Source of the DNA: Escherichia coli
Lineage (GTDB): Bacteria > Pseudomonadota > Gammaproteobacteria > Enterobacterales > Enterobacteriaceae
Length of the DNA stretch: 64,000 nucleotides
NCBI RefSeq assembly: GCF_048403405.1
Contig: NZ_CP183129.1
Reading direction: 5' to 3' (one strand)
Shown here: positions 1 to 64,000 of the stretch, piece after piece
Position numbering within the stretch: the stretch's first letter is position 1
Layout of the letters: the number at the start of each line of letters is the position of its first letter
Notes under the pieces: generated by a model
Database searches by the model: none
Seen by the model: only the letters and a program-made list of their open reading frames with translations
Told to the model about the DNA's origin: nothing
Program-made: the position numbers and the translations under genes

Positions 1-1
1 A

Positions 2-382
2 GCAATTAAAATACTGAAAAAAGAGGGTATTACTACACTTGGCACCGCTGTATATAGCGCCGCACAAGGGTTATTAGCCGCACTGGCAGGGGCAAAATAC
101 GTTGCTCCGTATGTTAACCGCGTAGATGCCCAGGGCGGAGACGGCATTCGTACGGTTCAGGAGCTGCAAGCGCTGTTAGAAATGCACGCACCAGAAAGCA
201 TGGTGCTGGCGGCCAGCTTTAAAACGCCGCGTCAGGCGCTGGACTGTTTACTGGCAGGATGTGAATCCATCACCCTGCCCTTAGATGTAGCGCAACAAAT
301 GCTCAACACCCCTGCGGTAGAGTCAGCTATAGAGAAGTTCGAACACGACTGGAATGCCGCATTTGGCACTACTCATCTCTAA
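2..382 (+). CDS. fsaB: fructose-6-phosphate aldolase (FsaB/TalC family), 3' portion; 5' end lies outside the window
   Basis: Open frame from base 2 translates [44 protein letters not shown]...; continuous with ORF 182..382; transaldolase-like fold. Confidence 0.8.
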
Positions 383-392
383 AGGAGCAATT

Positions 393-1496
393 ATGGACCG
401 CATTATTCAATCACCGGGTAAATACATCCAGGGTGCTGATGTGATTAATCGTCTGGGCGAATACCTGAAGCCGCTGGCAGAACGCTGGTTAGTGGTGGGT
501 GACAAATTTGTTTTAGGTTTTGCTCAATCCACTGTCGAGAAAAGCTTTAAAGATGCTGGACTGGTAGTAGAAATTGCGCCGTTTGGCGGTGAATGTTCGC
601 AAAATGAGATCGACCGTCTGCGTGGCATCGCGGAGACTGCGCAGTGTGGCGCAATTCTCGGTATCGGTGGCGGAAAAACTCTCGATACTGCCAAAGCACT
701 GGCACATTTCATGGGTGTTCCGGTAGCGATCGCACCGACTATCGCCTCTACCGACGCACCGTGCAGCGCATTGTCTGTTATCTACACTGATGATGGTGAA
801 TTTGACCGCTATCTGATGTTGCCAAATAACCCGAATATGGTCATTGTCGACACCAAAATCGTCGCTGGCGCACCTGCACGTCTGTTAGCGGCGGGTATCG
901 GCGATGCGCTGGCAACCTGGTTTGAAGCGCGTGCCTGCTCTCGTAGCGGCGCGACTACCATGGCGGGTGGCAAGTGCACCCAGGCGGCGCTGGCACTGGC
1001 AGAACTGTGCTACAACACCCTGCTGGAAGAAGGCGAAAAAGCGATGCTTGCTGCCGAACAGCATGTAGTGACTCCGGCGCTGGAACGCGTGATTGAAGCG
1101 AACACCTATTTGAGCGGTGTTGGTTTTGAAAGCGGCGGACTGGCGGCGGCTCACGCGGTGCATAACGGCCTGACCGCTATCCCGGACGCGCATCACTATT
1201 ATCACGGTGAAAAAGTGGCATTCGGTACGCTGACGCAGCTGGTTCTGGAAAATGCGCCGGTTGAGGAAATCGAAACCGTAGCTGCACTTAGCCATGCGGT
1301 AGGTTTGCCAATAACTCTCGCTCAACTGGATATTAAAGAAGATGTCCCGGCGAAAATGCGAATTGTGGCAGAAGCGGCATGTGCAGAAGGTGAAACCATC
1401 CACAACATGCCTGGCGGCGCGACGCCAGATCAGGTTTACGCTGCACTGCTGGTAGCCGACCAGTACGGTCAGCGTTTCCTGCAAGAGTGGGAATAA
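393..1496 (+). CDS. gldA: glycerol dehydrogenase (Fe-dependent alcohol dehydrogenase family)
   Basis: ORF 354..1496 trimmed to ATG 393 ([17 protein letters not shown]) preceded by AGGAG RBS; 367 aa. Confidence 0.9.
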
Positions 1497-1504
1497 CCTA
1501 CTCC

Positions 1505-1530
1505 AAACTCCCGGCTTGTCCGGGAGTTTG
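1505..1530 (+). terminator. stem-loop just downstream of gldA (caaactcccgg-cttgt-ccgggagtttg); no clear T-run
   Basis: Perfect 11 bp inverted repeat directly after gldA stop. Confidence 0.35.
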
Positions 1531-1554
1531 AGAGTGCAGGCAAAGTGGCTCACT

Positions 1555-1690
1555 CGTCACTGCGGGCATGTTTTTCCCCCTCGCCCTTTCAGGGAGAGGG
1601 TCGGAGTGAGGGTAAATATTCGCCCCGGAGCTGGCCTGTTCCCCTCACCCTAACCCTCTCCCCAAAGGGGAGAGGGGACTGTTCGAGCAC
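1555..1690. repeat. GC-rich intergenic repeat cluster (boxC-like: ccctcgccctttcagggagagggt... and cccctcaccctaaccctctccccaaaggggagagggga)
   Basis: Internal inverted repeats; a related copy in the opposite orientation lies at 48445..48612. Confidence 0.6.
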
Positions 1691-1826
1691 TTTTTATACG
1701 TTATCACCCGTCTGAAACTCCCACGTTGTTCAGGAATTTTTTATCCGCTTCTGGACATTTTCTCTACAGAACAATCGTTAGCCCGGAAGGTCGAATCTGT
1801 GACTCTTATTTTCACGGACGAACCAG

Positions 1827-2444
1827 ATGAAAGCTTCACTGGCGCTGGTCAGCCTGCTAACGGCATTTACCAGCCACTCCTTAAAATCTCCCGCCATTCC
1901 ACCAACCGTGGTACAAATTCAGGCCAACACCAACCTTGCCATCGCAGACGGTGCCAGACAGCAAATCGGCAGCACGCTATTTTACGATCCGGCGTATGTG
2001 CAGCTTACCTATCCTGGCGGTGATGTCCCGCGAGAACGCGGCGTATGTTCCGATGTGGTGATCCGCGCCTTGCGCAGCCAGAAGGTCGATTTGCAGAAAC
2101 TGGTTCACGAAGATATGGCGAAGAATTTTGCTGAGTACCCGCAAAAATGGCAGTTAAAGCGCCCGGACAGCAACATCGATCACCGTCGGGTGCCTAATCT
2201 GGAAACCTGGTTTAGCCGCCATGATAAAACACGCCCCACCAGCAAGAACCCCGGTGATTATCAAGCGGGCGATATTGTCTCCTGGCGATTAGATAACGGG
2301 CTGGCGCATATTGGGGTGGTGTCAGATGGCTTCGCCCGCGACGGTACGCCGCTGGTGATACATAACATTGGCGCAGGCGCGCAGGAAGAAGACGTGCTGT
2401 TTAGCTGGCGGATGGTGGGGCACTATCGGTATTTTGTTAAATAA
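1827..2444 (+). CDS. yijF: DUF1287-family secreted protein YijF
   Basis: 205 aa ORF with N-terminal signal peptide (MKASLALVSLLTAFTSHS); matches my recollection of YijF. Confidence 0.8.
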   Translation: MKASLALVSLLTAFTSHSLKSPAIPPTVVQIQANTNLAIADGARQQIGSTLFYDPAYVQLTYPGGDVPRERGVCSDVVIRALRSQKVDLQKLVHEDMAKNFAEYPQKWQLKRPDSNIDHRRVPNLETWFSRHDKTRPTSKNPGDYQAGDIVSWRLDNGLAHIGVVSDGFARDGTPLVIHNIGAGAQEEDVLFSWRMVGHYRYFVK

Positions 2445-2470
2445 GCGATCGCCCCACATGAAGAAAAAAT

Positions 2471-3376
2471 TCAGATGTTTTTTACACTGACAGCTTCTTT
2501 TTTCTTACGGCTCACCAGCGCCAGTGCCAGCACAATCAGCACAATACCGCTACCTTCAACGGCCCCCGGATTCTCACCGAGCAGCCACCAGGAAAAGAGT
2601 ACGCCGCAAACGGGAACGGCCAGTGTGCTTAAGCTGGCAATACTGGCAGGCAAGTTTTTCAGCACAAACAGCCATAAGCTCCACGCCAGCGCCGTCGCCA
2701 GAATCGCACTGTAGGCCAGCGCCCAGAACACGGTGGGCTGCCAGTCAATTTCACGTTGTGGCACCAGTAAAGCGACCGCACTCATCACCAGCGCCGCATA
2801 AAGCATCTGCCAGGATGTTAACGACAATAAATCCACGCGTGGATGGCGGGCGTATAGGCGTTTCGCGACAATCGCGCTCGCCCCCCAACTAACACCGGAG
2901 AGGATTGCCAGCAGGGCACTTTTCATCGAAGAGAAATCGAGTTGCCACGGCTGCAACACCAAAAATAAGCCGAAAGCGGCAATCAGTATCGCGAAATATT
3001 GCCCACGTCGCAGGCGTTCACCGAGAAACAACGCGGCGAAAATCACCACCCAGAACGGCATGGTATAGCTCAGGATCGCCACCTTCCCCGCTCCTCCGCT
3101 AACCAGCGCCCACTGCGCCAGGCCAACCATCCCACAGGTTTGTAACAGGGCAATGGCTAAGGTGTATTTAAACGGTGTCGGGCGCATTCCGCGACCACGT
3201 AATAAAAGGACAATGAATAAAACGAGAGCGCCGAAAATGCAGCGTAAGGCGGTGAAGTCGAAGGCACCGATGTAGCTGGTGACTTGCTTCATGAAAATCC
3301 AGCTATAACTCCAGATAAGTGTGAGCACAACCAGGCCACTGATTGCCAGTGGGTTGCTCTTTCCTGCGGCAGACAT
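2471..3376 (-). CDS. yijE: EamA/DMT-family inner membrane transporter YijE
   Basis: ORF 2471..3409 trimmed to ATG 3376 ([14 protein letters not shown]...); 301 aa, multiple hydrophobic helices. Confidence 0.8.
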
Positions 3377-3427
3377 GAGAGATCCAGTGTGTAGTTTTCC
3401 TGTGGACACTATACGCCGGTAAAGAAA

Positions 3428-3460
3428 CTTCAGCGACTGCCATCAGGCAGTCGCTGAAGA
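3428..3460 (-). terminator. rho-independent terminator of katG
   Basis: cttcagcgactgcc-atcag-ggcagtcgctgaag hairpin followed by a T-run on the minus strand, 9 bp after katG stop. Confidence 0.7.
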
Positions 3461-3468
3461 AGGTCAGA

Positions 3469-5703
<2,235 letters not shown>

Positions 5704-5727
5704 TTATAATTGAATTAATCCACGGAT

Positions 5728-5790
5728 GCGATAGTTGAGATCTTACATATTGTTGGTTAAAGAGATGTAGATCAAATTGATCGTAATTAA
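5728..5790 (-). promoter_or_regulatory. katG promoter / OxyR binding region
   Basis: Minus-strand sequence ...gatcaatttgatctacatctctttaaccaacaatatgtaagatctcaactatc... matches the katG OxyR site as I remember it. Confidence 0.45.
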
Positions 5791-5977
5791 GCTTTTTTGA
5801 TTATGTCCGAATTCGGACAAATGCTTTATAAAAAAGGGTTTTAGCTTTATATCCTTCAAGTAATGAGGGAGAAAACAAGGCTGATAACCTTATTTTCCCG
5901 CCCTCATTTCGAGGCAGCATTTTGTGCTCTGTTTAAAATTTGTGATCACTGTGTGATTTTCACAAAAGGCACAATAC

Positions 5978-6871
<894 letters not shown>

Positions 6872-6910
6872 TTACCTCATCAATCGCTTGTAGTTATATG
6901 TTGTGTTGTG

Positions 6911-6950
6911 AACATCTATCCATTTAGACGTCCAGATGTAAAGATGAAGG
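6911..6950 (-). promoter_or_regulatory. metF operator: tandem MetJ met boxes (aacatcta / agacgtcc / agatgtaa / agatgaag)
   Basis: Tandem 8-bp repeats close to the AGACGTCT consensus about 40-80 bp upstream of metF start. Confidence 0.7.
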
Positions 6951-7140
6951 AAAAGCCGAGGGGCGTCAACCGAAAAATGACCAATGATGGTGAGGAAAAA
7001 TCAGGGAAGTTGAAAAAAACTCATCTTAATTAGAGGCGATAAAAGATTTCTCTATAGCGCAATCCACCTCGCACGTTTTGACTGATATTCTGACAACACA
7101 GCGACACCTGGGCTTATTCGAAAAACAACGTCCTGCCACC

Positions 7141-7200
7141 GGATGGTGATGCTAAGGCATCTGATTCGGCCTGCGCCCTCGCGTAGGCCGAATACTGGAT
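7141..7200. repeat. REP-like palindromic unit (attcggcct-gcgccctcgcgt-aggccgaat)
   Basis: 9 bp perfect inverted repeat, GC-rich, intergenic. Confidence 0.4.
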
Positions 7201-7249
7201 CTGCAAAATCAACTGGTAACAAACAGATGAATCAACTCAATACGTACTT

Positions 7250-8803
7250 TTACTTGATATCTTTCACGCGCATACCGTTGATCTGTTCATCCGTGATGGT
7301 GTTACCCGCTTTGAAGTAATCAACCACGGCGTGATAAACGTAATAACCGCCCGTTGTGTTACGCGCTTTCCCTTCGGTAAAGGCGGTAAAACCATCTCCA
7401 CCATCAGCAAGGAAACTCTGAGTAGCAATGTGGTAAATCGTCGCATCTTCAATGGGTTTGCCATTCAGAGTCAGCGTGATTACCCGCTGACCAACCGGCT
7501 TACTGCTGTCGTACTTCATTTCCAGGCCTTTCGATACCTGTAAAACGCCATTACTTAAACTTGCGCCGTGTTCCATCAAACTGCGTAATTGTTTACCCGT
7601 GAGATCCATCGTCACCAGTTCGTTGGGAAACGGGAAGGTACTGATGACGCCGCCCATCGTAATCGCCCCTGCGGGGATCTCATTGCGAATGCCGCCAGAG
7701 TTGGTTAACGCCAATTGGGTGTTTTTACCCGCCGCTACCAGTAAAGCATCAGCCGCCAGGTTCCCGAGGGAAGCCGATTCACCATAGGCACGTTTTAATT
7801 CAACCGGCGATTTCGCGACCGTTTGTTGCACCACTTCATCAAGCTTTTTATTCCAGCCGTCGATCACCTGTTTTGTTTGCGGATCGGGCTTCCACTCGTC
7901 GGCGTAAATGGTTTTAAGCTCGAAGTTTTTCACCGTAAAATCATGCGGCTTCTCTTTGTAGTCGAGAACCAGTTTGCCCACATCAATCCCGCCGCTGTCA
8001 GTGGAGAGGATGAGCGTATTGCCGACTTTAATCGGTTCCGGCGTACCCACATGCGCATGTCCGGTGATCAAAATATCCAGCCCTTTCACCTGACTTGCCG
8101 TCTGAATATCTTTATCCAGCGCGCGACGCACATCTGTGCCTCCCATACTGGACTGGCGGGCCGGAACACCTTCATGGATCAGGGCGACGGTCAAATCAAC
8201 CTTGCCTTTAAGTTCATCGATATAACGTTGTAGCCATTTAATTTCATCACGCGCTTCAATCCCCACTCGCGTTGCCGCAGATACCGTGTCATTAAAGGCA
8301 AATACACCGTGCAAACCTATAACGCCTATTTTCACGCCGTCTTTTTCGATGATGGTATATGGCTTATCCCAGAATGATTTACTGCTGTTCTGATAAAAAA
8401 CATTGCCCTGCACAATAGGGAATTTTGCCTGACTCAACTGTAATAATGTGTTGTCCCAGCCGTGGTCAAATTCATGGTTGCCTATCGTGACGGCATCAAA
8501 CGGCATAGTATTCATAATATCGATAATAGCCTTACCTTTGGTCAGGCTGCTGATATATGGCCCGGTAAAATAATCACCCGCATCAAAAAACCATGTCGCT
8601 TTATTTTTTGCTTTTTCTTGCTTAACCAGCGTAGTGATATTTGCCCAGCCGCCAATATCCCGTTTACCATCAGCGATCCACGGCACTTTATAAGGCTCGA
8701 CATGCGCATGGAGGTCGTTGGTATAAATGATGGTGACATCTTTGGCGCAAGCCCAAAACGGCAGTGTTAATGCGATACCCGCAGCAAGTATTTTAATTTT
8801 CAT
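7250..8803 (-). CDS. periplasmic bifunctional metallophosphatase/5'-nucleotidase (UshA/YfkN family)
   Basis: 517 aa; signal peptide [20 protein letters not shown]; calcineurin-like motifs NDLHAH, GDYFTG, GNHEFD, GHAH; C-terminal 5'-nucleotidase-like region; RBS aaggga. Confidence 0.8.
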
Positions 8804-8935
8804 AAACAGTCCCTTTCAGTGAGATAAAGGATTGCTACATTACGTTCTGAAAGAGTTATTTATGTGAGAGTAATCACATCCACAGGGGAGCGTTGCCGGA
8901 CAAAATCAACGACCATGTGAAATCGTTGGTGATAT

Positions 8936-10066
8936 ATGTCGACTCTGTTTACGATTAATGCCTGCAAGTCGTTTGGTTGCCGTAATTTAGGGCAGCCAAC
9001 ATCTAAAGATTATAGCTGGCCCGACTATCGGCTGGGTTATCCGGCATTGCACTGTCGGGCATGTGGCAGTTACCCGCCGTTGTTTGACGAGCAACAATTT
9101 CGTGACTGGTTGTCAGTTCACTTATCTACTTTTGCAACAGAGAAAGGCCATTTTTGCCCGGTATGTTATGGCACAAAGACGATTTGTTATGGCCACAATC
9201 CACAGGGGTCGCAACGCATTCAATGTCGTAACTGCAAAAAAGTCTGGACACCTAAACAATATCAGAAAGAAATAACGCCTCCTGAAATAATCGAAACGGT
9301 TGCTCTTCTGGTGCCATTTCAGGGAGCCAGCAATGGGCAGAAACTGTATGTTTTAATCAGTTTTGATGCTCTTCGCGGTAATATTCTTCATCTTTCTACT
9401 AATTACACGCAGCATCAGGCTGGAGAAAGTCTGCATTATCGATACAGAGGGAATGCAGAACCAGAGTTACACGAGAGTAATATTGTACAACGCGTTGATA
9501 TGCGCGAAGCACAATTTCTACGCCGCAGTCAGTTTGATGAAATTCAGTATGGCAGCGCAGCGCTCAAACGCAATGCTAAAGGTGTTATTCTGCGTCCGGT
9601 TATCACTGCACACGGGCATTTCAGAGTACTGAATATTTTATTCCCTACAGTAAAAACACATGTAATTTCACACGAGTGTTTTTTAAGAGGTGCGATTATT
9701 ACGGCCTGGGCAGAACTGTTTCGCCAACAGCAAGGTGAGATTTGGTTTATTGAAGAGGAAATAGCTGACTATACCGATAATACGCCCTGGCGTTTTCAGG
9801 GAAAAACTTATCACGGCTGGTGGAAAAATCAGTGGCAACTCTGGGTTCAGGGCAAAAATCGTAAAATGGTATGTGCATTAACGGGCGGAAATATCAGCAA
9901 AGCTGAAATGCTCTCTTTAGCAACCAGCAGACATTTTATCGACTGGCTACATAAACAAGCAGTATTTACTCACAGCGCCCCGCTTTCCGCAGGGCGCGTT
10001 ACGCAAATACTGCTTTCTCTGGCTCAGGATTACAACAACTGCGCCAGGCGGTTAATATCCGACTGA
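8936..10066 (+). CDS. hypothetical Cys-rich protein with N-terminal zinc-ribbon motifs (CxxC...CxxC), function unknown
   Basis: 376 aa ORF; CRACGS, CPVCYG-x19-CRNCKK reminiscent of IS1/IS1595 transposase zinc ribbons; 3' end overlaps the metL 3' end convergently. Confidence 0.5.
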   Translation: MSTLFTINACKSFGCRNLGQPTSKDYSWPDYRLGYPALHCRACGSYPPLFDEQQFRDWLSVHLSTFATEKGHFCPVCYGTKTICYGHNPQGSQRIQCRNCKKVWTPKQYQKEITPPEIIETVALLVPFQGASNGQKLYVLISFDALRGNILHLSTNYTQHQAGESLHYRYRGNAEPELHESNIVQRVDMREAQFLRRSQFDEIQYGSAALKRNAKGVILRPVITAHGHFRVLNILFPTVKTHVISHECFLRGAIITAWAELFRQQQGEIWFIEEEIADYTDNTPWRFQGKTYHGWWKNQWQLWVQGKNRKMVCALTGGNISKAEMLSLATSRHFIDWLHKQAVFTHSAPLSAGRVTQILLSLAQDYNNCARRLISD

Positions 10067-12462
10067 ATCGCCCCTGCGGTGACGTCGCGCCCCGCGCCAG
10101 GCCCACGGATCACCAGAGGGTTATCGCGATACCAGCGGCTTTCGATGGCAAAGACGTTATCGCACGGCAGCAGTGATGCCAGCGGATGGTCTTCACGCAC
10201 CGCTTCCACGCCCACACGCGCTTTGCCATTGGCATCGAAACGCGCCACGTAGCGCAGCACCAGCCCCATTTCGCGGGCCGCTTCCAGCCGTTGCACCATC
10301 TGCTCGTTAAGTTCATCGCCGTTTTCAAAGAAATGGTCGATGCTACCACCTTCGCAATGGGCAGGCACCAGCGATTCCACGCGCACCTGATCTGGTTCGA
10401 TGTCGTAACCCGCTTCACGCGCCAGAATCACCAGCTTGCGCATCACGTCTTTGCCGGAAAGGTCATCACGCGGATCAGGCTCGGTTAAGCCCTGCTGCCA
10501 CGCCTGATCCACCAGCTCGGTAAACGGCACGCTACCGTCGAATTGCAGGAACAGCCAGGAGAGCGTGCCGGAGAAGATCCCACTGATCGACAAAATAGTA
10601 TCGCCGCTGTCGATCAGATCGCGCACGGTATGGTTGATCGGCAAGCCCGCACCGACGGTGGCGTTGTACAGCCAGTGACGCCCGGTTTTTTCGAAGGCGT
10701 CGTGGATCTGGCGATATTTATTGCTGTCGCTGGCTCCCGCCAGTTTGTTGGCGCTGATGACGTGGAAACCGTGGCTGGCAAAATCGAGATACTGATCAGC
10801 AAGCTGCTGGCTGGCGGTAACGTCCAACACCACTAAATCATCATACGGATGGGCGCGCATCCACAGGAACAGCGACTCTTCATCCTGCTCGACCGCTTCA
10901 TCGTTGAAGAAGGCTAACGCGCGGCTGGCGTCCAGCCCGTCATAACTCAACAGGCTACGGCGGCTGTCCACCACGCCTGCCAGCACAAATTCAAAGCCGG
11001 TACGCGCCGAGAGCGTGCTCTGCTCACGGGCGAACAGTTCCAGCCAGCGGGAACCGATATTGCCCTTGCCGAACAATACCAGGCCGATGCGTTTTTCTGC
11101 GCGGAAGACGGACTGATGCAGCCCCTGAATCAGGCTTTCGGTCGGTCCGGTGCGCAGTACTGCCACCAGGCTGATGCCGTCATCCGACTGCCAGGTAAAT
11201 TCGACCGGCTGGCCTTTCAGTTGCTGCCAGAAGCGGTGGCAATGCAGCGGGTTACGGGTTACGCCCGCCCCAACCATCGCCACCAGCGCCAGCCCCTGAC
11301 GCAGGCGCAGTTCGCCAGGTAATCCCGCTTCGTCGAGGATTTTCAGCGCACTGTCGGCCACTTCTGAGGTGTAGCAAAATTGCAGCAACTGGCGATCGTT
11401 ATGTACGCCAACCGCCAGTGGGCGCACCTGAGCACGTTTCAGGATCTGGTCGATCTCTTTATGCGCCAGTTTGAAATCCTGGCTGGTGGGCACCTGAAAC
11501 TCAATCAAGCAGACATCATCGTGGCTGGTGACAATACGCGCACCAGTACCGGAGGCCAGCACGCGTTCAATGCGCGTGGAACCTTGATCCGGCGTGTAGC
11601 TACAGCGCAGCTGCAGGTCAATTTCGCTGCCAGAAACCGGCTGTAAAGTACGGGCGTGAAGAACGGGAGCCGCCAGACGCGCCAGTTCGCTGGCCTCATC
11701 CAGACGCAGCAACGGCAGCAGGCAGGCATCTTTCACTTTACGCGGGTCGGCACTGTATACCCCGGCGACGTCGCTCCAGATGGTGACGCGAGAAACACCC
11801 GCCAGCGCACCGATTTGTGTCGCGGAATAGTCGGAACCGTTACGCCCCAGCAGCACCGTTTCACCGGCGTTGTTACGGCTGATAAACCCGGTCACCACCA
11901 GACGTTTGCCCGGATGTTGCACCAGTAGCTGTTGCAGCAACGGGTAAGAAAGCCCTTCATCAACCTGCGGTTGCGCAGCGCGTTCAGCGCGTAAAAACTC
12001 GCGGGCATCCAGCCAGGCCGCTGGCAGCCCTTGTTGATTAAGTACCGCAGACATCAGGCGCGCCGACCACACTTCGCCGTGGCCCACCACTTCCGCATAC
12101 ACCGCGTCGTTAATACCGCTGTCGAGCAGCGCCGCCAGGCGTTCCAGATCGCTGACAAAAGCGCTAATGAGGCTATCGGCTTCTTCGGCGGGTAACAGGC
12201 CGCTAATCAGATCGCACTGATAGCGACGCAGCGTTTGTTGAACCTGATGCGCAGAGAGACGATCGGTCTGGCTTAGTTTCAACCAGTTAATCAACTGGTT
12301 AGTGGTGCTACCGGCGGCGGAAACCACCATCATATCGTCAGGCTGAGAGTACTCCGCCATAATGCCCGCGACACGCAAATAACACTTCACATCAGCCAGA
12401 CTACTGCCACCAAATTTATGCAGTTGACGACCTTTCGCCCCTGCCTGCGCAATCACACTCAT
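10030..12462 (-). CDS. metL: bifunctional aspartokinase II / homoserine dehydrogenase II
   Basis: 810 aa; MSVIAQAGAKGRQLHKFGGSSLADVKCY... Confidence 0.95.
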   Translation of the reverse strand: MSVIAQAGAKGRQLHKFGGSSLADVKCYLRVAGIMAEYSQPDDMMVVSAAGSTTNQLINWLKLSQTDRLSAHQVQQTLRRYQCDLISGLLPAEEADSLISAFVSDLERLAALLDSGINDAVYAEVVGHGEVWSARLMSAVLNQQGLPAAWLDAREFLRAERAAQPQVDEGLSYPLLQQLLVQHPGKRLVVTGFISRNNAGETVLLGRNGSDYSATQIGALAGVSRVTIWSDVAGVYSADPRKVKDACLLPLLRLDEASELARLAAPVLHARTLQPVSGSEIDLQLRCSYTPDQGSTRIERVLASGTGARIVTSHDDVCLIEFQVPTSQDFKLAHKEIDQILKRAQVRPLAVGVHNDRQLLQFCYTSEVADSALKILDEAGLPGELRLRQGLALVAMVGAGVTRNPLHCHRFWQQLKGQPVEFTWQSDDGISLVAVLRTGPTESLIQGLHQSVFRAEKRIGLVLFGKGNIGSRWLELFAREQSTLSARTGFEFVLAGVVDSRRSLLSYDGLDASRALAFFNDEAVEQDEESLFLWMRAHPYDDLVVLDVTASQQLADQYLDFASHGFHVISANKLAGASDSNKYRQIHDAFEKTGRHWLYNATVGAGLPINHTVRDLIDSGDTILSISGIFSGTLSWLFLQFDGSVPFTELVDQAWQQGLTEPDPRDDLSGKDVMRKLVILAREAGYDIEPDQVRVESLVPAHCEGGSIDHFFENGDELNEQMVQRLEAAREMGLVLRYVARFDANGKARVGVEAVREDHPLASLLPCDNVFAIESRWYRDNPLVIRGPGAGRDVTAGAIQSDINRLAQLL

Positions 12463-12464
12463 TT

Positions 12465-13625
12465 TTACCCCTTGTTTGCAGCCCGGAAGCCATTTTCCAG
12501 GTCGGCAATTAAATCTTCGCCATCTTCAATACCGGTGGAGATACGCAGCAGCGTCTCTGAGATCCCGGCGGCAGCACGCGCTTCTGGTGCCATGCCTGCA
12601 TGTGTCATGGTTGCGGCGTGAGAGATTAAACTTTCCACTCCCCCTAATGATTCCGCCAGCGTAAACAACGACAGCCCGCCCAGGAAACGACGCAGCGTCT
12701 GCTCATCGCCATCCAGTTCAAAACTCAACATTGCGCCAAAGCCTTTTTGCTGGCGCGCGGCAATTTCATGCCCCTGATTTTCCGGCAGCGACGGGTGATA
12801 CAGTTTTTTCACCAACGGCTGGGTTTGCAGATATTTCACAATCGCCTGCGCGTTGCGCTGGGCCAGCTCCATACGCGGCACCAGAGTTCGCAAACCGCGT
12901 AGCAGCAGATAGCTGTCAAACGCGCCGCCCGTCACGCCAATATTGTTTGCCCACCAGGCCAGTTCGGTGACAACGTCCGGATCTTTAGCAATCACCACGC
13001 CGGCCACCACGTCTGAGTGACCGTTCAGATATTTCGTGCATGAATGCAACACCAGATCGGCACCTAATGCCAGCGGATTTTGTAATGCCGGGCTTAAGAA
13101 GGTGTTATCCACCACACTCACCGCCCCGACTTCCCTTGCCAGATGGCAGATTTTCGCAATATCCACGACGCGTAACAATGGATTACTTGGGCTTTCTACC
13201 AGTATCAGTTTGGGGTTTTCTGCCAGCGCTGCCCGTAATGCCTGTTCATCGCCTTGATCAACAAACAACACGCGATAGCAACCGCGTTTCGCCAGGCTGT
13301 CGAACAGGCGATAGCTACCGCCGTAGCAGTCGTGCGGCGCAACCAGCAGATCGCCAGGTTTCAAAAAGACGGTCGTTACCAGGTGAATCGCGGACATGCC
13401 GGTATTAGTAAGTACGGCACCGGCACCGCCTTCCAGTTCTGCCAGCGCACGCTGAACCACATCGCGCGTTGGGTTGCCACGACGCGAGTAATCATGCGCG
13501 CGCGGTTCATTAAATCCGGTAAAGTTATAGGTGCTGGAAAGATGGATCGGTGGGACAACGCAACCATACTGTTCGTCGTCATTTAACCCGCTACGCACTG
13601 CGATGGTGGCCTGTTTACGCGTCAT
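12465..13625 (-). CDS. metB: cystathionine gamma-synthase
   Basis: ORF 12465..13802 trimmed to ATG 13625 (MTRKQATIAVRSGLNDDEQYG); 386 aa; PLP-dependent; 2 nt upstream of metL. Confidence 0.95.
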   Translation of the reverse strand: MTRKQATIAVRSGLNDDEQYGCVVPPIHLSSTYNFTGFNEPRAHDYSRRGNPTRDVVQRALAELEGGAGAVLTNTGMSAIHLVTTVFLKPGDLLVAPHDCYGGSYRLFDSLAKRGCYRVLFVDQGDEQALRAALAENPKLILVESPSNPLLRVVDIAKICHLAREVGAVSVVDNTFLSPALQNPLALGADLVLHSCTKYLNGHSDVVAGVVIAKDPDVVTELAWWANNIGVTGGAFDSYLLLRGLRTLVPRMELAQRNAQAIVKYLQTQPLVKKLYHPSLPENQGHEIAARQQKGFGAMLSFELDGDEQTLRRFLGGLSLFTLAESLGGVESLISHAATMTHAGMAPEARAAAGISETLLRISTGIEDGEDLIADLENGFRAANKG

Positions 13626-13686
13626 GTGATGAAGTTCCCTGGGCTTGGTCGGTGAAATGTCAGGCACCAGAGTAAACATTGTGTTA

Positions 13687-13720
13687 ATGGACGTCAATAC
13701 ATCTGGACATCTAAACTTCT
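13687..13720. promoter_or_regulatory. metB/metJ divergent operator: tandem met boxes (ggacgtca atacatct ggacatct aaacttct)
   Basis: Four contiguous 8-bp AGACGTCT-like repeats in the metB-metJ intergenic region. Confidence 0.75.
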
Positions 13721-13901
13721 TTGCGTATAGATTGAGCAAATCCCAAATAGCCGTTAAAATTATATGCATTATCACGCCGACAGGTGCATTACACGATGTC
13801 ACGGTAACGCCTGTACGGTAAACTATGCGGGTTTACGGTCAGTACCCACATAAATTGTGTGGTCTGGTCTCAATTTATTGACGAAGAGGATTAAGTATCT
13901 C

Positions 13902-14219
13902 ATGGCTGAATGGAGCGGCGAATATATCAGCCCATACGCTGAGCACGGCAAGAAGAGTGAACAAGTCAAAAAGATTACGGTTTCCATTCCTCTTAAGGTG
14001 TTAAAAATCCTCACCGATGAACGCACGCGTCGTCAGGTGAACAACCTGCGTCACGCTACCAACAGCGAGCTGCTGTGCGAAGCGTTTCTGCATGCATTTA
14101 CCGGGCAACCTTTGCCGGATGATGCCGATCTGCGTAAAGAGCGCAGCGACGAAATCCCGGAAGCGGCAAAAGAGATCATGCGTGAGATGGGGATTAACCC
14201 GGAGACGTGGGAATACTAA
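13902..14219 (+). CDS. metJ: methionine repressor MetJ
   Basis: ORF 13857..14219 trimmed to ATG 13902 ([18 protein letters not shown]); 105 aa. Confidence 0.95.
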
Positions 14220-14228
14220 AGCGGAAAA

Positions 14229-14259
14229 GAGCGGCGCGGAGTTAACCAGCCGCTTTTTT
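14229..14259 (+). terminator. rho-independent terminator after metJ
   Basis: gcggcgcgg...ccgc stem followed by TTTTTT. Confidence 0.55.
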
Positions 14260-14278
14260 CATACATGGACGTTTAACG

Positions 14279-14887
14279 ATGAAAATCAGGCTACTGATCC
14301 TCAGCCTGCTGGTTTCTGTGCCTGCATTTGCCTGGCAACCACAAACCGGCGACATCATCTTTCAGATCTCTCGCTCATCGCAAAGTAAAGCGATCCAACT
14401 GGCGACCCATTCCGATTACAGCCACACCGGTATGCTGGTGATGCGTAACAAAAAGCCCTACGTTTTTGAAGCGGTCGGCCCGGTGAAATACACCCCGCTC
14501 AAGCAGTGGATTGCCCATGGTGAAAAGGGCAAATACGTTGTTCGCCGCGTTGAAGGCGGACTGAGTGTTAAACAACAGCAAAAACTGGCGCAAACGGCAA
14601 AACGTTATCTCGGCAAACCGTACGATTTCAGCTTCTCGTGGAGCGACGATCGCCAGTACTGTTCGGAAGTGGTGTGGAAGGTTTACCAGAATGCGCTGGG
14701 AATGCGCGTGGGCGAACAGCAGAAGCTGAAAGAGTTCGACCTGAGCAGCCCACAAGTTCAGGCAAAGCTCAAAGAACGTTACGGCAAGAATATTTCGCTT
14801 GAGGAAACGGTAGTTTCACCACAAGCCGTTTTCGATGCGCCACAACTCACCACGGTCGCCAAAGAGTGGCCGCTGTTTTCGTGGTAA
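14279..14887 (+). CDS. yiiX: YiiX-family putative lipid-binding hydrolase (signal peptide)
   Basis: 202 aa; MKIRLLILSLLVSVPAFAWQPQTGDIIFQ. Confidence 0.8.
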   Translation: MKIRLLILSLLVSVPAFAWQPQTGDIIFQISRSSQSKAIQLATHSDYSHTGMLVMRNKKPYVFEAVGPVKYTPLKQWIAHGEKGKYVVRRVEGGLSVKQQQKLAQTAKRYLGKPYDFSFSWSDDRQYCSEVVWKVYQNALGMRVGEQQKLKEFDLSSPQVQAKLKERYGKNISLEETVVSPQAVFDAPQLTTVAKEWPLFSW

Positions 14888-14890
14888 TGG

Positions 14891-14974
14891 ATGATGAAAA
14901 AAATAATTCCCGCCGTAGTCTGTTTGTTGCTTTGTAGTTGCACGACCTTTCCGCAAGCTGTCGCTCCGGTAAAC
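14891..14974 (+). pseudogene. 5' fragment of a lipoprotein gene (MMKKIIPAVVCLLLCSCTTFPQAVAPVN) truncated by the IS1 left end
   Basis: ATG 3 nt after yiiX stop; lipobox-like LLCSC; frame runs into the IS1 inverted repeat and stops inside it. Confidence 0.3.
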
Positions 14975-15031
14975 GGTGATGCCTCCAATTAGTTGAATTA
15001 AGGATATAATACTCGCTTTTAAGGTTGTTTC

Positions 15032-15304
15032 ATGGTCACAGTTAACCTTCATTGTCCCCGTTGCCAGTCCGTTCAGGTTTACCGTCACGGGCAGAACCCC
15101 AAAAGACATGATCGATTCCGCGGCCGTGACTGTCACCGGGTATTTCAACTCAGTTACTGTTACGAGCCCCGTAAACCGGGAGTTAAAGACCAAATCGCTG
15201 AAATGGCTTTCAACGGTGCCGGGGTTCGCTATACTGCCCGTACGCTGAAAATCGGCATTAATACAGTCATCCGAACTTTAAAAAACTCTCGCCACGAAGA
15301 ATAA
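15032..15304 (+). CDS. insA: IS1 InsA (zinc-finger / HTH transposition inhibitor)
   Basis: 90 aa MVTVNLHCPRCQSVQVYRHGQ... aligns with IS1 InsA by eye. Confidence 0.8.
   Translation: MVTVNLHCPRCQSVQVYRHGQNPKRHDRFRGRDCHRVFQLSYCYEPRKPGVKDQIAEMAFNGAGVRYTARTLKIGINTVIRTLKNSRHEE
15280..15286 (+). promoter_or_regulatory. A6C programmed -1 ribosomal frameshift motif of IS1 (aaaaaac)
   Basis: Motif at the insA 3' end, as in canonical IS1. Confidence 0.6.
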
Positions 15305-15322
15305 CGTCATCCCCGGTCGCTC

Positions 15323-15738
15323 ATGCTGATGTGGCACTCATCTGCGAACGTAGTCAGCAATGGAGCTTTGTCGGCAGTAAAGCGCGACAGCACTGGCTCT
15401 GGTACGTGTACAACACGAAAACTGGTGGTGTTCTGGCCTACACTTTTGGCCCCCGGACTGATGAAACCTGTCGTGAACTGCTGGCGCTGCTTACCCTTTT
15501 ACCATCGGCATGTTGACCACTGACGAATGGGGTAGTTACGCTAGAGAGTTACCAAAGGAGAAGCATCTGACTGGTAAGATTTTTACTCAGCACATTGAGC
15601 GTAACAATCTGACCCTGAGAACCCGAATCAAACGTCTGGCCCGCAGAACCATCTGTTTCTCGCGTTCTGTAGAACTTCATGAAAAAGTCATCGGTGCTTT
15701 TATCGAAAATATATGTTCTACTAATTGGAGTCATCACC
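15323..15738 (+). pseudogene. insB: IS1 insB, interrupted by an additional frameshift near 15480-15510; reading frame also runs past the right IR
   Basis: InsB-like sequence split between two frames (…AYTFGPRTDETCRELLALLTLLPSAC* / …PFTIGMLTTDEWGSYARELPKEKHLTGKIFTQHIERNNLTLR…). Confidence 0.6.
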
Positions 15739-15793
15739 CTTCTGATGAGCTTTCCTTGGATGATTACCAGACTGAATACACAGCCAAAGATTT

Positions 15794-16117
15794 TTACCTC
15801 ATTCTGCTCTTTTTTCTCAAATGACATATATTATATTTTACATCATATTCATAGGTATATGACATTCCCCCGCCCCCCATTATGTCATTGTGGGTTGATG
15901 TTGGGCTTTCATAAAAAAATACATCTTTTTTTGAACTAGCATTAATTATATTTACTTTATATATTAAAATATTTTCTCCATCTGGAAATATTTTAGCCAC
16001 ACAATATAAAGCAGCTAAATCCGAATTACTTAAAAATATATTGTCATCACTCATAACTCCAGCCATTAAATGACTGGAGACTAAAGCAAGGAAATAACAA
16101 CATTGTATTGCCTTCAT
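15794..16117 (-). CDS. putative immunity protein for the orphan Rhs C-terminal toxin
   Basis: 107 aa from ATG 16117 (MKAIQCCYFLALVSSHLMAG...), GGGAG RBS, start 1 nt after the orphan rhs-CT stop; N-terminal hydrophobic segment; AT-rich. Confidence 0.55.
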   Translation of the reverse strand: MKAIQCCYFLALVSSHLMAGVMSDDNIFLSNSDLAALYCVAKIFPDGENILIYKVNIINASSKKDVFFYESPTSTHNDIMGGGGMSYTYEYDVKYNICHLRKKSRMR

Positions 16118-16118
16118 T

Positions 16119-17654
16119 TTAATTACTCCCTTGCCTGATAATTGCAACTCCATTCCCTTTAGCTTTGGGATTATATTTTAGATAGGTGTTATTTGGTGTT
16201 CCCAAGTAACTACTGTATTCTTTTTTTCCCATTCCATTCATATAAGAATTCGTTAAATCTTTGCTTGAAAAATTTAGACTATCATAAACATCATTTTCTT
16301 TTGTTACTTTATTTCCTTTATCGTCAGAGTAAAAACCGTGAGTGTGATAATCACCTACTCTCTCTGAACCTTCAGGGCATTTTATATTTCGCAAGTCTAC
16401 ACTATCATTATCATTTGAACTTATCGGATTCATAGGGAAATATTCACCTTGCTTCTTACATATTAGTCCACCATATTCTTTATTCTTGTTAATTGATTCT
16501 CCATTACACATTGCCAATGCAAATATTCCAATATCATCTATATTTTTTGATTTAAATTCATATAATCCTAATGGATCCATGCCATTCACCGGGCTCAGCG
16601 GATATGTATACAGGTTCCATCCCCCCTTCAGCCCAATCGGATCCTGAGTGATATACCGCCCCTGCAGCGGGTCATAATAGCGGTGGCGGTTGTAATACAG
16701 GCCGGACTCCTCATCATACTGCTGACCCGGCAGGCGGATGAGCTGCTGCAGCTGATGCGGGTTCTCTTCATTCAGCTGGTTACCCCATTCATCGTATTCT
16801 GCGCACCATTCTGTTGCCCCTTCCGTGCTGACAAGCGCCAGCGGCAGGCCGCGATGGTCGCAGTGGTACAGGTGGATTTTTCGCGCCGGCGTGTACACCG
16901 GGTCCATCTGGTTTTGTATCTGCTCCACCGTCAGGCCGCACGATGCCAGCCAGCGGCGGCTTTCCTCGCTCACCCGGTCAGCCAGGATTTCACTTTCCAG
17001 CCGGTCGAGCATCTGCACCAGCACCGGCGGGAACACCACACTGCCACCGTCTTCACCGCCGGACTGCTGAAGCGCATCCGCCAGGCTGCGGCGCTGCGTT
17101 TTCGCCAGCTCACCGGTGGCAGTTTCAACTCTGATGAGTGGCGTGAAGCTCCCCGGCTGATAAACCGTCTGGATGCGGGTTCTGTCGTTCTGTATTGTGG
17201 TCAGCCGGTCGCCGTCCCAGCCGTACCAGGTCACTTCCGGTTTCCATGACAGCGACATCCAGCCCGTCAGGTCCCGTTCACGCCGCCATACCCGTTTTGC
17301 CACCCTGCGGCCCAGCAGGTCGTAAAGATAGCGACTTTCGACCAGCGGCTCTGCATATTGTGTCCGCGTGTAGTGCACCAGCCGGTGCCGGCTGTCGTAA
17401 TGGTACCGGTGAGTCCGCTCATCATCCGTGCGGATAACCCCTTCCGGGATGAGGTCGGTTTTCTCCGTCAGCCTGCCGTGACGGTCATACCGGTAAAGAT
17501 AGTGCGCGTCACGGGCGATACGGTTATCCGGCCATGCGCTGAGGGGGCTGTCCGGGTGCAGCTCCGGGTCGGGCAGGCGGTTGCCTGCCGGGTCCGTGGC
17601 ATACGGGATATCAATGCCCAGGTTACATATAATAATAAGAGCAATTAACTTAAT
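16119..17654 (-). CDS. orphan Rhs C-terminal module: 5'-truncated rhs core ending in the DPLGL motif plus a distinct ~150 aa toxin tip; no start codon of its own
   Basis: Frame is open from 17654 but first ATG/GTG/TTG is at 17378; residues ...[22 protein letters not shown]...[39 protein letters not shown] are near-identical to the main rhs; tip contains YHTHG. Confidence 0.7.
16606..17608 (-). repeat. ~1.0 kb direct repeat (orphan copy) of the rhs core 3' region
   Basis: Near-identical to 20946..21938 (only scattered mismatches on visual alignment). Confidence 0.8.
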
Positions 17655-17981
17655 TTATTTGTTTATAATGCGCTTACTTAATACAAACCATTGAATATAC
17701 CCTCCTGACAGAAAATAAAGCCATATTATTATCGCCATAATATACTTACTATCAATCCTTACGCCAATAATGTCTGAAACAGTCCCTATAAATATTAGAG
17801 CAATAAAGAATACTATGCCTGTTGGAAAACAGATTACCATCATTCCATAAGACATGAGACTAATTAACTCGCTCACATCACGAGTGGAGTCTAATAGTGA
17901 AAGTCTATGCATGGAAAAGAATAGTATTAAAAGCGATAAAGCCAGCCATATAGCTCTGAATAAAAAAATAATATATTTCAT
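17655..17981 (-). CDS. small polytopic membrane protein (108 aa), candidate stranded immunity protein
   Basis: MKYIIFLFRAIWLALSLLILFF...; about three hydrophobic helices; AT-rich; stop codon directly abuts the orphan rhs frame. Confidence 0.4.
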   Translation of the reverse strand: MKYIIFLFRAIWLALSLLILFFSMHRLSLLDSTRDVSELISLMSYGMMVICFPTGIVFFIALIFIGTVSDIIGVRIDSKYIMAIIIWLYFLSGGYIQWFVLSKRIINK

Positions 17982-18059
17982 TACATCACTCCGGTGAATA
18001 CAAATCTAATAAAGCGTCCAATGTTATTTCCGGAGCACTTCATCTTACATGTTTCTAAA

Positions 18060-19260
18060 GAATCATTAGACCAGTCAGGGCAAGATTACGAAAGCCCGCT
18101 CCCCGCAAGGACTGACGCGAGATAGTTTCTGTCCATGGCTGCTTTTCGCATCTTACGTCTTAACCCTGCCTTGAATACCTTATCATTCGTCAAAATATTA
18201 ATAGCAATGTGCCGTATCCCTGAAAATAATTCTGCTGCGTTTCCTCTTCTTATTTTGCAGTCGTCTTCATTCATTACCACGTCCAGACGCCAGTGCAGCT
18301 TATTCTCCACGTGCCAGTGGTTTCGGATTGCTGTGGCGAACTTCTCAGCGGTTAAATCAGCAGAGCTGATATAATATCTGACCGTCATTTCTGGCTCTTT
18401 CTTTTGTTCTGCTATTATTGACCGAAAGGAGACTGCCACGTATAATTTTTCAGTCCTTTCCATTCAAATGTAAAATCAATAAGTTCATCAGGGACATCGC
18501 AAACAATATGAAGACGGATTTCTTCTCTGCCGTGACTCTTTTCACTAATTGCGTAACTGTCATGCTCTGGATTAATTAATTCTTTCAGCGGAAATGTTTC
18601 CTCAAAGGCTTTATTCAGCCGCCCCTGGTTTCCTTTTACAGCGAATAAGTAATCACCACCCTGTTTTTGTATCTTCTCTGCAATATCTTTCTGGCAACCC
18701 ATCGCATCAGTTGTGATGATTTTCTCTTTAATATACAAAATGTTAAGAAGTTCAGGGATAGCTGTGATCTCATTAGATTTCTCATCCGTCCTGATCTGCC
18801 CCAGGACCAGAATGTGCATTGTTGAGAACGCACTAATGACATGAATCGCTCCCCTGCGGCGACTCTTGTCATAAGAATGCCGGAGTGTTTTTCCATCAAT
18901 TGCGATGACGTCTTTATCATCTGAAGTATGGCAATCTCGCATCCAGTTAATAAAGCACTCGTGAAATTTTGCAGGACTGATACAGGATACAACTCTGGCG
19001 ATGGTATCGTGAACAGGAATACCATTTTCAAAATCACCGTATTGTTTTAAAAAATCGAGATGTGTTTCCCCAAAATCCTCTATATCTTCCCAACCTTCTG
19101 CACCCGAAATAACGGCACAAATAGTCAACAGTAGAATATCCGATAATTTATGTTCCACTTTCCAGGCTTGTCTGTAATCGGGGATAATAGAAATATGCTC
19201 CATCAATTTTTTAAGTTCCATTTTGTTCTCCTTAATTATGTAAGGAGTATTTGATCATGT
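18060..19260 (-). mobile_element. H-repeat / ISAs1-family element (approximate boundaries)
   Basis: Contains the H-rpt transposase; termini not defined by eye. Confidence 0.5.
18086..19221 (-). pseudogene. H-repeat-associated (ISAs1-family) transposase, split by a frameshift near 18415-18463
   Basis: 268 aa N-terminal piece ([28 protein letters not shown]...) and 125 aa C-terminal piece (…[21 protein letters not shown]…) in different frames. Confidence 0.75.
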
Positions 19261-19324
19261 ATAAGCAATAAAAAACAGCTTTAGGTAATGAGGAATATCT
19301 CAATTTTCAAACATAAAATGCGAA

Positions 19325-19920
19325 TTATTTAGTACAAAAAAGCAGCGTTACGTGATCTTTCCCTGGCATGTCATTAGATGAACCAGTTATACAACCCTCG
19401 GAACAGAATCGAGGTCCTAAAGACGGACCAAAAGCGTTTAAACAACTATGTATTGAAAATCCATTACGATTATAAGTTCCTGTATTAACTGACGGTACTA
19501 ATCGTATGCCGTCAGGTTTTCTATTGCTTGCTCCCGGGTCATTAACATTCCAACTCCATAGGCCTTGAGGTATTGGCCCTCTATTTATAAATGTGTACAA
19601 CGGGGATTATTTTTACATTGCATATTATTACCAGAAGCGACTGGAATACTAAGCACATCATAAAAATTATCATCACCTGGTATATCTGAAACACACGAAA
19701 GCATACCTAAAGTTATGCTGTATAAACAGGTGGCTAATCCCAAGGGGATCGATTCCAGAAATCGGGTTCAACGGATACTGATAAAAATTCCACCTACCTT
19801 CCAGCCCAATCGGAGCCTGAGTGTTATACCGCCCCTGCTGCGGTTAATGTTACCGATAATAGTTATAGTACAGCCCTGATTCATCATCATACTACTGCTG
19901 CGGCAGTCTGATGAATTATT
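19325..19920 (-). pseudogene. degenerate orphan rhs-CT remnant (rhs core 3'-end fragment with stops and intact DPLG codons, then a decayed tip)
   Basis: 19770..19920 is roughly 75% identical to the rhs core end by eye; translation gives [51 protein letters not shown] then a stop; 91-aa ORF 19325..19600 follows. Confidence 0.55.
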
Positions 19921-19924
19921 GCTT

Positions 19925-20392
19925 TTACGGATTCTCCTTATTCTTCCTTCTATCCATTCGCTTTAGCTTTAGCTTTTTGAGATCTTGAAGTTTGCTCTTT
20001 GCATCAATATTACCGTTATTTACAGCGAATTCCATCCAATAAATAGCTTTATTCAAATTATAATGTTCTGATAATATTGGATTTGTATCCGATAAAAAAA
20101 ACCCATAATTAAACTGCGCTGTAACACTCCCCTGAGATGCTGATCTTTCTAAGTATCGCAATTGTTTGTAAATGTTATTTTTAGTAAAGCAGTAATATTG
20201 ATATAGTCGAAATGATGCCTCTGAATCACCATGTTGTGATTTATACTTCAGTTTCATCAACTTTTCTTCACTTAAATCATAGGTCATTGCTGTAGACCCC
20301 ATCATACTTTCGTTTTGTTTTATTTTCACATCAGCACCATGCAATTGAAAAATAAAAGAGAAATAAAAAAATAGTAACAAGCATGCTTTCAT
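19925..20392 (-). CDS. putative Rhs immunity protein, secreted, Sel1-like repeat
   Basis: 155 aa; signal peptide MKACLLLFFYFSFIFQLHGA; Sel1/TPR-like segments (…ASQGSVTAQFNYGFFL…, …AIYWMEFAVNNGNIDA…); starts 12 bp after rhs stop; AT-rich. Confidence 0.6.
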   Translation of the reverse strand: MKACLLLFFYFSFIFQLHGADVKIKQNESMMGSTAMTYDLSEEKLMKLKYKSQHGDSEASFRLYQYYCFTKNNIYKQLRYLERSASQGSVTAQFNYGFFLSDTNPILSEHYNLNKAIYWMEFAVNNGNIDAKSKLQDLKKLKLKRMDRRKNKENP

Positions 20393-20403
20393 ACATCTAC
20401 AAC

Positions 20404-23400
20404 CTATCTTATATCACTGGGTTTTTCTGGCGTACCTTGCATATTAGAAATGGGGTGCCCAGATGGCCCATATGTTATCCAATTACCAAGGTCTTTTGTT
20501 GTTATAGCCATTAGATCCTTATTTGAATTAAGGTTCGTTGGTGCTGTTAGCACTGTATCCATTTTTAACTTACCATTAGTTCCTCGCCCCCACCACGTCC
20601 ATAGCGTGTCAGGTCCTATTACATTTGTATGTAACTCTTTAGCTAATTGGCTAGCAAATGAATTTTGTCCTTTACCTGTATTACAAGAAAATAACCAAAC
20701 TGTCATCCCATCTTTATAATTCCCATCAAATTTAATTAGATATGCTAGATCTTTAGCTGTCATGATACTGCGCGTTGCGGATTCAATAGATGTGGGGGTA
20801 CCATGCCCCCCGATTGTGAAAACGCCTGGGATATTAATCTCATCAGCTACAGAATGGATAAGATCACTTTCGGGGTATAAATTTATATCAACCAAACCTT
20901 GCGGATCTACATTTATGACCGGATCCAACGGATACTGATAAAAATTCCATCCCCCCTTAAGCCCAATCGGATCCTGAGTGATATACCGCCCCTGCAGCGG
21001 GTCATAATAGCGGTGGCGGTTGTAATAGAGGCCGGACTCCTCATCATACTGCTGACCCGGCAGGCGGATGAGCTGCTGCAGCTGGTGCGGGTTCTCTTCA
21101 TTCAGCAGGTTGCCCCATTCATCGTATTCTGCGCACCATTCTGTTGCCCCTTCCGTGCTGACAAGCGCCAGCGGCAGGCCGCGATGGTCGCAGTGGTACA
21201 GGTGGATTTTTCGCGCCGGCGTGTACACCGGGTCCATCTGGTTTTGTATCTGCTCCACCGTCAGGCCGCACGATGCCAGCCAGCGGCGGCTTTCCTCGCT
21301 CACCCGGTCAGTAAGGATTTCACTTTCCAGCCGGTCGAGCATCTGCACCAGCACCGGCGGGAACACCACACTGCCACCGTCTTCGCCGCCGGACTGCTGA
21401 AGGGCATCCGCCAGGCTGCGGCGCTGCGTTTTCGCCAGCTCACCGGTGGCGGTTTCAACTCTGATGAGTGGCGTGAAGCTCCCCGGCTGATAAACCGTCT
21501 GGATGCGGGTTCTGTCGTTCTGTATTGTGGTCAGCCGGTCGCCGTCCCAGCCGTACCAGGTCACTTCCGGTTTCCGTGACAGCGACATCCAGCCCGTCAG
21601 GTCCCGTTCACGCCGCCATACCCGTTTTGCCACCCTGCGGCCCAGCGGGTCGTAAAGATAGCGACTTTCGACCAGCGGCTCTGCATATTGTGTCCGCGTG
21701 TAGTGCACCAGCCGGTGCCGGCTGTCGTAATGATACCGGTGAGTCCGCTCATCATCCGTGCGGATAACCCCTTCCGGGATGAGGTCGGTTTTCTCTGTCA
21801 GCCTGCCGTGACGGTCATACCGGTAAAGATAGTGCGCGTCACGGGCGATACGGTTATCCGGCCACATGCTGAGGGTGCTGTCCGGGTGCAGCTCCGGGTC
21901 GGGCAGGCGGTTACCTGCCGGGTCCGTGGCATACGGGATGCGGATATCCAGATTCGCTGCGGTGGTGTGGACGCCGGTCAGCCTGCCGGTGTCGCTGTAG
22001 CTGTAACTCCGGGTCTGGCGCGGGCTGCTGATGCGGATGAGTTCGCCGTTGTCGTTCCAGGTGTAATCGCGGTCATACTGCAGGCTGTTCAGGTGCTGGC
22101 TCTGTAACTGCCCGGCAGAGGTGTAAGCGGTGGTGAGTTCATAACGGCCGAAGCTGCGCAGCGTTTCCCGGTGCAGGCGGTCGCGGGTGAAATCCACCAG
22201 CGGTGTGTCGCCGAGTTTCATGCCTGACAGCCAGCCGCTGCCGTAGGTCAGCCATTCCACGGCGGGCAGGCTGTCCGGTATACAGCGGTTCGCCAGTCCC
22301 TGCGCGTTGTACGCATGTCTGGTTTCATGCTGCCAGAGCAGTGCTTCCGTCTGCGGGTGATGCACCGTCTGGCGCTCACCGGTCAGGCGGCCTTTCTCAT
22401 CATACCCGTAATGCACCGTCACCCGGTGGCCTTCGCTGAGATGGCTGATGCCTGTCAGCCAGCCGCGTTCGTCGTACCGCCACTGTTCTGCGGTTTCACC
22501 ATTCACCGTTCGCTGTGTGATGCGGTCTGCTTCGTCATAGTGCCAGTGGGTGACCAGCCCCTCATCCTCGCTGCGGATAAGTTTGCCGGTCAGGTCGTGG
22601 TGATAACGCTGTGTGCGGCCGTCAAAGCCGGTTTCCTGTATCAGCCGGTCAAGTACATCGTAACGGAAGGTGGTGTGGCTGCCGTTTTCACTGGTCAGGC
22701 GGATGACCCGCCCGGCAGCATCGTATTCCATACTGCGCGTCAGACCGCCCTGCGTGGTACGGATGGCCTTTCCCCACGCATCGTACTGTGTCCCGTTTCT
22801 GCTGTCGTCCGGGGCAATGACGGCGGTCAGGTCACCGGCGGCGTTGTATTCATACCGCGTTTCATGGCCCTGCATGTCTTTCACCGCAATTAACTGTCCA
22901 CGGCTGTCGTATGCGCGGTACTGGCTCAGGCCTTCCTCGCGGTGCACCGTCGTCACCTGACCAAAACGGTCATGGTCATAGCGGGTTACATAACCGGAAC
23001 AGTCGGTAAAGCTCAGCAACTGACCGTAACGGCTCCACGTCATGGTTTTCCGGCTGCCGGTGGCATCTTCCGTTGCGCAGGGGAAGTCACTGTGTGGATT
23101 ATCATAACGGTAGCGGGTGATATCGCCGTCAGGGGCGGTTTCCTGAATCAGACGGCCGGATTCATCATATTTGCGGCGCAACTCCAGCCCGTCAGTCCCG
23201 GTGGCTGACGTTAACTGGTTGTGGTGGTTATAGTAAAATGCCGATGCCCTGCCATCCGGTGTGGTGATGCGCGTGATGAGTCCCGTCACCACATCCGGGC
23301 TGTACTCAGTCGTCCGGCCTGCGGCATCCGTCTGTGCCTTAAGCCTGCCCACCGCATCAAACTGACTCTGCGCGACGCTGCCGTCCGCGTGTTCCTTTTT

Positions 23401-24633
23401 CACCACCCGCTTCAGCCCGCCTTCGCCCTGCGTGTGCAGCACTTCACGGCGGTCCAGACTGTCGGTGATGGTGATGCGGTCTTTCTCATACTGATACGTG
23501 TAGCTTAAGCCTGCCGGGTTTAGCTGCTCTGTCACCCGCCCGTCGCTGTCGTAACGGTAACGGATTTCCGGCCGGCCCGCGCGGCGGTGCGCCACCATCC
23601 GGCCCCGGTATTTATCATCGTAAGTAAAGCTGCGCACCTGTTTGCCACTGCGGTCATACACCGCCGCCAGTTCGCCGCGTGGCGTCCAGCCATAGCGCAC
23701 CAGCGGCGCGGCAGGTAAATTCTCCGGGTATTCAGGGTCGTGTGTCAGCCACACGGCAGACAGACGGATACCGTTGTCCCGGCCATATTCCGTGTAGTCC
23801 GGCAGGGTATCAGGAAAAGCGGACGGTTCCGTCCCGCCGGAAGTGGCCTTCTGCCGGGCCTCTTCTGCCCGCTGCGCCTGCGTGGTCAGTACCAGCCGGA
23901 AGTGACGCCCGGCACCATCCGTCACGCCGGTGATTTCGCCGCTGAATTCACCGCCAGCCTCACGGTGAAACGTCTGTGTGCGCCCGAAGCGGTCCACCAG
24001 CCCGGTCAGTACCCGGTACGGCGGCAGCGGCGCGGGCAGCACCTCATCCGCCTCCGGCACCTGCTCACACCAGCCGAGTACCCACCACGGCCCCTGCGGA
24101 CTGTTTGTCGCCAGATAACGATGCGGACTCAGGCGGAGTTCTTCCGGCAGCGCCTGCCAGAGTGCGGCCAGCCGGTGACCTTCATCCAGTTTCAGGACAC
24201 CGCCACGCACCAGCCAGAGTGATTCGCTGCGGCTGTAACCGTCCTCACCGGGAAACAGGTGCTCAAAATACAGGCTCCTGCCGCCGTTATCACTGAGTAT
24301 CAGTGTGTTATCGCGCAGCTGTAGGCGGATATCCGCAGGCATTTTCCAGCCGGGGCCGAGGCTCCCCACCGGCGCGGGCGTTTTTGTCCGGTAACTGCTG
24401 TAGGTGCGGGAGAGGATGAACGGCAGCGGGCCGGGCAGGGCAAGGTCGGTTTCGCCGGGAAGGACCTTCGCACCGAGCAGCGGATTGACCGGATGGCCGG
24501 ACGTCACCCCGCCGGGGCACACCGAACAGGCCACGCCGGTGGGGGCACCAATACGTACCCCGGCAGAACCCTGAACAATGCTACCGCCATACTGCGTCAT
24601 GTCGCCCTGACGCGCCGCCGGTTTTCCGCTCAT
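20404..24633 (-). CDS. rhs: Rhs-family polymorphic toxin (PAAR-like N-terminus, YD repeats, core ending PxxxxDPxGL, variable C-terminal toxin tip)
   Basis: 1409 aa; N-terminus [31 protein letters not shown]; many YD-type repeats; ...[14 protein letters not shown] followed by a ~162 aa AT-rich tip. Confidence 0.9.
20946..21938 (-). repeat. ~1.0 kb direct repeat (main rhs copy) shared with the orphan rhs-CT
   Basis: Near-identical to 16606..17608. Confidence 0.8.
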
Positions 24634-24752
24634 CGTAAAATCCTTTTGAAATAAATAAGAACCAGAAGCCTAGCGCCAGTCAACAACAGGAAATGATAAT
24701 GAGTTAACACCCCGGAATTTTTCAGAATTTATAAAAGGCAAATTACAGGCAC

Positions 24753-24779
24753 AAAAAAAGCGCCGTGCGGCGCTTTTTT
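24753..24779 (-). terminator. rho-independent terminator of rpmE (bidirectional hairpin)
   Basis: aaaaaaa-gcgccg-tgc-ggcgc-tttttt. Confidence 0.7.
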
Positions 24780-24792
24780 CGGAAATCCGGTC

Positions 24793-25044
<252 letters not shown>

Positions 25045-25048
25045 CTAA

Positions 25049-27406
<2,358 letters not shown>

Positions 27407-27561
27407 ACCGCTCACGATGCGAGGCGGATCGAAAAATTCAATATTCATCACACTTTTCATGAAAATTCTGTAACCGTTTTCACGCGCTATCTGCTAAAAA
27501 TGTTGCCGATGTGAAGTAAACATGGATGTAGTACGCCTGACGTGCCAGGCGAGGAGTGAGT

Positions 27562-28587
27562 GTGAAAGCGAAGAAGCAGGAAACTGCCGCGACCATGAAA
27601 GACGTTGCCCTCAAGGCAAAAGTCTCTACAGCGACTGTCTCCCGAGCATTAATGAATCCCGATAAAGTCTCCCAGGCCACCCGTAATCGGGTTGAAAAAG
27701 CGGCCCGGGAAGTGGGTTATTTACCGCAGCCTATGGGGCGCAACGTCAAGCGTAATGAATCCCGCACCATTCTGGTGATTGTCCCGGATATCTGCGATCC
27801 CTTCTTTAGCGAAATTATTCGCGGTATCGAAGTTACGGCGGCAAATCACGGATATCTGGTGCTGATTGGCGACTGTGCGCATCAAAATCAGCAGGAAAAA
27901 ACCTTTATCGATTTGATCATCACCAAGCAAATTGATGGCATGTTGCTGCTGGGTTCAAGGCTGCCGTTTGATGCCAGCATTGAGGAACAGCGTAATCTGC
28001 CGCCGATGGTGATGGCGAACGAATTTGCACCGGAACTGGAGCTGCCTACCGTTCATATCGACAATCTGACCGCCGCATTTGATGCAGTAAATTATTTATA
28101 TGAGCAAGGGCATAAACGGATTGGCTGTATAGCCGGTCCCGAAGAGATGCCGCTGTGTCACTACCGCCTGCAAGGCTATGTTCAGGCGCTGCGTCGCTGC
28201 GGCATTATGGTTGATCCGCAATACATCGCCCGTGGCGACTTCACCTTCGAAGCCGGAAGCAGAGCAATGCAACAGCTGCTTGATCTTCCACAACCGCCTA
28301 CTGCTGTCTTCTGCCATAGCGATGTGATGGCGCTCGGCGCACTTTCTCAGGCAAAACGTCAGGGGCTGAAAGTCCCGGAAGACCTTTCCATAATCGGTTT
28401 TGATAACATCGACCTGACGCAATTTTGTGATCCGCCGCTGACAACCATCGCGCAGCCGCGTTACGAAATCGGTCGGGAAGCTATGCTGTTATTGCTTGAT
28501 CAAATGCAGGGGCAACACGTTGGCAGTGGCTCTCGTTTAATGGACTGCGAACTTATCATCCGGGGATCAACACGCGCGTTACCTTAA
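27562..28587 (+). CDS. cytR: LacI-family transcriptional repressor CytR
   Basis: GTG start at 27562 (VKAKKQETAATMKDVALKAKVSTATVSRAL), 341 aa. Confidence 0.9.
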   Translation: MKAKKQETAATMKDVALKAKVSTATVSRALMNPDKVSQATRNRVEKAAREVGYLPQPMGRNVKRNESRTILVIVPDICDPFFSEIIRGIEVTAANHGYLVLIGDCAHQNQQEKTFIDLIITKQIDGMLLLGSRLPFDASIEEQRNLPPMVMANEFAPELELPTVHIDNLTAAFDAVNYLYEQGHKRIGCIAGPEEMPLCHYRLQGYVQALRRCGIMVDPQYIARGDFTFEAGSRAMQQLLDLPQPPTAVFCHSDVMALGALSQAKRQGLKVPEDLSIIGFDNIDLTQFCDPPLTTIAQPRYEIGREAMLLLLDQMQGQHVGSGSRLMDCELIIRGSTRALP

Positions 28588-28678
28588 AGTAAACCTTTAA
28601 GACTGCCGTGACTGGTCAAAGGCCCGCCGCTTAAGTAACATGGCGGGCTGACGAACGAATAAATACAGCGAAACGATA

Positions 28679-29638
28679 GTGGCACAACGAGATTATGTAC
28701 GCCGCAGCCAACCGGCACCTTCGCGGCGAAAAAAGAGCACCTCACGGAAAAAGCAACGAAATCTGCCTGCGGTTTCTCCCGCTATGGTCGCTATTGCTGC
28801 CGCCGTTCTTGTGACCTTTATCGGTGGTCTGTACTTCATTACGCATCACAAGAAAGAAGAGTCCGAGACGCTGCAAAGCCAGAAAGTGACCGGAAACGGA
28901 CTACCACCAAAACCAGAAGAACGCTGGCGCTACATTAAAGAGCTGGAAAGTCGCCAGCCGGGTGTGCGTGCGCCAACAGAACCTTCTGCCGGTGGTGAAG
29001 TGAAAACGCCGGAGCAACTGACACCAGAACAACGCCAGCTTCTTGAACAAATGCAGGCTGATATGCGCCAGCAGCCAACGCAGCTGGTTGAAGTTCCGTG
29101 GAATGAGCAGACGCCGGAACAGCGTCAGCAAACGCTACAGCGCCAGCGTCAGGCGCAGCAATTAGCGGAGCAGCAACGCCTGGCTCAGCAGTCGCGTACG
29201 ACTGAACAAAGCTGGCAGCAGCAGACGCGTACGTCGCAAGCCGCACCGGTACAGGCGCAACCGCGCCAGTCTAAACCGGCGTCTTCTCAGCAGCCGTACC
29301 AGGATCTGCTGCAAACTCCTGCGCACACGACTGCGCAGTCGAAGCCGCAGCAAGCTGCGCCAGTTGTTCGTGCCGCTGACGCGCCAAAACCGACGGCGGA
29401 GAAAAAAGACGAACGCCGCTGGATGGTGCAGTGCGGTTCGTTCAGAGGCGCGGAACAGGCAGAGACGGTACGTGCTCAGCTGGCGTTCGAAGGCTTTGAC
29501 TCGAAAATCACCACCAACAATGGCTGGAATCGTGTGGTCATTGGCCCGGTGAAAGGCAAAGAGAACGCAGACAGCACCCTCAATCGGTTGAAGATGGCGG
29601 GTCATACAAACTGCATTCGGCTCGCCGCCGGGGGTTGA
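28679..29638 (+). CDS. ftsN: cell division protein FtsN (SPOR domain)
   Basis: 319 aa; GTG start; MAQRDYVRRSQPAPSRRKKS; Q/P-rich linker. Confidence 0.9.
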   Translation: MAQRDYVRRSQPAPSRRKKSTSRKKQRNLPAVSPAMVAIAAAVLVTFIGGLYFITHHKKEESETLQSQKVTGNGLPPKPEERWRYIKELESRQPGVRAPTEPSAGGEVKTPEQLTPEQRQLLEQMQADMRQQPTQLVEVPWNEQTPEQRQQTLQRQRQAQQLAEQQRLAQQSRTTEQSWQQQTRTSQAAPVQAQPRQSKPASSQQPYQDLLQTPAHTTAQSKPQQAAPVVRAADAPKPTAEKKDERRWMVQCGSFRGAEQAETVRAQLAFEGFDSKITTNNGWNRVVIGPVKGKENADSTLNRLKMAGHTNCIRLAAGG

Positions 29639-29662
29639 AACCCTCAAAATCCCCCCCATCTA
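29634..29662 (+). promoter_or_regulatory. sigma32 heat-shock promoter of hslVU (gTTGAAA-N13-CCCCATcTA)
   Basis: Match to sigma32 -35/-10 consensus about 70 bp upstream of hslV. Confidence 0.7.
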
Positions 29663-29730
29663 TAATTGCATTATGCCCCGTACTTTTGTACGGGGTTTGT
29701 ACTCTGTATTCGTAACCAAGGGGTCAGCTC

Positions 29731-30261
29731 GTGACAACTATAGTAAGCGTACGCCGTAACGGCCATGTGGTCATCGCTGGTGATGGTCAGGCCACGTTGG
29801 GCAATACCGTAATGAAAGGCAACGTGAAAAAGGTCCGCCGTCTGTACAACGACAAAGTCATCGCGGGCTTTGCGGGCGGTACTGCGGATGCTTTTACGCT
29901 GTTCGAACTGTTTGAACGTAAACTGGAAATGCATCAGGGCCATCTGGTCAAAGCTGCCGTTGAGCTGGCGAAAGACTGGCGTACCGATCGCATGCTGCGC
30001 AAACTTGAAGCACTGCTGGCAGTCGCGGATGAAACTGCATCGCTTATCATCACCGGTAACGGTGACGTGGTGCAGCCAGAAAACGATCTTATTGCTATCG
30101 GCTCCGGCGGCCCTTACGCCCAGGCTGCGGCGCGCGCGCTGTTAGAAAACACTGAACTTAGCGCCCGTGAAATTGCTGAAAAGGCGTTGGATATTGCAGG
30201 CGACATTTGCATCTATACCAACCATTTCCACACCATCGAAGAATTAAGCTACAAAGCGTAA
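29731..30261 (+). CDS. hslV: ATP-dependent protease subunit HslV
   Basis: 176 aa [30 protein letters not shown]. Confidence 0.95.
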
Positions 30262-30270
30262 GGATCTCCC

Positions 30271-31602
30271 ATGTCTGAAATGACCCCACGCGAAATCGTC
30301 AGCGAACTGGATAAGCACATCATCGGCCAGGACAACGCCAAGCGTTCTGTGGCGATTGCTCTGCGTAACCGCTGGCGTCGCATGCAGCTCAACGAAGAGC
30401 TGCGCCATGAAGTGACTCCGAAAAATATCCTGATGATCGGCCCGACCGGTGTCGGTAAAACTGAAATCGCCCGTCGTCTGGCTAAGCTGGCGAATGCGCC
30501 GTTCATCAAAGTTGAAGCGACCAAATTCACCGAAGTGGGCTATGTCGGTAAGGAAGTGGATTCTATTATTCGCGATCTGACCGATGCCGCCGTGAAAATG
30601 GTACGCGTCCAGGCTATCGAGAAAAACCGTTATCGCGCTGAAGAACTGGCAGAAGAACGTATTCTCGACGTGCTGATCCCACCTGCTAAAAACAACTGGG
30701 GACAGACCGAACAGCAGCAGGAACCGTCCGCTGCTCGTCAGGCATTCCGCAAGAAACTGCGTGAAGGCCAGCTTGATGACAAAGAAATCGAGATCGATCT
30801 TGCCGCAGCACCGATGGGCGTTGAAATTATGGCTCCTCCGGGAATGGAAGAGATGACCAGCCAGCTGCAGTCCATGTTCCAGAACCTGGGCGGCCAGAAG
30901 CAAAAAGCACGTAAGCTGAAAATCAAAGACGCCATGAAGCTGCTGATTGAAGAAGAAGCGGCGAAACTGGTGAATCCGGAAGAGCTGAAGCAAGACGCTA
31001 TCGACGCTGTTGAGCAGCACGGGATCGTGTTTATCGACGAAATCGACAAAATCTGTAAGCGCGGCGAGTCTTCCGGTCCGGATGTTTCTCGTGAAGGTGT
31101 TCAGCGTGACCTGCTGCCGCTGGTAGAAGGTTGCACCGTTTCCACCAAACACGGGATGGTCAAAACTGACCACATTCTGTTTATCGCTTCTGGCGCGTTC
31201 CAGATTGCGAAACCGTCTGACCTGATCCCGGAACTGCAAGGTCGTCTGCCAATCCGCGTTGAGCTGCAGGCACTGACCACCAGCGACTTCGAGCGTATTC
31301 TGACCGAGCCGAATGCCTCTATTACCGTGCAGTACAAAGCACTGATGGCGACTGAAGGCGTAAATATCGAGTTTACCGACTCCGGTATTAAGCGCATCGC
31401 GGAAGCGGCATGGCAGGTGAACGAATCTACCGAAAACATCGGTGCTCGTCGTTTACATACCGTTCTGGAGCGTTTAATGGAAGAGATTTCCTACGACGCC
31501 AGCGATTTAAGCGGTCAAACCATCACTATTGACGCAGATTATGTGAGCAAACATCTGGATGCGTTGGTGGCAGATGAAGATCTGAGCCGTTTTATCCTAT
31601 AA
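30271..31602 (+). CDS. hslU: ATP-dependent protease ATPase subunit HslU
   Basis: 443 aa; Walker A GPTGVGKT. Confidence 0.95.
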
Positions 31603-31633
31603 TCGCGTTCAATCATTTTCATCATTGTTTGAT

Positions 31634-31656
31634 GGGGCTGAAAGGCCCCATTTTTA
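31634..31656 (+). terminator. rho-independent terminator after hslU
   Basis: ggggc-tgaaa-gcccc + TTTTT. Confidence 0.75.
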
Positions 31657-31668
31657 TTGGCGCGTATT

Positions 31669-32595
31669 ATGACTGAACAACAAATTAGCCGAACTCAGGC
31701 GTGGCTGGAAAGTTTACGACCTAAAACCCTCCCCCTCGCCTTTGCTGCAATTATCGTCGGGACGGCGCTGGCATGGTGGCAAGGTCACTTCGATCCGCTG
31801 GTCGCCCTGCTGGCACTGATTACCGCCGGGCTATTACAGATCCTTTCTAACCTCGCCAATGATTACGGCGATGCGGTAAAAGGCAGCGATAAACCTGACC
31901 GTATCGGACCGCTACGCGGCATGCAAAAAGGGGTCATTACCCAGCAAGAGATGAAACGGGCGCTCATTATTACCGTCGTGCTCATCTGTCTCTCCGGGCT
32001 GGCACTGGTTGCAGTGGCGTGCCATACGCTGGCCGATTTTGTCGGCTTCCTGATTCTTGGCGGGTTGTCGATCATTGCCGCTATCACCTACACCGTGGGC
32101 AATCGTCCTTATGGTTATATCGGTCTGGGTGATATTTCCGTACTGGTTTTCTTTGGCTGGTTGAGCGTCATGGGGAGCTGGTATTTACAGGCTCATACAT
32201 TGATTCCGGCACTGATCCTTCCGGCGACCGCATGCGGCCTGTTGGCAACGGCAGTACTGAACATTAATAACCTGCGTGATATCAATAGCGACCGCGAAAA
32301 TGGCAAAAACACGCTGGTGGTGCGCTTAGGTGAAGTGAACGCGCGTCGTTATCATGCCTGCCTGCTGATGGGCTCTCTGGTGTGCCTGGCGCTGTTTAAT
32401 CTCTTTTCGCTGCATAGCCTGTGGGGCTGGCTGTTCCTGCTGGCGGCACCATTACTGGTGAAGCAAGCCCGTTATGTGATGCGGGAAATGGACCCGGTGG
32501 CGATGCGACCGATGCTGGAACGCACTGTCAAGGGAGCGTTACTGACTAACCTGCTGTTTGTTTTAGGGATATTCCTAAGCCAGTGGGCAGCATAA
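31669..32595 (+). CDS. menA: 1,4-dihydroxy-2-naphthoate octaprenyltransferase
   Basis: ORF 31657..32595 trimmed to ATG 31669 (MTEQQISRTQAWLESLRPKT); 308 aa; UbiA family membrane protein. Confidence 0.9.
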   Translation: MTEQQISRTQAWLESLRPKTLPLAFAAIIVGTALAWWQGHFDPLVALLALITAGLLQILSNLANDYGDAVKGSDKPDRIGPLRGMQKGVITQQEMKRALIITVVLICLSGLALVAVACHTLADFVGFLILGGLSIIAAITYTVGNRPYGYIGLGDISVLVFFGWLSVMGSWYLQAHTLIPALILPATACGLLATAVLNINNLRDINSDRENGKNTLVVRLGEVNARRYHACLLMGSLVCLALFNLFSLHSLWGWLFLLAAPLLVKQARYVMREMDPVAMRPMLERTVKGALLTNLLFVLGIFLSQWAA

Positions 32596-32687
32596 CTGAC
32601 AAATATCAATTAACAATTGATGATTTTGCCAACAGCCTACATAGCGCGATATACTGAAAATTCTCGCAGCAACTGAATGTTAAGCCT

Positions 32688-33173
32688 ATGAAATACGATA
32701 CTTCCGAGCTTTGTGACATCTATCAAGAAGATGTTAACGTCGTGGAACCGCTGTTCTCCAACTTTGGCGGACGGGCGTCGTTTGGCGGACAAATAATCAC
32801 GGTAAAATGTTTCGAGGACAACGGGTTGCTGTACGATCTGCTCGAACAGAATGGCCGTGGTCGTGTTCTTGTCGTCGATGGCGGTGGTTCTGTTCGTCGC
32901 GCACTGGTCGATGCTGAACTGGCGCGTCTGGCAGTACAAAATGAATGGGAAGGTCTGGTCATTTACGGCGCGGTGCGTCAGGTAGATGACCTGGAAGAGT
33001 TGGATATCGGCATCCAGGCGATGGCGGCAATTCCGGTTGGTGCCGCTGGCGAAGGCATTGGCGAAAGCGATGTCCGCGTCAATTTTGGCGGTGTCACCTT
33101 CTTCTCCGGCGACCATCTTTATGCCGACAATACCGGGATTATTCTTTCTGAAGATCCGTTGGATATTGAATGA
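32688..33173 (+). CDS. rraA: RNase E inhibitor RraA
   Basis: 161 aa [23 protein letters not shown]. Confidence 0.95.
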
Positions 33174-33176
33174 TAG

Positions 33177-33202
33177 AAAAGGCACCGCAAGGTGCCTTTT
33201 TT
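33177..33202. terminator. bidirectional rho-independent terminator between rraA and zapB
   Basis: aaaa-ggcacc-gcaa-ggtgcc-tttttt. Confidence 0.75.
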
Positions 33203-33257
33203 CTGCGTTACCTGTTGGCCTACACAGTAAAGAAATTACGCGAAAGATGAAGCGTAA

Positions 33258-33551
<294 letters not shown>

Positions 33552-33699
33552 TTACCGGTGACGCCTTAATAAATACGAGCGCACTTTAGTTAGCTCCGAT
33601 TGTATGAAGCCGCGCCATCGCTGTCCAGCGGCACGCCTTGCAGATTACGGTTTGCCACACTTTTCATCCTTCTCCTGGAGACATAATCCACACCAATCG

Positions 33700-33927
33700 A
33701 AAATGTTAATAAATTTGTTGCGTGAATGATCTAACAAACATGCATCATGTACAATCAGATGGAATAAATGGCGCGATAACGCTCATTTTATGACGAAGCA
33801 CACACATTTTAAGTTCGATATTTCTCGTTTTTGCTCGTTAACGATAAGTTTACAGCATGCCTACAAGCATCGTGGAGGTCCGTGACTTTCACGCATACAA
33901 CAAACATTAACTCTTCAGGATCCGATT
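33700..33927 (+). promoter_or_regulatory. glpFKX promoter region (GlpR operators and CRP site expected; not individually resolved)
   Basis: Position upstream of glpF; assignment from established operon knowledge only. Confidence 0.3.
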
Positions 33928-36304
<2,377 letters not shown>

Positions 36305-36438
36305 TGTAAATGCCGGATGAAGCGTTTATGCCGCATCCGGTAGTCCTGAATCGTGCGGGGGCAACCCCGCACACATCAATAATCCCGCCCTTCCCCTGTG
36401 CTACACTTCGCGCCATTCCTTACTGCTTAGAGTTTGCT

Positions 36439-37449
36439 ATGAGACGAGAACTTGCCATCGAATTTTCCCGCGTCACCGAATCTGCGGCGCTGGCTGGCTA
36501 CAAATGGTTAGGACGCGGCGATAAAAACACCGCGGACGGCGCAGCGGTAAACGCCATGCGTATTATGCTCAACCAGGTCAACATTGACGGCACCATCGTT
36601 ATTGGTGAAGGTGAAATCGACGAAGCACCGATGCTCTACATTGGTGAAAAAGTCGGTACTGGTCGCGGCGACGCGGTAGATATTGCTGTTGATCCGATTG
36701 AAGGCACGCGCATGACGGCGATGGGCCAGGCTAACGCGCTGGCGGTGCTGGCAGTAGGCGATAAAGGCTGTTTCCTCAACGCGCCAGATATGTATATGGA
36801 GAAGCTGATCGTCGGACCGGGAGCCAAAGGCACCATTGATCTGAACCTGCCGCTGGCGGATAACCTGCGCAATGTAGCGGCGGCGCTCGGCAAACCGTTG
36901 AGCGAACTGACGGTAACGATTCTGGCTAAACCACGCCACGATGCCGTTATCGCTGAAATGCAGCAACTCGGCGTACGCGTATTTGCTATTCCGGATGGCG
37001 ACGTTGCGGCCTCAATTCTCACCTGTATGCCAGACAGCGAAGTTGACGTGCTGTACGGTATTGGTGGCGCGCCGGAAGGCGTGGTTTCTGCGGCGGTGAT
37101 CCGCGCATTAGATGGTGACATGAACGGTCGTCTGCTGGCGCGTCATGACGTCAAAGGCGACAACGAAGAGAATCGTCGCATTGGCGAGCAGGAGCTGGCA
37201 CGCTGCAAAGCAATGGGCATCGAAGCCGGTAAAGTATTACGTCTGGGCGATATGGCACGCAGCGATAACGTCATCTTTTCTGCCACCGGTATTACCAAAG
37301 GCGATCTGCTGGAAGGCATTAGCCGCAAAGGCAATATCGCGACTACCGAAACGCTGCTGATCCGCGGCAAGTCACGCACCATTCGCCGCATTCAGTCCAT
37401 CCACTATCTGGATCGCAAAGACCCGGAAATGCAGGTGCACATTCTCTGA
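36439..37449 (+). CDS. glpX: fructose-1,6-bisphosphatase class II GlpX
   Basis: ORF 36310..37449 trimmed to ATG 36439 (MRRELAIEFSRVTESAALAG); 336 aa. Confidence 0.9.
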   Translation: MRRELAIEFSRVTESAALAGYKWLGRGDKNTADGAAVNAMRIMLNQVNIDGTIVIGEGEIDEAPMLYIGEKVGTGRGDAVDIAVDPIEGTRMTAMGQANALAVLAVGDKGCFLNAPDMYMEKLIVGPGAKGTIDLNLPLADNLRNVAAALGKPLSELTVTILAKPRHDAVIAEMQQLGVRVFAIPDGDVAASILTCMPDSEVDVLYGIGGAPEGVVSAAVIRALDGDMNGRLLARHDVKGDNEENRRIGEQELARCKAMGIEAGKVLRLGDMARSDNVIFSATGITKGDLLEGISRKGNIATTETLLIRGKSRTIRRIQSIHYLDRKDPEMQVHIL

Positions 37450-37470
37450 GTGATTTGATCGATTGAGCCT

Positions 37471-37498
37471 TCCAGTCCTTCGGGACTGGAATTTTTTT
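37471..37498 (+). terminator. rho-independent terminator after glpX
   Basis: tccagtcc-ttcg-ggactgga + TTTTTTT. Confidence 0.8.
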
Positions 37499-37545
37499 GT
37501 TCGGAGAACGAAGATAAGGCAAGTCAATCAAAACAGGAGAAAAAC

Positions 37546-38292
37546 ATGGCTGATTGGGTAACAGGCAAAGTCACTAAAGTGCAGAACTGGACCGACGCCC
37601 TGTTTAGTCTCACCGTTCACGCCCCCGTGCTTCCGTTTACCGCCGGGCAATTCACCAAGCTTGGCCTTGAAATTGACGGCGAACGCGTCCAGCGCGCCTA
37701 CTCCTATGTTAACTCGCCCGATAATCCGGATCTGGAGTTTTACCTGGTCACCGTCCCCGATGGCAAATTAAGCCCGCGACTGGCGGCACTGAAACCGGGC
37801 GATGAAGTGCAGGTGGTTAGCGAAGCCGCTGGCTTCTTTGTTCTGGATGAAGTACCAGATTGCGAAACGCTATGGATGCTGGCAACCGGTACAGCGATTG
37901 GCCCTTATTTATCGATTCTGCAACTGGGCAAAGATTTAGATCGCTTCAAAAATCTGGTCCTGGTTCACGCCGCACGTTATGCCGCCGACTTAAGCTATTT
38001 GCCACTGATGCAAGAACTGGAAAAACGCTACGAAGGCAAACTGCGCATTCAGACGGTGGTCAGTCGGGAAACGTCGGCGGGATCGCTCACCGGGCGGATA
38101 CCGGCGTTAATTGAAAGTGGTGAACTGGAAAGCGCGGTTGGCCTGCCGATGAATAAAGAAACCAGCCATGTGATGCTGTGCGGCAATCCACAGATGGTGC
38201 GCGATACGCAACAGTTACTGAAAGAGACCCGGCAGATGACGAAACATTTACGTCGCCGACCGGGCCATATGACAGCGGAGCATTACTGGTAA
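37546..38292 (+). CDS. fpr: ferredoxin/flavodoxin-NADP+ reductase
   Basis: 248 aa MADWVTGKVTKVQNWTDALFSLTVHAP. Confidence 0.95.
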   Translation: MADWVTGKVTKVQNWTDALFSLTVHAPVLPFTAGQFTKLGLEIDGERVQRAYSYVNSPDNPDLEFYLVTVPDGKLSPRLAALKPGDEVQVVSEAAGFFVLDEVPDCETLWMLATGTAIGPYLSILQLGKDLDRFKNLVLVHAARYAADLSYLPLMQELEKRYEGKLRIQTVVSRETSAGSLTGRIPALIESGELESAVGLPMNKETSHVMLCGNPQMVRDTQQLLKETRQMTKHLRRRPGHMTAEHYW

Positions 38293-38296
38293 GCGG

Positions 38297-38725
38297 TTAC
38301 TTATCGATAAACGGCACGATGAGCAAATCCGCACTCAACTTATTGATCATCCCGCGATATGCCGGCATCAAACGGTTGATAAATGAGTGGTGATGACCAC
38401 AGACAAGGAGGTCGCACTGCTCTTTTTGCATAATTTCCAGCAGTGTTTCCGGCATTTCTCCGCGTTCAATACGCAGTTTTGTCTTCGGCCATTGAATATT
38501 TTTCGTCAGTTTATACAGCTTGTTATCCGACTTATTCTTCAACAATTGAAGAATATCTTCTGTTGCAGGGAAGTAGATACCCGGATACAACTCGCTTAAG
38601 CCATCATCAATATGAATTAACGTCAGGTGAGCGTCATTATGTCTGGCGAGCTCCAGGGCTTTATTCACCAGTAAGGCATCTTCTTCATTCCCGGAAATTG
38701 CCACGCCAATGTGTTTATAAGCCAT
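38297..38725 (-). CDS. uspD: universal stress protein D
   Basis: 142 aa [28 protein letters not shown]. Confidence 0.9.
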
Positions 38726-38751
38726 GTTTAACTCCTTCTAAAGCAACTCCA

Positions 38752-39051
38752 TCAAGCTAACGAACGCAGTGATAACTCAAAAATAATCATCTCGGCCTGG
38801 CATGAGAAGGTGAAGGCCGCATCAAGCTCAACTTGCCCTTCCAGATCCTTAATCTTATAGGCCACGCTGGCCCCTTCATCTGCAGAGGATGCAGCGGCGG
38901 CAAGCTCTTTCAGTTTGGTCATAAAGGACTCTGCTTCTTCGCGGGTGGCAAAAAAACGCGAAAACTTACTGGTACAGTTGTCGTTATCAATCACCGTACC
39001 GATATCAATCGCACATCCTTTAGTACTGCATTTATCTACGACATCTTTCAT
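38752..39051 (-). CDS. yiiS: UPF0381-family protein YiiS
   Basis: 99 aa [30 protein letters not shown]. Confidence 0.8.
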
Positions 39052-39262
39052 AGGGCACCTCTGTATATTCGCCTCTCTGTCGATTACGACTTAAGAATAA
39101 TGCGCCGTTAAGGGAAGAACAAACAAGTAATGATCTTATGGATTACCATTTTTTTTGATATTGCTTAAGGTGAAGAGTTCAGAAGGATTTTCCGGGCATT
39201 GTCATTTGCATCGTGGAAATAACAATCCCGGAAAAAAATAGCAGTAAGAGATATATTAAAGG

Positions 39263-39703
39263 TTAATTACTTGATTTATTGTCGGCTTTATACTTCACAT
39301 CCTGGGTATCTTTACCATATTTATTTTCGCCTTGTGTGCCAACAAACGCACCAAGATCGATAAGCATCATCACCAGAATCAACGTCGGGACAAAACGCCC
39401 TACCGCCCATTGCCAGACACCCGGTAAAATCGCCCAGTTACCCGCCAGTAGCATCCACGCCACAATCATCAGAAATGCCCATGCGCCGGAACGCCCGCGA
39501 TCATGCAAGCGCTTAACGGTTACTGCCGCTGTTGGCCAGAGCAAGCACACAAGGCAAAACGCCGCAGTCTGAATATCGAGTAAATTTTTACCCGCCAGTG
39601 AGAAAAGCACCAGCATGCCTGCGAACCACAGGCCTATCCAAATCCAGAAATCACGGCGTCCAATACGCCCTTTAAATGAGAATAACCATTGCTGTATGGT
39701 CAT
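39263..39703 (-). CDS. yiiR: DUF805-family inner membrane protein YiiR
   Basis: 146 aa MTIQQWLFSFKGRIGRRDFWIWIGLWFAG. Confidence 0.8.
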   Translation of the reverse strand: MTIQQWLFSFKGRIGRRDFWIWIGLWFAGMLVLFSLAGKNLLDIQTAAFCLVCLLWPTAAVTVKRLHDRGRSGAWAFLMIVAWMLLAGNWAILPGVWQWAVGRFVPTLILVMMLIDLGAFVGTQGENKYGKDTQDVKYKADNKSSN

Positions 39704-39803
39704 GTAAGTTCCTTGATGGTTGTCTTTTCCAGGATTCTACCCTTTTGACAAGGGCGACAGATATCGTTTTAATCGGAGCCAGTCATAACAAAAGGTACTG
39801 TCA

Positions 39804-40403
39804 ATGAAGCCAGGGTGTACGCTGTTTTTTCTCTTATGTTCTGCATTAACCGTTACAACAACGGCGCATGCACAAACACCAGATACGGCAACGACCGCGC
39901 CTTATCTGCTGGCTGGAGCCCCTACTTTCGATCTCTCCATCAGCCAGTTTCGAGAAGACTTTAACAGCCAGAATCCCAGCCTGCCACTGAACGAATTTCG
40001 TGCCATCGACAGCAGTCCCGACAAAGCCAATCTCACTCGTGCTGCAAGTAAAATTAATGAGAACTTGTATGCTTCTACAGCGCTGGAGCGCGGTACCTTA
40101 AAAATCAAAAGCATTCAAATGACCTGGCTACCCATCCAGGGGCCAGAGCAAAAAGCCGCGAAAGCGAAAGCTCAGGAATACATGGCAGCGGTGATCCGCA
40201 CACTCACCCCATTAATGACCAAAACACAAAGCCAGAAAAAACTGCAGTCGCTACTAACGGCGGGGAAAAACAAACGTTATTACACCGAGACCGAAGGTGC
40301 ACTGCGTTATGTTGTCGCGGACAACGGCGAAAAGGGGCTGACCTTCGCTGTTGAACCGATTAAGCTGGCGCTATCTGAATCGCTTGAAGGTTTGAATAAA
40401 TGA
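39804..40403 (+). CDS. yiiQ: DUF1454-family secreted protein YiiQ
   Basis: 199 aa; signal peptide MKPGCTLFFLLCSALTVTTTAHA. Confidence 0.8.
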   Translation: MKPGCTLFFLLCSALTVTTTAHAQTPDTATTAPYLLAGAPTFDLSISQFREDFNSQNPSLPLNEFRAIDSSPDKANLTRAASKINENLYASTALERGTLKIKSIQMTWLPIQGPEQKAAKAKAQEYMAAVIRTLTPLMTKTQSQKKLQSLLTAGKNKRYYTETEGALRYVVADNGEKGLTFAVEPIKLALSESLEGLNK

Positions 40404-40510
40404 CAAAAAGCAAAGCCTTTGTGCCGATGAATCTCTATACTGTTTCACAGACCTGCTGCCCTGCGGGGCGGCCATCTTCCTTTATTCGCTTATAAGCGTG
40501 GAGAATTAAA

Positions 40511-41278
40511 ATGCGACATCCTTTAGTGATGGGTAACTGGAAACTGAACGGCAGCCGCCACATGGTTCACGAGCTGGTTTCTAACCTGCGTAAAGAGCTG
40601 GCAGGTGTTGCTGGCTGTGCGGTTGCAATCGCACCACCGGAAATGTACATCGATATGGCGAAGCGTGAAGCTGAAGGCAGCCACATCATGCTGGGTGCGC
40701 AAAACGTGGACCTGAACCTGTCCGGCGCATTCACCGGTGAAACCTCTGCTGCTATGCTGAAAGACATCGGCGCACAGTACATCATCATCGGCCACTCTGA
40801 ACGTCGTACTTACCACAAAGAGTCTGACGAACTGATCGCGAAAAAATTCGCGGTGCTGAAAGAGCAGGGTCTGACTCCGGTTCTGTGCATCGGTGAAACC
40901 GAAGCTGAAAACGAAGCGGGCAAAACTGAAGAAGTTTGTGCACGTCAGATCGACGCGGTACTGAAAACTCAGGGTGCTGCAGCATTCGAAGGTGCGGTAA
41001 TCGCTTACGAACCAGTATGGGCAATCGGTACTGGCAAATCTGCAACTCCGGCGCAGGCACAGGTTGTTCACAAATTCATCCGTGACCACATCGCTAAAGT
41101 TGACGCTAACATCGCTGAACAAGTGATCATCCAGTACGGCGGCTCTGTAAACGCGTCTAACGCTGCAGAACTGTTTGCTCAGCCAGACATCGACGGCGCG
41201 CTGGTTGGCGGTGCTTCTCTGAAAGCTGACGCTTTCGCAGTGATCGTTAAAGCTGCAGAAGCGGCTAAACAGGCTTAA
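40511..41278 (+). CDS. tpiA: triosephosphate isomerase
   Basis: 255 aa [30 protein letters not shown]. Confidence 0.95.
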
Positions 41279-41287
41279 GTCTGACAG

Positions 41288-41310
41288 GTGCCGGATTTCA
41301 TATCCGGCAC
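41288..41310. terminator. bidirectional terminator hairpin between tpiA and cdh
   Basis: gtgccggat-ttcat-atccggcac. Confidence 0.6.
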
Positions 41311-41332
41311 TTACTTTCCTTAACTCCTCGCC

Positions 41333-42088
41333 TTAACGCAAAATCTCACACTGATGATCCTGAATTTCCTCGGCTGAAGCACGGTTAAGCGTCAGTAGAT
41401 TTCGTTGTGTCGCCAGCAATACAAATGAGTTATCACTCTGCCGTACCATCGCCAGCCCGTAGCTTCCCATATGTTCCCGCGCCTCAGGTACTTCTTCTGC
41501 CAGCATCATAAATGGACTGCGTTGTACCAGTTCGCTTTCCGTTACCCGACGCGCCAGGTATTCATGCCCGCGCAAACCACCTGGCAGTGGCAACCAGCGG
41601 CTGCTGATGTTCGCCAGATTGTTATCCAGCTGTTCGCGCACATCAGGACGAATACAAGAGATATGAATATGAAAATGGTTTTGCGTACGCCCGGTGCGGG
41701 AGTTGATCGCCAAAGAAACCGCGCGATCGGGAACCGGCTGGCCGTATTTTTTGCTCATAAAATCACGCGCCTGCCAGGCCAACCAAAAGAAGTTCGGCGT
41801 TGAAGGATCGGTCAACAAAGGACTTTCAGTACCGTTAATACGATACGTTGGCATCAACAGATATTGCAGTGGGCCATTAAGATCTTTTAAAACCACGTAT
41901 CCGGCATTGGGTTTGACTTCCGCACATGGCGAAGGATTTTGATTTTGCTGTTGATTGGGCAAACATTCCTCAAGGACAATCTTACGTAATGTATCCGACT
42001 CTTCACCGGTTAATTTCCAGTAACCAATACCGGCAGCCACAACGGCGATAACTATCATCACCAAAAAAAGAAGACCCGCTTTTTTCAT
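41333..42088 (-). CDS. cdh: CDP-diacylglycerol pyrophosphatase
   Basis: ORF 41333..42280 trimmed to ATG 42088 ([20 protein letters not shown]); 251 aa. Confidence 0.9.
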
Positions 42089-42143
42089 CTTTTTTTCCCT
42101 GTACCTCAAAGAGATGCAAGGGTAACGCAAAATCGTGACAAAT

Positions 42144-42175
42144 AAAAAACCCGGTCGCGAGAAACCACCGGGTTT
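42144..42175 (-). terminator. putative terminator after sbp
   Basis: A-run, cccggt...accggg stem, T-run. Confidence 0.45.
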
Positions 42176-42194
42176 GATAATTATCCTGGGGAAA

Positions 42195-43184
42195 TCAGCG
42201 TTTGCTGATCTGATCGAACGTACCGCCGTTAGCAAAATGCTCTTTTTGCGCTTTCGTCCAGCCGCCGAACTCTTCATCAATGGTGAATAACTTCAATTTT
42301 GGAAACGCATTTTCGTACTTTTTCGCTACCTCAGCGTCGCGCGGACGGTAGTAGTTTTTCGCGGCAATTTCCTGACCTTCTGGCGAGTAGAGATATTTCA
42401 GATAGGCTTCCGCCACCTCTTTGGTGCCTTTTTTCTCGACCACTTTATCGACCACCGACACGGTTGGCTCTGCGAGGATAGACTCACTCGGCGTAACGAT
42501 TTCGAATTTATCTTTCCCCAGTTCATTCGCTGCCAGCAGAGCTTCGTTTTCCCAGGCGATCAGTACATCGCCAATTCCGCGCTCGACAAAAGTGTTAGTG
42601 GAGCCGCGCGCGCCAGAATCCAGAACTTCGACGTTTTTATACAGTGCCCGAACAAAATCCTGTGCTTTTGCCTGATCGTTGTTGTTGTGATGCAGCGCGT
42701 AGCCCCAGGCTGCCAGGTAGTTCCAGCGCGCGCCACCAGAGCTTTTCGGATTAGGCGTGATCACCGAAACACCCGGTTTAATCAGATCGTTCCAGTCATG
42801 GATCTGCTTCGGATTGCCCTTACGCACCAGGAAAACAATGGTGGAAGTGTACGGTGCGGAGTTATCCGGCAGACGTTTGATCCACTCTTTATCAATCCGC
42901 CCGCGTTCCGCAATCGCGTCCACGTCATAGGCCAGAGCCAGAGTGACAACATCAGCTTCAATACCATTGATTACCGACGTCGCTTGTTTGCCTGAACCAC
43001 CGTGTGACTGACGAATCACCACGTTATCGCCAGTTTGCTGTTTCCAGTGGGCGCTGAATGCCTTGTTGTACTGTTCGTACAATTCGCGCGTTGGATCATA
43101 TGAAACGTTAAGAAGCTGAATATCCTTTGCCATAACGCTGGTTGCCGCCAGCAAAAATGTTAACCCTACGCCCCACTTGTTCAT
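42195..43184 (-). CDS. sbp: periplasmic sulfate-binding protein
   Basis: 329 aa [35 protein letters not shown]. Confidence 0.95.
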
Positions 43185-43295
43185 CGCCCGACTCTCTTAT
43201 GTTGTGTTGTGATGAGCAAAGCGTGCCAGAAGGTTAACCAAACATTAAAGAATAAAAAAAGATTGGCTATAACTTGCGGGTATATGTTGAGGGAT

Positions 43296-43320
43296 TAAAA
43301 AGGCGGAAGAAATCCGCCTC
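43296..43320 (-). terminator. rho-independent terminator downstream of pfkA
   Basis: ggcgga-agaaa-tccgcc flanked by A/T runs. Confidence 0.5.
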
Positions 43321-43346
43321 ATATTGCTGACAAAGTGCGCTTTATC

Positions 43347-43450
43347 GATGCCGGATGCGGCGCGAACGCCTTATCAGGCCTACAAAAGTTTGCAAATTCA
43401 ATAAATTGCAGAATTCACGTAGGCCTGATAAGCGAAGCGCATCAGGCATT
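43347..43450. repeat. REP / BIME (two inverted palindromic units: gatgccggatgcggcgcgaacgccttatcaggcctac ... gtaggcctgataagcgaagcgcatcaggca)
   Basis: Classic REP consensus in convergent orientation. Confidence 0.85.
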
Positions 43451-43503
43451 TTTGCTTCTGTCATCGGTTTCAGGCTAAAGGAATCTGCCTTTTTCCGAAA
43501 TCA

Positions 43504-44466
43504 TTAATACAGTTTTTTCGCGCAGTCCAGCCAGTCGCCTTTGAACGGACGCTTCATGTTTTCGATAGCGTCGATGATGTCGTGGTGAACCAGCTGTTCG
43601 TTCTGGATACCTACGCAACGACCGCCGTAACCTGCCAGCAGCAGATCGATAGCGTAAGCGCCCATACGGGAAGCCAGAATACGGTCGTAAGGCACCGGAG
43701 AACCACCGCGCTGGATGTGGCCCAGCACAGTTGCGCGGGTTTCACGACCGGTTTCTTTCTCGATGAAATGCGCCAGTTCGTCAACATCACACATATGTTC
43801 GGTAATCGCCACGATCGCGTGTTTTTTACCTTTCGCGATACCCGCTTTGATTTCGTTTACCAGGTCTTCACGGCTGAATTCAACTTCCGGAACTACAACG
43901 AATTCACAGCCACCGGCAATGGCCGCAGCCAGGGTCAGATCGCCACAATAACGACCCATCACTTCCACCACGGAAATACGCTGGTGAGAAGAAGAGGTAT
44001 CACGCAGACGGTCGATCGCTTCTACAACGGTGCTCAGCGCAGTGAAGAAACCGATAGTGTAGTCAGTGCCTTTGATGTCGTTGTCGATAGTGCCAGGCAG
44101 ACCGATGCACGGGAAGCCCATTTCGGTCAGACGCATTGCACCCATGTAGGAACCGTCACCGCCGATAACCACCAGCGCGTCGATACCACGTTTTTTCAGG
44201 TTTTCGATAGCCACGGCGCGGATGTTCTCGTCGCGGAATTCCGGGAAACGCGCAGAACCGAGGAACGTACCACCACGGTTGATCATGTCAGACACGCTGT
44301 AACGGTCTAGCTGTACCATACGGTCTTCATACAGACCCAGATAGCCGTCATAAATGCCCATTACTTCCAGACCTTCTGTCAGCGCAGAACGAACAACCCC
44401 GCGAATTGCGGCGTTCATGCCTGGCGCATCACCGCCGCTTGTCAACACACCGATTTTCTTAATCAT
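43504..44466 (-). CDS. pfkA: ATP-dependent 6-phosphofructokinase I
   Basis: ORF 43504..44562 trimmed to ATG 44466 ([25 protein letters not shown]); 320 aa. Confidence 0.95.
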
Positions 44467-44646
44467 GACTACCTCTGAACTTTGGAATGCAAAATGAAAT
44501 CTGTTGCCGGAAGTCTTCTTGCACATCGAAGTGATCCAACGAATGTGCAAATAGTATAACAATCACTTCCTGCTGAATTGATTCAGGTCAGGCCAAATGG
44601 CGGTATTTTATACACAAAATGCGGGTCTGGCTCTCTTTTATACTGA

Positions 44647-45549
44647 TTATGAAAGCATAGACCGTTTACCCTCCCTGGGTACGACGGAACAGGGGTCCTG
44701 ATGGATAATCACATCCGATCCCGGAAAACGCCGTAAAATAGCCTGCTCTACCTGATCCGCCACCATATGTGCCTGAACCAAAGGCAGAGAGTCTTCCATT
44801 TCCAAATGAATCTGAATAAAGCGGGTCGGCCCTGACTGCCGCGTGCGAAGATCGTGAGCGCCGCTAACACCCGGCCAGGAAGTCACGATATCAATAATTT
44901 CTTGCCGTTCTTCATCAGGCAATGCGCGATCCAGTAATGACTGTACCGCCTCATATCCCATGCGTAACGCGCTATATAAAATATAGATGCCGATTCCCAA
45001 TGCAAACAGAGCATCGGCGCGATGCCAGCCATACCAGGACAACCCCAGCGCCAGCAGAATTGCGCCGTTCATCATAACATCAGACTGGTAATGTAGCATA
45101 TCAGCCCGCACCGCCTGGCTTTGCGTCCGGCGCACCACCCACCGCTGAAACGAGACAAGGATAATCGTACAAATTAGCGCCACAATTGTCACGATAACCC
45201 CGACGCCTGGATCTGTCATCGGTGTTGGAGATACCAGATGTTGAATACCCGTCAAAAAGAGGAATAGTGCCGAACCGGAGATAAACATACTTTGCGCCAG
45301 CGCCGCGAGGGACTCAGCTTTACCGTGACCAAACGAGTGATTATCGTCGGCAGGTTGCAGGGAATATCGCACCACCAGTAAATTCGTCAACGACGCGCCG
45401 ATATCCACCAGCGAATCCACCAGCGCGGCGAGAATACTCACCGACCCGGTATACCACCATGCAAAAATTTTAATCAGCAATAGCAGCGAAGCCATCGCCG
45501 TCGCAGCAATCGCCGCCCGACTGACCAGCCGTCCATAAGATTGATTCAT
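44647..45549 (-). CDS. fieF: cation diffusion facilitator (Fe/Zn efflux) FieF/YiiP
   Basis: ORF 44647..45567 trimmed to ATG 45549 ([21 protein letters not shown]); 300 aa. Confidence 0.9.
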
Positions 45550-45630
45550 AAATACTCCCGCTATCAACTGACGCTAGTATAACGGAAGCAAATCATCTGC
45601 AATGCATTAAGCAGCAGGCAAATTGAGGAT

Positions 45631-45690
45631 AAAAAAAACCCCCACATCATGTGGGGGAAGACAGGGATGGTGTCTATGGCAAGGAAAACA
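45631..45690 (-). ncRNA. cpxQ: CpxQ-like 3'UTR-derived sRNA of cpxP (includes the terminator hairpin)
   Basis: Minus-strand ...uuccuugccauagacaccaucccugucuu-cccccacaugaugugggggUUUUUUUU immediately after the cpxP stop; matches the CpxQ sequence as I remember it. Confidence 0.5.
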
Positions 45691-45697
45691 GGGTTTA

Positions 45698-46198
45698 CTA
45701 CTGGGAACGTGAGTTGCTACTACTCAATAGCTTCAACGATGAACTTTTTTGCCATTGCGTCACGTCGCGCAACTGCTCCATTCGTTGTTGATGTTTCTCG
45801 TTTAAAACCGCTTGCTGCTCCGGCGTTAACAGGCGATACATTTGGTTGCGGACTTTTGCCATCTCAACCTGACGAGCAATTTGCTCATTCGCCATTTTTT
45901 CTGCCTGCGCGCGCACAGCGTTTTCATCAAAATTTTCTGCGGTGACAAGGCGATGCATTGTCTCCAGTTCGCTAACATTAACAGGAGGCTGTTCGTGCCG
46001 GGCCTGTTGCATAAGATCTCGCATCTGCTGACGCTGATGTTCGGTTAAACTTATGCCGTCGAACATATGGCTCTGCGTACTGCGCTGCGTAAGTTCTTCA
46101 CCCGGATGCCAGTTATCGCCTGAACCGACTTCAGCAGCGTGGCTTAATGAACTGACTGCCAGCGTTGAGGCCATGACGGCAGCGGTAACTATGCGCAT
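45698..46198 (-). CDS. cpxP: periplasmic stress adaptor CpxP
   Basis: 166 aa from ATG 46198 ([24 protein letters not shown]); two LTxxQ motifs. Confidence 0.9.
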
Positions 46199-46277
46199 CA
46201 TTTGCTCCCAAAATCTTTCTGTCGCGATTCAACGATAGAGAGTTTACGATTCAGGCTGCAAACATGCGTCAGGGGGT

Positions 46278-46292
46278 GTAAAACAACGTAAA
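46278..46292. promoter_or_regulatory. CpxR-P binding box GTAAA-N5-GTAAA in the cpxP/cpxRA divergent region
   Basis: gtaaaacaacgtaaa is an exact consensus match. Confidence 0.75.
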
Positions 46293-46347
46293 GTCATGGA
46301 TTAGCGACGTCTGATGACGTAATTTCTGCCTCGGAGGTATTTAAACA

Positions 46348-47046
46348 ATGAATAAAATCCTGTTAGTTGATGATGACCGAGAGCTGACTTCCCTATTAAA
46401 GGAGCTGCTCGAGATGGAAGGCTTCAACGTGATTGTTGCCCACGATGGGGAACAGGCGCTTGATCTTCTGGACGACAGCATTGATTTACTTTTGCTTGAT
46501 GTAATGATGCCGAAGAAAAATGGTATCGACACATTAAAAGCACTTCGCCAGACACACCAGACGCCTGTCATTATGTTGACGGCGCGCGGCAGTGAACTTG
46601 ATCGCGTTCTCGGCCTTGAGCTGGGCGCAGATGACTATCTCCCGAAACCGTTTAATGATCGTGAGCTGGTGGCACGTATTCGCGCGATCCTGCGCCGTTC
46701 GCACTGGAGCGAGCAACAGCAAAACAACGACAACGGTTCACCGACACTGGAAGTTGATGCCTTAGTGCTGAATCCAGGCCGTCAGGAAGCCAGCTTCGAC
46801 GGGCAAACGCTGGAGTTAACCGGCACTGAGTTTACCCTGCTCTATTTGCTGGCACAGCATCTGGGTCAGGTAGTTTCCCGTGAACATTTAAGCCAGGAAG
46901 TGCTGGGCAAACGCCTGACGCCTTTCGACCGCGCTATTGATATGCACATTTCCAACCTGCGTCGTAAACTGCCGGATCGTAAAGATGGTCACCCGTGGTT
47001 TAAAACCTTGCGTGGTCGCGGCTATCTGATGGTTTCTGCTTCATGA
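46348..47046 (+). CDS. cpxR: envelope stress response regulator CpxR (OmpR family)
   Basis: 232 aa MNKILLVDDDRELTSLLKELLEMEGF. Confidence 0.95.
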   Translation: MNKILLVDDDRELTSLLKELLEMEGFNVIVAHDGEQALDLLDDSIDLLLLDVMMPKKNGIDTLKALRQTHQTPVIMLTARGSELDRVLGLELGADDYLPKPFNDRELVARIRAILRRSHWSEQQQNNDNGSPTLEVDALVLNPGRQEASFDGQTLELTGTEFTLLYLLAQHLGQVVSREHLSQEVLGKRLTPFDRAIDMHISNLRRKLPDRKDGHPWFKTLRGRGYLMVSAS

Positions 47047-48416
47047 TAGGCAGCTTAACCGCGCGCATCTTCGCCATCTTCTGGCTGACGCTGGCGCTGG
47101 TGTTGATGTTGGTTTTGATGTTACCCAAGCTCGATTCACGCCAGATGACCGAGCTTCTGGATAGCGAACAGCGTCAGGGTCTGATGATTGAGCAGCATGT
47201 CGAAGCGGAGCTGGCGAACGATCCGCCCAATGATTTAATGTGGTGGCGGCGTCTGTTCCGGGCGATTGATAAGTGGGCACCGCCAGGACAGCGTTTGTTA
47301 TTGGTGACCACCGAAGGCCGCGTGATCGGCGCTGAACGCAGCGAAATGCAGATCATTCGTAACTTTATTGGTCAGGCCGATAACGCCGATCATCCGCAGA
47401 AGAAAAAGTATGGACGCGTGGAACTGGTCGGTCCGTTCTCCGTGCGTGATGGCGAAGATAATTACCAACTTTATCTGATTCGTCCGGCCAGCAGTTCTCA
47501 ATCCGATTTCATTAACTTACTGTTTGACCGCCCGCTATTACTGCTGATTGTCACCATGTTGGTCAGTACGCCGCTGCTGTTGTGGTTGGCCTGGAGTCTG
47601 GCAAAACCGGCGCGTAAGCTGAAAAACGCGGCCGATGAAGTTGCCCAGGGAAACTTACGTCAGCACCCGGAACTGGAAGCGGGGCCACAGGAATTCCTTG
47701 CCGCAGGTGCCAGTTTTAACCAGATGGTCACCGCGCTGGAGCGCATGATGACCTCTCAGCAGCGTCTACTTTCTGATATCTCTCACGAACTGCGCACCCC
47801 GCTGACGCGTCTGCAACTGGGTACGGCGTTACTGCGCCGTCGTAGCGGTGAAAGCAAGGAACTGGAGCGTATTGAAACCGAAGCGCAACGTCTGGACAGC
47901 ATGATCAACGATCTGTTGGTGATGTCACGTAATCAGCAGAAAAATGCGCTGGTTAGCGAGACCATCAAAGCCAACCAGTTGTGGAGTGAAGTGCTGGATA
48001 ACGCGGCGTTCGAAGCCGAGCAGATGGGCAAGTCGTTGACGGTTAACTTCCCGCCTGGGCCGTGGCCGCTGTACGGCAATCCGAACGCCCTGGAAAGTGC
48101 GCTGGAAAACATTGTTCGTAATGCTCTGCGTTATTCCCATACGAAGATTGAAGTGGGCTTTGCGGTAGATAAAGACGGTATCACCATTACGGTGGACGAC
48201 GATGGTCCTGGCGTTAGCCCGGAAGATCGCGAACAGATTTTCCGTCCGTTCTATCGGACCGATGAAGCACGCGATCGTGAATCTGGCGGTACAGGTTTGG
48301 GGCTGGCGATTGTTGAAACCGCCATTCAGCAGCATCGTGGCTGGGTTAAAGCGGAAGACAGCCCGCTGGGCGGTTTACGGCTGGTGATTTGGTTGCCGCT
48401 GTATAAGCGGAGTTAA
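47043..48416 (+). CDS. cpxA: envelope stress sensor histidine kinase CpxA
   Basis: 457 aa; H-box SHELRTPLTR; 4-bp overlap with cpxR. Confidence 0.95.
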   Translation: MIGSLTARIFAIFWLTLALVLMLVLMLPKLDSRQMTELLDSEQRQGLMIEQHVEAELANDPPNDLMWWRRLFRAIDKWAPPGQRLLLVTTEGRVIGAERSEMQIIRNFIGQADNADHPQKKKYGRVELVGPFSVRDGEDNYQLYLIRPASSSQSDFINLLFDRPLLLLIVTMLVSTPLLLWLAWSLAKPARKLKNAADEVAQGNLRQHPELEAGPQEFLAAGASFNQMVTALERMMTSQQRLLSDISHELRTPLTRLQLGTALLRRRSGESKELERIETEAQRLDSMINDLLVMSRNQQKNALVSETIKANQLWSEVLDNAAFEAEQMGKSLTVNFPPGPWPLYGNPNALESALENIVRNALRYSHTKIEVGFAVDKDGITITVDDDGPGVSPEDREQIFRPFYRTDEARDRESGGTGLGLAIVETAIQQHRGWVKAEDSPLGGLRLVIWLPLYKRS

Positions 48417-48444
48417 ACTCGGCGCAGAGCCGTCCCCTTCGGGG

Positions 48445-48612
48445 TGAAGACAACAGGTCAGCACTGTGCGAACTGATACCCTCACCCCGGCCCTCTCCCT
48501 GAAAGGGCGAGGGGGAAAAACGTAGCCCTGTTCAGCAACGGAGCTGAGCACCGCTCCGGACAGTCCCCTCGCCCCTCTGGGGAGAGGGTTAGGGTGAGGG
48601 GAAAAATTCAGC
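48445..48612. repeat. GC-rich intergenic repeat cluster (boxC-like), related to 1555..1690 in opposite orientation
   Basis: ccctcaccccggccctctccctgaaagggcgaggggg ... cccctcgcccctctggggagagggttagggtgagggg. Confidence 0.6.
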
Positions 48613-48671
48613 ACAATGCAAACGGCACTGCTCTCACCGGAAACCATGCCAGATTTCGTATTAAGGCAGAC

Positions 48672-49346
48672 TTATTTTCCCCACAACCGGCGGGAAAAAT
48701 CTTCGATCTTGCCGCTCAGTCGGCGCTTTTGCATCGTCCGCGTCCAGCTTTTCGATAACCCGGCGGCGGAGAGTAAACGGTGATACTGCTCGTCATCAAA
48801 CGGCATATGCCATGCGATGGCGGCAGCCTCCTGCACGGTCACATCACTGACACGGGAAACCAACTCCAGCGGCGCATCAGCAGATACCAACCCTGGCGCA
48901 ATCACGCTATACAACCACCCCACTTTACCCGTGTTTTGCATCAACTGCGCTATATCGCTGATATCAAAATGGTAATTGAGTTTATAGCAAGGTGAGCGTG
49001 GCTGGCTGACCTGAATTAATGCCTCTCCCCAGCGGAAAATATCGCCAATATAAACATTACTTTCCGTCAGACCGTCGGTTGAGAGATTTTCGCCAAACGC
49101 AGGCGCAACAAACAACTCCGCCTGTTCCGGAAATTCCCGCGCCCAGTAGAGATAGTGCTCACGAGGATAATGACACAGCGCTCTGTCTGGCCCGCCGTGA
49201 ACCTTTTTCTCCGCCTGCTCGTCACCTTCCAGCCCCAGCTCCGTCAGCATCAACTCACCATCAACCTGGATTTTAGCAATTGCGCTGGGTTTGCCTTCGG
49301 GATAAGCCTGAATCTTGCCTGTGTATACATCAACCGGATATCGCAT
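48672..49346 (-). CDS. yiiM: MOSC-domain protein YiiM
   Basis: ORF 48672..49376 trimmed to ATG 49346 (MRYPVDVYTGKIQAYPEGKPS); 224 aa. Confidence 0.85.
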   Translation of the reverse strand: MRYPVDVYTGKIQAYPEGKPSAIAKIQVDGELMLTELGLEGDEQAEKKVHGGPDRALCHYPREHYLYWAREFPEQAELFVAPAFGENLSTDGLTESNVYIGDIFRWGEALIQVSQPRSPCYKLNYHFDISDIAQLMQNTGKVGWLYSVIAPGLVSADAPLELVSRVSDVTVQEAAAIAWHMPFDDEQYHRLLSAAGLSKSWTRTMQKRRLSGKIEDFSRRLWGK

Positions 49347-49494
49347 CTGTTCCCTCTCCACGAGAAATTTCCCCATTAGACCATATTTATTTTATGTCAG
49401 GCGTGCTGTTTTCGCGGTAAGTATCCAGGCAGGAACTCAATAGCAAACCGGACGAACGTTAGTTCATCCGGCTGTGGGGATTAAGGAAGCAGGT

Positions 49495-50439
49495 TTATTT
49501 CACCGTACCTAAAATTTCGATTTTCGCTGCTCTGGCTTTGACTTTACGTGACCAGATAGAGGTAAGAATTGGCACCAGAATCGAAGTCACAATGACCGCC
49601 GTCGCGACCAGCGAAGTTGCTGCCGGAGCCATCGGTTTAAACGCAGGCACCATTTCTGCAATCAGCACAGGTGTCGCTACCGCGGCCCCTGCGGAACTGG
49701 AAGCGGCAATTCCGGCAGTGCCATCGCCACCGCCAATCAATTTATCGGCGATAATCAACGGAATACCGGTCACGATAATTACTGCCACACCCAACAGGAT
49801 CCCCAGCAAACCTGTCTGGGCAATTACAGTCAAATCAATGGTATTGCCCAGCGCGAAGGCAAAGAATGGAATCAGCGTCTGCACCGCTTTGCTGAAAAAT
49901 TCTCGTAATTCAGGGTCAAGGTTCCCAAGGGCAAAGCCCACCAGGAACGGTAATACTGCGCCGACGAAAACATGCGGTTCAAACGAGGCAATCCCGGCAG
50001 TGCCCAGAATAATCATCGTCATGAGCGGCCCGGACTCCAATGACATCAACACAAATGCCCCAGCTTCTTCTTTTGTGCCGTACTGCTGCATGATGGAAGC
50101 GTAAAGTCCGCCGTTGGTCATATCCATCGCCGCCACCAGCGCCAGCGTTGAAAGTCCGGCAAAGAATCCAACTTCAACACCATGTTCCGGAATAATGCGC
50201 GAGGCAATTGCCGCAACCACCCACGCGACGGCAATTTTTGTTACCACCAGCGTACCGGATTTACGCAATACCGTTCCCGTCGCGCTTAATTGTATTGACG
50301 CCCCCATGCAAAAAAACCACACCGCCAGAATGGGCACCGTACCGGTAATCATCCCGTTGGTGAATGATCCAAAATATTTCCCCGCCTCCGGCGAGAAGGT
50401 GTGGCACAGTGCGCCAAGGAATAGCGGGACGAGCATCAT
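49495..50439 (-). CDS. kdgT: 2-keto-3-deoxygluconate permease; N-terminus here starts at MMLVPLF, with the expected upstream 13 codons in another frame
   Basis: 314 aa ORF; polytopic membrane protein; see finding on the C6/G3 homopolymer at 50436..50477. Confidence 0.85.
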
Positions 50440-50649
50440 CCCCCCGGGATTTTCTCAATCGAGCGTTTTATCTGCATTTCCATCACCTGTCGGCATATTT
50501 TTAAGGGCTGATGCGTAATTCCTCAATGGAGCATCAGTGTTGATGGAAACGAAGATAGACATTCATTTAATCAATAAAAGTGATCAAAACCACATCAATT
50601 GAAACACTGTTTTATTTTTATCGGATCATTGTTTTTATTTTGAAATTGA

Positions 50650-51360
50650 TCACAAATAAATATCCTCCGGCATAGCCGGAGGTTTTTCAAATGCGCCTAT
50701 AAGGCTCTCTTACCAGCCGCGCCCTAACAGGCGCACACGATCTGACATTTGCATCCAACTTCGTTACTTACGGCCCGTAAACGGGCTGCCCGGATAGGGA
50801 ATCGATAACTGCTCTCCCATTTTATCCTCTTCAAGCTGGTGCTTTATGTAATCCTGTATCTTCGCCGTGTTCTTACCCACCGTATCGACGTAGTACCCTC
50901 TGCACCAGAACTCCCTGTTCCTGTATTTGAATTTCAAATCACCAAACTGCTCGTAAAGCATCAGACTGCTTTTCCCTTTCAGATATCCCATAAAGCCGGA
51001 TACGCTCATTTTGGGCGGGATCTCCACAAGCATATGGATATGATCTGCACAGCATTCAGCTTCCAGAATCCGTACACTTTTCCACTCACACAGCTTTCTC
51101 AAAATACTGCCTATTGCTCTACGCTTCTCTCTGTAGAACACCTGTCTTCGGTATTTTGGCGCAAAAACTATGTGATATTTACAGTTCCATCGGGTGTGCG
51201 CTAAGCTCTTTTCGTTCCCCATTGGGACCCCCTTTTGATTTCTTGTTTGACACTTGCAGTTGCCAGACCGCAAGGTGTTTTAACAAATCAAAAGGGGTTT
51301 TAATAACTGGCTTAAAGCTGAAAGCTTTCCGGAACCCCCAGCCTAGCTGGGGGTTTTCTG
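50650..51360 (-). mobile_element. IS200-like element (IS200/IS605 family), approximate boundaries
   Basis: Contains IS200-type TnpA; characteristic perfect hairpins cctccggc-ata-gccggagg (50665..50683) and cccccagc-cta-gctggggg (51334..51353) near the ends. Confidence 0.75.
50764..51225 (-). CDS. tnpA: IS200 transposase TnpA (HuH Y1 family)
   Basis: MGNEKSLAHTRWNCKYHIVFAPKYRRQVFYREKRRAIGSILRKLCEWKSVRILEAECCADHIHMLVEIPPK... ; HxH motif; ~153 aa. Confidence 0.9.
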   Translation of the reverse strand, partial: PMGNEKSLAHTRWNCKYHIVFAPKYRRQVFYREKRRAIGSILRKLCEWKSVRILEAECCADHIHMLVEIPPKMSVSGFMGYLKGKSSLMLYEQFGDLKFKYRNREFWCRGYYVDTVGKNTAKIQDYIKHQLEEDKMGEQLSIPYPGSPFTGRK

Positions 51361-51451
51361 TGCACAACAAAAAAACCACCGCCGTTGGCGATGGTTCATT
51401 TTTTAAGCTGATATGCGGCGTAAACGCCTCATTGCAGCAGGCGGCAAATGA

Positions 51452-52072
51452 TTATTTTTTCGCCGCGAAACGTGCCGCTGCTTCGTCCCAGTTCACCACG
51501 TTCCAGAACTCTTTGATGTAGTCAGGACGGCGGTTCTGGAATTTCAGGTAGTAAGCATGTTCCCACACATCCAGGCCCAGAATCGGGAAGCCGGAAGCGC
51601 CAGAAATAGCTTCACCCATCAGCGGGGAGTCCTGGTTAGCAGTAGAAACCACCGCCAGTTTATCGCCTTTCAGCACCAGCCATGCCCAGCCGGAACCAAA
51701 GCGGGAAGCTGCCGCTTTTTCAAATTCTGCTTTGAAGTTATCAACGGAGCCGAAGTCACGTTCGATAGCCGCTTTCAGGTCACCCTGCAGGGTGGTGCCT
51801 TTTTTCAGACCTTTCCAGAACAGGCTGTGGTTAGCGTGACCGCCAGCGTTGTTGCGCAGTACGGTTTTCTTGTCTGCTGGCAGCTGGTCCAGTTTGGTGA
51901 TCAGCTCTTCAACCGGCAGGTTGGCAAATTCTGGCAGGCTTTCCAGCGCCGCGTTGGCGTTGTTGACGTAGGTCTGATGGTGTTTGGTGTGGTGGATTTC
52001 CATGGTCTGCTTATCGAAGTGCGGTTCCAGGGCATCGTAAGCATACGGCAGGGATGGCAGGGTATAACTCAT
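51452..52072 (-). CDS. sodA: manganese superoxide dismutase
   Basis: ORF 51452..52078 trimmed to ATG 52072 ([32 protein letters not shown]); 206 aa. Confidence 0.95.
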
Positions 52073-52356
52073 ATTCATCTCCAGTGTTGTCGGGCGGCCG
52101 ATTGTTAATGCCGCGTAAGCAGTTGGTTCATTATAGTTAATTAAATGATATTGAAAATGATTATCAATGCCGTACTTTTCGTAAGGGTATGGTTTTGCAG
52201 GAAAATGCCCGAGATGTGAAGCAAATCACCCACTTAATGCCGTGATTGCCAGTAAATCGACAACGGCGGCAACAGGCGAAAGGTTAATCGACAGCACGAT
52301 TTTTACACTCATCTCGTCGGAGATGTGACGCGACGAAAAATGATGAGGATAAGAAG

Positions 52357-53391
52357 ATGAGTAACGCGATTACGATGGGGATATTTTGGCATTTGATCGG
52401 CGCGGCCAGTGCAGCCTGTTTTTACGCTCCGTTCAAAAAAGTAAAAAAATGGTCATGGGAAACCATGTGGTCAGTTGGTGGGATTGTTTCGTGGATTATT
52501 CTGCCGTGGGCCATCAGCGCCCTGTTACTACCGAATTTCTGGGCGTATTACAGCTCGTTTAGTCTCTCTACGCTGCTGCCTGTTTTTCTGTTCGGCGCAA
52601 TGTGGGGGATTGGTAATATCAACTACGGCCTGACCATGCGTTATCTCGGCATGTCGATGGGGATTGGTATCGCCATTGGTATCACGTTGATTGTTGGTAC
52701 GCTGATGACGCCAATTATCAACGGCAATTTCGATGTGTTGATCAATACCGAAGGTGGACGCATGACATTGCTCGGCGTTCTGGTGGCGCTGATTGGTGTA
52801 GGGATTGTGACTCGCGCCGGGCAGTTGAAAGAGCGCAAGATGGGCATTAAAGCCGAAGAGTTCAACCTGAAAAAAGGGCTGGTGCTGGCGGTGATGTGCG
52901 GCATTTTCTCTGCCGGAATGTCCTTTGCGATGAACGCCGCAAAACCGATGCATGAAGCCGCTGCCGCACTGGGCGTCGATCCACTGTATGTCGCTCTGCC
53001 AAGCTATGTTGTCATCATGGGCGGCGGCGCGATCATTAACCTCGGTTTCTGCTTCATTCGTCTGGCAAAAGTGAAGGATTTGTCGCTAAAAGCCGACTTC
53101 TCGCTGGCAAAACCGCTGATCATTCACAATGTGTTACTCTCAGCACTGGGCGGGTTGATGTGGTATCTGCAATTCTTTTTCTATGCCTGGGGCCACGCGC
53201 GTATTCCGGCGCAGTATGACTACATCAGCTGGATGCTGCATATGAGCTTCTATGTATTGTGCGGCGGTATCGTCGGGCTGGTGCTCAAAGAGTGGAACAA
53301 TGCAGGTCGCCGTCCGGTAACGGTGTTGAGCCTCGGTTGTGTAGTGATTATTGTCGCCGCCAACATCGTCGGCATGGGCATGGCGAATTAA
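52357..53391 (+). CDS. rhaT: L-rhamnose:H+ symporter
   Basis: 344 aa [28 protein letters not shown]. Confidence 0.95.
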
Positions 53392-54236
53392 TCTTTCTGC
53401 GAATTGAGATGACGCCACTGGCTGGGCGTCATCCCGGTTTCCCGGGTAAACACCACCGAAAAATAGTTACTATCTTCAAAGCCACATTCGGTTGAAATAT
53501 CACTGATTAACAGGCGGCTATGCTGGAGAAGATATTGCGCATGACACACTCTGACCTGCCGCAGATATTGATTGATGGTCATGCCAGTCTGCTGGCGAAA
53601 TTGCTGACGCAAAACGCGCTCACTGCACGATGCCTCATCACAAAATTTATCCAGCGCAAAGGGACTTTTCAGGCTGGCCGCCAGCCGGGTAATCAGCTTA
53701 TCCAGCAACGTTTCGCTGGATGTTGGCGGCAACGAATCGCTGGTGTAACGATGGCGATTCAGCAACATCACCAACTGCCCGAACAGCAACTCTGCCATTT
53801 CGTTAGCAAACGGCACATGCTGACTACTTTCATGCTCAAGTTGACCGATAACCTGCCGCGCCTGCGCCATCCCCACGCTACCTAAGCGCCAGTGTGGCTG
53901 CCCTGCGCTGGCACTAAATCCCGGAATCGCCCCCTGCCAGTCAAGATTCAGCTTCAGCCGCTCCGGGCAATAAATAATATTCTGCAAAACCAGATCGTTA
54001 ACGGAAGCGTAGGAGTGTTTATCGTCAGCATGAATGTAAAAGAGATCGCCACGGGTAATGCGATAAGGGCGATCGTTGAGTACATGCAGACCATTACCGC
54101 GCCAGACAATCACCAGCTCACAAAAATCATGTGTATGTTCGGCAAAGACATCTTGCGGATAACGGTCAGCCACAGCGACTGCCTGCTGGTCGCTGGCAAA
54201 AAAATCATCTTTGAGAAGTTTTAACTGATGCGCCAC
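53388..54236 (-). CDS. rhaR: AraC-family rhamnose regulator RhaR
   Basis: ORF 53388..54347 trimmed to GTG 54236 ([29 protein letters not shown]); 282 aa. Confidence 0.85.
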
Positions 54237-54309
54237 CGTGGCTACCTCGGCCAGAGAACGAAGTTGATTATTCGCAATATGGCGTACAAATACGTTGAGA
54301 AGATTCGCG

Positions 54310-55146
54310 TTATTGCAGAAAACCATCCCGTCCCTGACGAATATCACGCGGTGACCAGTTAAACTCTCGGCGAAAAAGCGTCGAAAAGTGGTTACTGTCG
54401 CTGAATCCGCAGCGATAGGCGATGTCAGTAACGCTGGCCTCGCTGTGGCGTAGCAGATGTCGGGCTTTCATCAGTCGCAGGCGGTTCAGGTAACGCTGAG
54501 GCGTCAGTCCCGTTTTCTGCTTAAGCTGCCGATGTAGCGTACGCAGCGAAAGAGAAAATTGATCCGCCACGGCATCCCAATTTACCTCATCGGCAAAATG
54601 GTCCTCCAGCCAGGCCAGAAGCAAGTTGAGACGTGACGCGCTGTTTTCCAGGTTCTCCTGCAAACTGCTTTTACGCAGCAAGAGCAGTAATTGCATAAAT
54701 AAGATCTCGCGACTGGCGGTCGAGGGTAAATCATTTTCCTCTTCCTGCTGTTCCATCTGTGCAACCAGCTGTCGCACCTGCTGCAACACGCTGTGGTTAA
54801 CGCGCCAGTGAGACGGATACTGCCCATCCAGCTCTTGTGGCAGCAACTGATTCAGCCCGGCGAGAAACTGAAATCGATCCGGCGAGCGATACAGCACATT
54901 GGTCAGACACAGATTATCGGTATGTTCATACAGATGCCGATCATGATCGCGTACGAAACAGACCGTGCCACCGGTGATGGTATAGGGCTGCCCATTAAAC
55001 ACATGAATACCCGTGCCATGTTCGACAATCACAATTTCATGAAAATCATGATGATGTTCAGGAAAATCCGCCTGCGGGAGCCGGGGTTCTATCGCCACGG
55101 ACGCGTTACCAGACGGAAAAAAATCCACACTATGTAATACGGTCAT
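54310..55146 (-). CDS. rhaS: AraC-family rhamnose regulator RhaS
   Basis: 278 aa [35 protein letters not shown]. Confidence 0.95.
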
Positions 55147-58159
<3,013 letters not shown>

Positions 58160-58163
58160 ACAC

Positions 58164-58290
58164 TGCCTGATGCGGCGCAAGCGCCTTATCCGGCCTACGG
58201 GTCGGCAATAGTTGTAGGCCTGATAAGACGCGACAGCGTCGCATCAGGCATTGATTGCCGGATGCGGCACGAGTGCCTTATCCGGCCTAC
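58164..58290. repeat. REP / BIME cluster (three palindromic units) between rhaA and rhaD
   Basis: gcctgatgcggcgcaagcgccttatccggcctac; gtaggcctgataagacgcgacagcgtcgcatcaggca; gccggatgcggcacgagtgccttatccggcctac. Confidence 0.85.
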
Positions 58291-58343
58291 AGATCGTATA
58301 TCCGGCAACAGGCACGGACGTCCAATTAACAGGAACACAGAAC

Positions 58344-59168
58344 ATGCAAAACATTACCCAGTCCTGGTTTGTCCAGGGAATGATCAAAGCCACCACCGAC
58401 GCCTGGCTGAAAGGCTGGGACGAGCGCAATGGTGGTAACCTGACGCTGCGCCTGGATGACGCCGATATCGCGCCTTATCACGGCAACTTTCATGCACAAC
58501 CGCGCTATATCCCGCTCAGCCAGCCCATGCCTTTACTGGCAAATACACCGTTTATTGTCACCGGCTCCGGCAAATTCTTCCGCAACGTCCAGCTTGATCC
58601 TGCGGCTAACTTAGGCGTCGTAAAAGTCGACAGCGACGGCGCGGGCTACCACATTCTCTGGGGGCTAACTCACGAAGCCGTTCCAACCTCTGAACTTCCG
58701 GCGCACTTCCTCTCTCATTGCGAACGCATTAAAGCCACCAACGGTAAAGATCGGGTGATCATGCACTGCCATGCCACCAACCTGATCGCCCTTACCTACG
58801 TACTGGAAAACGACACCGCGGTCTTCACTCGCCAACTGTGGGAAGGCAGCACCGAATGTCTGGTAGTGTTCCCGGATGGCGTCGGCATTTTGCCGTGGAT
58901 GGTGCCCGGCACCGACGAAATCGGCCAGGCGACCGCACAGGAAATGCAAAAACATTCGCTGGTGTTGTGGCCCTTCCACGGCGTCTTCGGCAGCGGTCCG
59001 ACACTGGATGAAACATTCGGTTTAATCGACACCGCAGAAAAATCAGCACAAGTATTAGTGAAGGCTTATTCGATGGGCGGCATGAAACAGACCATCAGCC
59101 GTGAAGAGCTGATAGCGCTCGGCCAGCGTTTCGGCGTTACACCACTCGCCAGTGCGCTGGCGCTGTAA
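58344..59168 (+). CDS. rhaD: rhamnulose-1-phosphate aldolase
   Basis: ORF 58251..59168 trimmed to ATG 58344 ([25 protein letters not shown]); 274 aa. Confidence 0.95.
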
Positions 59169-59177
59169 GGAGCAAAC

Positions 59178-59492
59178 ATGATCCGCAAAGCCTTTGTCAT
59201 GCAGGTTAACCCCGACGCCCACGAAGAGTATCAGCGTCGGCATAATCCAATCTGGCCGGAACTGGAAGCAGTGTTGAAATCTCACGGTGCGCATAACTAC
59301 GCCATTTACCTCGACAAAGCGCGTAATCTGCTATTTGCCACAGTAGAGATTGAATCTGAAGAACGGTGGAATGCGGTAGCCAGTACTGATGTTTGCCAAC
59401 GTTGGTGGAAATATATGACCGACGTTATGCCAGCTAACCCGGATAACAGCCCAGTCAGTAGCGAGCTGCAAGACGTGTTTTACCTGCCTTAA
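59178..59492 (+). CDS. rhaM: L-rhamnose mutarotase
   Basis: 104 aa [30 protein letters not shown]. Confidence 0.95.
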
Positions 59493-59499
59493 TGAGTTG

Positions 59500-59526
59500 C
59501 GGTGCCGGAAAATATCCAGCACCGCG
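59500..59526. terminator. bidirectional hairpin between convergent rhaM and the porin gene
   Basis: gcggtgc-cggaaaatatcca-gcaccgc. Confidence 0.5.
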
Positions 59527-59532
59527 CCTTCA

Positions 59533-60927
59533 TCAGAAGAAGTATTTAAAGCGAACGCGTGCCCCGTAACGGTCATCAGTATCATCACCGTGTTTTTTAT
59601 CACCGTCGCTATCCAGAATGGAGTAATACGTCCCGAGGTAAATATTAAAGTTCTCCATATCCATCACATTAGCGAACTGATAAGACGCATGAATGGTATG
59701 AATGGTGTACGTCCCTTCATCATCAATCCAGCAGTCGTTATCACAAACTACACCGCTGAATTCATCAATCTTATTGTGCGCGTAGATATAACCGAGCTCG
59801 AAACGTTTCCACAGCGCGTTAATCCCGGCAGTGAAATCTTTCTCATTATTAGCATCTAAATAGGCGGTATTAAGATTAACCACGACGCCATTTTCCGGAT
59901 CCGTTTTCAGGCCATTCCAGGTCATGCTCATACCATAGCCGGTACGATCGGACTGATCGACAAAATTACCCTTGCTATCGGTATAACCATAAGCATTATT
60001 TACCACGTTCGCTTCCATCGCTGCGGAAACGGTGAATTCTTCTGTCGGCGACCAGGCAATTACCGGACGCAGATAAGCAACATTTTTCTGCTGCTCCATA
60101 TCGCGTCCATGATAATTACCGTCATTATATAAAGATGTTCCGTCTTCAAGTAACGTGTTTAATTCAAAATACCAGTTATCGAGTTGTTTGCTGACGAGGA
60201 AATTACCGCCAGCGTTAGAGCGCCCGCGGCCCTCTTTCATCATATAGATATAACCGCTGCCATCGTCATAAAGATCGTTCGCAGTATTACCGGAATGTTC
60301 AACAAAGGTATCCTGATTCAGCGGGAACATATCATAGGCTTCGAAACGACCGACTTTGACCTTCCAGTCATTCTCTTTCCCAAAGAAGAATACCGCGTCA
60401 TCAATATTCACTGAACCGTGCATATCCCCCAGCGGTTGTGCGGAGAACCCGGCGAAATAACCATTATCCAGTTTTCGCATACCATCAAAACCTAACAGAA
60501 TACGACCATTGAGATTCCACTGTTCATTAGTGGGATCGCTATTCACATCAGCGTTGGTCATTGCCAGCAGGCCATGATTACTTTCTGCATCCATATTAAA
60601 TTCTACGTCGCCGTAGATTTTTAAATCGCCATAACCTGAGAGCAAAAGATTAGGTGAGGTGGAATTTTTCTTTGCAGATTCCGCCGTTGCCTGTCCATTT
60701 ACCGGCGTATTGCCCTGGGCAGCCTTAATTTCGCGGATCTCAGCGGCTTGTTGTGTCTGCAGCTGTTTAACCTGGCTCTCTGCTTTTGCTGCCCGCATTT
60801 CTGCCGCTTCCAGGCGTTCTTCCAGCAATGCCATGCGTTGTTCCAGCGTTAAATGCTGTGTTTTTGCCATTCCGGTACTACATGCCAATAATAAACCGAT
60901 GGCTAAAGATAATGTCGATTTTTTCAT
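59533..60927 (-). CDS. outer-membrane beta-barrel porin, probably carbohydrate-selective (LamB/ScrY/OprB-like), with N-terminal coiled-coil extension
   Basis: 464 aa; signal peptide MKKSTLSLAIGLLLACSTGMA; coiled-coil LEQRMALLEERLEAAEMRAAKAESQVKQLQ; C-terminal ...RVRFKYFF (terminal Phe OMP signature); family call is by resemblance only. Confidence 0.65.
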   Translation of the reverse strand: MKKSTLSLAIGLLLACSTGMAKTQHLTLEQRMALLEERLEAAEMRAAKAESQVKQLQTQQAAEIREIKAAQGNTPVNGQATAESAKKNSTSPNLLLSGYGDLKIYGDVEFNMDAESNHGLLAMTNADVNSDPTNEQWNLNGRILLGFDGMRKLDNGYFAGFSAQPLGDMHGSVNIDDAVFFFGKENDWKVKVGRFEAYDMFPLNQDTFVEHSGNTANDLYDDGSGYIYMMKEGRGRSNAGGNFLVSKQLDNWYFELNTLLEDGTSLYNDGNYHGRDMEQQKNVAYLRPVIAWSPTEEFTVSAAMEANVVNNAYGYTDSKGNFVDQSDRTGYGMSMTWNGLKTDPENGVVVNLNTAYLDANNEKDFTAGINALWKRFELGYIYAHNKIDEFSGVVCDNDCWIDDEGTYTIHTIHASYQFANVMDMENFNIYLGTYYSILDSDGDKKHGDDTDDRYGARVRFKYFF

Positions 60928-61403
60928 TATTTACGTTCCCTGAAATAAAAGAGACCCTACGCTTTCCAAAAGGAATACGTATATAGAGAAATATAAGGTG
61001 TGCACTTTCGAATTTTTAATCCAACTTCAGCAGGCCGATGGATAGTATCCCGCTGCATAATATGAGTAAATCCGCTGATTTCCTGGAACGTGAGGAATAT
61101 AACAATAGTGCCGTTTTTAACCAAATATCGTAAAAAATATTAGATATAATTCACGCTGACTCATAAGCCACAAATATAAATAACCTTGCTGCAAAACATG
61201 TGCGGCAGTTAAACATTCACAACATCATTAAATAATGATTTTTTATTCACTGCATTTATTTTTCCCATCAATATGTGCCTTACACCGCAAAATTTATCCT
61301 TCACTCTGCCTTATATTGTCACGACTTCACGACATATCCGCGCTCATCACAAAACCGCCCCGCCGTTACAATTAACTATAATATTTTTTCATGGAGTCCA
61401 ATA

Positions 61404-61850
61404 ATGGCAGCACTTACTGCAAGCTGTATTGACCTGAATATTCAGGGCAATGGCGCTTATTCCGTTCTGAAGCAGTTGGCGACAATGGCGTTACAAAACG
61501 GTTTTATCACCGACTCACACCAGTTCCTGCAAACCCTGCTGCTGCGCGAAAAAATGCACTCCACCGGTTTTGGTTCCGGCATCGCCGTGCCGCACGGTAA
61601 AAGCGCCTGCGTTAAACAACCGTTCGTGTTATTCGCCCGCAAAGCGCAGGCCATTGACTGGAAAGCCAGCGACGGCGAAGACGTCAATTGCTGGATCTGC
61701 CTCGGCGTGCCGCAAAGTGGCGAAGAGGATCAGGTCAAAATCATCGGCACACTGTGTCGCAAAATTATCCACCAGGATTTTATCAACCAACTGCGACAGG
61801 GCGACGCCGACCAGGTGCTTGCTTTGTTAAATCAAACCCTCAGCTCATAA
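61404..61850 (+). CDS. frvA: PTS fructose-like EIIA component
   Basis: ORF 61275..61850 trimmed to ATG 61404 (MAALTASCIDLNIQGNGAYSVLKQLA) with GGAG RBS; 148 aa. Confidence 0.85.
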   Translation: MAALTASCIDLNIQGNGAYSVLKQLATMALQNGFITDSHQFLQTLLLREKMHSTGFGSGIAVPHGKSACVKQPFVLFARKAQAIDWKASDGEDVNCWICLGVPQSGEEDQVKIIGTLCRKIIHQDFINQLRQGDADQVLALLNQTLSS

Positions 61851-61860
61851 GGAAGTGGCG

Positions 61861-63312
61861 ATGGAGTCATCCTTACGTATTGTCGCGATCACCAACTGCC
61901 CCGCCGGGATCGCTCACACCTACATGGTGGCGGAAGCCCTGGAACAGAAAGCCCGTTCTCTCGGTCATACCATTAAAGTTGAAACTCAAGGATCAAGCGG
62001 CGTCGAAAACCGCTTATCCAGCGAAGAGATTGCCGCTGCCGATTACGTGATTTTCGCCACCGGGCGTGGCCTGAGCGGTGACGATCGCGCGCGATTTGCC
62101 GGGAAAATGGTTTATGAGATTGCCATCTCCCAGGCGCTGAAAAATATCGACCAGATTTTCAGTGAATTACCGACAAACTCACAACTTTTTGCCGCAGATA
62201 GCGGCGTGAAGCTCGGCAAACAGGAAGTGCAAAGTGGCAGCGTAATGAGCCATCTGATGGCGGGTGTCTCTGCGGCGCTGCCGTTTGTCATCGGTGGCGG
62301 TATCCTGGTGGCGCTTGCCAACATGCTGGTGCAGTTCGGTTTGCCGTATACCGATATGTCGAAAGGCGCGCCGTCGTTTACCTGGGTGGTTGAATCCATC
62401 GGTTATCTCGGCTTCACCTTTATGATCCCCATCATGGGCGCTTATATTGCCTCGTCGATTGCCGATAAACCCGCTTTCGCTCCGGCGTTTCTGGTTTGCT
62501 ATCTGGCGAATGACAAAGCCCTGCTCGGCACCCAGTCTGGCGCGGGCTTCCTCGGCGCGGTGGTGCTGGGGCTGGCGATTGGCTATTTCGTCTTCTGGTT
62601 CCGTAAAGTGCGCCTTGGCAAAGCATTACAACCGCTGCTCGGTTCCATGCTGATCCCGTTCGTCACTCTGCTGGTTTTCGGCGTACTGACTTACTACGTT
62701 ATCGGACCGGTGATGTCCGACCTCATGGGCGGGTTGCTGCACTTCCTGAACACCATTCCTCCGTCAATGAAGTTTGCGGCAGCGTTTTTGGTCGGTGCGA
62801 TGCTGGCGTTCGATATGGGCGGCCCTATCAATAAAACCGCCTGGTTCTTCTGCTTCTCACTGCTGGAAAAACACATTTACGACTGGTACGCCATCGTCGG
62901 CGTTGTCGCGCTGATGCCGCCTGTCGCGGCGGGTCTTGCGACGTTCATTGCGCCCAAACTGTTTACCCGACAGGAAAAAGAGGCTGCCAGTAGTGCCATT
63001 GTGGTCGGTGCCACAGTCGCAACCGAACCGGCTATTCCTTACGCTCTGGCAGCTCCGTTGCCGATGATTACCGCCAATACGCTGGCGGGCGGTATTACCG
63101 GCGTGCTGGTGATCGCTTTCGGAATCAAACGTCTGGCGCCAGGTTTGGGTATCTTTGACCCGCTGATCGGCCTGATGTCGCCGGTGGGTTCGTTTTATCT
63201 GGTGCTGGCGATTGGCCTCGCGCTGAACATTTCATTCATTATCGTCCTGAAAGGATTATGGTTACGCCGCAAAGCGAAAGCCGCGCAACAGGAGCTTGTC
63301 CATGAACATTGA
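61861..63312 (+). CDS. frvB: PTS fructose-like EIIBC component
   Basis: ATG 61861 (MESSLRIVAITNCPAGIAHTYMVAEALE); 483 aa; EIIB Cys motif NCPAGIAHT; polytopic EIIC. Confidence 0.85.
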   Translation: MESSLRIVAITNCPAGIAHTYMVAEALEQKARSLGHTIKVETQGSSGVENRLSSEEIAAADYVIFATGRGLSGDDRARFAGKMVYEIAISQALKNIDQIFSELPTNSQLFAADSGVKLGKQEVQSGSVMSHLMAGVSAALPFVIGGGILVALANMLVQFGLPYTDMSKGAPSFTWVVESIGYLGFTFMIPIMGAYIASSIADKPAFAPAFLVCYLANDKALLGTQSGAGFLGAVVLGLAIGYFVFWFRKVRLGKALQPLLGSMLIPFVTLLVFGVLTYYVIGPVMSDLMGGLLHFLNTIPPSMKFAAAFLVGAMLAFDMGGPINKTAWFFCFSLLEKHIYDWYAIVGVVALMPPVAAGLATFIAPKLFTRQEKEAASSAIVVGATVATEPAIPYALAAPLPMITANTLAGGITGVLVIAFGIKRLAPGLGIFDPLIGLMSPVGSFYLVLAIGLALNISFIIVLKGLWLRRKAKAAQQELVHEH

Positions 63313-64000
63313 GTTACTGCAACAGTTGTGCGAAGCCAGCGCCGTCAGCGGCGATGAACAGGAAGTTCGCGACATCCTGATAAACACGCTGGAACCTTGC
63401 GTTAATGAAATCACCTTTGATGGTCTGGGTAGCTTTGTTGCCCGTAAGGGGAATAAAGGTCCAAAAGTTGCCGTTGTCGGGCATATGGATGAAGTCGGCT
63501 TTATGGTCACCCACATCGACGAGAGCGGTTTTTTGCGTTTCACCACCATTGGTGGCTGGTGGAATCAGTCGATGCTCAACCACCGGGTAACCATACGCAC
63601 ACACAAGGGAGTGAAAATCCCTGGTGTGATTGGTTCCGTCGCGCCTCATGCGTTAACCGAAAAGCAAAAGCAACAGCCGCTTTCATTTGATGAGATGTTC
63701 ATTGATATTGGCGCGTACAGTCGCGAAGAGGTGGAAAAACGCGGCGTGGAAATTGGCAATTTTATTAGCCCGGAAGCCAATTTTGCCTGCTGGGGCGAAG
63801 ATAAAGTGGTCGGCAAGGCTCTGGATAATCGCATCGGCTGCGCGATGATGGCTGAGCTACTACAGACAGTAAATAACCCCGAAATTACGCTGTACGGCGT
63901 CGGCAGCGTGGAAGAAGAAGTTGGGCTACGCGGGGCACAAACCTCGGCTGAACACACTAAACCGGATGTGGTGATCGTGCTGGATACCGCTGTCGCAGGT
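63302..64000 (+). CDS. frvX: M42-family aminopeptidase/cellulase-like FrvX, 5' portion (3' end outside the window)
   Basis: ATG 63302; MNIELLQQLCEASAVSGDEQEVRDILINTLEP...; open to the window end; overlaps frvB stop. Confidence 0.8.
   Translation, partial: MNIELLQQLCEASAVSGDEQEVRDILINTLEPCVNEITFDGLGSFVARKGNKGPKVAVVGHMDEVGFMVTHIDESGFLRFTTIGGWWNQSMLNHRVTIRTHKGVKIPGVIGSVAPHALTEKQKQQPLSFDEMFIDIGAYSREEVEKRGVEIGNFISPEANFACWGEDKVVGKALDNRIGCAMMAELLQTVNNPEITLYGVGSVEEEVGLRGAQTSAEHTKPDVVIVLDTAVAG

Follow-up and report, generated by a model that had tools for sequence, protein, structure and literature searches.

BoxC (Bergler 1992), the PIT elements (Hoyne & Maher 2000, 2002) and the TMECO triplex motif (Holder et al. 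2015, PMC4666352) are the same family of repeats, known in enterobacteria as GC-rich intergenic units of 54-56 bp. The TMECO consensus is CCCTCNCCC-N3-6-GGGNGAGGG-N3-GGGNGAGGG, and 23 copies are listed in K-12 MG1655 (PMC4666352). The literature puts the K-12 copy number at 22-32 (PMC4666352, PMC2267715), and Enterobacter asburiae has 143 copies (PMC4666352). BoxC also figures among the known E. coli stem-loop families of an independent survey (PMC2267715). In the core, a 9-bp C-stem is paired with a G-block; a second, mirror G-block can fold back and is the potential third strand of a purine-motif intrastrand triplex (PMC4666352). Type A units have TTA as the second loop and type B units have CCG; in K-12, five of five closely spaced pairs combine one A and one B unit in inverted orientation. 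A strictly intergenic location and polymorphism of the loci between strains have been reported as well (PMC4666352). The boxC of rRNA antitermination (boxB-boxA-boxC of rrn leaders) is an unrelated element that has only the name in common.

The closest comparison is with REP sequences and the BIMEs and REPINs that they form (Bertels & Rainey 2011, PMC3116915). These are likewise short intergenic palindromes that come in inverted pairs and fold into one long hairpin. The end of a REP unit carries a conserved GTAG/CGTC tetranucleotide tag (PMC3733652). REPINs are REP doublets mobilised by a RAYT, an IS200/IS605-like Y1 transposase whose gene is flanked by the repeats. ERIC/IRU, the Neisseria Correia/NEMIS elements and pneumococcal BOX/RUP resemble boxC in being non-coding, intergenic, strongly folding, strain-polymorphic and mostly without an assigned function, but differ from it in sequence and size. 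Where miniature repeats possess terminal inverted repeats and target duplications, they are MITEs belonging to known IS families. Unlike such repeats, boxC has no established MITE-type terminal ends.

Two pairs of boxC units in a 64-kb window

The DNA analyzed here is a 64-kb stretch from E. coli (the window). A sequence-only reading of it had pointed to boxC-like, GC-rich repeats in two distant spacers, gldA-yijF and cpxA-yiiM. We took the gene map from the annotation of E. coli TUM14771 (NZ_CP128875.1; human faeces, Japan), minus strand, to which both query regions are 100% identical. By this annotation the gene names and coordinates of that reading are right: the gldA-yijF spacer (site A) lies at 1497-1826 between co-directional genes and the cpxA-yiiM spacer (site B) at 48417-48671 between convergent genes. 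The repeats are real as well, and match the published boxC/PIT/TMECO consensus.

Self-alignment of the 64 kb, which had been proposed as a check, puts two inverted pairs at the head of the list: 1630-1685 against 48557-48612 (56 nt, 88% complementary) and 1570-1623 against 48468-48521 (54 nt, 89% complementary). The longest exact inverted runs are 31 nt (1570-1600 / 48491-48521) and 26 nt (1639-1664 / 48578-48603). The 22-mer CCCTCACCCTAACCCTCTCCCC occurs exactly twice in the window, at 1642-1663 (+) and 48579-48600 (-), and has 0 matches in 100 dinucleotide shuffles of the window. The full TMECO pattern is matched exactly by three units and by nothing in the shuffles, and its hairpin half matches all four units and nowhere else in the 64 kb, with 0 expected. 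The window contains exactly four boxC units, two in gldA-yijF (1570-1685) and two in cpxA-yiiM (48468-48612).

Since the units are G/C-rich (61-63% GC, compared to 51.5% for the window) and made of short repeated blocks, one may ask whether the two clusters are alike by chance or through low-complexity GC-rich sequence. However, the zeros in the shuffles, for the 22-mer and for the structured patterns, together with the long exact runs, mean that the cross-site similarity is specific and far above chance. The arms extend over 54-56 nt at 88-89%, the units are identical to published copies, and queries containing them find a median of 6 places per genome (5,425 E. coli genomes). The similarity is not of the low-complexity kind that the sequence-only reading had allowed for. 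The shuffles rule this explanation out, and we give it practically no credence.

Both sites are pairs of boxC units. The core pattern is exact in three units and departs by one G>A change in the fourth, the units measure 54 or 56 nt, and copies identical to them have been published. These loci share with boxC/PIT/TMECO the consensus, the unit of 54-56 bp, the A (TTA) and B (CCG/TCG) types and the inverted A+B pairs, and they do not differ from it in kind. Both loci are absent from K-12 MG1655; neither appears in its copy list (Table 1, PMC4666352), and gldA, yijF, cpxA and yiiM are not named in the supplements of that paper.

Architecture of the units and pairs

Site A starts with unit A1 (1570..1623, plus strand; core 1578-1613), a boxC/TMECO unit that is type B-like, with TCG as the second loop. 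Its core reads CCCTCGCCC-TTTCA-GGGAGAGGG-TCG-GAGTGAGGG-T, with one G>A change in the third block. In an alignment, strain EC556 has an intact GGGGTGAGGG at this position, so the change in A1 is recent. Unit A2 (1630..1685, minus strand; core 1641-1676) is of boxC/TMECO type A, with TTA as the second loop. At site B, unit B1 (48468..48521, minus strand; core 48478-48513) is of type B, with CCG as the second loop, and its core is identical to K-12 TMECO no. 10; unit B2 (48557..48612, plus strand; core 48566-48601) is of type A, and its core is identical to K-12 TMECO nos. 9, 16, 19 and 22 (Table 1, PMC4666352). Across the four cores, 8-9 of 9 positions form Watson-Crick pairs, the hairpin of A2 being perfect (9/9). 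Third-strand triads are allowed at 9/9 positions in A2, B1 and B2 and at 8/9 in A1.

At site A the type B-like unit (+) precedes the type A unit (-), and the G-rich ends face each other. This convergent cassette spans 1541..1694 and has a 27-nt gap between cores, the spacing of K-12 pairs 10/11 and 12/13; the segment that differs from the BIME allele described below runs from about 1529 to 1712. At site B a type B unit (-) is followed by a type A unit (+), and here it is the C-stems that face each other, as in K-12 pair 17/18. This divergent cassette spans 48478-48623 with a 52-nt gap between cores, and the whole cpxA-yiiM spacer (48424..48668) differs from the K-12-type BIME allele.

Both sites follow the pairing rule, with one type A and one type B unit, inverted, within annotated spacers, and each A+B pair forms an imperfect palindrome of 120-150 nt. 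Between the sites, A1 matches B1 and A2 matches B2, both inverted. Since site A is convergent and site B is divergent, neither cluster is the reverse complement of the other. The inverted orientation at 47 kb apart that had been read from the sequence therefore holds for the unit pairs A1/B1 and A2/B2 but not for the clusters as wholes, whose architectures differ. We rejected on the same ground the idea that one cluster is an inverted copy of the other.

A conserved hairpin, AAACTCCCGG...CCGGGAGTTT (1503..1534, plus strand), closely follows the gldA stop codon. It is common to the boxC and BIME alleles and lies outside the repeat.

Search for an inversion between the two spacers

The sequence-only reading had called the clusters potential sites for inversion and had proposed a check for inversion polymorphism between strains. 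As a query we used a chimera of the final 451 nt of gldA followed by the final 451 nt of cpxA in reverse complement; it detects an inversion between the spacers whatever repeat mediated it. The gldA/cpxA inversion junction was found in 0 of 5,426 complete E. coli genomes. The two halves of the query map to separate places in every one of the 5,425 genomes that match it, and no place reaches more than 50% coverage. We therefore rejected an inversion polymorphism among these genomes; at most 160 of them carry both boxC alleles, and the homology is confined to exact runs of 31 and 26 nt, which limits the power of this count against rare inversion events.

The case for clusters acting as substrates of a RecA-mediated 47-kb inversion (or of a deletion via directly oriented unit pairs), polymorphic between strains, comes from the inverted exact runs of 31 and 26 nt. 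Runs of this length are at the lower limit for RecA-dependent exchange. In 1986, Shen and Huang reportedly put the minimal processing segment for homologous recombination in E. coli at 23-27 bp, so the two runs would be at or just above that minimum. But the homology is short and 11-12% diverged, and an inversion would presumably flip essential and highly expressed genes of the interval, ftsN, priA, rpmE, tpiA, pfkA and hslUV, relative to replication. Considering also the missing junction, we regard such a role as very improbable. The family was already known: it has been catalogued since 1992, and its pairing and strain polymorphism are published. With the suggested inversion absent in 5,426 genomes, the repeat finding itself matters little.

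The pair as the recurring unit

We searched a 181-nt segment of site A against the 5,426 complete E. coli genomes. Thousands of genomes without the cassette at gldA-yijF gave a match of 85% coverage and 85-89% identity. This match is the ygfF-gcvP pair, and a further paralog is found at alx-sstT (TMECO 12/13). Aligned over 154 nt, the site A cassette and the K-12 ygfF-gcvP pair (TMECO 10/11) have 89% identity; the likeness includes the non-core spacer and extends about 40 nt into either flank. Similarly, over 126-147 nt, inner spacer and flanks included, the site B pair shows 88-93% identity to a divergent pair that other strains have at rhaA-rhaD. Because the likeness continues through spacer and flanks, whole pairs of about 150 nt appear to have been copied between loci. 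Judging from these alignments, the repeated unit is the pair of about 150 nt and not the single unit.

In this the pairs recall REPINs, in which the doublet is the replicating unit; here the counterpart is paralogous pairs with 88-93% identity over 126-154 nt. REPs and BIMEs also sit at the 3′ ends of genes, in positions identical to those that boxC pairs occupy in other strains. In contrast, REPs have no sequence likeness to boxC and lack its third G-block, the one with triplex potential. Compared to PMC4666352, what is added here is the recurrence of the pair of about 150 nt with its flanks, its alternation with BIMEs at three loci, and copies on plasmids.

As to the plasmids, boxC-like matches occur on 285 PLSDB records, with 110 from Klebsiella, 40 from Azospirillum, 31 from Aeromonas, 29 from Escherichia, 27 from Enterobacter and 25 from Citrobacter. 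Some of the "plasmid" records with boxC are 4.8-4.9 Mb long and evidently chromosomes; near-complete boxC pairs are present on true E. coli plasmids of 113-354 kb. The 2015 paper, in contrast, reported no association of TMECO with plasmids or mobile elements (PMC4666352). Carriage by phages is practically nil, with 3 of 50,697 phage records, and was rejected.

BoxC pairs and BIMEs as alternative alleles

The boxC alleles at both sites are minority alleles. Among the 5,426 complete E. coli genomes, 160 (2.9%) have the site B allele and about 794-897 (15-16%) have the site A allele. The common alleles are not empty. K-12-type strains carry two inverted REPs, a BIME, at both spacers. In alignments of both spacers, the boxC pair and the BIME occupy exactly the same position, with flanks conserved up to the junctions. 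In K-12 MG1655, the homologous 49.5 kb is devoid of TMECO and holds REPs in each of the two spacers.

The rhaA-rhaD spacer is a third locus with this alternation. The strain studied here has a REP/BIME cluster of three REPs there (58164..58296), recognized by self-alignment and by Rfam naRNA4. In strains TC24 and 2015C-3121, the first REP is kept and a divergent boxC pair replaces the other two. The naRNA4 (CssrE) match, at 58217-58287, lies inside the three-REP BIME; the same spacer in K-12 has five REP pairs.

For one of the loci the direction of change can be told. At gldA-yijF a BIME is found in E. albertii, E. whittamii, Escherichia sp. E1V33 and one divergent E. coli, and with the BIME in these outgroups the boxC allele is derived within E. 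coli. At cpxA-yiiM, allele frequency by itself suggests that the BIME is ancestral.

A BIME is the alternative allele at 3 of the 6 pair loci examined. At ygfF-gcvP, the pair lies within a larger ygfF indel. The alternative at alx-sstT is either a deletion between repeated CCCTCTCCC blocks that leaves a plain hairpin (LF82) or an unrelated element of about 390 nt, and at hrpB-mrcB it is a similar partial deletion (strain 7_12_30A) or near-absence. We therefore rejected BIME replacement as a general rule, and with BIMEs as the alternative at only 3 of 6 loci, "replacing BIMEs" may reflect just a sharing of permissive sites. Deletions that leave a hairpin have been described by Holder et al. as the "palindrome effect" (PMC4666352). 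The pairs decay by point mutation and by such deletions, which occur between the repeated CCCTCNCCC blocks and leave a plain hairpin.

The alternation of boxC pairs and BIMEs at the same sites is a modest by-product of an ordinary repeat family. Even so, three neighbouring loci with clean BIME/boxC alternation, one of them polarized, give a testable handle on how boxC spreads. The alternation may also be of use to researchers of repeat dynamics who ask whether a REP pair and a boxC pair can stand in for each other functionally in 3′ spacers.

The BIME alleles at both sites are themselves variable, with IS621 insertions and differing numbers of REPs. IS621, of the IS110 family, is inserted in REP-bearing alleles of strain 2313 at gldA-yijF, where the gldA side is no longer adjacent, and of strain A17 at cpxA-yiiM. 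IS621 prefers REP sequences, and its presence in these alleles fits that preference. The element that replaces the boxC pair in the alx-sstT spacer of E. coli 042, at about 330-720, is GC-rich, has TIR-like ends, and has no match in Rfam.

Some short motifs adjoin the pairs. TTTGAGA(G) is found next to the pair at gldA-yijF (1526-1533 of the window), at ygfF-gcvP (about 588-595 of that locus) and at hrpB-mrcB (about 552-559 of that locus), and it is present in non-boxC alleles too. At site A the replaced segment is bounded by an inverted repeat made up of the flanks GGGAGTTTGA and TCTGAAACTCCC. TTTGAGA(G) and the flanking repeat could be a target or a microhomology motif, or a coincidence (n = 3).

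Folding and function

The sequence-only reading had offered structured RNA 3′ ends as the other possible role and had called for a fold prediction. Folded as RNA, the spacers give -105 kcal/mol (site A, plus), -129 (site B, plus) and -134 (site B, minus), with z-scores of -5.5, -8.5 and -7.6, respectively. In each spacer the two units are predicted to pair with each other, producing one long imperfect hairpin. The part of the proposal that stands is thus the structure, a long and very stable hairpin (z from -5.5 to -8.5); terminator scans, Rfam and published activity are all negative and give no support to a working RNA end. Scans of both sites found no hairpin-plus-U-tract terminator inside the units, and no convincing terminator or promoter in them; the T5 run is 5′ of the hairpin in type B, and in type A it comes about 15 nt after the hairpin. 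Neither site matches Rfam 15 at gathering score, which led us to reject a known RNA family; with relaxed thresholds, only sub-threshold hairpins of eukaryotic miRNA precursors appear. PMC4666352 cites Hoyne & Maher 2002 for an absence of terminator activity, promoter activity and effect on RNA polymerase.

Could the pairs still serve the host as RNA? They might act, as a BIME might, through a hairpin in the 3′ UTRs of gldA, cpxA or yiiM that blocks 3′-5′ exonucleases or insulates convergent transcription. Very stable RNA hairpins are predicted for either strand, the pairs always come just after stop codons or terminators, and the alternative BIME alleles fold alike. REPs stabilise upstream mRNA, a further point in favor of such a role. 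However, no more than 2.9-15% of E. coli genomes have these alleles, whose replacement and deletion occur freely; Rfam has no matching family, a hairpin-plus-U-tract is missing, and the published assays (PMC4666352) were negative for terminator, promoter and RNA polymerase effects. Such a host-serving element is quite unlikely on this balance. A 3′-UTR hairpin with some role for the host is possible alongside a cassette of little effect.

Another explanation works at the level of DNA. According to Holder et al. 2015, the units would form intrastrand triplexes or hairpins, and their role would be the resulting instability, with replication stalled and the surrounding spacer turned into a rearrangement hotspot. 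In three of the four cores, 9/9 purine-motif triads are allowed. Triplex formation by the consensus, as an isolated strand, has been shown in vitro by CD and NMR, and raised variability was reported around TMECO loci in 56 strains (PMC4666352). Our own comparison also finds every locus examined to be polymorphic, including slippage-type deletions between repeated blocks. But polymorphism is also predicted by any gain or loss of repeats, and the BIME alleles at the same sites vary too, in IS621 and in REP numbers. The triplex escaped detection by DMS footprinting in vivo, and no triplex signal came from duplex DNA (PMC4666352). We consider triplex-driven instability doubtful as the role of the units; the reading overlaps with that of a mobile cassette, and the two do not exclude each other. 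As single-stranded DNA, the boxC pairs fold at -29.8 and -42.2 kcal/mol; the BIME alleles, at -25.7 and -21.7 kcal/mol, form a long hairpin of the same kind.

Spread of the pairs

Taken as a whole, the data make it likely that the boxC pairs are REPIN-type cassettes, selfish or near-neutral, that have little effect on the host and do not work as an inversion switch. The pairs would have been copied into spacers at the 3′ ends of genes that tolerate, and often already hold, palindromic repeats. Candidate ways of copying are template switching driven by hairpins or microhomology, gene conversion, or some enzyme that acts on single-strand DNA. At the two spacers studied here, boxC pairs would have replaced ancestral BIMEs in a minority of E. 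coli lineages and would now be decaying. The effect on the host is probably small, at most that of a stable 3′-UTR hairpin comparable to the replaced BIME, and a working inversion switch does not appear to be part of it.

No transposase, target-site duplication or excision product was identified for the boxC pairs, so the "mobile cassette" is a reading drawn from paralog similarity and from presence/absence alleles. We compared filled and empty junctions at gldA-katG of Kluyvera and at hrpB-mrcB of E. coli; they have short similarities, from which no clear target duplication could be read, and the empty forms may be deletion derivatives.

The likeness to REPINs has its limits as well. On inspection of aligned units and pairs, GTAG/CTAC is not conserved at the boundaries of boxC units; for example, where the site B spacer has GTAG, its rhaA-rhaD paralog has ATAG. 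No RAYT gene (IS200/IS605-like Y1 transposase) is annotated in the 64-kb window, and we know of no RAYT-like gene or cognate transposase for boxC. With neither the GTAG tag nor a known transposase, "works like a REPIN" expresses an analogy rather than a classification. A bolder proposal is that boxC pairs are a second family of REPIN-like mobile cassettes in Enterobacteriaceae, independent of REPs, that specifically enters and displaces BIMEs, or competes with them for the same hairpin-tolerant 3′ spacers, and is copied as whole palindromes of about 150 nt by a mechanism acting on single-strand DNA. We hold this to be rather unlikely; if it were true, the A+B pairing rule and the conserved flanks would be recognition features of the copying machinery.

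We also looked at gldA outside Escherichia. Of 74 such loci, of about 7 kb each, two contain TMECOs, in Kluyvera georgiana and in MGYG-HGUT-00110. Both have a divergent TMECO pair immediately 3′ of the gldA stop codon. In K. georgiana, the gldA-katG spacer holds this divergent boxC pair and a degenerate third unit, and at the same place K. cryocrescens and Kluyvera genomosp. 1 have only about 20 nt. In K. ascorbata the spacer is occupied by another palindromic repeat, GTAGCC...GGCTAC. From these sequences, boxC at Kluyvera gldA seems to have reached the 3′ end of this gene independently, and the contents of the Kluyvera spacers show that such spacers are taken in turn by different families of palindromic repeats.

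Other features of the window

Several other segments of the window deserve mention. An RHS element at about 15032-24633 separates rpmE and yiiX, which are neighbours in K-12. Along with an RHS core protein and a sel1-repeat gene, it carries RHS fragments, ybfB and frameshifted ISAs1 and IS1H elements, and it accounts for the long direct repeats 16573-16887 / 20903-21217 seen in the self-alignment. Between metL and metF, adjacent in K-12, about 7250-10066 contains extra genes for a "cytoplasmic protein" and a bifunctional metallophosphatase/5′-nucleotidase. A carbohydrate porin gene at about 58819-60213, between frvA and rhaM, is missing from the K-12 stretch. Rfam matches at gathering level include ES036 (CssrF) at 43349-43426, beside a REP between pfkA and sbp, and STnc490 at 51232-51355, on the sodA-sense strand at the start of sodA. 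Two more are the ClpQY (hslVU) promoter element at 29676-29733 and the L31 ribosomal-protein leader at 25012-25064, upstream of rpmE.

Follow-up and report, generated by a model that had tools for sequence, protein, structure and literature searches.

The closest described relative of the protein considered here is the E. coli 'Nucleotidase' deposited as PDB 3IVD/3IVE, which we take to be the structural-genomics target c4898 of strain CFT073, solved with uridine and cytidine bound. It is about 98% identical over residues 19-517 (about 10 substitutions) and is essentially the same protein, an allelic variant from a strain with a longer version of the locus. The gene numbering of CFT073 fits c4898, as the tsx homologue c4894 is followed there by two nucleotidases, the partner gene described below and then the nucleotidase gene. 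In the literature, searches under the CFT073 locus tags found no functional paper on the 3IVD/3IVE protein and no enzymatic, localisation or expression data on the nucleotidase; a keyword search on the partner family returned nothing relevant.

The region itself has also been in print. A study of ExPEC/APEC genomes (PMC12928451, PLoS One 2026) lists a region 'GR 31 metL..metF', which is the same locus and in which the nucleotidase is 'ORF 431'. As far as the accessible part of that study goes, GR 31 contains a Tsx homologue and three ORFs with UshA domains, for which nucleoside/nucleotide processing together with Tsx-mediated uptake is proposed; the same part makes no mention of the zinc-ribbon partner, the CRP site or the synteny across genera in its account of GR 31. 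The 64-kb stretch of E. coli DNA analysed here (the window) differs from GR 31 in carrying a short two-gene form without Tsx and without the two extra paralogues. With an existing annotation (RefSeq WP_000694075.1, 'bifunctional metallophosphatase/5'-nucleotidase'), a solved structure and a 2026 paper on the region, the nucleotidase is already known, which makes its finding an ordinary one and overtakes its presentation as a novelty in the first-pass annotation of this DNA. By itself it matters little: it is a catalogued accessory gene with a crystal structure and a published, still putative functional proposal. We consider it reasonably probable that, as a whole, the locus is explained by a Sec-exported, soluble periplasmic 5'-nucleotidase that serves cAMP-CRP-controlled scavenging, is regulated by its partner and belongs to an old module lost from K-12.

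The nucleotidase and its family

The features of the locus, in window coordinates, are:

5978..6868, minus strand: metF
7019..10028: segment of 3010 bp absent from K-12, containing the two-gene module, from an alignment with the K-12 empty site
7165..7192, minus strand: REP-like hairpin, rich in G+C, TTCGGCCT..AGGCCGAA, beyond the stop codon of the nucleotidase gene and without a T-tail
7250..8803, minus strand: nucleotidase CDS, 517 aa, two-domain metallophosphatase/5'-nucleotidase predicted to be secreted, from the ORF and its Pfam domains
8744..8803, minus strand: part coding for the signal peptide (residues 1-20), for which cleavage by signal peptidase I is predicted before K21, from inspection of the sequence; the PDB chain matches the protein from residue 19 onward
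8936..10066, plus strand: partner CDS, 376 aa, annotated as 'cytoplasmic protein' or 'hypothetical protein'; it shares its final 37 nt with the 3' end of metL
9957..10015, minus strand: strong hairpin with TTGTTTAT after it, shortly past the metL stop codon; the 85-nt stretch folds at about -41 kcal/mol
10030..12462, minus strand: metL

The hairpin at 9957..10015 is likely the metBL terminator, which would lie within the 3' coding end of the partner on the other strand.

The nucleotidase ORF is real and, as the first-pass annotation had it, 517 aa long and opposite in strand to the zinc-ribbon ORF. It lies between metF and metL, starts with ATG downstream of an AAGGGA Shine-Dalgarno sequence and diverges head-to-head from the 376-aa partner. 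The same annotation had proposed a profile search for two domains, and both are found: Metallophos (PF00149) at residues 24-252 (E 4e-12) and 5_nucleotid_C (PF02872) at residues 335-477 (E 1e-38). All metallophosphatase motifs (DxH, GD, GNHE(x)D, H and GHxH) are present in the N-terminal domain. It had also named two observations that would speak against it, the same gene at the K-12 locus and a lack of these motifs; both were looked for and neither was found.

Its claim of a signal peptide agrees with inspection of the sequence, by which the N-terminus has a charged n-region, then a hydrophobic core, and an AxA cleavage motif followed by KD. Paralogues and orthologues have VLA|QD, VMA|QD, VFA|QD or ALA|KD at this position, and Cys19 is not conserved in them. 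The AxA motifs of the relatives together with the unconserved Cys19 indicate a signal of the signal peptidase I type rather than a lipoprotein signal. Lipoprotein anchoring via Cys19 was considered and rejected, as the Trp at position -2 is also unfit for a lipobox. The mature protein (computed as about 497 aa, 54 kDa, pI 6.2) would accordingly be located in the periplasm.

Among solved structures outside E. coli, the best matches are the Thermus thermophilus 5'-nucleotidase (2Z1A, E 2.5e-46) and CD73 (E about 1e-32), which align over nearly the full length and are nevertheless remote in sequence; UshA follows at E 2e-23. CD73 itself is GPI-anchored, dimeric and AMP-specific. E. coli UshA shares the two-domain architecture, the metal-binding and catalytic residues and, by prediction for the nucleotidase, the periplasmic targeting. 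In the alignment, D30/H32, D77 and N109/H110/D113 of the nucleotidase correspond to UshA D41/H43, D84 and N116/H117/D120, and H210 and H249/H251 to H217 and H252/Q254, so that UshA has GHSQ where the nucleotidase has GHAH; insertions of UshA are missing from the nucleotidase. In the C-terminal domain, R373, F392 and F464 align with UshA R410, F429 and F498, the base-stacking Phe pair and an Arg. The metal-binding and catalytic residues and the equivalents of R410/F429/F498 are kept in the nucleotidase, its two E. coli paralogues and the orthologues from Cronobacter and Vibrio. The term 'UshA-like' used in the first-pass annotation therefore holds at the level of the superfamily and no further: identity to K-12 UshA is 24%, the UshA equivalog model NF007109 (NCBIfam) gives 152 bits against a cutoff of 600, and 2Z1A and CD73 are the stronger matches. 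On the other hand, the gene was rightly described as a second enzyme besides ushA. The latter is a core gene, present in its own right in 5418 of the 5426 complete E. coli genomes, so the nucleotidase, an accessory gene (34%), is an additional enzyme.

Since the solved relatives outside E. coli are only modestly similar, the substrate range can be assigned at the level of the family. It is conceivable, though unlikely, that the same fold has another main substrate, such as NAD, UDP-sugars, 2',3'-cyclic or 3'-nucleotides, or cyclic or linear dinucleotides, and works as a NadN-, CpdB- or UshA-like or a signal-degrading enzyme. The superfamily is promiscuous, and the three paralogues of the longer island suggest divided substrate specificities. 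Comparable sub-threshold scores are obtained with NCBIfam models for UshA, multifunctional (CpdB-type) cyclic-nucleotide phosphodiesterase/nucleotidase (NF006938, 101.6 bits against 486), NadN (134 against 436) and SoxB (153 against 550), all of which, however, stay far under their curated cutoffs. The positions of UshA R375 and R379 are occupied by L336 and Y340 and thus not by arginines; this may reflect a shift in the alignment, as R338 is invariant among the E. coli paralogues. Two points speak against another main substrate: the Phe pair that clamps the nucleoside is kept, as is the R410 equivalent, and the linked genes encode nucleoside channels, transporters and phosphorylases rather than signalling or defence functions. 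PADLOC-DB holds no family that matches the nucleotidase or the partner at E <= 0.01. The earlier suggestion that the enzyme might degrade a nucleotide signal is thus not supported, its genomic associations speaking rather for the catabolism and uptake of nucleosides.

Distribution and ancestry of the two-gene module

In K-12, the gap between metF and metL had been put at a few hundred bp without a nucleotidase, and this is the case: it spans 348 bp in strain ER3413 and holds no such gene, compared with 3161 bp in the window. In place of 7019..10028, K-12 has 197 unrelated bp that contain a REP element. We considered this filler as a remnant of the module and rejected the idea, as it has no homology to the module and includes a REP-like element shared with other REP copies; by its sequence, it is not a simple deletion scar. 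Scored as present where at least 80% of 6800-10100 was found, the module occurs in 1837 of 5426 complete E. coli genomes, about a third, with a median of one place per genome and always at the metL-metF locus.

Outside E. coli, at least 20 more species of Enterobacteriaceae have the same gene pair between metL and metF. A genome scan with a 6-sequence alignment, which is biased towards this family, returned 37 loci, and the arrangement metL-partner-nucleotidase-metF occurs, among others, in Citrobacter, Klebsiella, Kosakonia, Phytobacter and Salmonella arizonae. In those species the nucleotidase is 87-91% identical to that of E. coli, compared with 90-95% for MetL. This occurrence at one site, at a divergence slightly above that of the flanking core genes, suggests that K-12-type strains most likely lost the pair. 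The module is thus probably ancestral at the metL-metF site and K-12 the derived state, and the word 'inserted' in the first-pass annotation probably has the polarity wrong.

A longer version of the locus exists. In 659 E. coli genomes, a Tsx-like nucleoside channel is encoded in the metL-metF interval as well, along with two further paralogues of the nucleotidase (56% and 69% identical to it), and versions with a Tsx-like channel and several nucleotidases occur elsewhere in Enterobacter, in Citrobacter and at a second E. coli locus. We asked whether the partner allele of the B2 long island was imported with the Tsx block from an Enterobacter/Citrobacter-type island. This is not supported: the B2 allele is 65-69% identical to the partners of that type, compared with 78% to the short-form allele.

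The long island is found in B2 ExPEC/AIEC (LF82, ATCC 25922, EV36; CFT073 carries the tsx homologue of the island) and the short two-gene form in ST131, a distribution that would suit a factor of host interaction. Such an enzyme would convert extracellular AMP/ATP of the host to immunosuppressive adenosine during extraintestinal infection, as CD73 and the Gram-positive adenosine synthases AdsA and S5nA do. CD73 and snake-venom 5'-nucleotidases rank above UshA in the PDB search, and in TosR transcriptome data the tsx homologue of the island, c4894, responds to this UPEC regulator. Yet environmental and commensal Enterobacteriaceae, among them Kosakonia, Phytobacter, Citrobacter and Klebsiella, have the module at this locus too, and the enzyme has a plain predicted signal peptidase I signal without a surface anchor, so that substrates must cross the outer membrane first. 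Nutrition is the role suggested by the CRP-type site and by the ties to nucleoside catabolism, and we regard a role in host interaction as improbable. Read as a scavenging enzyme, the nucleotidase would be a sound example of strain-variable nutrient acquisition, with about a third of E. coli having extra periplasmic nucleotidases.

The zinc-ribbon partner

Of 35 informative species loci, 34 have the partner head-to-head with the nucleotidase gene. The partner protein contains two zinc ribbons (C10/C15..C40/C43 and C74/C77..C97/C100), then a predicted RNase H-like (DDE-type) domain and a C-terminal helical bundle. When the partner family alignment (A4) was compared with IS1 InsAB' by hhalign, the zinc ribbon was matched with a probability of 96% (E 5e-9), and Pfam Zn_ribbon_InsA is found in 8 of 59 family members at E <= 1e-3. 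For the partner of the window alone, the match to the InsA zinc ribbon (NCBIfam) is weak, 21.3 bits against a cutoff of 28. IS1 InsA is itself a DNA-binding repressor. The RNase H-like fold predicted for the partner would fit a nuclease equally well.

The partner thus shares with IS1 InsA/InsAB' a homologous zinc ribbon and, by prediction, the RNase H-like domain of DDE type downstream of it. In contrast to IS1, the module is single-copy, lacks inverted repeats and is syntenic across genera, and the E. coli partner lacks the HTH-like insert common to InsA and the longer family members. Pfam and hhalign matches leave the catalytic part uncovered, and none is found to the IS1 catalytic domain. 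Together, these points argue that the partner is not an insertion sequence. Accordingly, we have rejected, as very improbable, the idea that the partner is an active IS1-like transposase with the nucleotidase as cargo recently inserted at metL-metF: its InsA-type zinc ribbon and DDE-transposase-like predicted fold, the name 'IS1 family transposase' among its database names, the G+C content of the module (46%, below metL with 59% and metF with 53%) and the occurrence of the pair in more than one genomic context would fit, but the module has a median of one place per genome, no flanking terminal inverted or direct repeats and a near-vertical divergence across genera, an acidic residue is found at the candidate positions D144 and D201 of the partner in no more than 75% and 86% of the family, and distant relatives lie inside nucleoside operons and not in IS-like units.

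Most likely, the partner is instead a DNA-binding protein that derives from a transposase and regulates the module. Its family is small and comprises 214 clusters among 1.84 billion representative proteins. Of the distant relatives, six of the seven with a readable context adjoin nucleoside-related genes (5'-nucleotidase, PNP/DeoD, DeoB-like, NupC, NupG-like, adenosine deaminase). More tentatively, the whole family may have been domesticated from an IS1-like transposase as dedicated regulators or sensors of genes for the scavenging of nucleosides and nucleotides in Enterobacterales and Vibrionales, with the nucleotidase as the conserved divergent target in a CRP-dependent module distinct from CytR; we hold this broader view to be possible, with the odds somewhat against it. 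The consistent neighbourhood of the sampled relatives with nucleoside-catabolic genes, the probable derived state of K-12 and the tie of the nucleotidase across genera to a fast-evolving, transposase-like zinc-ribbon protein are the more useful side results of this analysis.

The shared control region and its likeness to the CRP/CytR regulon

Nucleotidase and partner genes are separated by a short region with the following elements:

8804..8935: divergent control region, 132 bp between the two genes, with several blocks kept in about 35 species
8840..8853: block TTACGTTCTGAAAG, almost without variation; its minus-strand reading has the -10-like hexamer CGTAAT, with the midpoint of the CRP site about 30 nt away
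8863..8878: CRP-type palindrome TGTGAGAGTAATCACA, its midpoint lying about 67 nt from the nucleotidase ATG and about 66 nt from the partner ATG, upstream of both
8899..8929, plus strand: conserved block GACAAAATCAACGACC-N8-AAATCGTTGG with the inverted repeat CAACGA/TCGTTG just upstream of the partner start codon

The 64-kb window has no other perfect TGTGA-N6-TCACA besides this palindrome; 0.08 would be expected. Among 36 sequences (the window and 35 loci), 26 have perfect half-sites at this position and 9 depart from them by one mismatch, so that 35 of 36 carry the site with at most one mismatch; the 6-nt spacer varies freely. The spacing of CGTAAT corresponds to a class II geometry and would mark a candidate nucleotidase promoter. 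A simple scan for sigma-70 promoters turned up no strong one. The inverted repeat at 8899..8929 could be an operator or a hairpin in the 5'-UTR.

These findings suggest the following course of events. After export, the N-terminal calcineurin-like domain would hold a two-metal centre and the C-terminal domain would clamp the base of the nucleotide between two phenylalanines, as expected for the family. Hydrolysis in the periplasm would yield nucleoside and phosphate, and the nucleoside could be imported by inner-membrane nucleoside transporters; these substrates and the control by CRP are both putative. Nucleotidase and partner would be transcribed divergently from the shared region, and the conserved CRP-type site within it suggests that cAMP-CRP probably turns on nucleotidase expression when good carbon sources run short, in a manner presumed similar to that of the classical nucleoside-catabolic genes. 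The partner, predicted to be cytoplasmic with its IS1 InsA-like zinc ribbon and RNase H-like fold, would act as regulator of the module. The module would be an old resident of the metL-metF interval of Enterobacteriaceae, kept in about one third of E. coli and, in classical B2 ExPEC, presumably extended by the Tsx-like outer-membrane channel and the two nucleotidase paralogues.

If the partner is indeed a regulator domesticated from a transposase, it would represent a new type of regulator in a classical regulon and a clean bacterial case of transposase domestication. The likeness to the cAMP-CRP/CytR regulon (tsx, deo, udp, cdd, nupC, nupG) is one of working and not of membership. As in that regulon, a nucleoside-related gene has a CRP-type site upstream, and the module is linked to Tsx, NupC, NupG and DeoD-type genes. 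Nucleoside genes regulated by CytR and CRP typically have tandem CRP sites. Unlike them, the module has just one such site, and it shows no recognisable CytR operator; in place of CytR, it has a dedicated, unrelated partner protein.

The nucleotidase gene and its product

The interval between metF and metL in the window is occupied by two head-to-head genes, coding for a 517-aa nucleotidase and a 376-aa zinc-ribbon protein (here referred to as the partner; both genes together, the module):
5978..6868, minus strand: metF, flanking the nucleotidase gene
7250..8803, minus strand: nucleotidase gene, 517 aa, ATG start, AAGGGA ribosome-binding site
8936..10066, plus strand: partner gene, 376 aa
10030..12462, minus strand: metL, the other flank of the module

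The first-pass annotation had described the 517-aa ORF as an extra UshA-like 5'-nucleotidase gene, and its position and length were confirmed. Profile searches against Pfam recovered both expected domains, with Metallophos spanning residues 24-252 (E 4e-12) and 5_nucleotid_C spanning residues 335-477 (E 1e-38). In an alignment with K-12 UshA, all metal-binding and catalytic residues have equivalents: D41/H43, D84, N116/H117/D120, H217 and H252/Q254 of UshA correspond to D30/H32, D77, N109/H110/D113, H210 and H249/H251, and R410, F429 and F498 of the C-domain to R373, F392 and F464. By inspection, the N-terminus has the appearance of a signal peptide for signal peptidase I, with cleavage before KD. 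The signal peptides of relatives end in VLA, VMA or VFA before QD, or in ALA before KD, and lack a Cys, so that a lipoprotein is unlikely. The natural reading is that the protein would act as a periplasmic nucleotide phosphohydrolase, an activity predicted because the catalytic and base-clamping residues are intact; the scavenging of nucleotides proposed earlier is a reasonable guess.

The designation 'UshA-like' holds at the level of the superfamily and not beyond. The protein is 24% identical to UshA and stays far below the cutoff of every NCBIfam equivalog scored, reaching 152 versus 600 for UshA, 134 versus 436 for NadN, 153 versus 550 for SoxB and 102 versus 486 for the CpdB type; UshA orthology is thereby ruled out. 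Among solved structures in the PDB, the Thermus thermophilus enzyme and the CD73/venom 5'-nucleotidases match more strongly than UshA does. As had been proposed, the gene is additional to the canonical ushA, which belongs to the core genome (5418 of 5426 genomes). Orthologues with 87-91% identity occur in Enterobacter, Kluyvera, Citrobacter and Klebsiella, with about 70% in Cronobacter and Atlantibacter and with about 56% in Vibrio.

The gene itself is already known: it is annotated as part of the accessory genome, the structure of its product is solved and its island has been described in print. Carrier genomes list its product as 'bifunctional metallophosphatase/5'-nucleotidase' and the partner as 'hypothetical' or 'cytoplasmic protein'. 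The PDB entries 3IVD and 3IVE ('Nucleotidase') are about 98% identical to residues 19-517; we take them to be the structural-genomics target c4898 of strain CFT073, solved with uridine and cytidine. This numbering fits the gene order of the island, in which c4894 is the tsx homologue. Literature searches turned up no biochemical or genetic work on the nucleotidase. In a 2026 paper on the APEC strain BEN2908, a region 'GR 31 metL..metF' is described as common to ExPEC, containing one Tsx homologue and three ORFs with UshA domains, for which the paper proposes a role in processing and transporting nucleosides (PMC12928451).

States and history of the metL-metF interval

By megablast, at least 80% of positions 6800-10100 was found in 1837 of 5426 complete E. 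coli genomes (34%), in the chromosome at the metL-metF locus; strain GN02461 is 100% identical. Two matches fell on plasmid-labelled records, one of them the 169-kb NZ_CP170376.1 of strain 2406_w1_hybrid, which carries metL; both are probably mislabelled chromosomal contigs of hybrid assemblies. The remaining genomes (about 66%), including K-12, O157-like and many other records, show an empty state. The predicted absence from K-12 was borne out in ER3413, where a gap of 348 bp holds no such gene. There, 197 unrelated bp including a REP-like element stand in place of 7019..10028. This filler (3220-3416 of L002, the K-12 metL-metF region) has no similarity to the module, and a 44-aa hypothetical ORF (RefSeq, L002 3145-3279) overlaps its start.

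The occupied locus exists in two forms. The short form, as in the window, consists of the partner and one nucleotidase; its junction (9600-10060) was found in 1180 genomes, O25b:H4-ST131 among them. The long form, present in 659 genomes including LF82, ATCC 25922 and EV36, has the order metL, Tsx-like channel, 540-aa nucleotidase, 517-aa nucleotidase, partner, window-type nucleotidase and metF, and thus holds the channel and two extra paralogues between metL and the partner (L004, NZ_CP049839.1 56182-63372). These paralogues share 56% and 69% identity with the nucleotidase of the window. Between the two forms the window-type nucleotidase is 99% identical, whereas the partner, at 78%, is far more divergent. 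CFT073 belongs to the long form as well, judging from the tsx homologue of its island and from the description of the region in ExPEC strains. E. coli SCPM-O-B-8794 has two copies of the system (L018, L025), the short form at metL-metF and, on another contig, Tsx, three nucleotidases and a partner. Enterobacter asburiae (L024) and Citrobacter sp. wls619 (L046) likewise have blocks of Tsx and several nucleotidases that resemble the long form.

The gene had been considered an insertion between metF and metL. We scanned one genome per species for the partner family and mapped nucleotidase, partner, MetL, MetF, Tsx and AssT onto the 37 resulting loci. The order metL, partner, nucleotidase, metF recurred in many Citrobacter species; in Klebsiella pneumoniae, K. 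oxytoca and K. spallanzanii; in Kosakonia, Phytobacter and Superficieibacter; in Kluyvera and Pseudocitrobacter; in Salmonella enterica subsp. arizonae; and in Escherichia whittamii and another Escherichia species. At these syntenic loci, identities to E. coli were 87-91% for the nucleotidase, 90-95% for MetL and 93-96% for MetF, a pattern that vertical descent would give. The shared synteny and the near-flank identities therefore suggest that the module is most likely an old resident of the interval that K-12-type lineages lost, carrying the REP-containing filler instead; 'inserted' would thus probably have the polarity wrong. The module has also moved at times, as its lower G+C content (46% versus 53-59% in the flanks) and its presence at other sites show: in Enterobacter, Cronobacter, Pluralibacter and Silvania it lies next to an aryl-sulfotransferase gene.

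At loci other than metL-metF, this AssT-like periplasmic aryl-sulfotransferase gene immediately adjoins the module on either side (L005 5043-6569; L007 9615-11141; L021, L022, L024, L026, L044). For Salmonella enterica subsp. enterica, nucleotidase fragments alone were found (P0088 and P0100, serovars Typhi and Newport). They carry hypothetical-protein annotations and match roughly half of the nucleotidase at 91-94% identity, which suggests decay of the module in this subspecies. In S. arizonae the module is intact at metL-metF.

The divergent control region

The nucleotidase and partner genes are separated by 132 bp. Signals in and around the module are:
6926-6939: MetJ boxes of metF, within the part common to K-12
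8840-8853: nearly invariant block TTACGTTCTGAAAG, conserved across loci
8863-8878: CRP-type palindrome TGTGAGAGTAATCACA (TGTGA-N6-TCACA), midway between the divergent genes
8899-8929: nearly invariant block GACAAAATCAACGACC-N8-AAATCGTTGG, forming an inverted repeat directly upstream of the partner ATG
9957-10015, minus strand: strong hairpin with T-rich tail, immediately 3' of the metL stop codon

The palindrome is the sole perfect CRP core in the 64-kb window, with 0.08 expected. When the window was compared with 35 loci (n = 36), the half-sites at this position were perfect in 26 sequences and had one mismatch in 9 (at most one mismatch in 35/36), while the spacer varied freely. Functional dimer-binding sites typically show such conservation, which marks the palindrome as a candidate CRP site. 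A near-perfect site also precedes the Vibrio orthologue; the one-mismatch site upstream of the second long-island nucleotidase is within chance expectation. The spacing of TTACGTTCTGAAAG would suit a nucleotidase promoter of the class II CRP type, and both invariant blocks are candidate operator or promoter elements; a consensus promoter scan of the region gave unimpressive matches. As the MetJ boxes belong to sequence that K-12 also has, no effect on the control of metF is expected. At the other end, the partner ORF overlaps metL by 37 nt, and the hairpin, likely the metBL terminator, falls within the partner gene, near the 3' end of its coding sequence.

The partner protein and its link to nucleoside genes

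The nucleotidase was head-to-head with a partner homologue at 34 of the 35 genome-scan loci having upstream sequence, and likewise in further contexts from Enterobacter, Cronobacter and Vibrio. The loci behind this pairing across Enterobacteriaceae and Vibrio are the window, L005, L006, L007, L009 and L016-L051. We observed a much higher rate of evolution in the partner than in the nucleotidase (58-64% versus 87-91% identity between E. coli and Klebsiella/Citrobacter). In Vibrio sp. WXL103 (L009), the partner is called as 279 aa with the gene end at 7422. A tblastn match with the window protein continues to 7857, so the call is probably truncated or the gene frameshifted; the roughly 580 bp upstream (7423-8000) appear to encode the missing zinc-ribbon N-terminus.

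No Pfam domain was found in the partner, and NCBIfam and PHROGs gave nothing beyond weak zinc-ribbon matches. An exhaustive profile search placed its family at 214 clusters among 1.84 billion representatives. A confident AlphaFold2 model has an RNase H-like core of the DDE transposase/integrase type. Among the candidate acidic residues of the family, E247 is always acidic, D201 in 86% and D144 in 75%; R197, H228 and W300 are invariant. An active insertion sequence was rejected, the gene being single-copy, devoid of terminal repeats and syntenic across genera.

Distant relatives of 450-500 aa (about 20-30% identity; about 26-28% in the genome-scan mapping) were available with contig context in seven cases:
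P0250: NupC-type transporter and PNP_UDP_1 phosphorylase genes, divergently oriented
P0253: phosphopentomutase-like, phosphorylase and NupG-like genes, divergently oriented
P0287: 520-aa 5'-nucleotidase gene 51 bp upstream; gene for a NupC-type transporter at a distance of 4 kb on the opposite strand
P0290: 519-aa 5'-nucleotidase gene 25 bp upstream on the same strand
P0317: directly 3' of a DeoD-type phosphorylase
P0344: preceded by an operon of NupC and adenosine deaminase genes; a phosphorylase gene in the vicinity
P0261: no nucleoside-related neighbour within 7 kb of sequence

Nucleoside or nucleotide genes are thus neighbours in 6/7 contexts (L011/L012, L014, L015, L053, L055 and L056), a small sample without a background rate. 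Together with the Enterobacteriaceae pairs, these contexts point to a functional tie between the partner family and nucleoside/nucleotide salvage. We favour a transposase-derived DNA-binding regulator as the predicted role of the partner over a nuclease or a ligand sensor.

The likeness to IS1 lies in the zinc ribbon, which is homologous to that of InsA, whereas no sequence match was found over the catalytic domain of the partner. The partner may be worth following up: it represents a small uncharacterised family with an IS1-like zinc ribbon and a predicted RNase H-like fold, is tied to nucleoside-scavenging genes, and has a CRP-type control region in common with the nucleotidase gene.

Follow-up and report, generated by a model that had tools for sequence, protein, structure and literature searches.

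A stretch of Escherichia coli DNA of 64,000 nucleotides (the window) carries, between metL and the gene of an UshA-like 5'-nucleotidase (5'NT), an open reading frame for a Cys-rich protein of 376 residues. This raises the question of where such a protein comes from and what it does beside a nucleotidase gene. The preliminary description of the locus had placed the ORF head-to-head with the 5'NT gene and in convergent overlap with metL, likened its cysteine motifs to the zinc ribbons of IS1/IS1595 transposases, guessed at a domesticated transposase and kept an annotation artefact as the alternative. The arrangement proved to be as described, with a spacer of 132 bp on one side and an overlap of exactly 37 bp on the other (Table 1).

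The ORF is a real gene. It starts with ATG, its product matches an annotated CDS of E. coli GN02461 at 100% identity (WP_000105523.1, labelled as a hypothetical or cytoplasmic protein), and orthologues of 60-93% identity occur in more than ten enterobacterial genera. About 12 genera keep the full-length frame, as do relatives that are only 20-40% identical. Its dN/dS of 0.09-0.16, which stays at about 0.1 even where dS exceeds 1, places it under purifying selection, and the median copy number is one per genome. Truncated or frameshifted copies are found now and then, as in Salmonella arizonae (L040) and Kluyvera (L039). The single copy, the low dN/dS and the constant pairing with 5'NT described below are at odds with an artefact. 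Inspection of the sequence revealed no signal peptide.

Regarding the domain architecture, the cysteine motifs that had been quoted are all present (C40-R-A-C43-G-S, and C74-P-V-C77-Y-G separated by 19 residues from C97-R-N-C100-K-K), but the pair C10/C15 (CKSFGC) had been overlooked. All eight cysteines are invariant in the 15 orthologues, and each occurs in no fewer than 42 of the 51 family members. The residues of the first zinc site are likewise invariant in the orthologues, with C10, C15, C40 and C43 each found in at least 47 of the 51 members, and the AF2 model places a beta-hairpin at residues 26-40 within it; this additional N-terminal Cys4 ribbon is lacking in IS1 InsA. For the second ribbon, the proposed likeness to IS1/IS1595 was borne out. 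The NCBIfam models IS1_IS1595_Zn and transpos_IS1 match the protein within residues 74-123 (the ribbon itself at 74-105) with about 21 bits (21.3 and 21.4), below the respective cut-offs of 28 bits for the zinc ribbon and 100 bits for the IS1 equivalog, and relatives reach 29-34 bits against the zinc-ribbon cut-off. An hhalign comparison of the family with IS1 InsAB' gave a probability of 96.4% over the second ribbon and the helix-turn-helix (HTH). A PHROG family named 'transposase' matches residues 74-106, and PHROGs returned no phage family beyond this ribbon. C2H2 zinc-finger arrays retrieved by a profile search of PDB sequences (Aart, E 2.6e-11) were rejected as matches to the CxxC-knuckle pattern, because the zinc sites of the family consist of four Cys each and a His pair at C2H2 spacing is missing.

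Table 1. Features of the ORF, the shared intergenic region and the flanking genes (window coordinates).
Feature	Position	Strand	Basis
Segment missing from island-free E. coli; 'GR 31' (metL..metF) in its short form	7024..10029	.	blastn against L015
UshA-like periplasmic bifunctional metallophosphatase/5'-nucleotidase (5'NT)	7250..8803	-	NCBIfam matches and annotation
Divergent control region common to ORF and 5'NT, 132 bp	8804..8935	.	conservation
Candidate elements of the control region: CTTTCAG/CTGAAAG, TTACGTTC, AAATCGTTGGT	within 8804-8935		
Near-invariant block TTACGTTCTGAAAG, candidate operator or 5'-UTR hairpin	8840..8853	.	31-locus conservation
Perfect CRP-type palindrome TGTGA-N6-TCACA	8863..8878	.	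motif match
Conserved CAAAATCA (candidate -10 of the ORF), then invariant AAATCGTTGGT by the ORF start	8901..8930	+	conservation
Gene for the exapted IS1-like protein, 376 aa	8936..10066	+	ORF with ATG start
Zn site 1, aa 8-48 (N8, C10, K11, C15 ... C40, C43, G44, P48)	8957..9079	+	Cys conservation
Zn ribbon 2, aa 72-106 (C74, C77, C97, C100)	9149..9253	+	homology to IS1 InsA N-terminal zinc ribbon
Short linker, aa 107-116, replacing the ~55-aa three-helix HTH of relatives	9254..9283	+	alignments
RNase H-like (DDE-transposase fold) domain, aa 117-367	9284..10036	+	fold in structure model
Strong hairpin, candidate metBL terminator	9957..10015	-	-44.7 kcal/mol, z -6.3
Nine-residue tail NCARRLISD and stop, encoded opposite the last metL codons	10037..10066	+	homology boundary
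metL, convergent with the ORF	10030-12462	-	

The HTH itself is deleted in the clade of the 376-residue protein and kept in the relatives at 20-40% identity, where its columns align to InsA 45-87. In the model of one such relative (P0142) helices at 118-125, 131-138 and 142-165 occupy the HTH position, whereas in the model of the protein studied here the strand 93-97 leads directly to the strand 118-127. The C-terminal part, for which the preliminary description could place no motif, indeed has none at the sequence level: Pfam gave nothing significant on the protein, no Pfam DDE family matched any of the 51 members scanned, no member matched the NCBIfam IS1 model beyond about position 82, and neither Pfam nor NCBIfam holds a model of this domain. 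Structure prediction did place it, as an RNase H-like domain with the fold of DDE transposases, and the modelled fold is a confident one. The domain is interrupted by a four-stranded sheet of about 45 residues (aa 268-314, containing GWWxNxW) and closes with a C-terminal helical bundle whose last conserved residues are Y366-N367. Its link to IS1 comes through the fold, because hhalign against IS1 InsB reached a probability of only 0.2 and gives no sequence-level link.

In this domain two of the three carboxylates of the DDE triad are absent across the 51 family members. The first two catalytic Asp are replaced in the T121/V122 region, where the first beta-strand carries a conserved T/S and no conserved Asp, and at P221, a residue shared by 46 of the 51 members, with no acidic residue in positions 214-235. 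The third position is retained as E247, acidic in 51/51. Around it R197 (51/51), H228 (50/51), R251 (45/51) and H246 (43/51) are conserved, together with W296 and W300. The conservation of R197, H228, H246 and R251 equals that of the zinc ligands and suggests that the place of the former active site still holds a pocket with a function.

The 376-residue protein is best explained as an exapted IS1-superfamily transposase that is no longer mobile, with an IS1-like architecture in one frame and the catalytic Asp lost. The InsA-type ribbon homology and the fold establish the descent, and the hallmarks of mobility are gone from a single-copy orthologue that is retained under purifying selection across taxa; the earlier guess of a domesticated transposase is thus supported, with a putative host function suggested by the neighbouring genes. 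Compared with IS1, in which insA and insB are joined by a programmed -1 frameshift, the gene is a single uninterrupted ORF, and its product has gained the beta-sheet insertion and the long C-terminal helical bundle. Among the features of a functional IS1 transposase the zinc ribbon and the fold are present, the HTH, the DDE triad, the mobility features and the frameshift or a 100-bit score being absent. The ORF has a fixed, syntenic chromosomal position and no terminal inverted repeats around it, the latter, asked for as a check, fitting the loss of mobility; the sole long inverted repeat nearby lies within the 3' end of its own coding sequence. Matches to homologues on plasmids or phages (tblastn) are no evidence of mobility, because those inspected were mislabelled chromosome fragments. 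A possible resemblance of the conserved GGTGAT/CCAAC in the spacer to the IS1 terminal repeat was dismissed as too short to have meaning. A role in anti-phage defence finds no support either; PADLOC gave no match for it, and its neighbours are metabolic genes.

With 137 clusters at 50% identity in a set of 1.84 billion proteins the family is small, but its hosts include major pathogens (E. coli ExPEC lineages, Klebsiella, Citrobacter, Enterobacter, Salmonella and Vibrio). Databases mislabel its members as 'cytoplasmic protein', 'IS1 family transposase' and even 'lactate dehydrogenase', and literature searches found no characterised member, in agreement with the earlier statement that the protein fits no described family. 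The pairing with 5'NT, whose conservation had been proposed as a check, is strict: the divergent pair was found in 27 of 27 species-representative loci of the close clade, in two different chromosomal slots, and it spans more than ten genera of Enterobacteriaceae. The nucleotidase has a dN/dS of 0.015-0.047, and the ORF evolves 3-6 times faster. More distant relatives adjoin genes for 5'NT, Tsx, NupC, nucleoside phosphorylase (PNP) and porins, and also for acid phosphatase (AphA-like), phosphodiesterase (PDE) or sulfatase. In some loci, in Vibrio and Atlantibacter, the ORF is co-directional and probably co-transcribed with the enzymes. The sulfatase-associated paralogue of the Citrobacter/Atlantibacter type had no blastn match in E. 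coli.

In E. coli the pair lies on an island. Its short form consists of one 5'NT and the ORF (the allele of about 1200 genomes), while the long form, found in 661 of 5426 genomes, adds 5'NT-5'NT-Tsx; roughly a third of E. coli genomes carry the ORF, and K-12 strains lack it. The slot and the 5'NT genes are those of GR 31 (metL..metF) of ExPEC/APEC, for which a coordinated nucleoside degradation and transport system was proposed in a study that lists Tsx and three UshA-like ORFs and omits the 376-residue ORF (PMC12928451). Homology to island-free E. coli begins at the metL stop codon, and because the locus abuts this codon the ORF runs nine codons into metL. The tail encoded there varies among orthologues and is modelled with low confidence (pLDDT of about 70 for the last block); the 37-bp overlap is a by-product of the junction without a function of its own. 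The candidate metBL terminator lies 15 nt downstream of the metL stop, inside the ORF coding sequence.

The intergenic region common to the ORF and 5'NT is strongly conserved across 31 loci, with a mean identity of 87% in a five-genus alignment. At its centre lies the CRP-type palindrome, 65.5 bp from the ATG of the ORF and 67.5 bp from that of 5'NT. It is the only match to TGTGA-N6-TCACA in the 64 kb, where 0.08 would be expected, its TCACA half is invariant in the 31 loci, and analogous sites stand upstream of 5'NT in the loci L049 and L012 (Vibrio). No CytR operator was identified. The heptamer CTGAAAG (8847-8853), within the near-invariant block, forms an inverted repeat with CTTTCAG (8813-8819), which overlaps the ribosome-binding site of 5'NT, and the repeat is unique in each locus. 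It folds as a hairpin in the 5'NT leader of 12 genera, with a compensatory change in one of 12 pairs. Because the stem shows no covariation, a DNA role and an RNA role of this repeat cannot be told apart. A second hairpin, before the ORF start (CAACGA...TCGTTG), has a left arm with uncompensated changes, so what is conserved at this place is a sequence and not a stem. Neither hairpin can therefore be called an RNA structure. Rfam gave nothing meaningful over 8600-10200.

We propose that the exapted transposase is a local regulator of nucleotide scavenging that would act through this region and its perfect CRP-type site, a reading in which we hold belief and doubt about equally balanced. The protein would no longer move DNA, and its sequence-specific nucleic-acid-binding module (two zinc ribbons here, zinc ribbons plus HTH in relatives) would bind the spacer. 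Candidate sites are CTTTCAG/CTGAAAG, around the promoter and ribosome-binding site of 5'NT, and AAATCGTTGGT, by the start of the ORF. Together with CRP at the central palindrome it would control transcription of the 5'NT gene and of its own gene, and in full-length versions of the locus the control would extend to 5'NT-5'NT-Tsx. The former active site in its remodelled state (R197, H228, H246, E247, R251, W296, W300) may serve oligomerisation or effector sensing. DNA binding is putative here, and the operators are candidates. Binding of InsA to the IS1 ends needs the HTH, and it is precisely the clade of the protein studied here that has lost it, so that DNA binding would have to rely on the two zinc ribbons. 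Against a regulator also stand the faster evolution of the ORF relative to 5'NT and the fact that the spacer motifs do not recur in front of the remaining genes of the long island. The conserved blocks might just as well be recognised by CRP, CytR or other host factors, or be parts of promoters and ribosome-binding sites, and the co-directional arrangements are compatible with non-regulatory roles.

Other explanations must be weighed against such a regulator. The protein might bind the leader RNA of 5'NT, where a conserved CCUUUCAG...CUGAAAGG hairpin would sequester the Shine-Dalgarno sequence, and control translation or stability and not transcription. RNase H-like folds and zinc ribbons often bind RNA, the loss of the HTH is easier to accept with a ligand other than DNA, and the conserved inverted repeat has its 3' arm over the ribosome-binding site. 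We nevertheless consider an RNA target unlikely, given the lack of covariation in the stem, the HTH of DNA type retained in relatives, and an upstream arm that, judged by the spacing, would fall outside the transcript if the 5'NT promoter is of the class II CRP type. The strict one-to-one adjacency could instead reflect a cytoplasmic protein that binds the hydrolase and, as an inhibitor or holding factor, prevents the 5'-nucleotidase from being active until it is exported; the lack of a signal peptide, the database label and the probably co-transcribed arrangements point the same way, and the intracellular inhibitor of E. coli UshA, classical in the literature of the 1960s and genetically unassigned, offers an analogy. 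However, the K-12 strains reported to have that inhibitor are without the gene, and the architecture descends from a nucleic-acid-binding protein. Because the enzymes and transporters encoded next to relatives are unrelated to one another (sulfatase, AphA-like phosphatase, PDE, PNP, NupC, porin), a regulator fits better than a specific inhibitor, and the partner role appears quite unlikely.

The conservation of H228, H246, R197 and R251 at the level of the zinc ligands, with an acidic residue at 247 throughout, might also mean that a remodelled His/Glu site (H228, H246, E247) is still catalytic, in a site-specific nuclease or recombinase acting at the locus or in a nuclease for nucleotide salvage. 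Two-metal catalysis by an RNase H fold is not expected without the two Asp, no repeats flank the gene, and the orientation and sequence of the spacer are fixed in all 31 loci, which thus show no trace of inversion or excision; we judge this very unlikely. That the ORF has no function, as the remains of a decaying IS or as an artefact of annotation, is scarcely credible. The transposase matches are weak and sub-threshold, the ORF evolves faster than its neighbour, damaged copies occur and about two thirds of E. coli genomes lack it, but the selection maintained at high divergence, the full-length frame in distant relatives, the confident fold and the invariant zinc ligands all speak against decay.

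A local regulator derived from a transposase would have precedents. Eukaryotes offer well-documented cases of transposases exapted into regulators, and SETMAR/Metnase and FHY3/FAR1 are domesticated DDE transposases of eukaryotes acting as DNA-binding or transcription factors; the case described here differs in being bacterial, of the IS1 lineage and tied to one neighbouring gene, with a putative function. In prokaryotes, TldR proteins are TnpB-derived RNA-guided transcription factors, transposon proteins turned host regulators (bioRxiv 10.1101/2023.11.30.569447). The protein studied here resembles them as a nucleic-acid-targeting transposon protein that lost catalysis and became fixed beside its presumed target genes, and differs in its DDE/RNase H ancestry, as opposed to RuvC-type TnpB, and in having no evident guide RNA. 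The recruitment of mobile-element proteins in prokaryotes was reviewed in 2022 in a text that mentions neither 'DDE' nor 'IS1' (PMC8987985), and our literature searches found no description of a DDE/IS1-type exaptation into a bacterial regulator. With respect to the pathway, tsx, nupC, udp and deo are CRP/CytR-controlled nucleoside-scavenging genes of Enterobacteria and Vibrio. The genes for Tsx, NupC, nucleoside phosphorylase and nucleotidases near family members and the consensus CRP site in the spacer recall that regulon, although the putative local regulator is not of the LacI/CytR type. A wider possibility, which we raise tentatively and lean against, is that a bacterial IS1-type DDE family was exapted wholesale into local transcription factors, the dead site being rebuilt as a sensor of nucleotides, nucleosides or metal that would switch periplasmic modules for the scavenging of nucleotides, nucleosides and esters on and off together with CRP in Enterobacterales and Vibrionales.

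Annotation pipelines should not count the genes of this family as IS1 copies. If the protein is a true regulator, it would provide a handle on the accessory UshA-like nucleotidase/Tsx scavenging system carried by about one third of E. coli genomes, a module recently flagged in invasive APEC/ExPEC strains (PMC12928451), and it would offer a tractable model of how the end-binding module of a transposase may become a promoter-binding module.

The stretch is E. coli chromosome, with 100% identity to strain GN02461 over the query and the gene order yijE-katG-metF-[5'-nucleotidase]-[ORF]-metL-metB-metJ. The ORF is the RefSeq annotated CDS WP_000105523.1, named 'hypothetical protein' ('cytoplasmic protein' in other databases). 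The preliminary description had reported several CxxC pairs (C40RAC43GS; C74PVC77YG and, 19 residues further, C97RNC100KK), a convergent overlap with the 3' end of metL and a head-to-head arrangement with the UshA-like 5'-nucleotidase gene (5'NT); all are present, so this observation is confirmed as written. An annotation artefact, also considered there, is ruled out by orthologues in many genera and by a dN/dS of 0.09-0.16 against ten orthologues, even at dS > 1 (Nei-Gojobori): the ORF is a real gene. Its DNA is present in 1874 of 5426 complete E. coli genomes (median one copy per genome), and full-length homologues, 60-93% identical, were found in Escherichia, Pseudocitrobacter, Citrobacter, Klebsiella, Enterobacter, Kluyvera, Kosakonia, Phytobacter, Pluralibacter, Silvania, Superficieibacter, Rahnella and Salmonella. 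When 1.84 billion representative proteins were searched exhaustively with a profile, only 137 clusters of the family came up, and all sampled members are from Gammaproteobacteria (Enterobacterales, Vibrio, Photobacterium, Thaumasiovibrio, Celerinatantimonas). Public names of the members vary ('cytoplasmic protein', 'IS1 family transposase', 'InsA N-terminal domain-containing protein'); Photobacterium and Vibrio members are labelled 'lactate dehydrogenase', a name without support in any result.

Coordinates of features in and around the ORF-5'NT pair
Feature	Window position	Strand	Remark
ORF	8936-10066	+	ATG start, 376 aa (ORF listing)
5'-nucleotidase	7250-8803	-	head-to-head with ORF over 132 bp
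metL	10030-12462	-	convergent with ORF, overlap 37 bp
TGTGA-N6-TCACA palindrome	8863-8878		unique in the 64 kb, 0.08 expected
Segment missing from island-free E. coli L015	7024-10029		homology restarts precisely at the metL stop codon
Inverted repeat, 27-nt arms	9957-10015	-	within the ORF 3' coding region
IS1H copy, frameshifted	~15032-15724		beyond yiiX, with an RHS-element ORF (locus L001 12229-12921)

A further Cys pair, C10/C15, absent from the earlier list, forms a first Cys4 site together with C40/C43. None of the eight Cys varies among 15 aligned orthologues, and each is found in at least 42 of the 51 wider-family members. As to the proposed likeness to IS1/IS1595 zinc ribbons, the only NCBIfam matches of the ORF protein, at residues 74-105, stay with 21 bits below the cut-offs of these models (28 and 100 bits); several relatives pass the IS1_IS1595_Zn cut-off, and 6/51 members have a significant Pfam Zn_ribbon_InsA match. 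When the 51-sequence family alignment was compared with IS1 InsAB' using hhalign, InsA residues 4-87, that is the zinc ribbon and the helix-turn-helix (HTH), were matched with a probability of 96.4% and an E-value of 1e-9. Most members, including relatives 28-40% identical to the ORF protein, carry between the zinc ribbon and the C-terminal domain a segment of about 55 residues that aligns with the InsA HTH, and the alignments show this segment cleanly deleted in the ORF protein and its close orthologues. The Salmonella Give relative P0142, as modelled with AlphaFold (pLDDT 91.5), has helices 118-125, 131-138 and 142-165 in the HTH place; in the model of the ORF protein, strand 93-97 runs nearly directly into strand 118-127.

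The remaining 260 or so residues, described earlier as lacking a placeable motif, gave nothing significant in Pfam, nor did any other part of the ORF protein. Structure prediction with the family alignment produced a very confident AlphaFold model (mean pLDDT 94.8, pTM 0.93), C-terminal domain included. Since this domain shows no sequence similarity to InsB (hhalign probability 0.2) and none of the 51 family members matches the Pfam DDE models, its IS1 assignment is made from the fold and the N-terminal homology. The modelled topology comprises beta1 (118-127), beta2 (136-144), beta3 (150-155), a helix (183-196), beta4 (217-219), a helix (221-235), beta5 (241-245) and a helix (248-257). In the RNase H fold the DDE residues lie on beta1, directly after beta4 and on the helix following beta5. 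Over the 51 members, position 121 is a conserved T/S and residues 119-126 hold no conserved acidic residue, P221 is found in 46/51, and every member has E or D at position 247; residues 214-235 of the ORF protein contain no acidic residue. With two of the three carboxylates absent family-wide, canonical transposition chemistry is not expected. Conserved at the level of the zinc ligands are R197 (51/51), H228 (50/51), H246 (43/51), R251 (45/51), W296 (49/50), W300 (50/51) and N367 (47/49), a pattern in the alignment that suggests a retained, repurposed site. In the most distant members, P0301 (620 aa; loci L047/L048), P0251 and P0211, the beta1 position still has an Asp (LATD, LASD), and P0251 has a second one (HEDY) close to the position on beta4; these proteins may resemble the ancestral, active transposase more than the others do. 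They come from short metagenomic contigs, where no nucleotidase neighbours were seen.

A search for flanking inverted repeats, proposed in the preliminary description, found none around the ORF, which is free of frameshifts and present once per genome. Matches of tblastn in plasmid and phage collections were considered as a sign of mobility and rejected: those inspected were mislabelled chromosome fragments sharing the order katG-metF-5'NT-ORF-metL-metB-metJ. Among the records filed in this way are L052 (NZ_CP039131.1), L051 (NZ_CP092913.1) and the phage-collection entries H36-H41; one of these records, labelled 'Pseudomonas sp. A2 plasmid', has an enterobacterial-type order and looks like Klebsiella DNA by its protein accessions. 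PADLOC gave no match for the ORF protein, and PHROGs matched only its zinc ribbon. Given the IS1H copy, the window holds a degenerate true IS1 about 5 kb from its domesticated relative.

Conservation of the pair was assessed in a one-genome-per-species scan (29 loci, genes assigned with a tblastn panel). Every locus of the close clade (27/27) has the ORF in divergent orientation to an orthologous 5'NT, with a spacer of 132-145 bp. The pair occupies the metF-metL slot in Escherichia, Citrobacter, Kosakonia, Phytobacter, Kluyvera, Superficieibacter, Pseudocitrobacter and Salmonella arizonae, and likewise in Klebsiella and S. enterica. A second slot, beside an arylsulfotransferase, is used in Enterobacter, Pluralibacter and Silvania, often with additional 5'NT genes and Tsx after the first 5'NT. 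Relatives that carry the HTH (40% and 28% identical) are still divergent from a 5'NT. Further afield, the Vibrio aquaticus member has a 5'NT directly upstream and NupC nearby, the Photobacterium member a nucleoside phosphorylase, the P0136 lineage a divergent NupC-type transporter and a nucleoside phosphorylase, the Salmonella Give member a porin, an AphA-like acid phosphatase and a class II cyclic-nucleotide phosphodiesterase, and the Atlantibacter and Citrobacter members Tsx, a sulfatase and anSME. What these neighbourhoods have in common is that nucleotides, nucleosides and other esters are hydrolysed in the periplasm and taken up. The 5'NT is much better conserved than the ORF (87-99% vs 60-93% amino acid identity; dN/dS 0.015-0.047 vs 0.09-0.16).

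Two island alleles occur in E. coli: the short form in about 1200 genomes (≥90% identical to the window) and the long form, in which two extra 5'NT genes and Tsx follow the ORF, in 661; about 3550 have neither. The long form was reported in 2026 as 'GR 31 (metL..metF)' of APEC/ExPEC strains and proposed to be a nucleoside degradation and transport system; as listed there, GR 31 comprises only Tsx and three UshA-like ORFs, without this ORF (PMC12928451). In the long-form strain L002 an internal stop makes a pseudogene of the 5'NT copy that is divergent to the ORF, and the other two are intact. Family-conserved ORF sequence stops at Y366-N367, and the last nine residues (NCARRLISD), unconserved among orthologues and of low confidence in the model, are the antisense of the final metL codons. 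The Y366-N367 codons TAC-AAC (10030-10036) lie on the antisense of metL ...TTG-TTG-TAA, and the long form reads TAC-AAT; the short form is thus compatible with a deletion at TACAA microhomology, which the junction sequences suggest as its origin. Klebsiella has a comparable overlap (26 bp) and Citrobacter a gap of ~10-110 bp in its place; the overlap is incidental. On the metL strand, the inverted repeat within the ORF folds into a hairpin of -44.7 kcal/mol (z -6.3) that starts 15 nt past the metL stop, making it a candidate metBL terminator inside a convergent gene; its pairing is poorer in orthologues away from metL. The two alleles are mosaic (window 6869-10066 vs L002 4066-7260), with 93-98% identity over the 5'NT, spacer and zinc-ribbon part, 72-80% from ~nt 9270 (linker, HTH-loss site) and 56% at the tail. 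The drop suggests that the alleles recombined at a breakpoint separating the N-terminal module from the RNase H-like domain. In L015 the metF-metL slot (2307-2500, ~194 bp) holds an annotated hypothetical ORF of only 45 aa and the REP-like palindromic sequence GCCGGATACGGCGTAAACGCTTCATCCGGCC.

The spacer between ORF and 5'NT is conserved far above the ORF (mean identity 87% in a five-genus alignment), and entire blocks are invariant across 31 loci: CCTTTCAG at the 5'NT ribosome-binding site, TTACGTTCTGAAAG, CAAAATCA, AAATCGTTGGT and the TCACA half of the palindrome. The palindrome, which fits the CRP consensus core, is nearly midway between the two start codons, a spacing with which class II CRP promoters for either gene would be compatible, and CRP-type sites also lie upstream of the 5'NT in L049 and the Vibrio locus L012. 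The other blocks, found nowhere else in each locus examined, are candidate operators.

IS1 InsA is a repressor that binds IS1 ends, and it is this module to which the N-terminal part of the ORF protein is homologous. We give about even weight to the ORF protein being a putative local regulator of the adjacent 5'NT and of itself, which would bind the conserved spacer via its zinc ribbons (with the HTH in relatives) and act together with CRP on both genes. The main weakness of this reading is that the HTH is absent in exactly the ORF's clade. The CTTTCAG/CTGAAAG repeat could alternatively pair in the leader as a hairpin masking the 5'NT Shine-Dalgarno sequence, and because no covariation was found in this hairpin, the repeat fits a DNA role and an RNA role alike. 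Regulation at the RNA level is an unlikely alternative. Slightly less likely is a cytoplasmic protein that inhibits or holds the hydrolase encoded by the constantly paired 5'NT. A remodelled His/Glu nuclease, to be read beside the conserved H228 and acidic position 247 and the two lost carboxylates, is slightly more doubtful again, and a relic without function, set against the dN/dS of the ORF, is very improbable.

No paper characterising any member of the family was found in the literature, and a 2022 review on mobile-element recruitment in prokaryotes does not mention exaptation of either DDE or IS1 (PMC8987985). The earlier suggestion of a domesticated, transposase-derived protein agrees with the InsA homology, the lost catalytic residues, the immobility and the selection described here. 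The ORF very probably encodes a homologue of IS1-type transposases that is catalytically degenerate and immobile, is maintained by selection and stays locked to a gene for nucleotide scavenging.

Follow-up and report, generated by a model that had tools for sequence, protein, structure and literature searches.

Genes and features between yiiX and rpmE

In the 64-kb stretch of E. coli DNA analysed here (the window), the genes metB (−), metJ (+) and yiiX (+) lead up to the 5′ remnant of a lipoprotein gene, an insertion sequence of the IS1 family and an Rhs element, beyond which the chromosomal backbone resumes at the terminator of rpmE. The original prediction had assigned positions 14891–15738 to a defective IS1 variant; inspection of this range resolved it into a truncated ORF and the IS, the latter alone occupying 14975–15738. 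The features are listed below, those of the Rhs element (RhsF) with coordinates taken from the RefSeq annotation of an identical record (L001 coordinates plus 2599).

14279–14887, plus strand: yiiX, the backbone gene on the left (ORF, and RefSeq annotation on a 100% identical record)
14891–14974, plus strand: 5′ remnant of a TIGR02117-family lipoprotein gene (28 codons: signal peptide, lipobox Cys and 11 residues)
14966–14974, no strand: left 9-bp flank CCGGTAAAC, candidate surviving half of a target duplication
14975–15738, plus strand: IS1H-type element of the IS1 family, defective, 764 bp
14975–14997, plus strand: left terminal inverted repeat, 21/23 match to the right repeat
15032–15304, plus strand: insA, open frame of 90 aa, with the zinc-finger change Cys31 to Gly at codon 15122–15124
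15280–15286, plus strand: A6C programmed −1 frameshift motif, near the end of insA
15287–15724, plus strand: insB′ remnant, spread over three frames
15494–15496, plus strand: first inactivating 1-nt deletion (C4 run to C3), in all five chromosomal copies compared
15706–15709, plus strand: second inactivating 1-nt deletion (A5 run to A4), in all five chromosomal copies compared
15716–15738, minus strand: right terminal inverted repeat
15739–15793, no strand: distal non-coding end of RhsF, its first 9 bp, CTTCTGATG (15739–15747), being the non-matching right flank of the IS
15794–16117, minus strand: dsORF-f3 (RefSeq name), small ORF that follows the last C-terminal tip of Rhs, presumed to be the immunity gene for that tip
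16119–17624, minus strand: orphan Rhs core-end and C-terminal toxin tip, paired with dsORF-f3
17655–24745, minus strand: remainder of RhsF (ybfB, frameshifted ISAs1/H-rpt, Rhs fragment, Sel1-repeat gene, main rhs and upstream region)
20404–24633, minus strand: main rhs gene
24746–25005, minus strand: resumption of the backbone, rpmE terminator and rpmE (24793–25005)

The Rhs element, whose order on the minus strand is main rhs, Sel1-repeat gene, Rhs fragment, ISAs1/H-rpt, ybfB, orphan core-end/tip and dsORF-f3, has the location of RhsF, between yiiX and rpmE with dsORF-f3 at its distal end, and a core ORF closely related to the rhsA/B/C cores of K-12, as in the RhsA-B-C-F subfamily (over the 5′ 248 nt of the query, identity to rhsB of K-12-type genomes was 96–97%, and the orthologue is called rhsC or ‘RHS element core protein’ by PGAP). 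Its tail past dsORF-f3 reads CTTCTGATGAGCTTTCC..., and since the IS lies 55 bp beyond dsORF-f3 it forms the distal (yiiX-proximal) edge of RhsF, as had been predicted. In O157:H7 RhsF is reduced to rhs, dsORF-f3 and IS1H alone, so the IS1H/dsORF-f3 end is constant and the variation lies upstream. Homologs of the dsORF-f3 protein were found in E. coli only, all of them variants or fragments, and the protein had no match in NCBIfam.

RhsF was reportedly described by Zhao and Hill in 1995. The E. coli W genome contains one IS1H as well as an Rhs at b3936–b3937, which corresponds to rpmE–yiiX (PMC3032704), and the same locus is Rhs locus 11, yiiX–priA, of Jackson et al. (2009; PMC2935791). Full-text literature searches on RhsF with IS1 and on dsORF returned nothing relevant. 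We detected no difference between the window element and the known IS1H/RhsF of E. coli; they are the same thing, and the IS1H scar at RhsF is already known, annotated in RefSeq and ordinary biology.

Some further observations concern the surrounding map. The frameshifted ISAs1 (H-rpt) transposase (18086–19221) and the short Rhs fragment with an internal stop (19673–19891) separate the main rhs/Sel1 pair from the older ybfB/orphan-tip/dsORF-f3 module, an arrangement consistent with C-terminal displacement. An Rfam scan of 13000–26000 identified only the L31-Gammaproteobacteria ribosomal-protein leader (25012–25064, minus strand, 60 bits), upstream of rpmE as expected. The metJ–yiiX spacer (14220–14278) is 59 bp long in the window and in O157:H7 and 183 bp in K-12, AR_0061 and LD39-1; when one type is aligned with the other by BLAST, the alignment is interrupted at this spacer. 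Elsewhere in the window (~7250–10066), the interval between metF and metL contains genes for a bifunctional metallophosphatase/5′-nucleotidase and a ‘cytoplasmic protein’, which isolate 648 shares and which O157:H7, AR_0061 and LD39-1 lack.

An inactivated member of the IS1 family

The original description of a defective IS1 variant with inverted repeats and an A6C motif was borne out. The element is 764 bp long, close to the ~770 bp of the family, and its ends are imperfect ~23-bp repeats starting GGTRATG that agree at 21 of 23 positions (GGTGATGCCTCCAATTAGTTGAA vs GGTGATGACTCCAATTAGTAGAA). Its insA continues into insB′ in the −1 frame through A6C, the −1 frame reading KKLSPRRITSS... as in intact relatives. 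The frame-repaired, conceptual InsAB′ reached 243 bits with the profile NF033558 (‘IS1 family transposase’; cut-off 100), so the assignment to IS1 is no chance match; the intact InsAB′ encoded on plasmid pEM148 of E. marmotae scored 263 bits. The window region is 100% identical to that of E. coli TUM14771, and on 100% identical sequence RefSeq carries the label ‘IS1-like element IS1H family transposase, frameshifted’, beside ‘RHS element protein dsORF-f3’. We use the isoform name IS1H solely after this PGAP label on 100%-identical RefSeq loci; in K-12 the same name also denotes, by copy letter, a canonical IS1 at flhDC that has nothing to do with the divergent isoform (PMC3531124). The source chromosome has one IS1H copy, and IS1H-like copies in E. 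coli occupy a median of 2 places per genome, and up to 10.

Canonical IS1 (IS1A/IS1R, 768 bp) resembles the window copy in its ~23-bp repeats starting GGTGATG, its A6C −1 frameshift into insB′, its insA with a CxxC...CxxC zinc finger and the insB′ stop inside the right repeat, and it resembles the active relatives of that copy in generating 8–9-bp target duplications. Nonetheless, the alignment with an IS1 reference that had been proposed as a check, for which IS1A was taken from another E. coli, gave IS1-family architecture with identities of just 52% in nucleotides and ~40% in the amino acids of InsAB′ and, unlike canonical IS1, the window copy is dead and without a duplication. Much closer are the IS1H-family copies on Salmonella plasmid pSA20083530.1 and on pEM148, which have the same ends and show 94% nucleotide and 92% InsAB′ identity, but which differ from the window copy in being 766 bp long, in encoding an unbroken 231-aa InsAB′ and in having kept Cys31 and DEQW.

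Lesions were called against these intact 766-bp relatives. The extra frameshift that had been noted in insB is real, but it is one of several lesions: there are two 1-nt deletions, in the C4 run and in the A5 run; a cluster of substitutions changes CELDEQW to CERSQQW in insB′, where SQ replaces DE at 15350–15355 (IS1A has EMDEQW), and the lost D of DEQW is presumably the first DDE residue; and the CxxC...CxxC zinc finger of InsA has Gly in place of Cys31. The InsAB′ frame ends after 161 aa, whereas autonomy would call for an uninterrupted, competent InsAB′. Every lesion of the window copy was also present in the same-locus copies of O157:H7 SS17, LD39-1, MB06173 and SMN197SH3. Since all lesions are thus common to five divergent E. 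coli lineages, the inactivation is older than the spread of the haplotype.

The open insA raised domestication as an alternative to decay, which we rejected: the zinc-finger Cys is lost, the differences between insA translations of the lineages are all amino-acid replacements, and two insA variants from metagenomes carry the nonsense codon Q15*. This pattern of change indicates neutral decay rather than domestication. A second fossil of the IS1H family, 92% identical and decayed independently with a frameshift and an internal stop, was encountered in strain E7 (L004 1501–2268), where it adjoins a transketolase fragment and a ProQ/FinO pseudogene.

The interrupted lipoprotein gene and its ancestral state

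The lipoprotein-like frame that the original prediction saw cut by the IS turned out to be the start of a genuine gene. The remnant ORF (14891–14992; MMKKIIPAVVCLLLCSCTTFPQAVAPVN followed by GDASN*) begins 3 nt past the yiiX stop, and its frame enters the IS and stops at 14992. Strain AR_0061 has an intact allele between yiiX and rpmE, which encodes 207 aa, is annotated ‘TIGR02117 family protein’ and matches that family over its full length with 225 bits (DUF2459 lipoprotein; cut-off 131); its homologs preserve the lipobox L-x-[GS]-C (LLYGC, LIAGC and similar). The gene is mostly or fully kept in 288 of 5426 complete E. coli genomes, and the order metJ–yiiX–TIGR02117 recurs in an Escherichia cryptic-clade genome, in Phytobacter, in an Enterobacter and in two Klebsiella species; rpmE is the following gene in some of these. 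Being intact in E. coli and syntenic in related genera, the TIGR02117 gene is therefore ancestral at the yiiX–rpmE site. K-12 represents a third state, with neither the lipoprotein gene nor Rhs; its junction contains a 12-nt filler, acgaccaaaatt. The intact-gene, K-12 and RhsF haplotypes all return to the backbone at a single base, where the rpmE terminator, ‘caggcacaaaaaaagcgcc’, starts (window 24746; L002 6926; K-12 L003 ~1803).

Comparison with AR_0061 defined both ends of the rearrangement. Window and intact gene run collinear through ...GCTCCGGTAAAC (L002 6375), and the next base is the start of the IS, so that the breakpoint falls exactly at 6375/6376. Backbone homology ends at 14974 and resumes only at 24746; in between, 550 bp of ancestral DNA (L002 6376–6925) are missing and 9771 bp (IS1H and Rhs) are present instead. 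The missing 550 bp were not found elsewhere in the window. Among sampled genomes of the Rhs type, the best match to the intact gene was its 5′ 87 nt, with two matching places per genome, the second presumably being the terminator. The proposed comparison with IS-free relatives has thereby recovered the intact lipoprotein gene (in AR_0061, among the 288 genomes and in other genera), but it did not yield the original junction on the Rhs side.

That the 9-bp flanks of the IS differ was also correct: CCGGTAAAC and CTTCTGATG are alike at 3 of 9 positions, which is no 8–9-bp target duplication. A search of the 64-kb window for an overlooked direct repeat found CCGGTAAAC once only, while CTTCTGATG recurs once, in reverse orientation and 44 kb away. 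By comparison, the IS1H-family copy on pEM148 is flanked by an 8-bp target duplication, TGGTAAGT. The age of the element and its many substitutions might suggest that a simple insertion lost its 9-bp duplication by point mutation. This reading is excluded: in the ancestral gene CCGGTAAAC is followed by AATGACTTTGCAGG..., whereas the right flank carries no continuation of the gene and 550 bp are missing. Besides, the flanks agree poorly, and local decay has been slight, the left 87 nt being 94–100% conserved across lineages. The missing duplication reflects rearrangement and not non-membership in the IS1 family. In this respect the original preference for a deletion or rearrangement over a simple insertion holds: the left side is collinear up to the exact IS end, 550 bp beyond the other end are gone, and homology comes back at 24746. 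An inversion is unlikely, given that the missing part of the gene is absent from the window, that the source chromosome has a single IS1H and that sampled Rhs-type genomes match best only over the 5′ 87 nt.

Distribution and later changes of the junction

Judged by BLAST coverage classes rather than by inspection of each genome, the left junction (yiiX–remnant–IS1H–dsORF-f3) occurs in 2158 of 5426 complete E. coli genomes, the right junction (IS1H–dsORF-f3) in 2162 and the Rhs–rpmE junction in 2174. The event had been treated as strain-specific; by these counts it belongs to RhsF as an old, fixed and already annotated part in about 40% of complete E. coli genomes. Between lineages IS1H diverges by 0.9–2.2%, as against 3–5% for the adjacent metJ–yiiX.

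Earlier states were sought in the same collections. No pre-deletion intermediate, that is, RhsF together with a longer piece of the gene or IS1H with CCGGTAAAC on both sides, was found among the sampled matches to the 5426 genomes or in a metagenome scan. Nor did an IS-free Rhs tail turn up in any of three places: the sampled matches of a BLAST of the flank against these genomes, the homologs of the dsORF-f3 protein, and the metagenome scan. Every full-length sampled match to the flank includes the IS, and the one inspected match without the IS junction is explained by a later IS3 insertion. The metagenome scan, whose pattern demanded a base other than C before the flank in place of the terminal C of the IS, and would miss an IS-free sequence with C at that position, returned two contigs, both of them IS1H with a C to T change at the terminus. 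The suggestion that IS1 had removed part of the Rhs element was therefore not demonstrated, the last toxin-tip/dsORF-f3 module being intact and no IS-free Rhs flank having come to light among the sampled genome matches or in the metagenome scan; the demonstrable loss comprises only the 3′ 541 bp of the lipoprotein gene and a few intergenic bases.

The two exceptions to the common junction that were inspected both show later changes at this end of RhsF. In MB06173 (L008 ~2576–4000), an IS3-family element has subsequently inserted between IS1H and dsORF-f3, whose annotation is shortened. In SMN197SH3, the right terminus of IS1H is fused to the end of the Rhs core (L009 5100/5101, equivalent to window 15738 joined to 16610), with a further 870 bp lost (dsORF-f3 and the toxin tip) and no microhomology at the junction; this joint is a second exact-end deletion at the same IS1H right end. 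The Rhs core of SMN197SH3 also has additional internal deletions, and its chromosome shows a single IS1H-like right end.

Origin of the junction

The element is a fossil copy of IS1H and makes up the border of the known RhsF on the yiiX side. At its left end it is joined to nucleotide 85 of the lipoprotein gene and at its right end to the RhsF tail, 55 bp past dsORF-f3. A missing target duplication is usually explained by adjacent deletion or by recombination between two IS copies (PMC11708052), and we consider it probable that IS1H inserted and that an adjacent deletion followed. In favour of this, IS1-family elements make normal target duplications elsewhere, as on pEM148 and in strain 8600, and the 870-bp loss in SMN197SH3 shows that deletions starting exactly at this IS end do happen. 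We infer the order of events and the mechanism of the deletion from the structure of the junctions: since homology resumes a few bases past the stop codon of the gene, arrival of RhsF first, then insertion of IS1H and then a rightward deletion is the simplest history. The starting point would have been the 207-aa TIGR02117 lipoprotein gene between yiiX and rpmE. RhsF would first have come to lie between the stop codon of this gene and the rpmE terminator; an active IS1H would then have inserted into codon 28/29, duplicating CCGGTAAAC; and a deletion anchored at the IS end and running rightwards would have removed the right duplicate, the rest of the gene and some length of the Rhs tail. For this last step an IS1-type intramolecular transposition (‘adjacent deletion’) is the likelier route, the alternative being recombination with another copy of IS1H. 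Afterwards the IS would have decayed (two frameshifts, loss of the DE motif and of the zinc-finger Cys), and the block would have spread or been inherited into about 40% of E. coli. The product resembles IS-mediated adjacent deletions, classical for IS1 and described for IS150 in the LTEE (PMC11708052), in its exact IS end, its one original flank, the loss of neighbouring DNA and the lack of a duplication; unlike the IS150 deletions in the LTEE, the RhsF–IS1H event is ancient and reconstructed rather than observed directly.

The same end product would result had IS1H arrived together with RhsF, being already at its distal end in the donor, its left end joining the DNA to the gene at CCGGTAAAC by a cointegrate, one-ended transposition or break insertion, and the other end coming to lie beside the rpmE terminator, with the 550 bp replaced in the same or a follow-up event. 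Several observations agree with this. The RhsF tail is attached to IS1H wherever it was found, the inspected flank matches without the full junction being IS-only save for the one with the later IS3; the restriction of dsORF-f3 homologs to E. coli and the near equality of the three junction counts point the same way; and the lower divergence of IS1H than of metJ–yiiX is compatible with an IS1H–Rhs block younger than the backbone. Moreover, Rhs elements are not known to have an integration mechanism of their own. A cointegrate, however, predicts a second IS1H and a duplicated CCGGTAAAC on the rpmE side of RhsF, and we found neither: no IS1-like sequence lies near 24746, be it a further IS1H end or an isolated inverted repeat, and CCGGTAAAC is unique in the window; joint arrival therefore needs extra events, and no donor context was found. 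We regard it as rather doubtful.

Also capable of giving exact IS ends between unrelated 9-bp flanks is homologous recombination between an IS1H copy in the lipoprotein gene and another, in direct repeat, in the Rhs tail, which would delete the interval and leave one hybrid IS. Such recombination is a recognised cause of missing duplications (PMC11708052), and the number of IS1H-like copies in some E. coli genomes would provide for it. It requires, on the other hand, that IS1H inserted twice, independently and close together; two copies at the locus were seen in no genome, and the IS displays no mosaic pattern among the five lineages compared. We accordingly think it improbable, more so than joint arrival.

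A broader proposal would make IS1H the vehicle that brought an otherwise non-mobile RhsF into the chromosome, the duplication-less junction being the scar of that integration, with the dead ends perhaps still trimming the toxin/immunity array in trans. Use of the dead ends in trans is hinted at by the exact-end deletion of 870 bp in SMN197SH3. As a whole we hold this proposal to be unlikely, and offer it tentatively. The wider question is how Rhs elements enter chromosomes; the junction is compatible with an IS-assisted entry and is no proof of one.

The scar explains why about 40% of E. coli are without a functional TIGR02117 lipoprotein gene beside yiiX. It also gives the distal end of RhsF a constant marker and provides a clean natural case of an IS without a target duplication in which the ancestral sequence is recoverable; its value beyond careful annotation is small.

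The same small lipoprotein gene has independently been hit by another IS1. In strain 8600 (L093 1050–1817), a canonical 768-bp IS1A lies within an otherwise intact TIGR02117 gene, flanked by a perfect 9-bp duplication, CGAGGCGGG, and gives a picture of what a simple insertion looks like there.

Follow-up and report, generated by a model that had tools for sequence, protein, structure and literature searches.

The RhsF element of Escherichia coli was reportedly described by Zhao & Hill in 1995 (J Bacteriol 177:1393), with an ECOR-50 sequence and with 'Reshuffling of Rhs components' in the title. The element between yiiX and rpmE in the stretch of DNA analysed here (64 000 nt from E. coli, contig NZ_CP183129.1; hereafter the window) has a core of the RhsA-B-C-F subfamily that is 95–96% identical to K-12 rhsA and rhsC, three serial downstream ORFs (yibG type, ybfB and f3) that fit an f1–f3 numbering, and a mosaic of parts of other Rhs elements that matches the 1995 title; it also lies at the chromosomal site of RhsF, and no difference from RhsF was found. 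We take it to be the ECOR-50 RhsF, by nomenclature (the name 'dsORF-f3' belongs to RhsF) and by the reported features of that element, not by alignment. Other described systems resemble its parts. Tse5 (PA2684; Pseudomonas aeruginosa H1-T6SS; PDB entry 8CP6) combines a DUF6531 plug and a YD shell with a short peptide at the N-terminus and an autoprotease at the C-terminus; its tip is a pore-forming toxin, and its gene adjoins vgrG1c. Tce1 and Tce2, putative cysteine proteases of the H3-T6SS, travel as cargo loaded in Hcp, lack immunity genes and look anti-eukaryotic; MARTX RtxA and TcdA/TcdB are large toxins whose CPDs (C80, clan CD) serve as self-processing modules. The tip of an EDL933 RhsA has already been modelled as TcdA-CPD-like (PMC7216683) and is probably the same as the active tip of the window. 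Tox-JAB-2/DUF4329 has been described together with Imm-NTF2-2 (Zhang et al., 2012; PMC3482391).

The features of the locus are given in Table 1. All of the parts listed in an earlier note on this DNA were present at about the coordinates that it gave, and they are named independently in the RefSeq annotation of the 100% identical genome GN02461. The GC mosaic was also recovered (0.58–0.67 in the core versus 0.31–0.40 in the tips and immunity genes), and the description as a layered Rhs polymorphic-toxin/immunity locus, lacking from K-12 at this position, was borne out. The insertion is indeed 9.8 kb long, but comparison with a BL21-type ancestral state places its boundaries at 14975–24745; the sequence at 14889–14974 and the spacer at 24746–24792 on the rpmE side are native. 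The former reads MMKKIIPAVVCLLLCSC... and is the remnant of a lipoprotein gene cut by IS1; it shows which site was originally targeted. On the rpmE side, homology to K-12 rhsA and rhsC ends at the start codon of the window rhs, and K-12 and BL21 homology picks up again at 24740/24746.

Table 1. Features of the yiiX–rpmE region in window coordinates.
Feature	Position	Strand	Basis
yiiX	14279-14887	+	
TIGR02117-family lipoprotein gene, 5' remnant (~81 bp)	14889-14974	+	Aligns with start of intact gene in BL21-type genome
IS1 (IS1H-like), yiiX-side edge	14975-15738	+	RefSeq 'IS1-like element IS1H family transposase'
dsORF-f3, presumed immunity gene for DUF4329 tip	15794-16117	-	RefSeq 'RHS element protein dsORF-f3'
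Orphan rhs ORF	16119-17624	-	RefSeq 'missing N-terminus'
Orphan toxin tip, DUF4329/Tox-JAB-2	16122-16562	-	Pfam match
Orphan rhs core fragment, start-less	16563-17648	-	NF041261 positions 991-1261
ybfB, membrane protein, stranded immunity-type gene	17655-17981	-	RefSeq ybfB
RhsC-type tip, last ~35 codons	17982-18086	-	RefSeq partial CDS; aligns with K-12 rhsC 3' end
ISAs1-family (H-repeat) element	18076-19369	-	NF033564 matches split between two ORFs
ISAs1 transposase, frameshifted	18086-19221	-	RefSeq 'frameshifted'
Decayed orphan tip, K-12 yibS/yibW type	about 19325-19914 (from 19370 after the ISAs1 element)	-	Several stops
yibG-type Sel1-repeat gene	19925-20392	-	RefSeq sel1/yibG
Intact rhs, 1409 aa	20404-24633	-	Full-length ORF
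Active toxin tip, Rhs aa 1248-1409 (162 residues)	20407-20892	-	Cysteine-peptidase fold
Rhs core part	20893-24633	-	NF041261, TIGR01643, TIGR03696, DUF6531, RHS_repeat
Locus-specific region upstream of rhs, rpmE-side edge of element	24634-24745	-	
rpmE	24793-25005	-	

Occupancy of the site was assessed in complete E. coli genomes. The site is empty in K-12, in which yiiX adjoins rpmE, and the flanks are contiguous in 3244 of 5425 genomes and split in the remainder; an rhs lies there in about 40% of 5,426 genomes. The commonest occupied arrangement is a simple form consisting of IS1, dsORF-f3 and a full rhs, which occurs in numerous strains, O157:H7 (z5488) among them, and shares the IS1, dsORF-f3, the DUF4329 tip and the flanks with the window at 96–98% identity. 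In the simple form the DUF4329 tip is joined to the full-length gene, whereas the locus in the window is 4.3 kb longer and contains 1,022 bp of core sequence in duplicate; its core carries a newer tip, and the DUF4329 tip has become an orphan. The added modules are 97% identical to parts of the K-12 RhsA and RhsC loci. The exact layered form is present in 148 genomes, and in the best 30 of these it is 99–100% conserved. The implied novelty of the locus does not hold, given this distribution, the RhsF name in RefSeq and the listing of the yiiX–priA site by Jackson et al. (2009; PMC2935791) as rhs locus 11; the element is long known and a textbook example, and it does not represent a novel type of system.

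The layer next to yiiX begins with the IS1, which has inverted ends of 26 nt (88% complementary) but no target-site duplication and is found at this position in the simple forms of O157 and NDM1 too. The DUF4329 tip has a JAB/MPN+ metallohydrolase fold. Its likeness to Tox-JAB-2 consists of the Pfam match, an invariant signature (E, H[ST]H, S, D), and the fold; later in silico papers label DUF4329 an RNase. Its partner, restricted to E. coli, is the 107-residue dsORF-f3 product, which has a weakly hydrophobic N-terminus and matched no Pfam or NCBIfam profile; it is presumed to confer immunity to the tip, and the two co-occur, in single copy each, in 2164 of 5426 complete genomes. The core fragment ahead of the tip is 97% identical to K-12 ybfO but bears the DUF4329 tip in place of the ybfO tip. 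It also forms one arm of a gap-free direct repeat of 1,022 bp (16588–17609 in the orphan, 20918–21939 in the main gene; 97.2% identity).

A start-codon scan of the orphan found no ATG, GTG or TTG ahead of 17378, and from a GTG the frame is open for 419 codons, with dsORF-f3 starting 1 nt past its stop codon. Such an arrangement would suit a locus that works mainly inside its producer, as toxin–antitoxin-like or regulatory modules with internal promoters and starts and independent of secretion. Precedents for independent tip/immunity expression have been reported for the Salmonella Rhs orphans and EHEC RhsFint-RhsFI (PMC7043789, PMC7618764), and immediately ahead of the orphan frame, at 17755–17728, there are promoter-like sites that match at 10 of 12 positions. 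However, the 23 promoter-like matches exceed the 13.5 (s.d. 3.5) expected from shuffled sequence only slightly and are located in AT-rich DNA, export of the immunity protein accords better with a toxin that arrives from outside than with a cytoplasmic toxin–antitoxin pair, and the intact 4.2 kb delivery shell is left unexplained. We consider this reading unlikely.

The added modules match blocks of two K-12 loci. One block (rhsC 3' end-ybfB-ybfO; 1.5 kb) matches the K-12 RhsC locus at 97.1% identity in the same gene order; ybfB itself, encoding three hydrophobic segments, is 97% identical to the K-12 gene, which comes after rhsC. The RhsC-type tip is cut short by the ISAs1 element, the transposase of which is 95% identical to K-12 ybfL. 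A second block (2.0 kb) follows the K-12 RhsA order yibJ-yibG-yibS-yibW at 97.5% identity, a value also found for the decayed tip within it. The decayed region has stops in all frames, includes 152 bp of core (77.6% identical to the main core) and retains a weak L,D-transpeptidase/Tlde1-like signature (Tlde1_dom, E = 0.011; YkuD, E = 0.13).

The main gene is intact. Its product matches the full-length RHS_core model NF041261 with 2609.9 bits across residues 1–1247, and a profile search identified the DUF6531 plug, 11 RHS_repeat matches forming the YD-repeat shell, and TIGR03696; the core and YD repeats of the earlier note were recovered by HMM search. The Rhs-associated core ends in PxxxxDPxGL. 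The best PDB relative is Tse5 (2.6e-125), the architecture of which is shared from the short PAAR-like N-terminal peptide (residues 1–47) to the autoproteolytic core; the Tse5 shell chain starts at the residue aligned with Pro48, and neither protein has a transmembrane pre-PAAR region. The label 'PAAR-type' is apt for this Tse5-like 47-residue peptide, but no Pfam PAAR domain was matched in the protein. In contrast to Tse5, the window Rhs has a peptidase-fold tip and no linked vgrG.

As to a secretion route, which the earlier note had proposed to check, a genome that is identical in this region encodes a complete T6SS, with hcp and vgrG, several hundred kb from the locus; the locus itself has no linked gene for VgrG, Hcp or a chaperone. 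To our knowledge, K-12 has no T6SS but retains related Rhs elements, and secretion can therefore not be assumed for the subfamily. K-12 also has similar remnants, and the rhs at the site is frameshifted in some strains (e.g. NDM1). These last two observations would fit an island that is by now mostly an inert relic in a recombination hotspot, where its modules hitch-hike and decay and retain at most an immunity function. The state of three of the four tips (orphaned, truncated or stop-filled) and of both insertion sequences (frameshifted or without target duplications) would fit it as well, although in IS1 the frameshift could simply be the programmed one native to such elements. Against this stand the intact 1409-codon ORF with its full-length profile match, the invariant His/Cys pair of its tip, the near-identity among the best-matching carriers and the complete T6SS, and we regard a relic as quite improbable.

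The active tip has a clan-CD cysteine-peptidase fold (TcdA/RtxA CPD-like, Tce1-like) and is a putative peptidase. The residues of its dyad (His1277/Cys1317) are invariant; no Pfam peptidase family was matched. Together with the Sel1 gene it corresponds to the K-12 yibJ/yibG module; the K-12 yibJ tip is an orphan pseudogene, whereas that of the window is joined to an intact core as a deployable toxin. The claim that both tips are uncharacterised held in that no experimental study of either was found in the literature, but the orphan is a known DUF4329/Tox-JAB-2 domain (PMC3482391) and the main tip a known module.

The Sel1-repeat protein is hydrophobic at residues 1–19 only, an export-signal-like segment, and is presumed to be the immunity protein; the signal is absent from two of the six partners compared (that of the window and five relatives). 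The nearest folds are Tce1, which has no immunity gene (Tce2 is toxic in yeast), and the CPDs of RtxA and TcdA, which are activated by InsP6. The tip might therefore be directed at eukaryotes, a target that has been proposed for Tce2 and the CPD family, with the Sel1 protein not an immunity protein. Identity to the Tce proteins and CPDs is only 11–12%, and unlike them the clan-CD domain here is the whole Rhs tip with a conserved partner. Against a eukaryotic target, each of the five distant homologues examined has a Sel1-like gene directly after the tip, with a shared motif (GDSxA..L.QYY), and in Salmonella the partner and tip have diverged together (42% versus 47% identity); this is the signature of a cognate immunity gene. 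The pair is kept across genera, once in a vgrG-DUF2169-PAAR-like-Rhs context, and yibG is retained beside the orphan tip in K-12. A eukaryotic target is accordingly judged very unlikely.

We consider it probable that the locus is an E. coli RhsF element, a variant produced by C-terminal displacement, with toxin tips delivered by the T6SS. In the proposed mechanism, the VgrG spike of the strain's T6SS would carry the Rhs protein and be fired into neighbouring bacteria, where the encapsulated tip would be released and, most likely in the envelope, would act as a cysteine peptidase of the CPD/Tce-like kind; the producer would be protected by export of the Sel1-repeat protein, whose gene lies 11 nt downstream of rhs. 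The layering, ordered by a single arrangement rather than by phylogenetic analysis, suggests that the DUF4329 tip and dsORF-f3 beside IS1 are oldest (about 2,000 other genomes still have this tip on the full gene), that the RhsC-type tip, now truncated by ISAs1, and ybfB came second, and that the yibJ-type block arrived last. With the older immunity genes kept, the cell should resist relatives that still fire the older toxins. Because the direct repeat is long and 97% identical, RecA-mediated deletion could re-fuse the DUF4329 tip to the core, and the locus would thus be able to switch toxin.

The stretch 13800–25200 of the window is 100% identical to the genome GN02461 and to three other complete genomes. 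The genes between yiiX and rpmE were listed from the RefSeq annotation of GN02461 (see table), and the ORF table and translations of the window are consistent with this list. The GC content is 0.58–0.67 in both core stretches, compared with 0.31–0.40 in the tips and small genes. In K-12 MG1655, yiiX and rpmE are separated by 60 bp; homology of the window to K-12 ends at 14888 and restarts at 24740. The earlier note had placed an IS1 and Rhs element between these two genes and had stated that K-12 lacks it. Its inventory of parts agrees with the RefSeq list, the ORFs, the GC content and the K-12 comparison, and the absence from K-12 was borne out.

Features of the yiiX–rpmE element and of other variable sites, in window coordinates. 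Rows numbered 1–9 give the RefSeq annotation of the identical genome, from the yiiX side to the rpmE side.
Order	Feature	Position	Detail
	Remnant of TIGR02117-family lipoprotein gene	14889–14974	81 bp, 5' part
	Element	14975–24745	
	IS1	14975–15738	inverted ends of 26 nt
1	IS1H-family transposase		
2	'RHS element protein dsORF-f3'		
3	RHS core-domain gene		N-terminally incomplete
	Orphan tip (DUF4329)	16122–16562	
4	ybfB		
5	Partial CDS		105 bp
6	ISAs1 transposase		frameshifted
7	Short RHS fragment		internal stop
8	sel1-repeat protein (yibG type)	19925–20392 (−)	
9	'RHS element core protein'		1409 aa
	Direct repeat	16588–17609 / 20918–21939	1,022 bp, 97.2% identity, ungapped
	K-12 RhsC-locus block (rhsC 3' end, ybfB, ybfO core fragment)	16588–18082	97.1% identity
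	K-12 H-repeat ybfL	18076–19369	95% identity
	K-12 RhsA-locus block yibJ-yibG-yibS-yibW	19366–21373	97.5% identity
	Gene pair between metL and metF	~7250–10066	376-aa hypothetical protein (overlaps metL end); bifunctional metallophosphatase/5'-nucleotidase
	metJ–yiiX spacer	14242–14246	~130 bp shorter than in K-12
	IS200C transposase gene between cpxP and fieF	~45741–46199	

BL21-type genomes carry a 624-bp gene of the TIGR02117 family between yiiX and rpmE. The first 81 bp of this gene align with the window up to 14974, and the alignment restarts at 24746; these limits therefore define the element, which has replaced most of the small lipoprotein gene. Since K-12 has no TIGR02117 gene at all and BL21-type genomes have an intact one, the 'empty' site of K-12 has itself arisen by deletion. 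The IS1 copy has terminal inverted repeats and the insA/insB transposase. No target-site duplication was found around it and the flanking sequences are not alike (...CCGGTAAAC against CTTCTGATG...), so that IS1 joins two unrelated sequences. A recent simple insertion of IS1 was ruled out by the missing duplication together with the occurrence of the same junction in distant lineages that carry a simple form of the element.

Other sites of variation were recorded in the window. In the metJ–yiiX spacer, the alignment with K-12 is interrupted between positions 1946 and 2077 of the reverse-complemented K-12 locus L002, and a comparison of NDM1 with the window shows this gap too. The gene pair between metL and metF is absent from the O157 and NDM1 genomes examined and looks like a small strain-variable insertion.

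Occupancy of the yiiX–rpmE site was determined with a 1 kb query built from both flanks. Of 5,425 genomes, 3,244 matched the query without a break and all others matched it in separate pieces, and 2,164 genomes have the DUF4329 tip with dsORF-f3 once in the chromosome; on these counts, an rhs occupies the site in approximately 40% of complete E. coli genomes. The layered form seen in the window is present at ≥80% in one piece in 148 of 5,426 complete genomes. The simple form lies at the same site in O157:H7 86-24 and NDM1, with the same IS1, dsORF-f3 and a single full-length rhs, which is frameshifted in NDM1.

The name dsORF-f3 comes from the Hill laboratory and denotes the third ORF downstream in RhsF, and Zhao and Hill are said to have described RhsF of ECOR-50 in 1995. 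The link between ECOR-50 RhsF and the window element is the RefSeq product name and not a sequence alignment; the f1–f3 numbering is compatible with the three downstream ORFs of the window (yibG type, ybfB and f3). The element has the position of RhsF, or locus 11, between yiiX and rpmE–priA. Rhs locus 11 was listed between yiiX and priA and was described as having arisen by duplication of the RhsC locus (Jackson et al., 2009; PMC2935791). Given this listing, the dsORF-f3 name and the numbering, the locus was already known: it is a catalogued Rhs element, all modules of which are already in K-12 or O157. The finding of the earlier note was real, correctly described and biologically coherent. 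The 'RhsF/RhsFI' of a 2025 EHEC paper was also considered and was rejected as the same locus, being ECs0604 in S-loop 44 under a different naming scheme (PMC7618764).

The O157 form is collinear with the window over 13003–17609 and again from 20926 on, and a 1,014-bp part of the O157 gene is used twice. The extra DNA of the layered form is a mosaic of blocks that match the K-12 RhsA and RhsC loci and an H-repeat. In C-terminal displacement, new tip/immunity cassettes recombine onto a conserved core and older tips are displaced downstream as start-less orphans (Jackson et al., 2009; PMC2935791). The layered anatomy is this pattern, and the order of the displacement events is one that we infer. 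The simple form is about 15 times commoner than the layered form, which suggests, and does not prove, that it is the older state. The ybfB gene encodes three hydrophobic segments, has no match in NCBIfam, PADLOC or Pfam and lies after the final 35 codons of an RhsC-type tip that ISAs1 has truncated. The decayed tip contains several stops, with 152 bp of divergent core left; this pseudogene fragment gave weak Pfam matches to Tlde1_dom (E = 0.011) and YkuD (E = 0.13). A promoter/terminator scan gave no convincing rhs promoter and no convincing internal promoter. The decayed and frameshifted parts stand beside an intact rhs of 1409 codons, and the reading of the locus as an inert relic is less well supported than that of a functional toxin locus, in which the orphaned modules would provide retained immunity and a reservoir for recombination.

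The 1409-aa Rhs protein matches the NCBIfam RHS_core model from end to end (2609.9 bits, cut-off 2000) and contains YD (RHS) repeats (11 PF05593 matches at E ≤ 0.001; TIGR01643, E = 6.6e-36). The Rhs-associated core (TIGR03696) covers aa 1170–1247 and ends in PxxxxDPxGL, after which the variable tip begins; the corresponding core-end decapeptide is present in the orphan rhs. A DUF6531 match was found at aa 46–123. The YD repeats and core on which the earlier note had staked its rhs assignment are thus present. The same note had called the gene 'PAAR-type'. No match to PAAR (PF05488) or DUF4150/Tox-PAAR-like was obtained in aa 1–1070 even at E ≤ 10, and aa 2–29 bear a weak likeness to the final strand of the PAAR proteins SalCis10 (E = 0.024) and PDB entry 4JIV (E = 0.69). 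Among solved proteins, P. aeruginosa Tse5 is the closest (E = 2.6e-125), and the first residue of its deposited shell chain aligns with P48 of the window Rhs. Tse5 is processed between K47 and P48, and its 5-kDa N-terminal piece, a PAAR-like domain according to its authors, is needed for VgrG-dependent secretion. The term is therefore right only in a reduced sense: the N-terminus may be a short PAAR-like peptide of the Tse5 kind, and it is matched by no PAAR model.

A complete T6SS was found in GN02461, the identical genome (tssA–M, two hcp, vgrG and another rhs, at the tRNA-Asp island); no vgrG, hcp, chaperone or other T6SS gene lies within the 64-kb window. Downstream of the vgrG-linked rhs of the T6SS island (locus L011, GN02461 chromosome 1,301,717–1,308,280) there are likewise a small ORF and then an ISAs1 (H-repeat) element, a layout that echoes the yiiX–rpmE locus.

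The main tip (Rhs aa 1248–1409) has no Pfam family match, and its family, labelled DUF8616 in RefSeq, is absent from the Pfam release that was used. A word-indexed protein search returned relatives from Escherichia and Salmonella only; an exhaustive HMMER search extended the family to at least 562 cluster representatives, which include Rhs tips as well as giant proteins with two to five copies of the domain. No paper dedicated to the family was found in the literature searched. In an alignment of 42 sequences, H30, G31, L67 and C70 of the tip are invariant (H30 and C70 are Rhs H1277 and C1317). β-Strands 24–28 and 64–68 precede the His-Gly and the Cys, respectively, as in the His-Gly...Cys dyad of clan CD, and the features of the caspase–hemoglobinase fold were found. 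No Pfam peptidase model is matched significantly by the tip itself; DUF4347 was matched at E ≤ 0.001 by four of the 42 relatives, and C13, C80 and C25 were matched only at E > 0.001. The best match of the tip profile in the PDB was legumain (E = 0.2), aligned on the catalytic His and Cys. Assignment as a papain-like, NlpC/P60-type amidase was rejected on the residue order, His then Cys, and the clan CD fold. In giant proteins of 3,100–6,800 residues from other organisms (P0049, P0052, P0053, P0055, P0057 and P0067) the domain occurs three to five times per protein, where the copies may be processing modules.

The start of the yibG-type gene is 11 nt downstream of the rhs stop codon, and the gene encodes 155 aa with Sel1 repeats. 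Its sole hydrophobic stretch, aa 1–19, is followed by LHG/AD and was read by inspection as a putative export signal. Searches of NCBIfam, PADLOC and Pfam with this protein gave noise only (MerG, E = 0.0034; PtuA, E = 0.0037). In each of the five relatives examined, a small Sel1/TPR-like gene lies directly 3' of the tip homologue: Salmonella salamae (tip 47% and partner 42% identical), two metagenomic Rhs genes, a further genome assembly (L016) and a genome in which a Tox-PAAR-like Rhs lies behind vgrG and DUF2169. A GDSxA..L.QYY-like motif is common to the Sel1 partners. From this pairing, the partner looks like a cognate immunity gene. Signal or lipoprotein signal sequences were found in the partners of three of the five relatives and not in the other two. 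The partners without an export signal are at L014 7551–7910 and L018 6611–6955, and the enterobacterial partners have one; either these two gene starts are miscalled or the compartment of the toxin differs by lineage. In enterobacteria this compartment is likely to be the periplasm, and intracellular toxin–antitoxin-like use of the locus is less well supported. So is an anti-eukaryotic role of the main tip: Tce1 and Tce2, which apparently act against eukaryotes, have no immunity gene, in contrast to the main tip with its Sel1 partner.

The orphan tip matches Pfam DUF4329 (E = 8.9e-16). Its E...HxH...S..D residues form a metal-site signature (E29, H73, H75, S99 and D102, invariant in 37 sequences), and fold comparison assigned it a JAB fold; the DUF4329 alignment profile had no match among PDB sequences. 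DUF4329 has been called an RNase in recent in silico surveys (one being PMC7216683). The dsORF-f3 gene begins 1 nt beyond the stop codon of the orphan, has an N-terminus that is weakly hydrophobic only and has no family match in NCBIfam, PADLOC or Pfam. A small ORF thus follows each tip (yibG type and dsORF-f3), as in other Rhs toxins, presumably with an immunity role. In two proteins of 248 aa, P0203 and P0242, DUF4329 directly adjoins a PAAR domain (PF05488) in a fusion, so delivery of the JAB-fold toxin also occurs through a minimal PAAR effector that has no Rhs shell.

The locus probably encodes an Rhs toxin delivered by the T6SS, with a peptidase-fold tip against which YibG protects. More tentatively, the tip and YibG could represent an uncharacterised, widespread antibacterial T6SS/Rhs toxin family of small clan CD (CPD-like) cysteine peptidases with dedicated Sel1 immunity, acting in enterobacteria in the periplasm on an envelope substrate. 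On that doubtful reading, the DUF4329 tip, the partner of which also begins with an export-like segment, would be a JAB metallopeptidase that acts in the envelope, not an 'RNase'.

The locus itself is not novel; it offers a clean and fully resolved case of C-terminal displacement and a possible teaching or benchmark example. What remains of interest is how both tips act, and above all the biochemistry of the yibJ/yibG-type family of toxins and immunity proteins. In K-12 the main-tip module corresponds to two y-genes, yibJ and yibG. If the toxicity of the tip and the immunity conferred by YibG are true, both K-12 genes would be annotated and a new class of antibacterial peptidase toxin would be defined.

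Follow-up and report, generated by a model that had tools for sequence, protein, structure and literature searches.

The window analysed here, a 64,000-nt stretch of Escherichia coli DNA, carries a main rhs gene and, downstream of it, a start-less rhs fragment that ends in a toxin tip of its own and is followed by a small immunity gene. This locus raises the question of whether the second tip is a usable toxin held in reserve, an inert remnant or a toxin that is already made. Our conclusion is that the orphan is an ordinary, already described displaced Rhs toxin-immunity tip (Jackson 2009; Poole 2011; Koskiniemi 2014). Such a module would probably have an immunity gene that is translated on its own and a toxin part that is not canonically made yet is intact and can be re-armed by recombination.

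Organization of the rhs locus

The window includes the rhs locus of E. coli that is flanked by rpmE/priA on one side and yiiX/metJ on the other. All of the features described below lie on the minus strand. The main full-length Rhs (20404..24633, 1409 aa) has an N-terminal DUF6531 domain, a weak PAAR match (E=0.13) and a tip of the K-12 yibJ type, and is followed by the Sel1-repeat immunity gene of that tip, which is of the K-12 yibG type (19925..20392). Next come a degenerate rhs core-end/tip fragment (19673..19914), which is 74% identical to the orphan core end, and a frameshifted transposase gene of the ISAs1 (H-repeat) family (18086..19221). A K-12-type rhsC tip, cut short by the ISAs1 element to its last ~105 nt (17981..18085), adjoins ybfB (17655..17981), a membrane-protein gene that serves as immunity gene to the rhsC tip of K-12. 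One locus joins parts of K-12 rhsA (yibJ/yibG), parts of rhsC (the ybfB/ybfO junction) and the resident tip.

The orphan rhs-CT open frame (16119..17654) opens directly behind the ybfB TAA stop and in frame with ybfB. As an earlier sequence-only reading had stated, it is open over its whole length, 511 codons plus the stop, and contains no in-frame ATG, GTG or TTG in 17654..17379, as evidenced by both a mechanical ORF list and our own independent scan. The first such codon is the GTG at 17378, which has no Shine-Dalgarno (SD) sequence (duplex of -1.7 kcal/mol). The first 15 codons (17654..17610) are an AT-rich spacer after ybfB and not rhs, and Rhs homology begins at 17609. The core part is therefore ~345 aa long rather than the 320 aa given in that reading, although its description as the core 3' end with an intact DPLGL was correct. 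The PxxxxDPxGL autocleavage/demarcation motif lies at 16562..16591 (DPLGL at 16577..16563), and the tip that follows is 147 aa long, in keeping with the earlier estimate of ~150 aa, and ends at the TAA at 16121..16119. The orphan core has a GC content of 62%, whereas the tip (30.5%) and its immunity gene are at ~30%. The N-terminal ~1,060 aa of Rhs, which form the PAAR/shell delivery part, are absent. In an identical genome, 17624..16119 carries a RefSeq pseudogene call, and the product is given as a partial RHS repeat-associated core domain-containing protein with a missing N-terminus. A search of Rfam gave no match in the orphan element and only the L31 leader upstream of rpmE.

Judged from its relatives, the missing start codon is partly lineage-specific. 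A GCA at 17537..17535 replaces an in-frame ATG (..LSMWPDN..) that is kept in K-12 ybfO, in SE11, in the main rhs of the window and in LH85-a, the one other orphan-state genome translated. No ribosome-binding site is visible at this ATG either.

The proposal that the element is an orphan rhs-CT with its immunity gene is borne out by this anatomy and by the RefSeq annotation of the identical genome. First, a 5'-truncated, core-homologous fragment lies downstream of a full-length rhs in the same orientation. In addition, the fragment has neither a delivery part nor a canonical initiation signal, with the caveat of a non-canonical SD and CTG at 16613. Finally, PxxxxDPxGL is followed by a low-GC tip and then by a short immunity ORF that has an SD and a start codon to itself.

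The orphan tip is a DUF4329 (Tox-JAB-2) domain

The earlier reading had likened the tip to the DUF4329-type tips of K-12 RhsA and RhsB and named an HMM search as a check. In this search, 16161..16523 matched Pfam DUF4329 (PF14220) with an i-Evalue of 6.8e-15 over model positions 6-108 of 116, and the conservation of the family motifs and the predicted fold likewise support the DUF4329 assignment. Pfam also matched RHS (PF03527) in the orphan product. DUF4329 is the Tox-JAB-2 domain of Zhang et al. 2012 (PMC3482391). The likeness to RhsB held (32% identity, E=7e-15; KE[YF]xGLICK and YHTHG in common). The likeness to RhsA did not, and the RhsA tip was rejected as a relative, as it has no HTH motif and its alignment rests on the DPLGL flank.

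The DUF4329 family set comprised 375 representatives at E<=1e-3. In the family alignment of 82 sequences, E31 and H77 are invariant, and 90% or more of the sequences conserve H75, T76, S101 and D104. The tip of the window keeps every one of these residues; the putative catalytic-motif codons are those of E (16478..16476), HTH (16346..16338), S (16268..16266) and D (16259..16257). The structure model of the tip (pLDDT 94) predicts a JAMM/MPN metallohydrolase fold, with the deaminase-like alpha+beta arrangement of JAB/MPN domains. When the PDB was searched with the tip-family profile, the only sequence matches were to the Rhs flank (DPxGL region) of solved Rhs/Tc proteins, and the toxin domain itself was unmatched. 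We found no determination of the biochemical activity of Tox-JAB-2 in the literature consulted. DUF4329 tips rank with the most frequent tips on the Rhs proteins of E. coli and Salmonella, and the element bears on their substrate.

The immunity gene dsORF-f3

The immunity gene (15794..16117, 107 aa; "RHS element protein dsORF-f3" in RefSeq) has its own SD and ATG. The earlier description of a start 1 nt after the orphan stop with a GGGAG ribosome-binding site was accurate: a single base separates the TAA from the ATG at 16117, and GGGAG lies 8 nt 5' of this ATG (anti-SD duplex of -7.9 kcal/mol). dsORF-f3 occurs in E. coli only, and its product matched no Pfam family, even at E<=10, and no NCBIfam family. 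Its N-terminus is hydrophobic, as is that of YhhH, the Imm-NTF2-2 immunity protein of K-12 RhsB; otherwise, it has no similarity to YhhH or to PF15631 (Imm-NTF2-2). We made no fold call for dsORF-f3, because its AF2 model, built on a 15-sequence, E. coli-only alignment, reached a pLDDT of only 37.6.

Imm-NTF2-2 has been reported as the usual partner of Tox-JAB-2 in E. coli (PMC3482391). Its absence here concerns the partner and is not defining for the Tox-JAB-2 domain.

The orphan core is a direct repeat of the main core

The Rhs core 3' end carried by the orphan (16615..17609, ~332 codons) is a direct repeat of a segment within the main rhs (20945..21939). The two copies lie 4,330 bp apart in the same orientation and in register, with 19 differences in 995 nt (98% identity). 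A match of this length and identity puts the orphan feature far beyond chance. The recombination-ready architecture that the sequence-only reading had described is indeed present. A crossover between the repeats would remove 4,330 bp and place the orphan tip on the end of the main Rhs. The same excision would also cost the cell the Sel1 immunity gene that belongs to the present main toxin.

We compared the codon changes unique to each copy. The orphan core has 5 non-synonymous and 3 synonymous changes and the main core 1 and 6, counts that are too small for significance. The changes in the orphan core include a P-to-L substitution in a YDPLGR repeat and the triple substitution that destroys the in-frame ATG. 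These changes suggest a relaxed constraint on the orphan core; if so, a crossover close to the 5' end of the repeat might yield a fusion that works less well. The two cores also share derived variants, which together with their 98% identity suggest ongoing gene conversion between them.

The same tip in armed and orphan states

Of the 5,426 complete E. coli genomes, 2,170 (40%) carry the tip and immunity pair, and only 215 have the orphan-state block. Most of the sampled carriers of the pair are annotated with a full-length Rhs that ends in the tip. In SE11, a 1374-aa Rhs ends in this tip and is followed by dsORF-f3 and then IS1 at rpmE-yiiX-metJ; SE11 is the one genome opened for the locus position of an armed copy. 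Three amino acids separate the tip of the window from that of SE11. An identical 2.6-kb arrangement, at ~100% identity, occurs in six independent complete genomes. The 14 complete genomes whose tips are most similar are all in the orphan state, and none of them showed a switched (recombinant) allele. The element has little discovery value, as it is already in the RefSeq annotation and the pair is widespread. The same tip is visible species-wide in both states, and the locus would serve well as a teaching case for the displacement of tips.

These data bear on the possibility that the orphan is an inert relic, a decaying remnant of a past displacement that is kept by linkage to the immunity gene, or unselected, and is never re-used. 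We regard this as rather unlikely. The non-synonymous bias of the orphan-core changes and the lost ATG fit a relic, as do the RefSeq pseudogene call, the neighbouring fragment at 19914..19673, which has already decayed and has an internal stop, and the uniform orphan state of the close relatives. Jackson et al. (PMC2935791) also deem such fragments "likely to be functionally silent" and state that many are degenerate. However, all 147 codons of the tip are open in a sequence of 30% GC, the tip is close to the allele on the full-length Rhs of SE11, and all of its conserved catalytic residues are kept. The near identity of the core repeat to the main core, with the shared derived variants, likewise argues against decay, and the substitution bias rests on the small counts given above.

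A model for displacement and re-arming

The displaced but re-armable module follows the displacement model for Rhs tips of Jackson 2009 (PMC2935791) and the description by Poole 2011 (PMC3150448) of orphan modules that lack initiation signals and whose immunity genes are expressed. In this lineage, a block has been inserted in front of the old tip; it consists of the yibJ/yibG-type tip and immunity gene, the tip fragment, ISAs1, the rhsC tip end, ybfB and the truncated core with the K-12 ybfB-ybfO junction. A circular intermediate could have brought the block in by one crossover within the core, or a double crossover could have used the core repeats. The insertion would have left the old tip on a 5'-truncated core with no promoter, start codon or PAAR/shell part. 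dsORF-f3 would be translated alone and would guard the cell against E. coli strains that carry the toxin on a full-length Rhs, apparently about a third of complete E. coli genomes. The toxin part would not be made by canonical initiation, yet would stay intact. RecA-type recombination at the 995-nt repeats could then re-arm the tip by excising the 4,330 bp and restoring an SE11-like full-length Rhs. The re-armed Rhs would be expected to cleave at DPLGL and to deliver the JAMM-fold toxin, presumably via a type VI secretion system (T6SS).

Possible internal expression of the orphan

The displaced-module reading takes the toxin part to be expressed only after recombination, which is plausible. 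We also considered that the orphan is not silent. Transcription from within or just upstream of the fragment, together with a non-canonical start just before DPLGL, would then produce a small free toxin that dsORF-f3 restrains, and the orphan and dsORF-f3 would form a T6SS-independent, toxin-antitoxin-like addiction or regulatory module. This is improbable in our assessment, and the sites that bear on it are as follows. An SD-like AAGGGGGGA (anti-SD duplex of -11.3 kcal/mol) precedes the in-frame CTG at 16613 by 6 nt. In addition, a CAGGATCCGATTGGGCTG stretch is conserved in the orphan with a CTG at 16634, resembling the AGGA and CTG of Salmonella ORF1. It appears to carry the ribosome-binding site and CTG of the toxic Salmonella ORF1, an assignment that is our reading of a published figure. 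Both AAGGGGGGA with the CTG at 16613 and AGGA with the CTG at 16634 could permit low-level internal translation. However, the CTG at 16613 is missing from the LH85-a orphan variant.

The promoter scan found promoter-like sites on the minus strand at 17767..17728, inside ybfB and just upstream of the orphan. No terminator-like site was found on the minus strand of the scanned region, including the stretch between ybfB and the orphan. Against this, the promoter-like sites of the region were not above those in shuffled sequences (17 vs 12.9 +/- 3.8), and the scan found none on the minus strand in 16600..16800. The counterpart of the Salmonella P2 promoter was rejected as a candidate: it reads ATGATG-17-TACAAC here vs TTGACG-17-TACAAT, is degenerate, lacks the final T of the -10 element and was not called as a site by the scan.

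There is precedent for such expression in Salmonella and EHEC, in which orphan or C-terminal Rhs toxins are made from internal promoters or CTG starts, as for the orphan Rhs of Salmonella Typhimurium and RhsF/RhsG of EHEC (PMC7043789, PMC7618764). EHEC RhsF/RhsFI (PMC7618764) was rejected as the same element; it lies at another locus (ECs0604) and has another toxin, with structural homology to nucleases. It is relevant here only as an internal-promoter precedent.

A more specific form of expression, from AAGGGGGGA and the CTG at 16613, would be a low-level free toxin that acts as a JAMM-fold metallo-(iso)peptidase, and not as the "RNase" of annotation papers, with a target in the cell envelope. 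We hold this to be very doubtful. Given that dsORF-f3 and YhhH both have signal-peptide-like N-termini, the toxin target would be the cell envelope. A search for secreted stand-alone DUF4329 proteins gave little, and this candidate class was rejected: 15 of the 16 short members inspected were orphan-like fragments or had no hydrophobic N-terminus. The Salmonella DUF4329 immunity proteins have "No" in a table field that we took to denote a signal peptide or TM segment. Because secreted DUF4329 candidates are few and the Salmonella immunity table reads "No", the idea of a periplasmic target stays weak.

Rhs cores occur in several copies, which draft genomes often assemble wrongly, and an assembly or annotation artefact such as a mis-joined rhs repeat could be imagined on that general ground, but its probability is negligible and it is refuted by the six independent complete genomes with the 2.6-kb arrangement and the 215 with the orphan-state block.

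Comparison with known systems

The displaced-module reading places the orphan beside several described elements. K-12 ybfO (rhsO)/ybfC is the closest in its junction: the ybfB stop, the 45-nt spacer and the start point of the truncated core are base-for-base identical to those of the window, and the cores differ at 31 of 995 nt (~97% identity). Each of the two is followed by an immunity-type ORF and each is flagged as a pseudogene. They differ in the tip, which in ybfO is unrelated, non-DUF4329 and followed by ybfC, in the in-frame ATG, which ybfO retains where the window has GCA, and in the chromosomal locus (kdp-phr for ybfO vs rpmE-metJ for the window).

The full-length Rhs of SE11 has the locus, tip, dsORF-f3 and downstream IS1 remnant in common with the window. 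In SE11 the tip ends a complete Rhs, whereas in the window it sits on the 5'-truncated core behind a 4.3-kb insertion. According to their annotation, O157:H7 and O55:H7 genomes also have the same tip on an Rhs called full-length. The "RhsB" z5488 of PMC7216683 may be the same gene as this full-length Rhs, which is an assumption on our part. The yiiX-priA position is listed for rhs by Jackson 2009 (PMC2935791) as position 11.

The orphan rhs-CT/rhsI of Salmonella Typhimurium LT2 (Koskiniemi 2014; Starsta 2020) is likewise a start-less fragment homologous to the core; it is found downstream of the main rhs, with an immunity gene of its own behind it. Recombination between the main gene and the orphan has been shown to re-arm the Salmonella orphan (Koskiniemi 2014, PMC3967940). 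The LT2 orphan differs in its core clade and its toxin, and its P2 internal promoter is not conserved in the window.

The GC contrast between core and tip, the name dsORF-f3 and the yibJ/yibG and ybfB/ybfO components of the window invite comparison with the RhsF element of the Hill laboratory (RhsA-B-C-F subfamily). The RhsF of Zhao and Hill (1995) is said to have a GC-rich core, an AT-rich extension and dsORF-f3, and to be a composite of RhsA and RhsC components. Going by the name dsORF-f3, the element in the window may be this RhsF of ECOR-50.

Structure of the orphan rhs-CT frame

The truncated rhs-CT frame (17654..16119, minus strand; hereafter the orphan) is open over 511 codons, and its earliest ATG, GTG or TTG in the mechanical ORF list is GTG 17378, as the sequence-only reading had described. 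A scan of all in-frame candidate starts revealed no Shine-Dalgarno (SD) sequence before GTG 17378 (-1.7 kcal/mol). The product comprises, in order, 15 AT-rich spacer codons, about 345 aa of the Rhs core 3' end, a motif with DPLGL, and a 147-aa tip, the variable C-terminal toxin part. The core and tip were therefore present as proposed, except that the core is longer than the suggested 320 aa or so and its rhs homology begins at 17609, not at 17654 where the open frame begins. The stop codon TAA (16121..16119) is followed after 1 base by the ATG of a 107-aa ORF, the immunity gene dsORF-f3 (16117..15794, minus strand), and GGGAG sits 8 nt 5' of this ATG, in agreement with the claimed spacing and ribosome-binding site. 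Given that the frame, core, motif, tip, stop spacing and immunity ORF were all found, every element of the original observation is present. The TAA stop of ybfB (17655-17657, minus strand) is in frame with the orphan, so a single stop codon parts YbfB from the 511-codon open frame. This junction is identical in K-12 ybfB-ybfO and is therefore inherited; the shared frame is probably a coincidence.

The toxin tip

The HMM search proposed for the tip was performed on the orphan product and matched DUF4329 (PF14220; E=6.8e-15, residues 378-498), as well as the RHS core-end family PF03527. The suspected resemblance to the K-12 Rhs tips held for RhsB (32% identity, E=7e-15, YHTHG common to both); RhsA was rejected, as the comparison showed no relation. 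When 1.84 billion representatives were scanned in full with HMMER, 375 relatives passed E<=1e-3, many of them forming the C-terminal end of a long protein. Two residues, E31 and H77, never vary in an alignment of 82 sequences, and conservation reaches at least 90% at H75, T76, S101 and D104; the orphan tip has all six. Zhang et al. 2012 (PMC3482391) report DUF4329 as Tox-JAB-2, with conserved E, H[ST]H, S and D and links to Rhs, T6SS and T7SS, suggesting nuclease rather than peptidase activity. Papers naming the DUF4329 toxin an RNase cite bioinformatic assignment.

Core repeat and gene order

The orphan core (17609..16615) was compared with that of the main rhs, the full-length Rhs gene upstream. 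It aligns ungapped with 21939..20945, in the same orientation and 4,330 bp apart; 19 of the 995 nt differ (98.1% identity). The two sequences are unrelated on either side of this repeat, 5' of 17609 and 3' of 16615. At 62% GC, the core stands apart from the tip and immunity gene at 30%, the classic rhs contrast between a high-GC core and a low-GC extension.

Six complete E. coli chromosomes share the 2.6 kb around the orphan at 100% identity, and the gene order was taken from one of these as annotated in RefSeq. Beyond the main rhs lie priA and rpmE. Then follow, all on the minus strand, the main rhs ('RHS element core protein', full-length, 24633..20404), a sel1-repeat protein (20392..19925), a small rhs fragment with an internal stop (19914..19673, annotated in RefSeq as 19891..19673), a frameshifted ISAs1 transposase (H-repeat; 19221..18086), a 105-nt remnant ORF (18085..17981), ybfB (17981..17655), the orphan ('RHS repeat-associated core domain-containing protein, missing N-terminus', 17624..16119) and 'RHS element protein dsORF-f3' (16117..15794). 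A frameshifted IS1H on the plus strand (15032-15724), yiiX and metJ complete the order. The name dsORF-f3 presumably derives from the RhsF element of the Hill laboratory (Zhao & Hill 1995). The locus, yiiX-priA, is rhs 'position 11' of Jackson et al. (2009).

The module is bracketed by two inactivated insertion sequences: ISAs1, which cuts the rhsC-type tip down to its last 105 nt, and IS1H, which lies just 3' of the immunity gene and is present in E. coli SE11 too. The fragment directly following the Sel1 gene is a third, degenerate rhs core-end copy, 74% identical to the orphan's, of whose tip only a short piece is left; this copy is an older orphan that has decayed. An L31-Gammaproteobacteria ribosomal protein leader (25012-25064, minus strand; Rfam, 60 bits), an ordinary feature, lies upstream of rpmE beside the main rhs start.

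Distribution and the armed state

The tip and immunity DNA was found in 2,170 of the 5,426 complete E. coli genomes, in every case on the chromosome, with identities of at least 95% in all 2,170 and of 97.6-100% among the matches listed. When the query was extended upstream by the ISAs1 end, rhsC-tip remnant and ybfB (coverage at least 80%), only 215 genomes showed the orphan state. In the remaining carriers, the match ends exactly where core homology starts; most of those sampled have a gene of full length there, called 'RHS element core protein' or 'rhs element protein RhsC' in the annotation. A toxin matching the orphan tip appears to be carried on a full-length Rhs (the armed state) in roughly one third of complete E. 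coli genomes. We opened this arrangement in detail in one genome, SE11. There, an Rhs of 1374 aa at the same rpmE-yiiX-metJ locus carries the orphan's tip at its end (3 aa apart from ours), directly followed by dsORF-f3 and the IS1 remnant. Recombination between the window's two repeats would give exactly this arrangement. No switched (armed) allele was found in the 14 complete genomes whose tips come closest to the orphan's; every one of them shows the orphan state, which gives no direct indication of recent switching.

Origin of the orphan

From about 18082 to 17610, which covers the last 105 nt or so of the rhsC-type tip, ybfB and the 45-nt spacer, the window matches the K-12 rhsC-ybfB-ybfO region base for base, and the truncated core starts at the same base in both. 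The orphan 3' end (linker, tip and immunity) matches that of the SE11 main gene. The main rhs tip and Sel1 gene (19925-20944, minus strand) correspond to yibJ/yibG of K-12, a module that sits as an orphan at the rhsA locus both there and in most of the 3,436 genomes carrying it; the module armed here is thus an 'orphan' module elsewhere. With its parts traced to these three sources, the locus is a mosaic of known parts. We infer single-crossover integration as the simplest history. An incoming 4.33-kb element carrying the truncated core, yibJ-type tip, yibG, fragment, ISAs1, rhsC-tip end and ybfB would have recombined once with the core of an SE11-like resident gene and so become integrated, leaving the resident tip on the truncated core that it brought in; a crossover in reverse would remove the element again. 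This history fits the model with a circular intermediate put forward by Jackson et al. (2009; PMC2935791). The linker before DPLGL (16562-16615) varies among orphan-state genomes: the window's equals SE11's save for a G that is S in SE11, and that of LH85-a, another orphan-state genome, differs from the window's and resembles K-12 RhsB. These differences point to further breakpoints of recombination at the very boundary of core and tip.

Silent or expressed

The anatomy, core repeat, Pfam match and RefSeq names bear out an orphan rhs-CT and immunity pair with a DUF4329 tip, which is quite probably a Tox-JAB-2 tip displaced, along with its immunity gene, at the rpmE-metJ rhs locus of E. coli. 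The present role of the displaced module is most likely to keep an independently expressed immunity gene against the toxin, beside an intact but unexpressed orphan toxin that could be re-armed through excision of 4,330 bp. That it is an inert relic is doubtful.

A TA-like module that is not silent is less probable still. Expression is favoured by promoter-like hexamers inside ybfB and by an in-frame CTG (16613), 12 codons 5' of DPLGL and 6 nt after the SD-like AAGGGGGGA (16613-16630, minus strand; -11.3 kcal/mol), which encodes conserved LKGGW. In the main rhs, as in the LH85-a orphan, this codon is TTT. The CTG could serve as a non-canonical start, as a CTG is reported to do in a Salmonella orphan Rhs; the Salmonella ORF1-type AGGA...CTG is conserved in our orphan, with CTG at 16634. 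Internal expression of Rhs C-terminal parts is reported in Salmonella (PMC7043789) and EHEC (PMC7618764). The orphan counterpart of the Salmonella P2 promoter is degenerate (ATGATG-17-TACAAC), and promoter-like sites in the region showed no enrichment over shuffles. Silence is favoured by the lack of a canonical start and by the in-frame ATG (Met of ..LSMWPDN..), which is GCA (Ala) in the orphan through three adjacent substitutions (17537..17535, minus strand). Among the four sequences compared (K-12 ybfO, SE11, the window's main rhs and the orphan of LH85-a, the one other orphan-state genome translated), all keep the ATG and none has GCA. The codon changes unique to the orphan core (5 non-synonymous, 3 synonymous; 1 vs 6 unique to the main core), although few, also fit a relaxation of constraint on this part.

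The immunity gene and comparison with known systems

No Pfam or NCBIfam family matched dsORF-f3, and the comparison with YhhH/PF15631, the RhsB immunity protein, revealed no likeness. All named homologues are from E. coli, with none in other named taxa; the rest are unnamed fragments. The structure model was uninformative (pLDDT 37.6). Some gene callers start the protein at Met22, but SD strength (-7.9 kcal/mol for Met1 vs -3.3 for Met22) favours Met1 as the predicted start. The first 20 or so residues (MKAIQCCYFLALVSSHLMAG; 16058-16117, minus strand) are hydrophobic and signal-peptide-like, and the N-terminus of K-12 YhhH (yhhH, 4900-5283 of its locus) is likewise. Were the toxin a cytoplasmic RNase, as is assumed in the literature, such starts in two Tox-JAB-2 partners would not be expected. 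In Salmonella, the DUF4329 immunity proteins seem to be without such a segment, as we read the table field 'No' (PMC10469887). The Tox-JAB-2 substrate and these odd, exported-looking N-termini of E. coli immunity proteins are the remaining threads of interest. The interpretation first drawn from the sequence was essentially right, and the orphan is an already known kind of element, indeed one already annotated.
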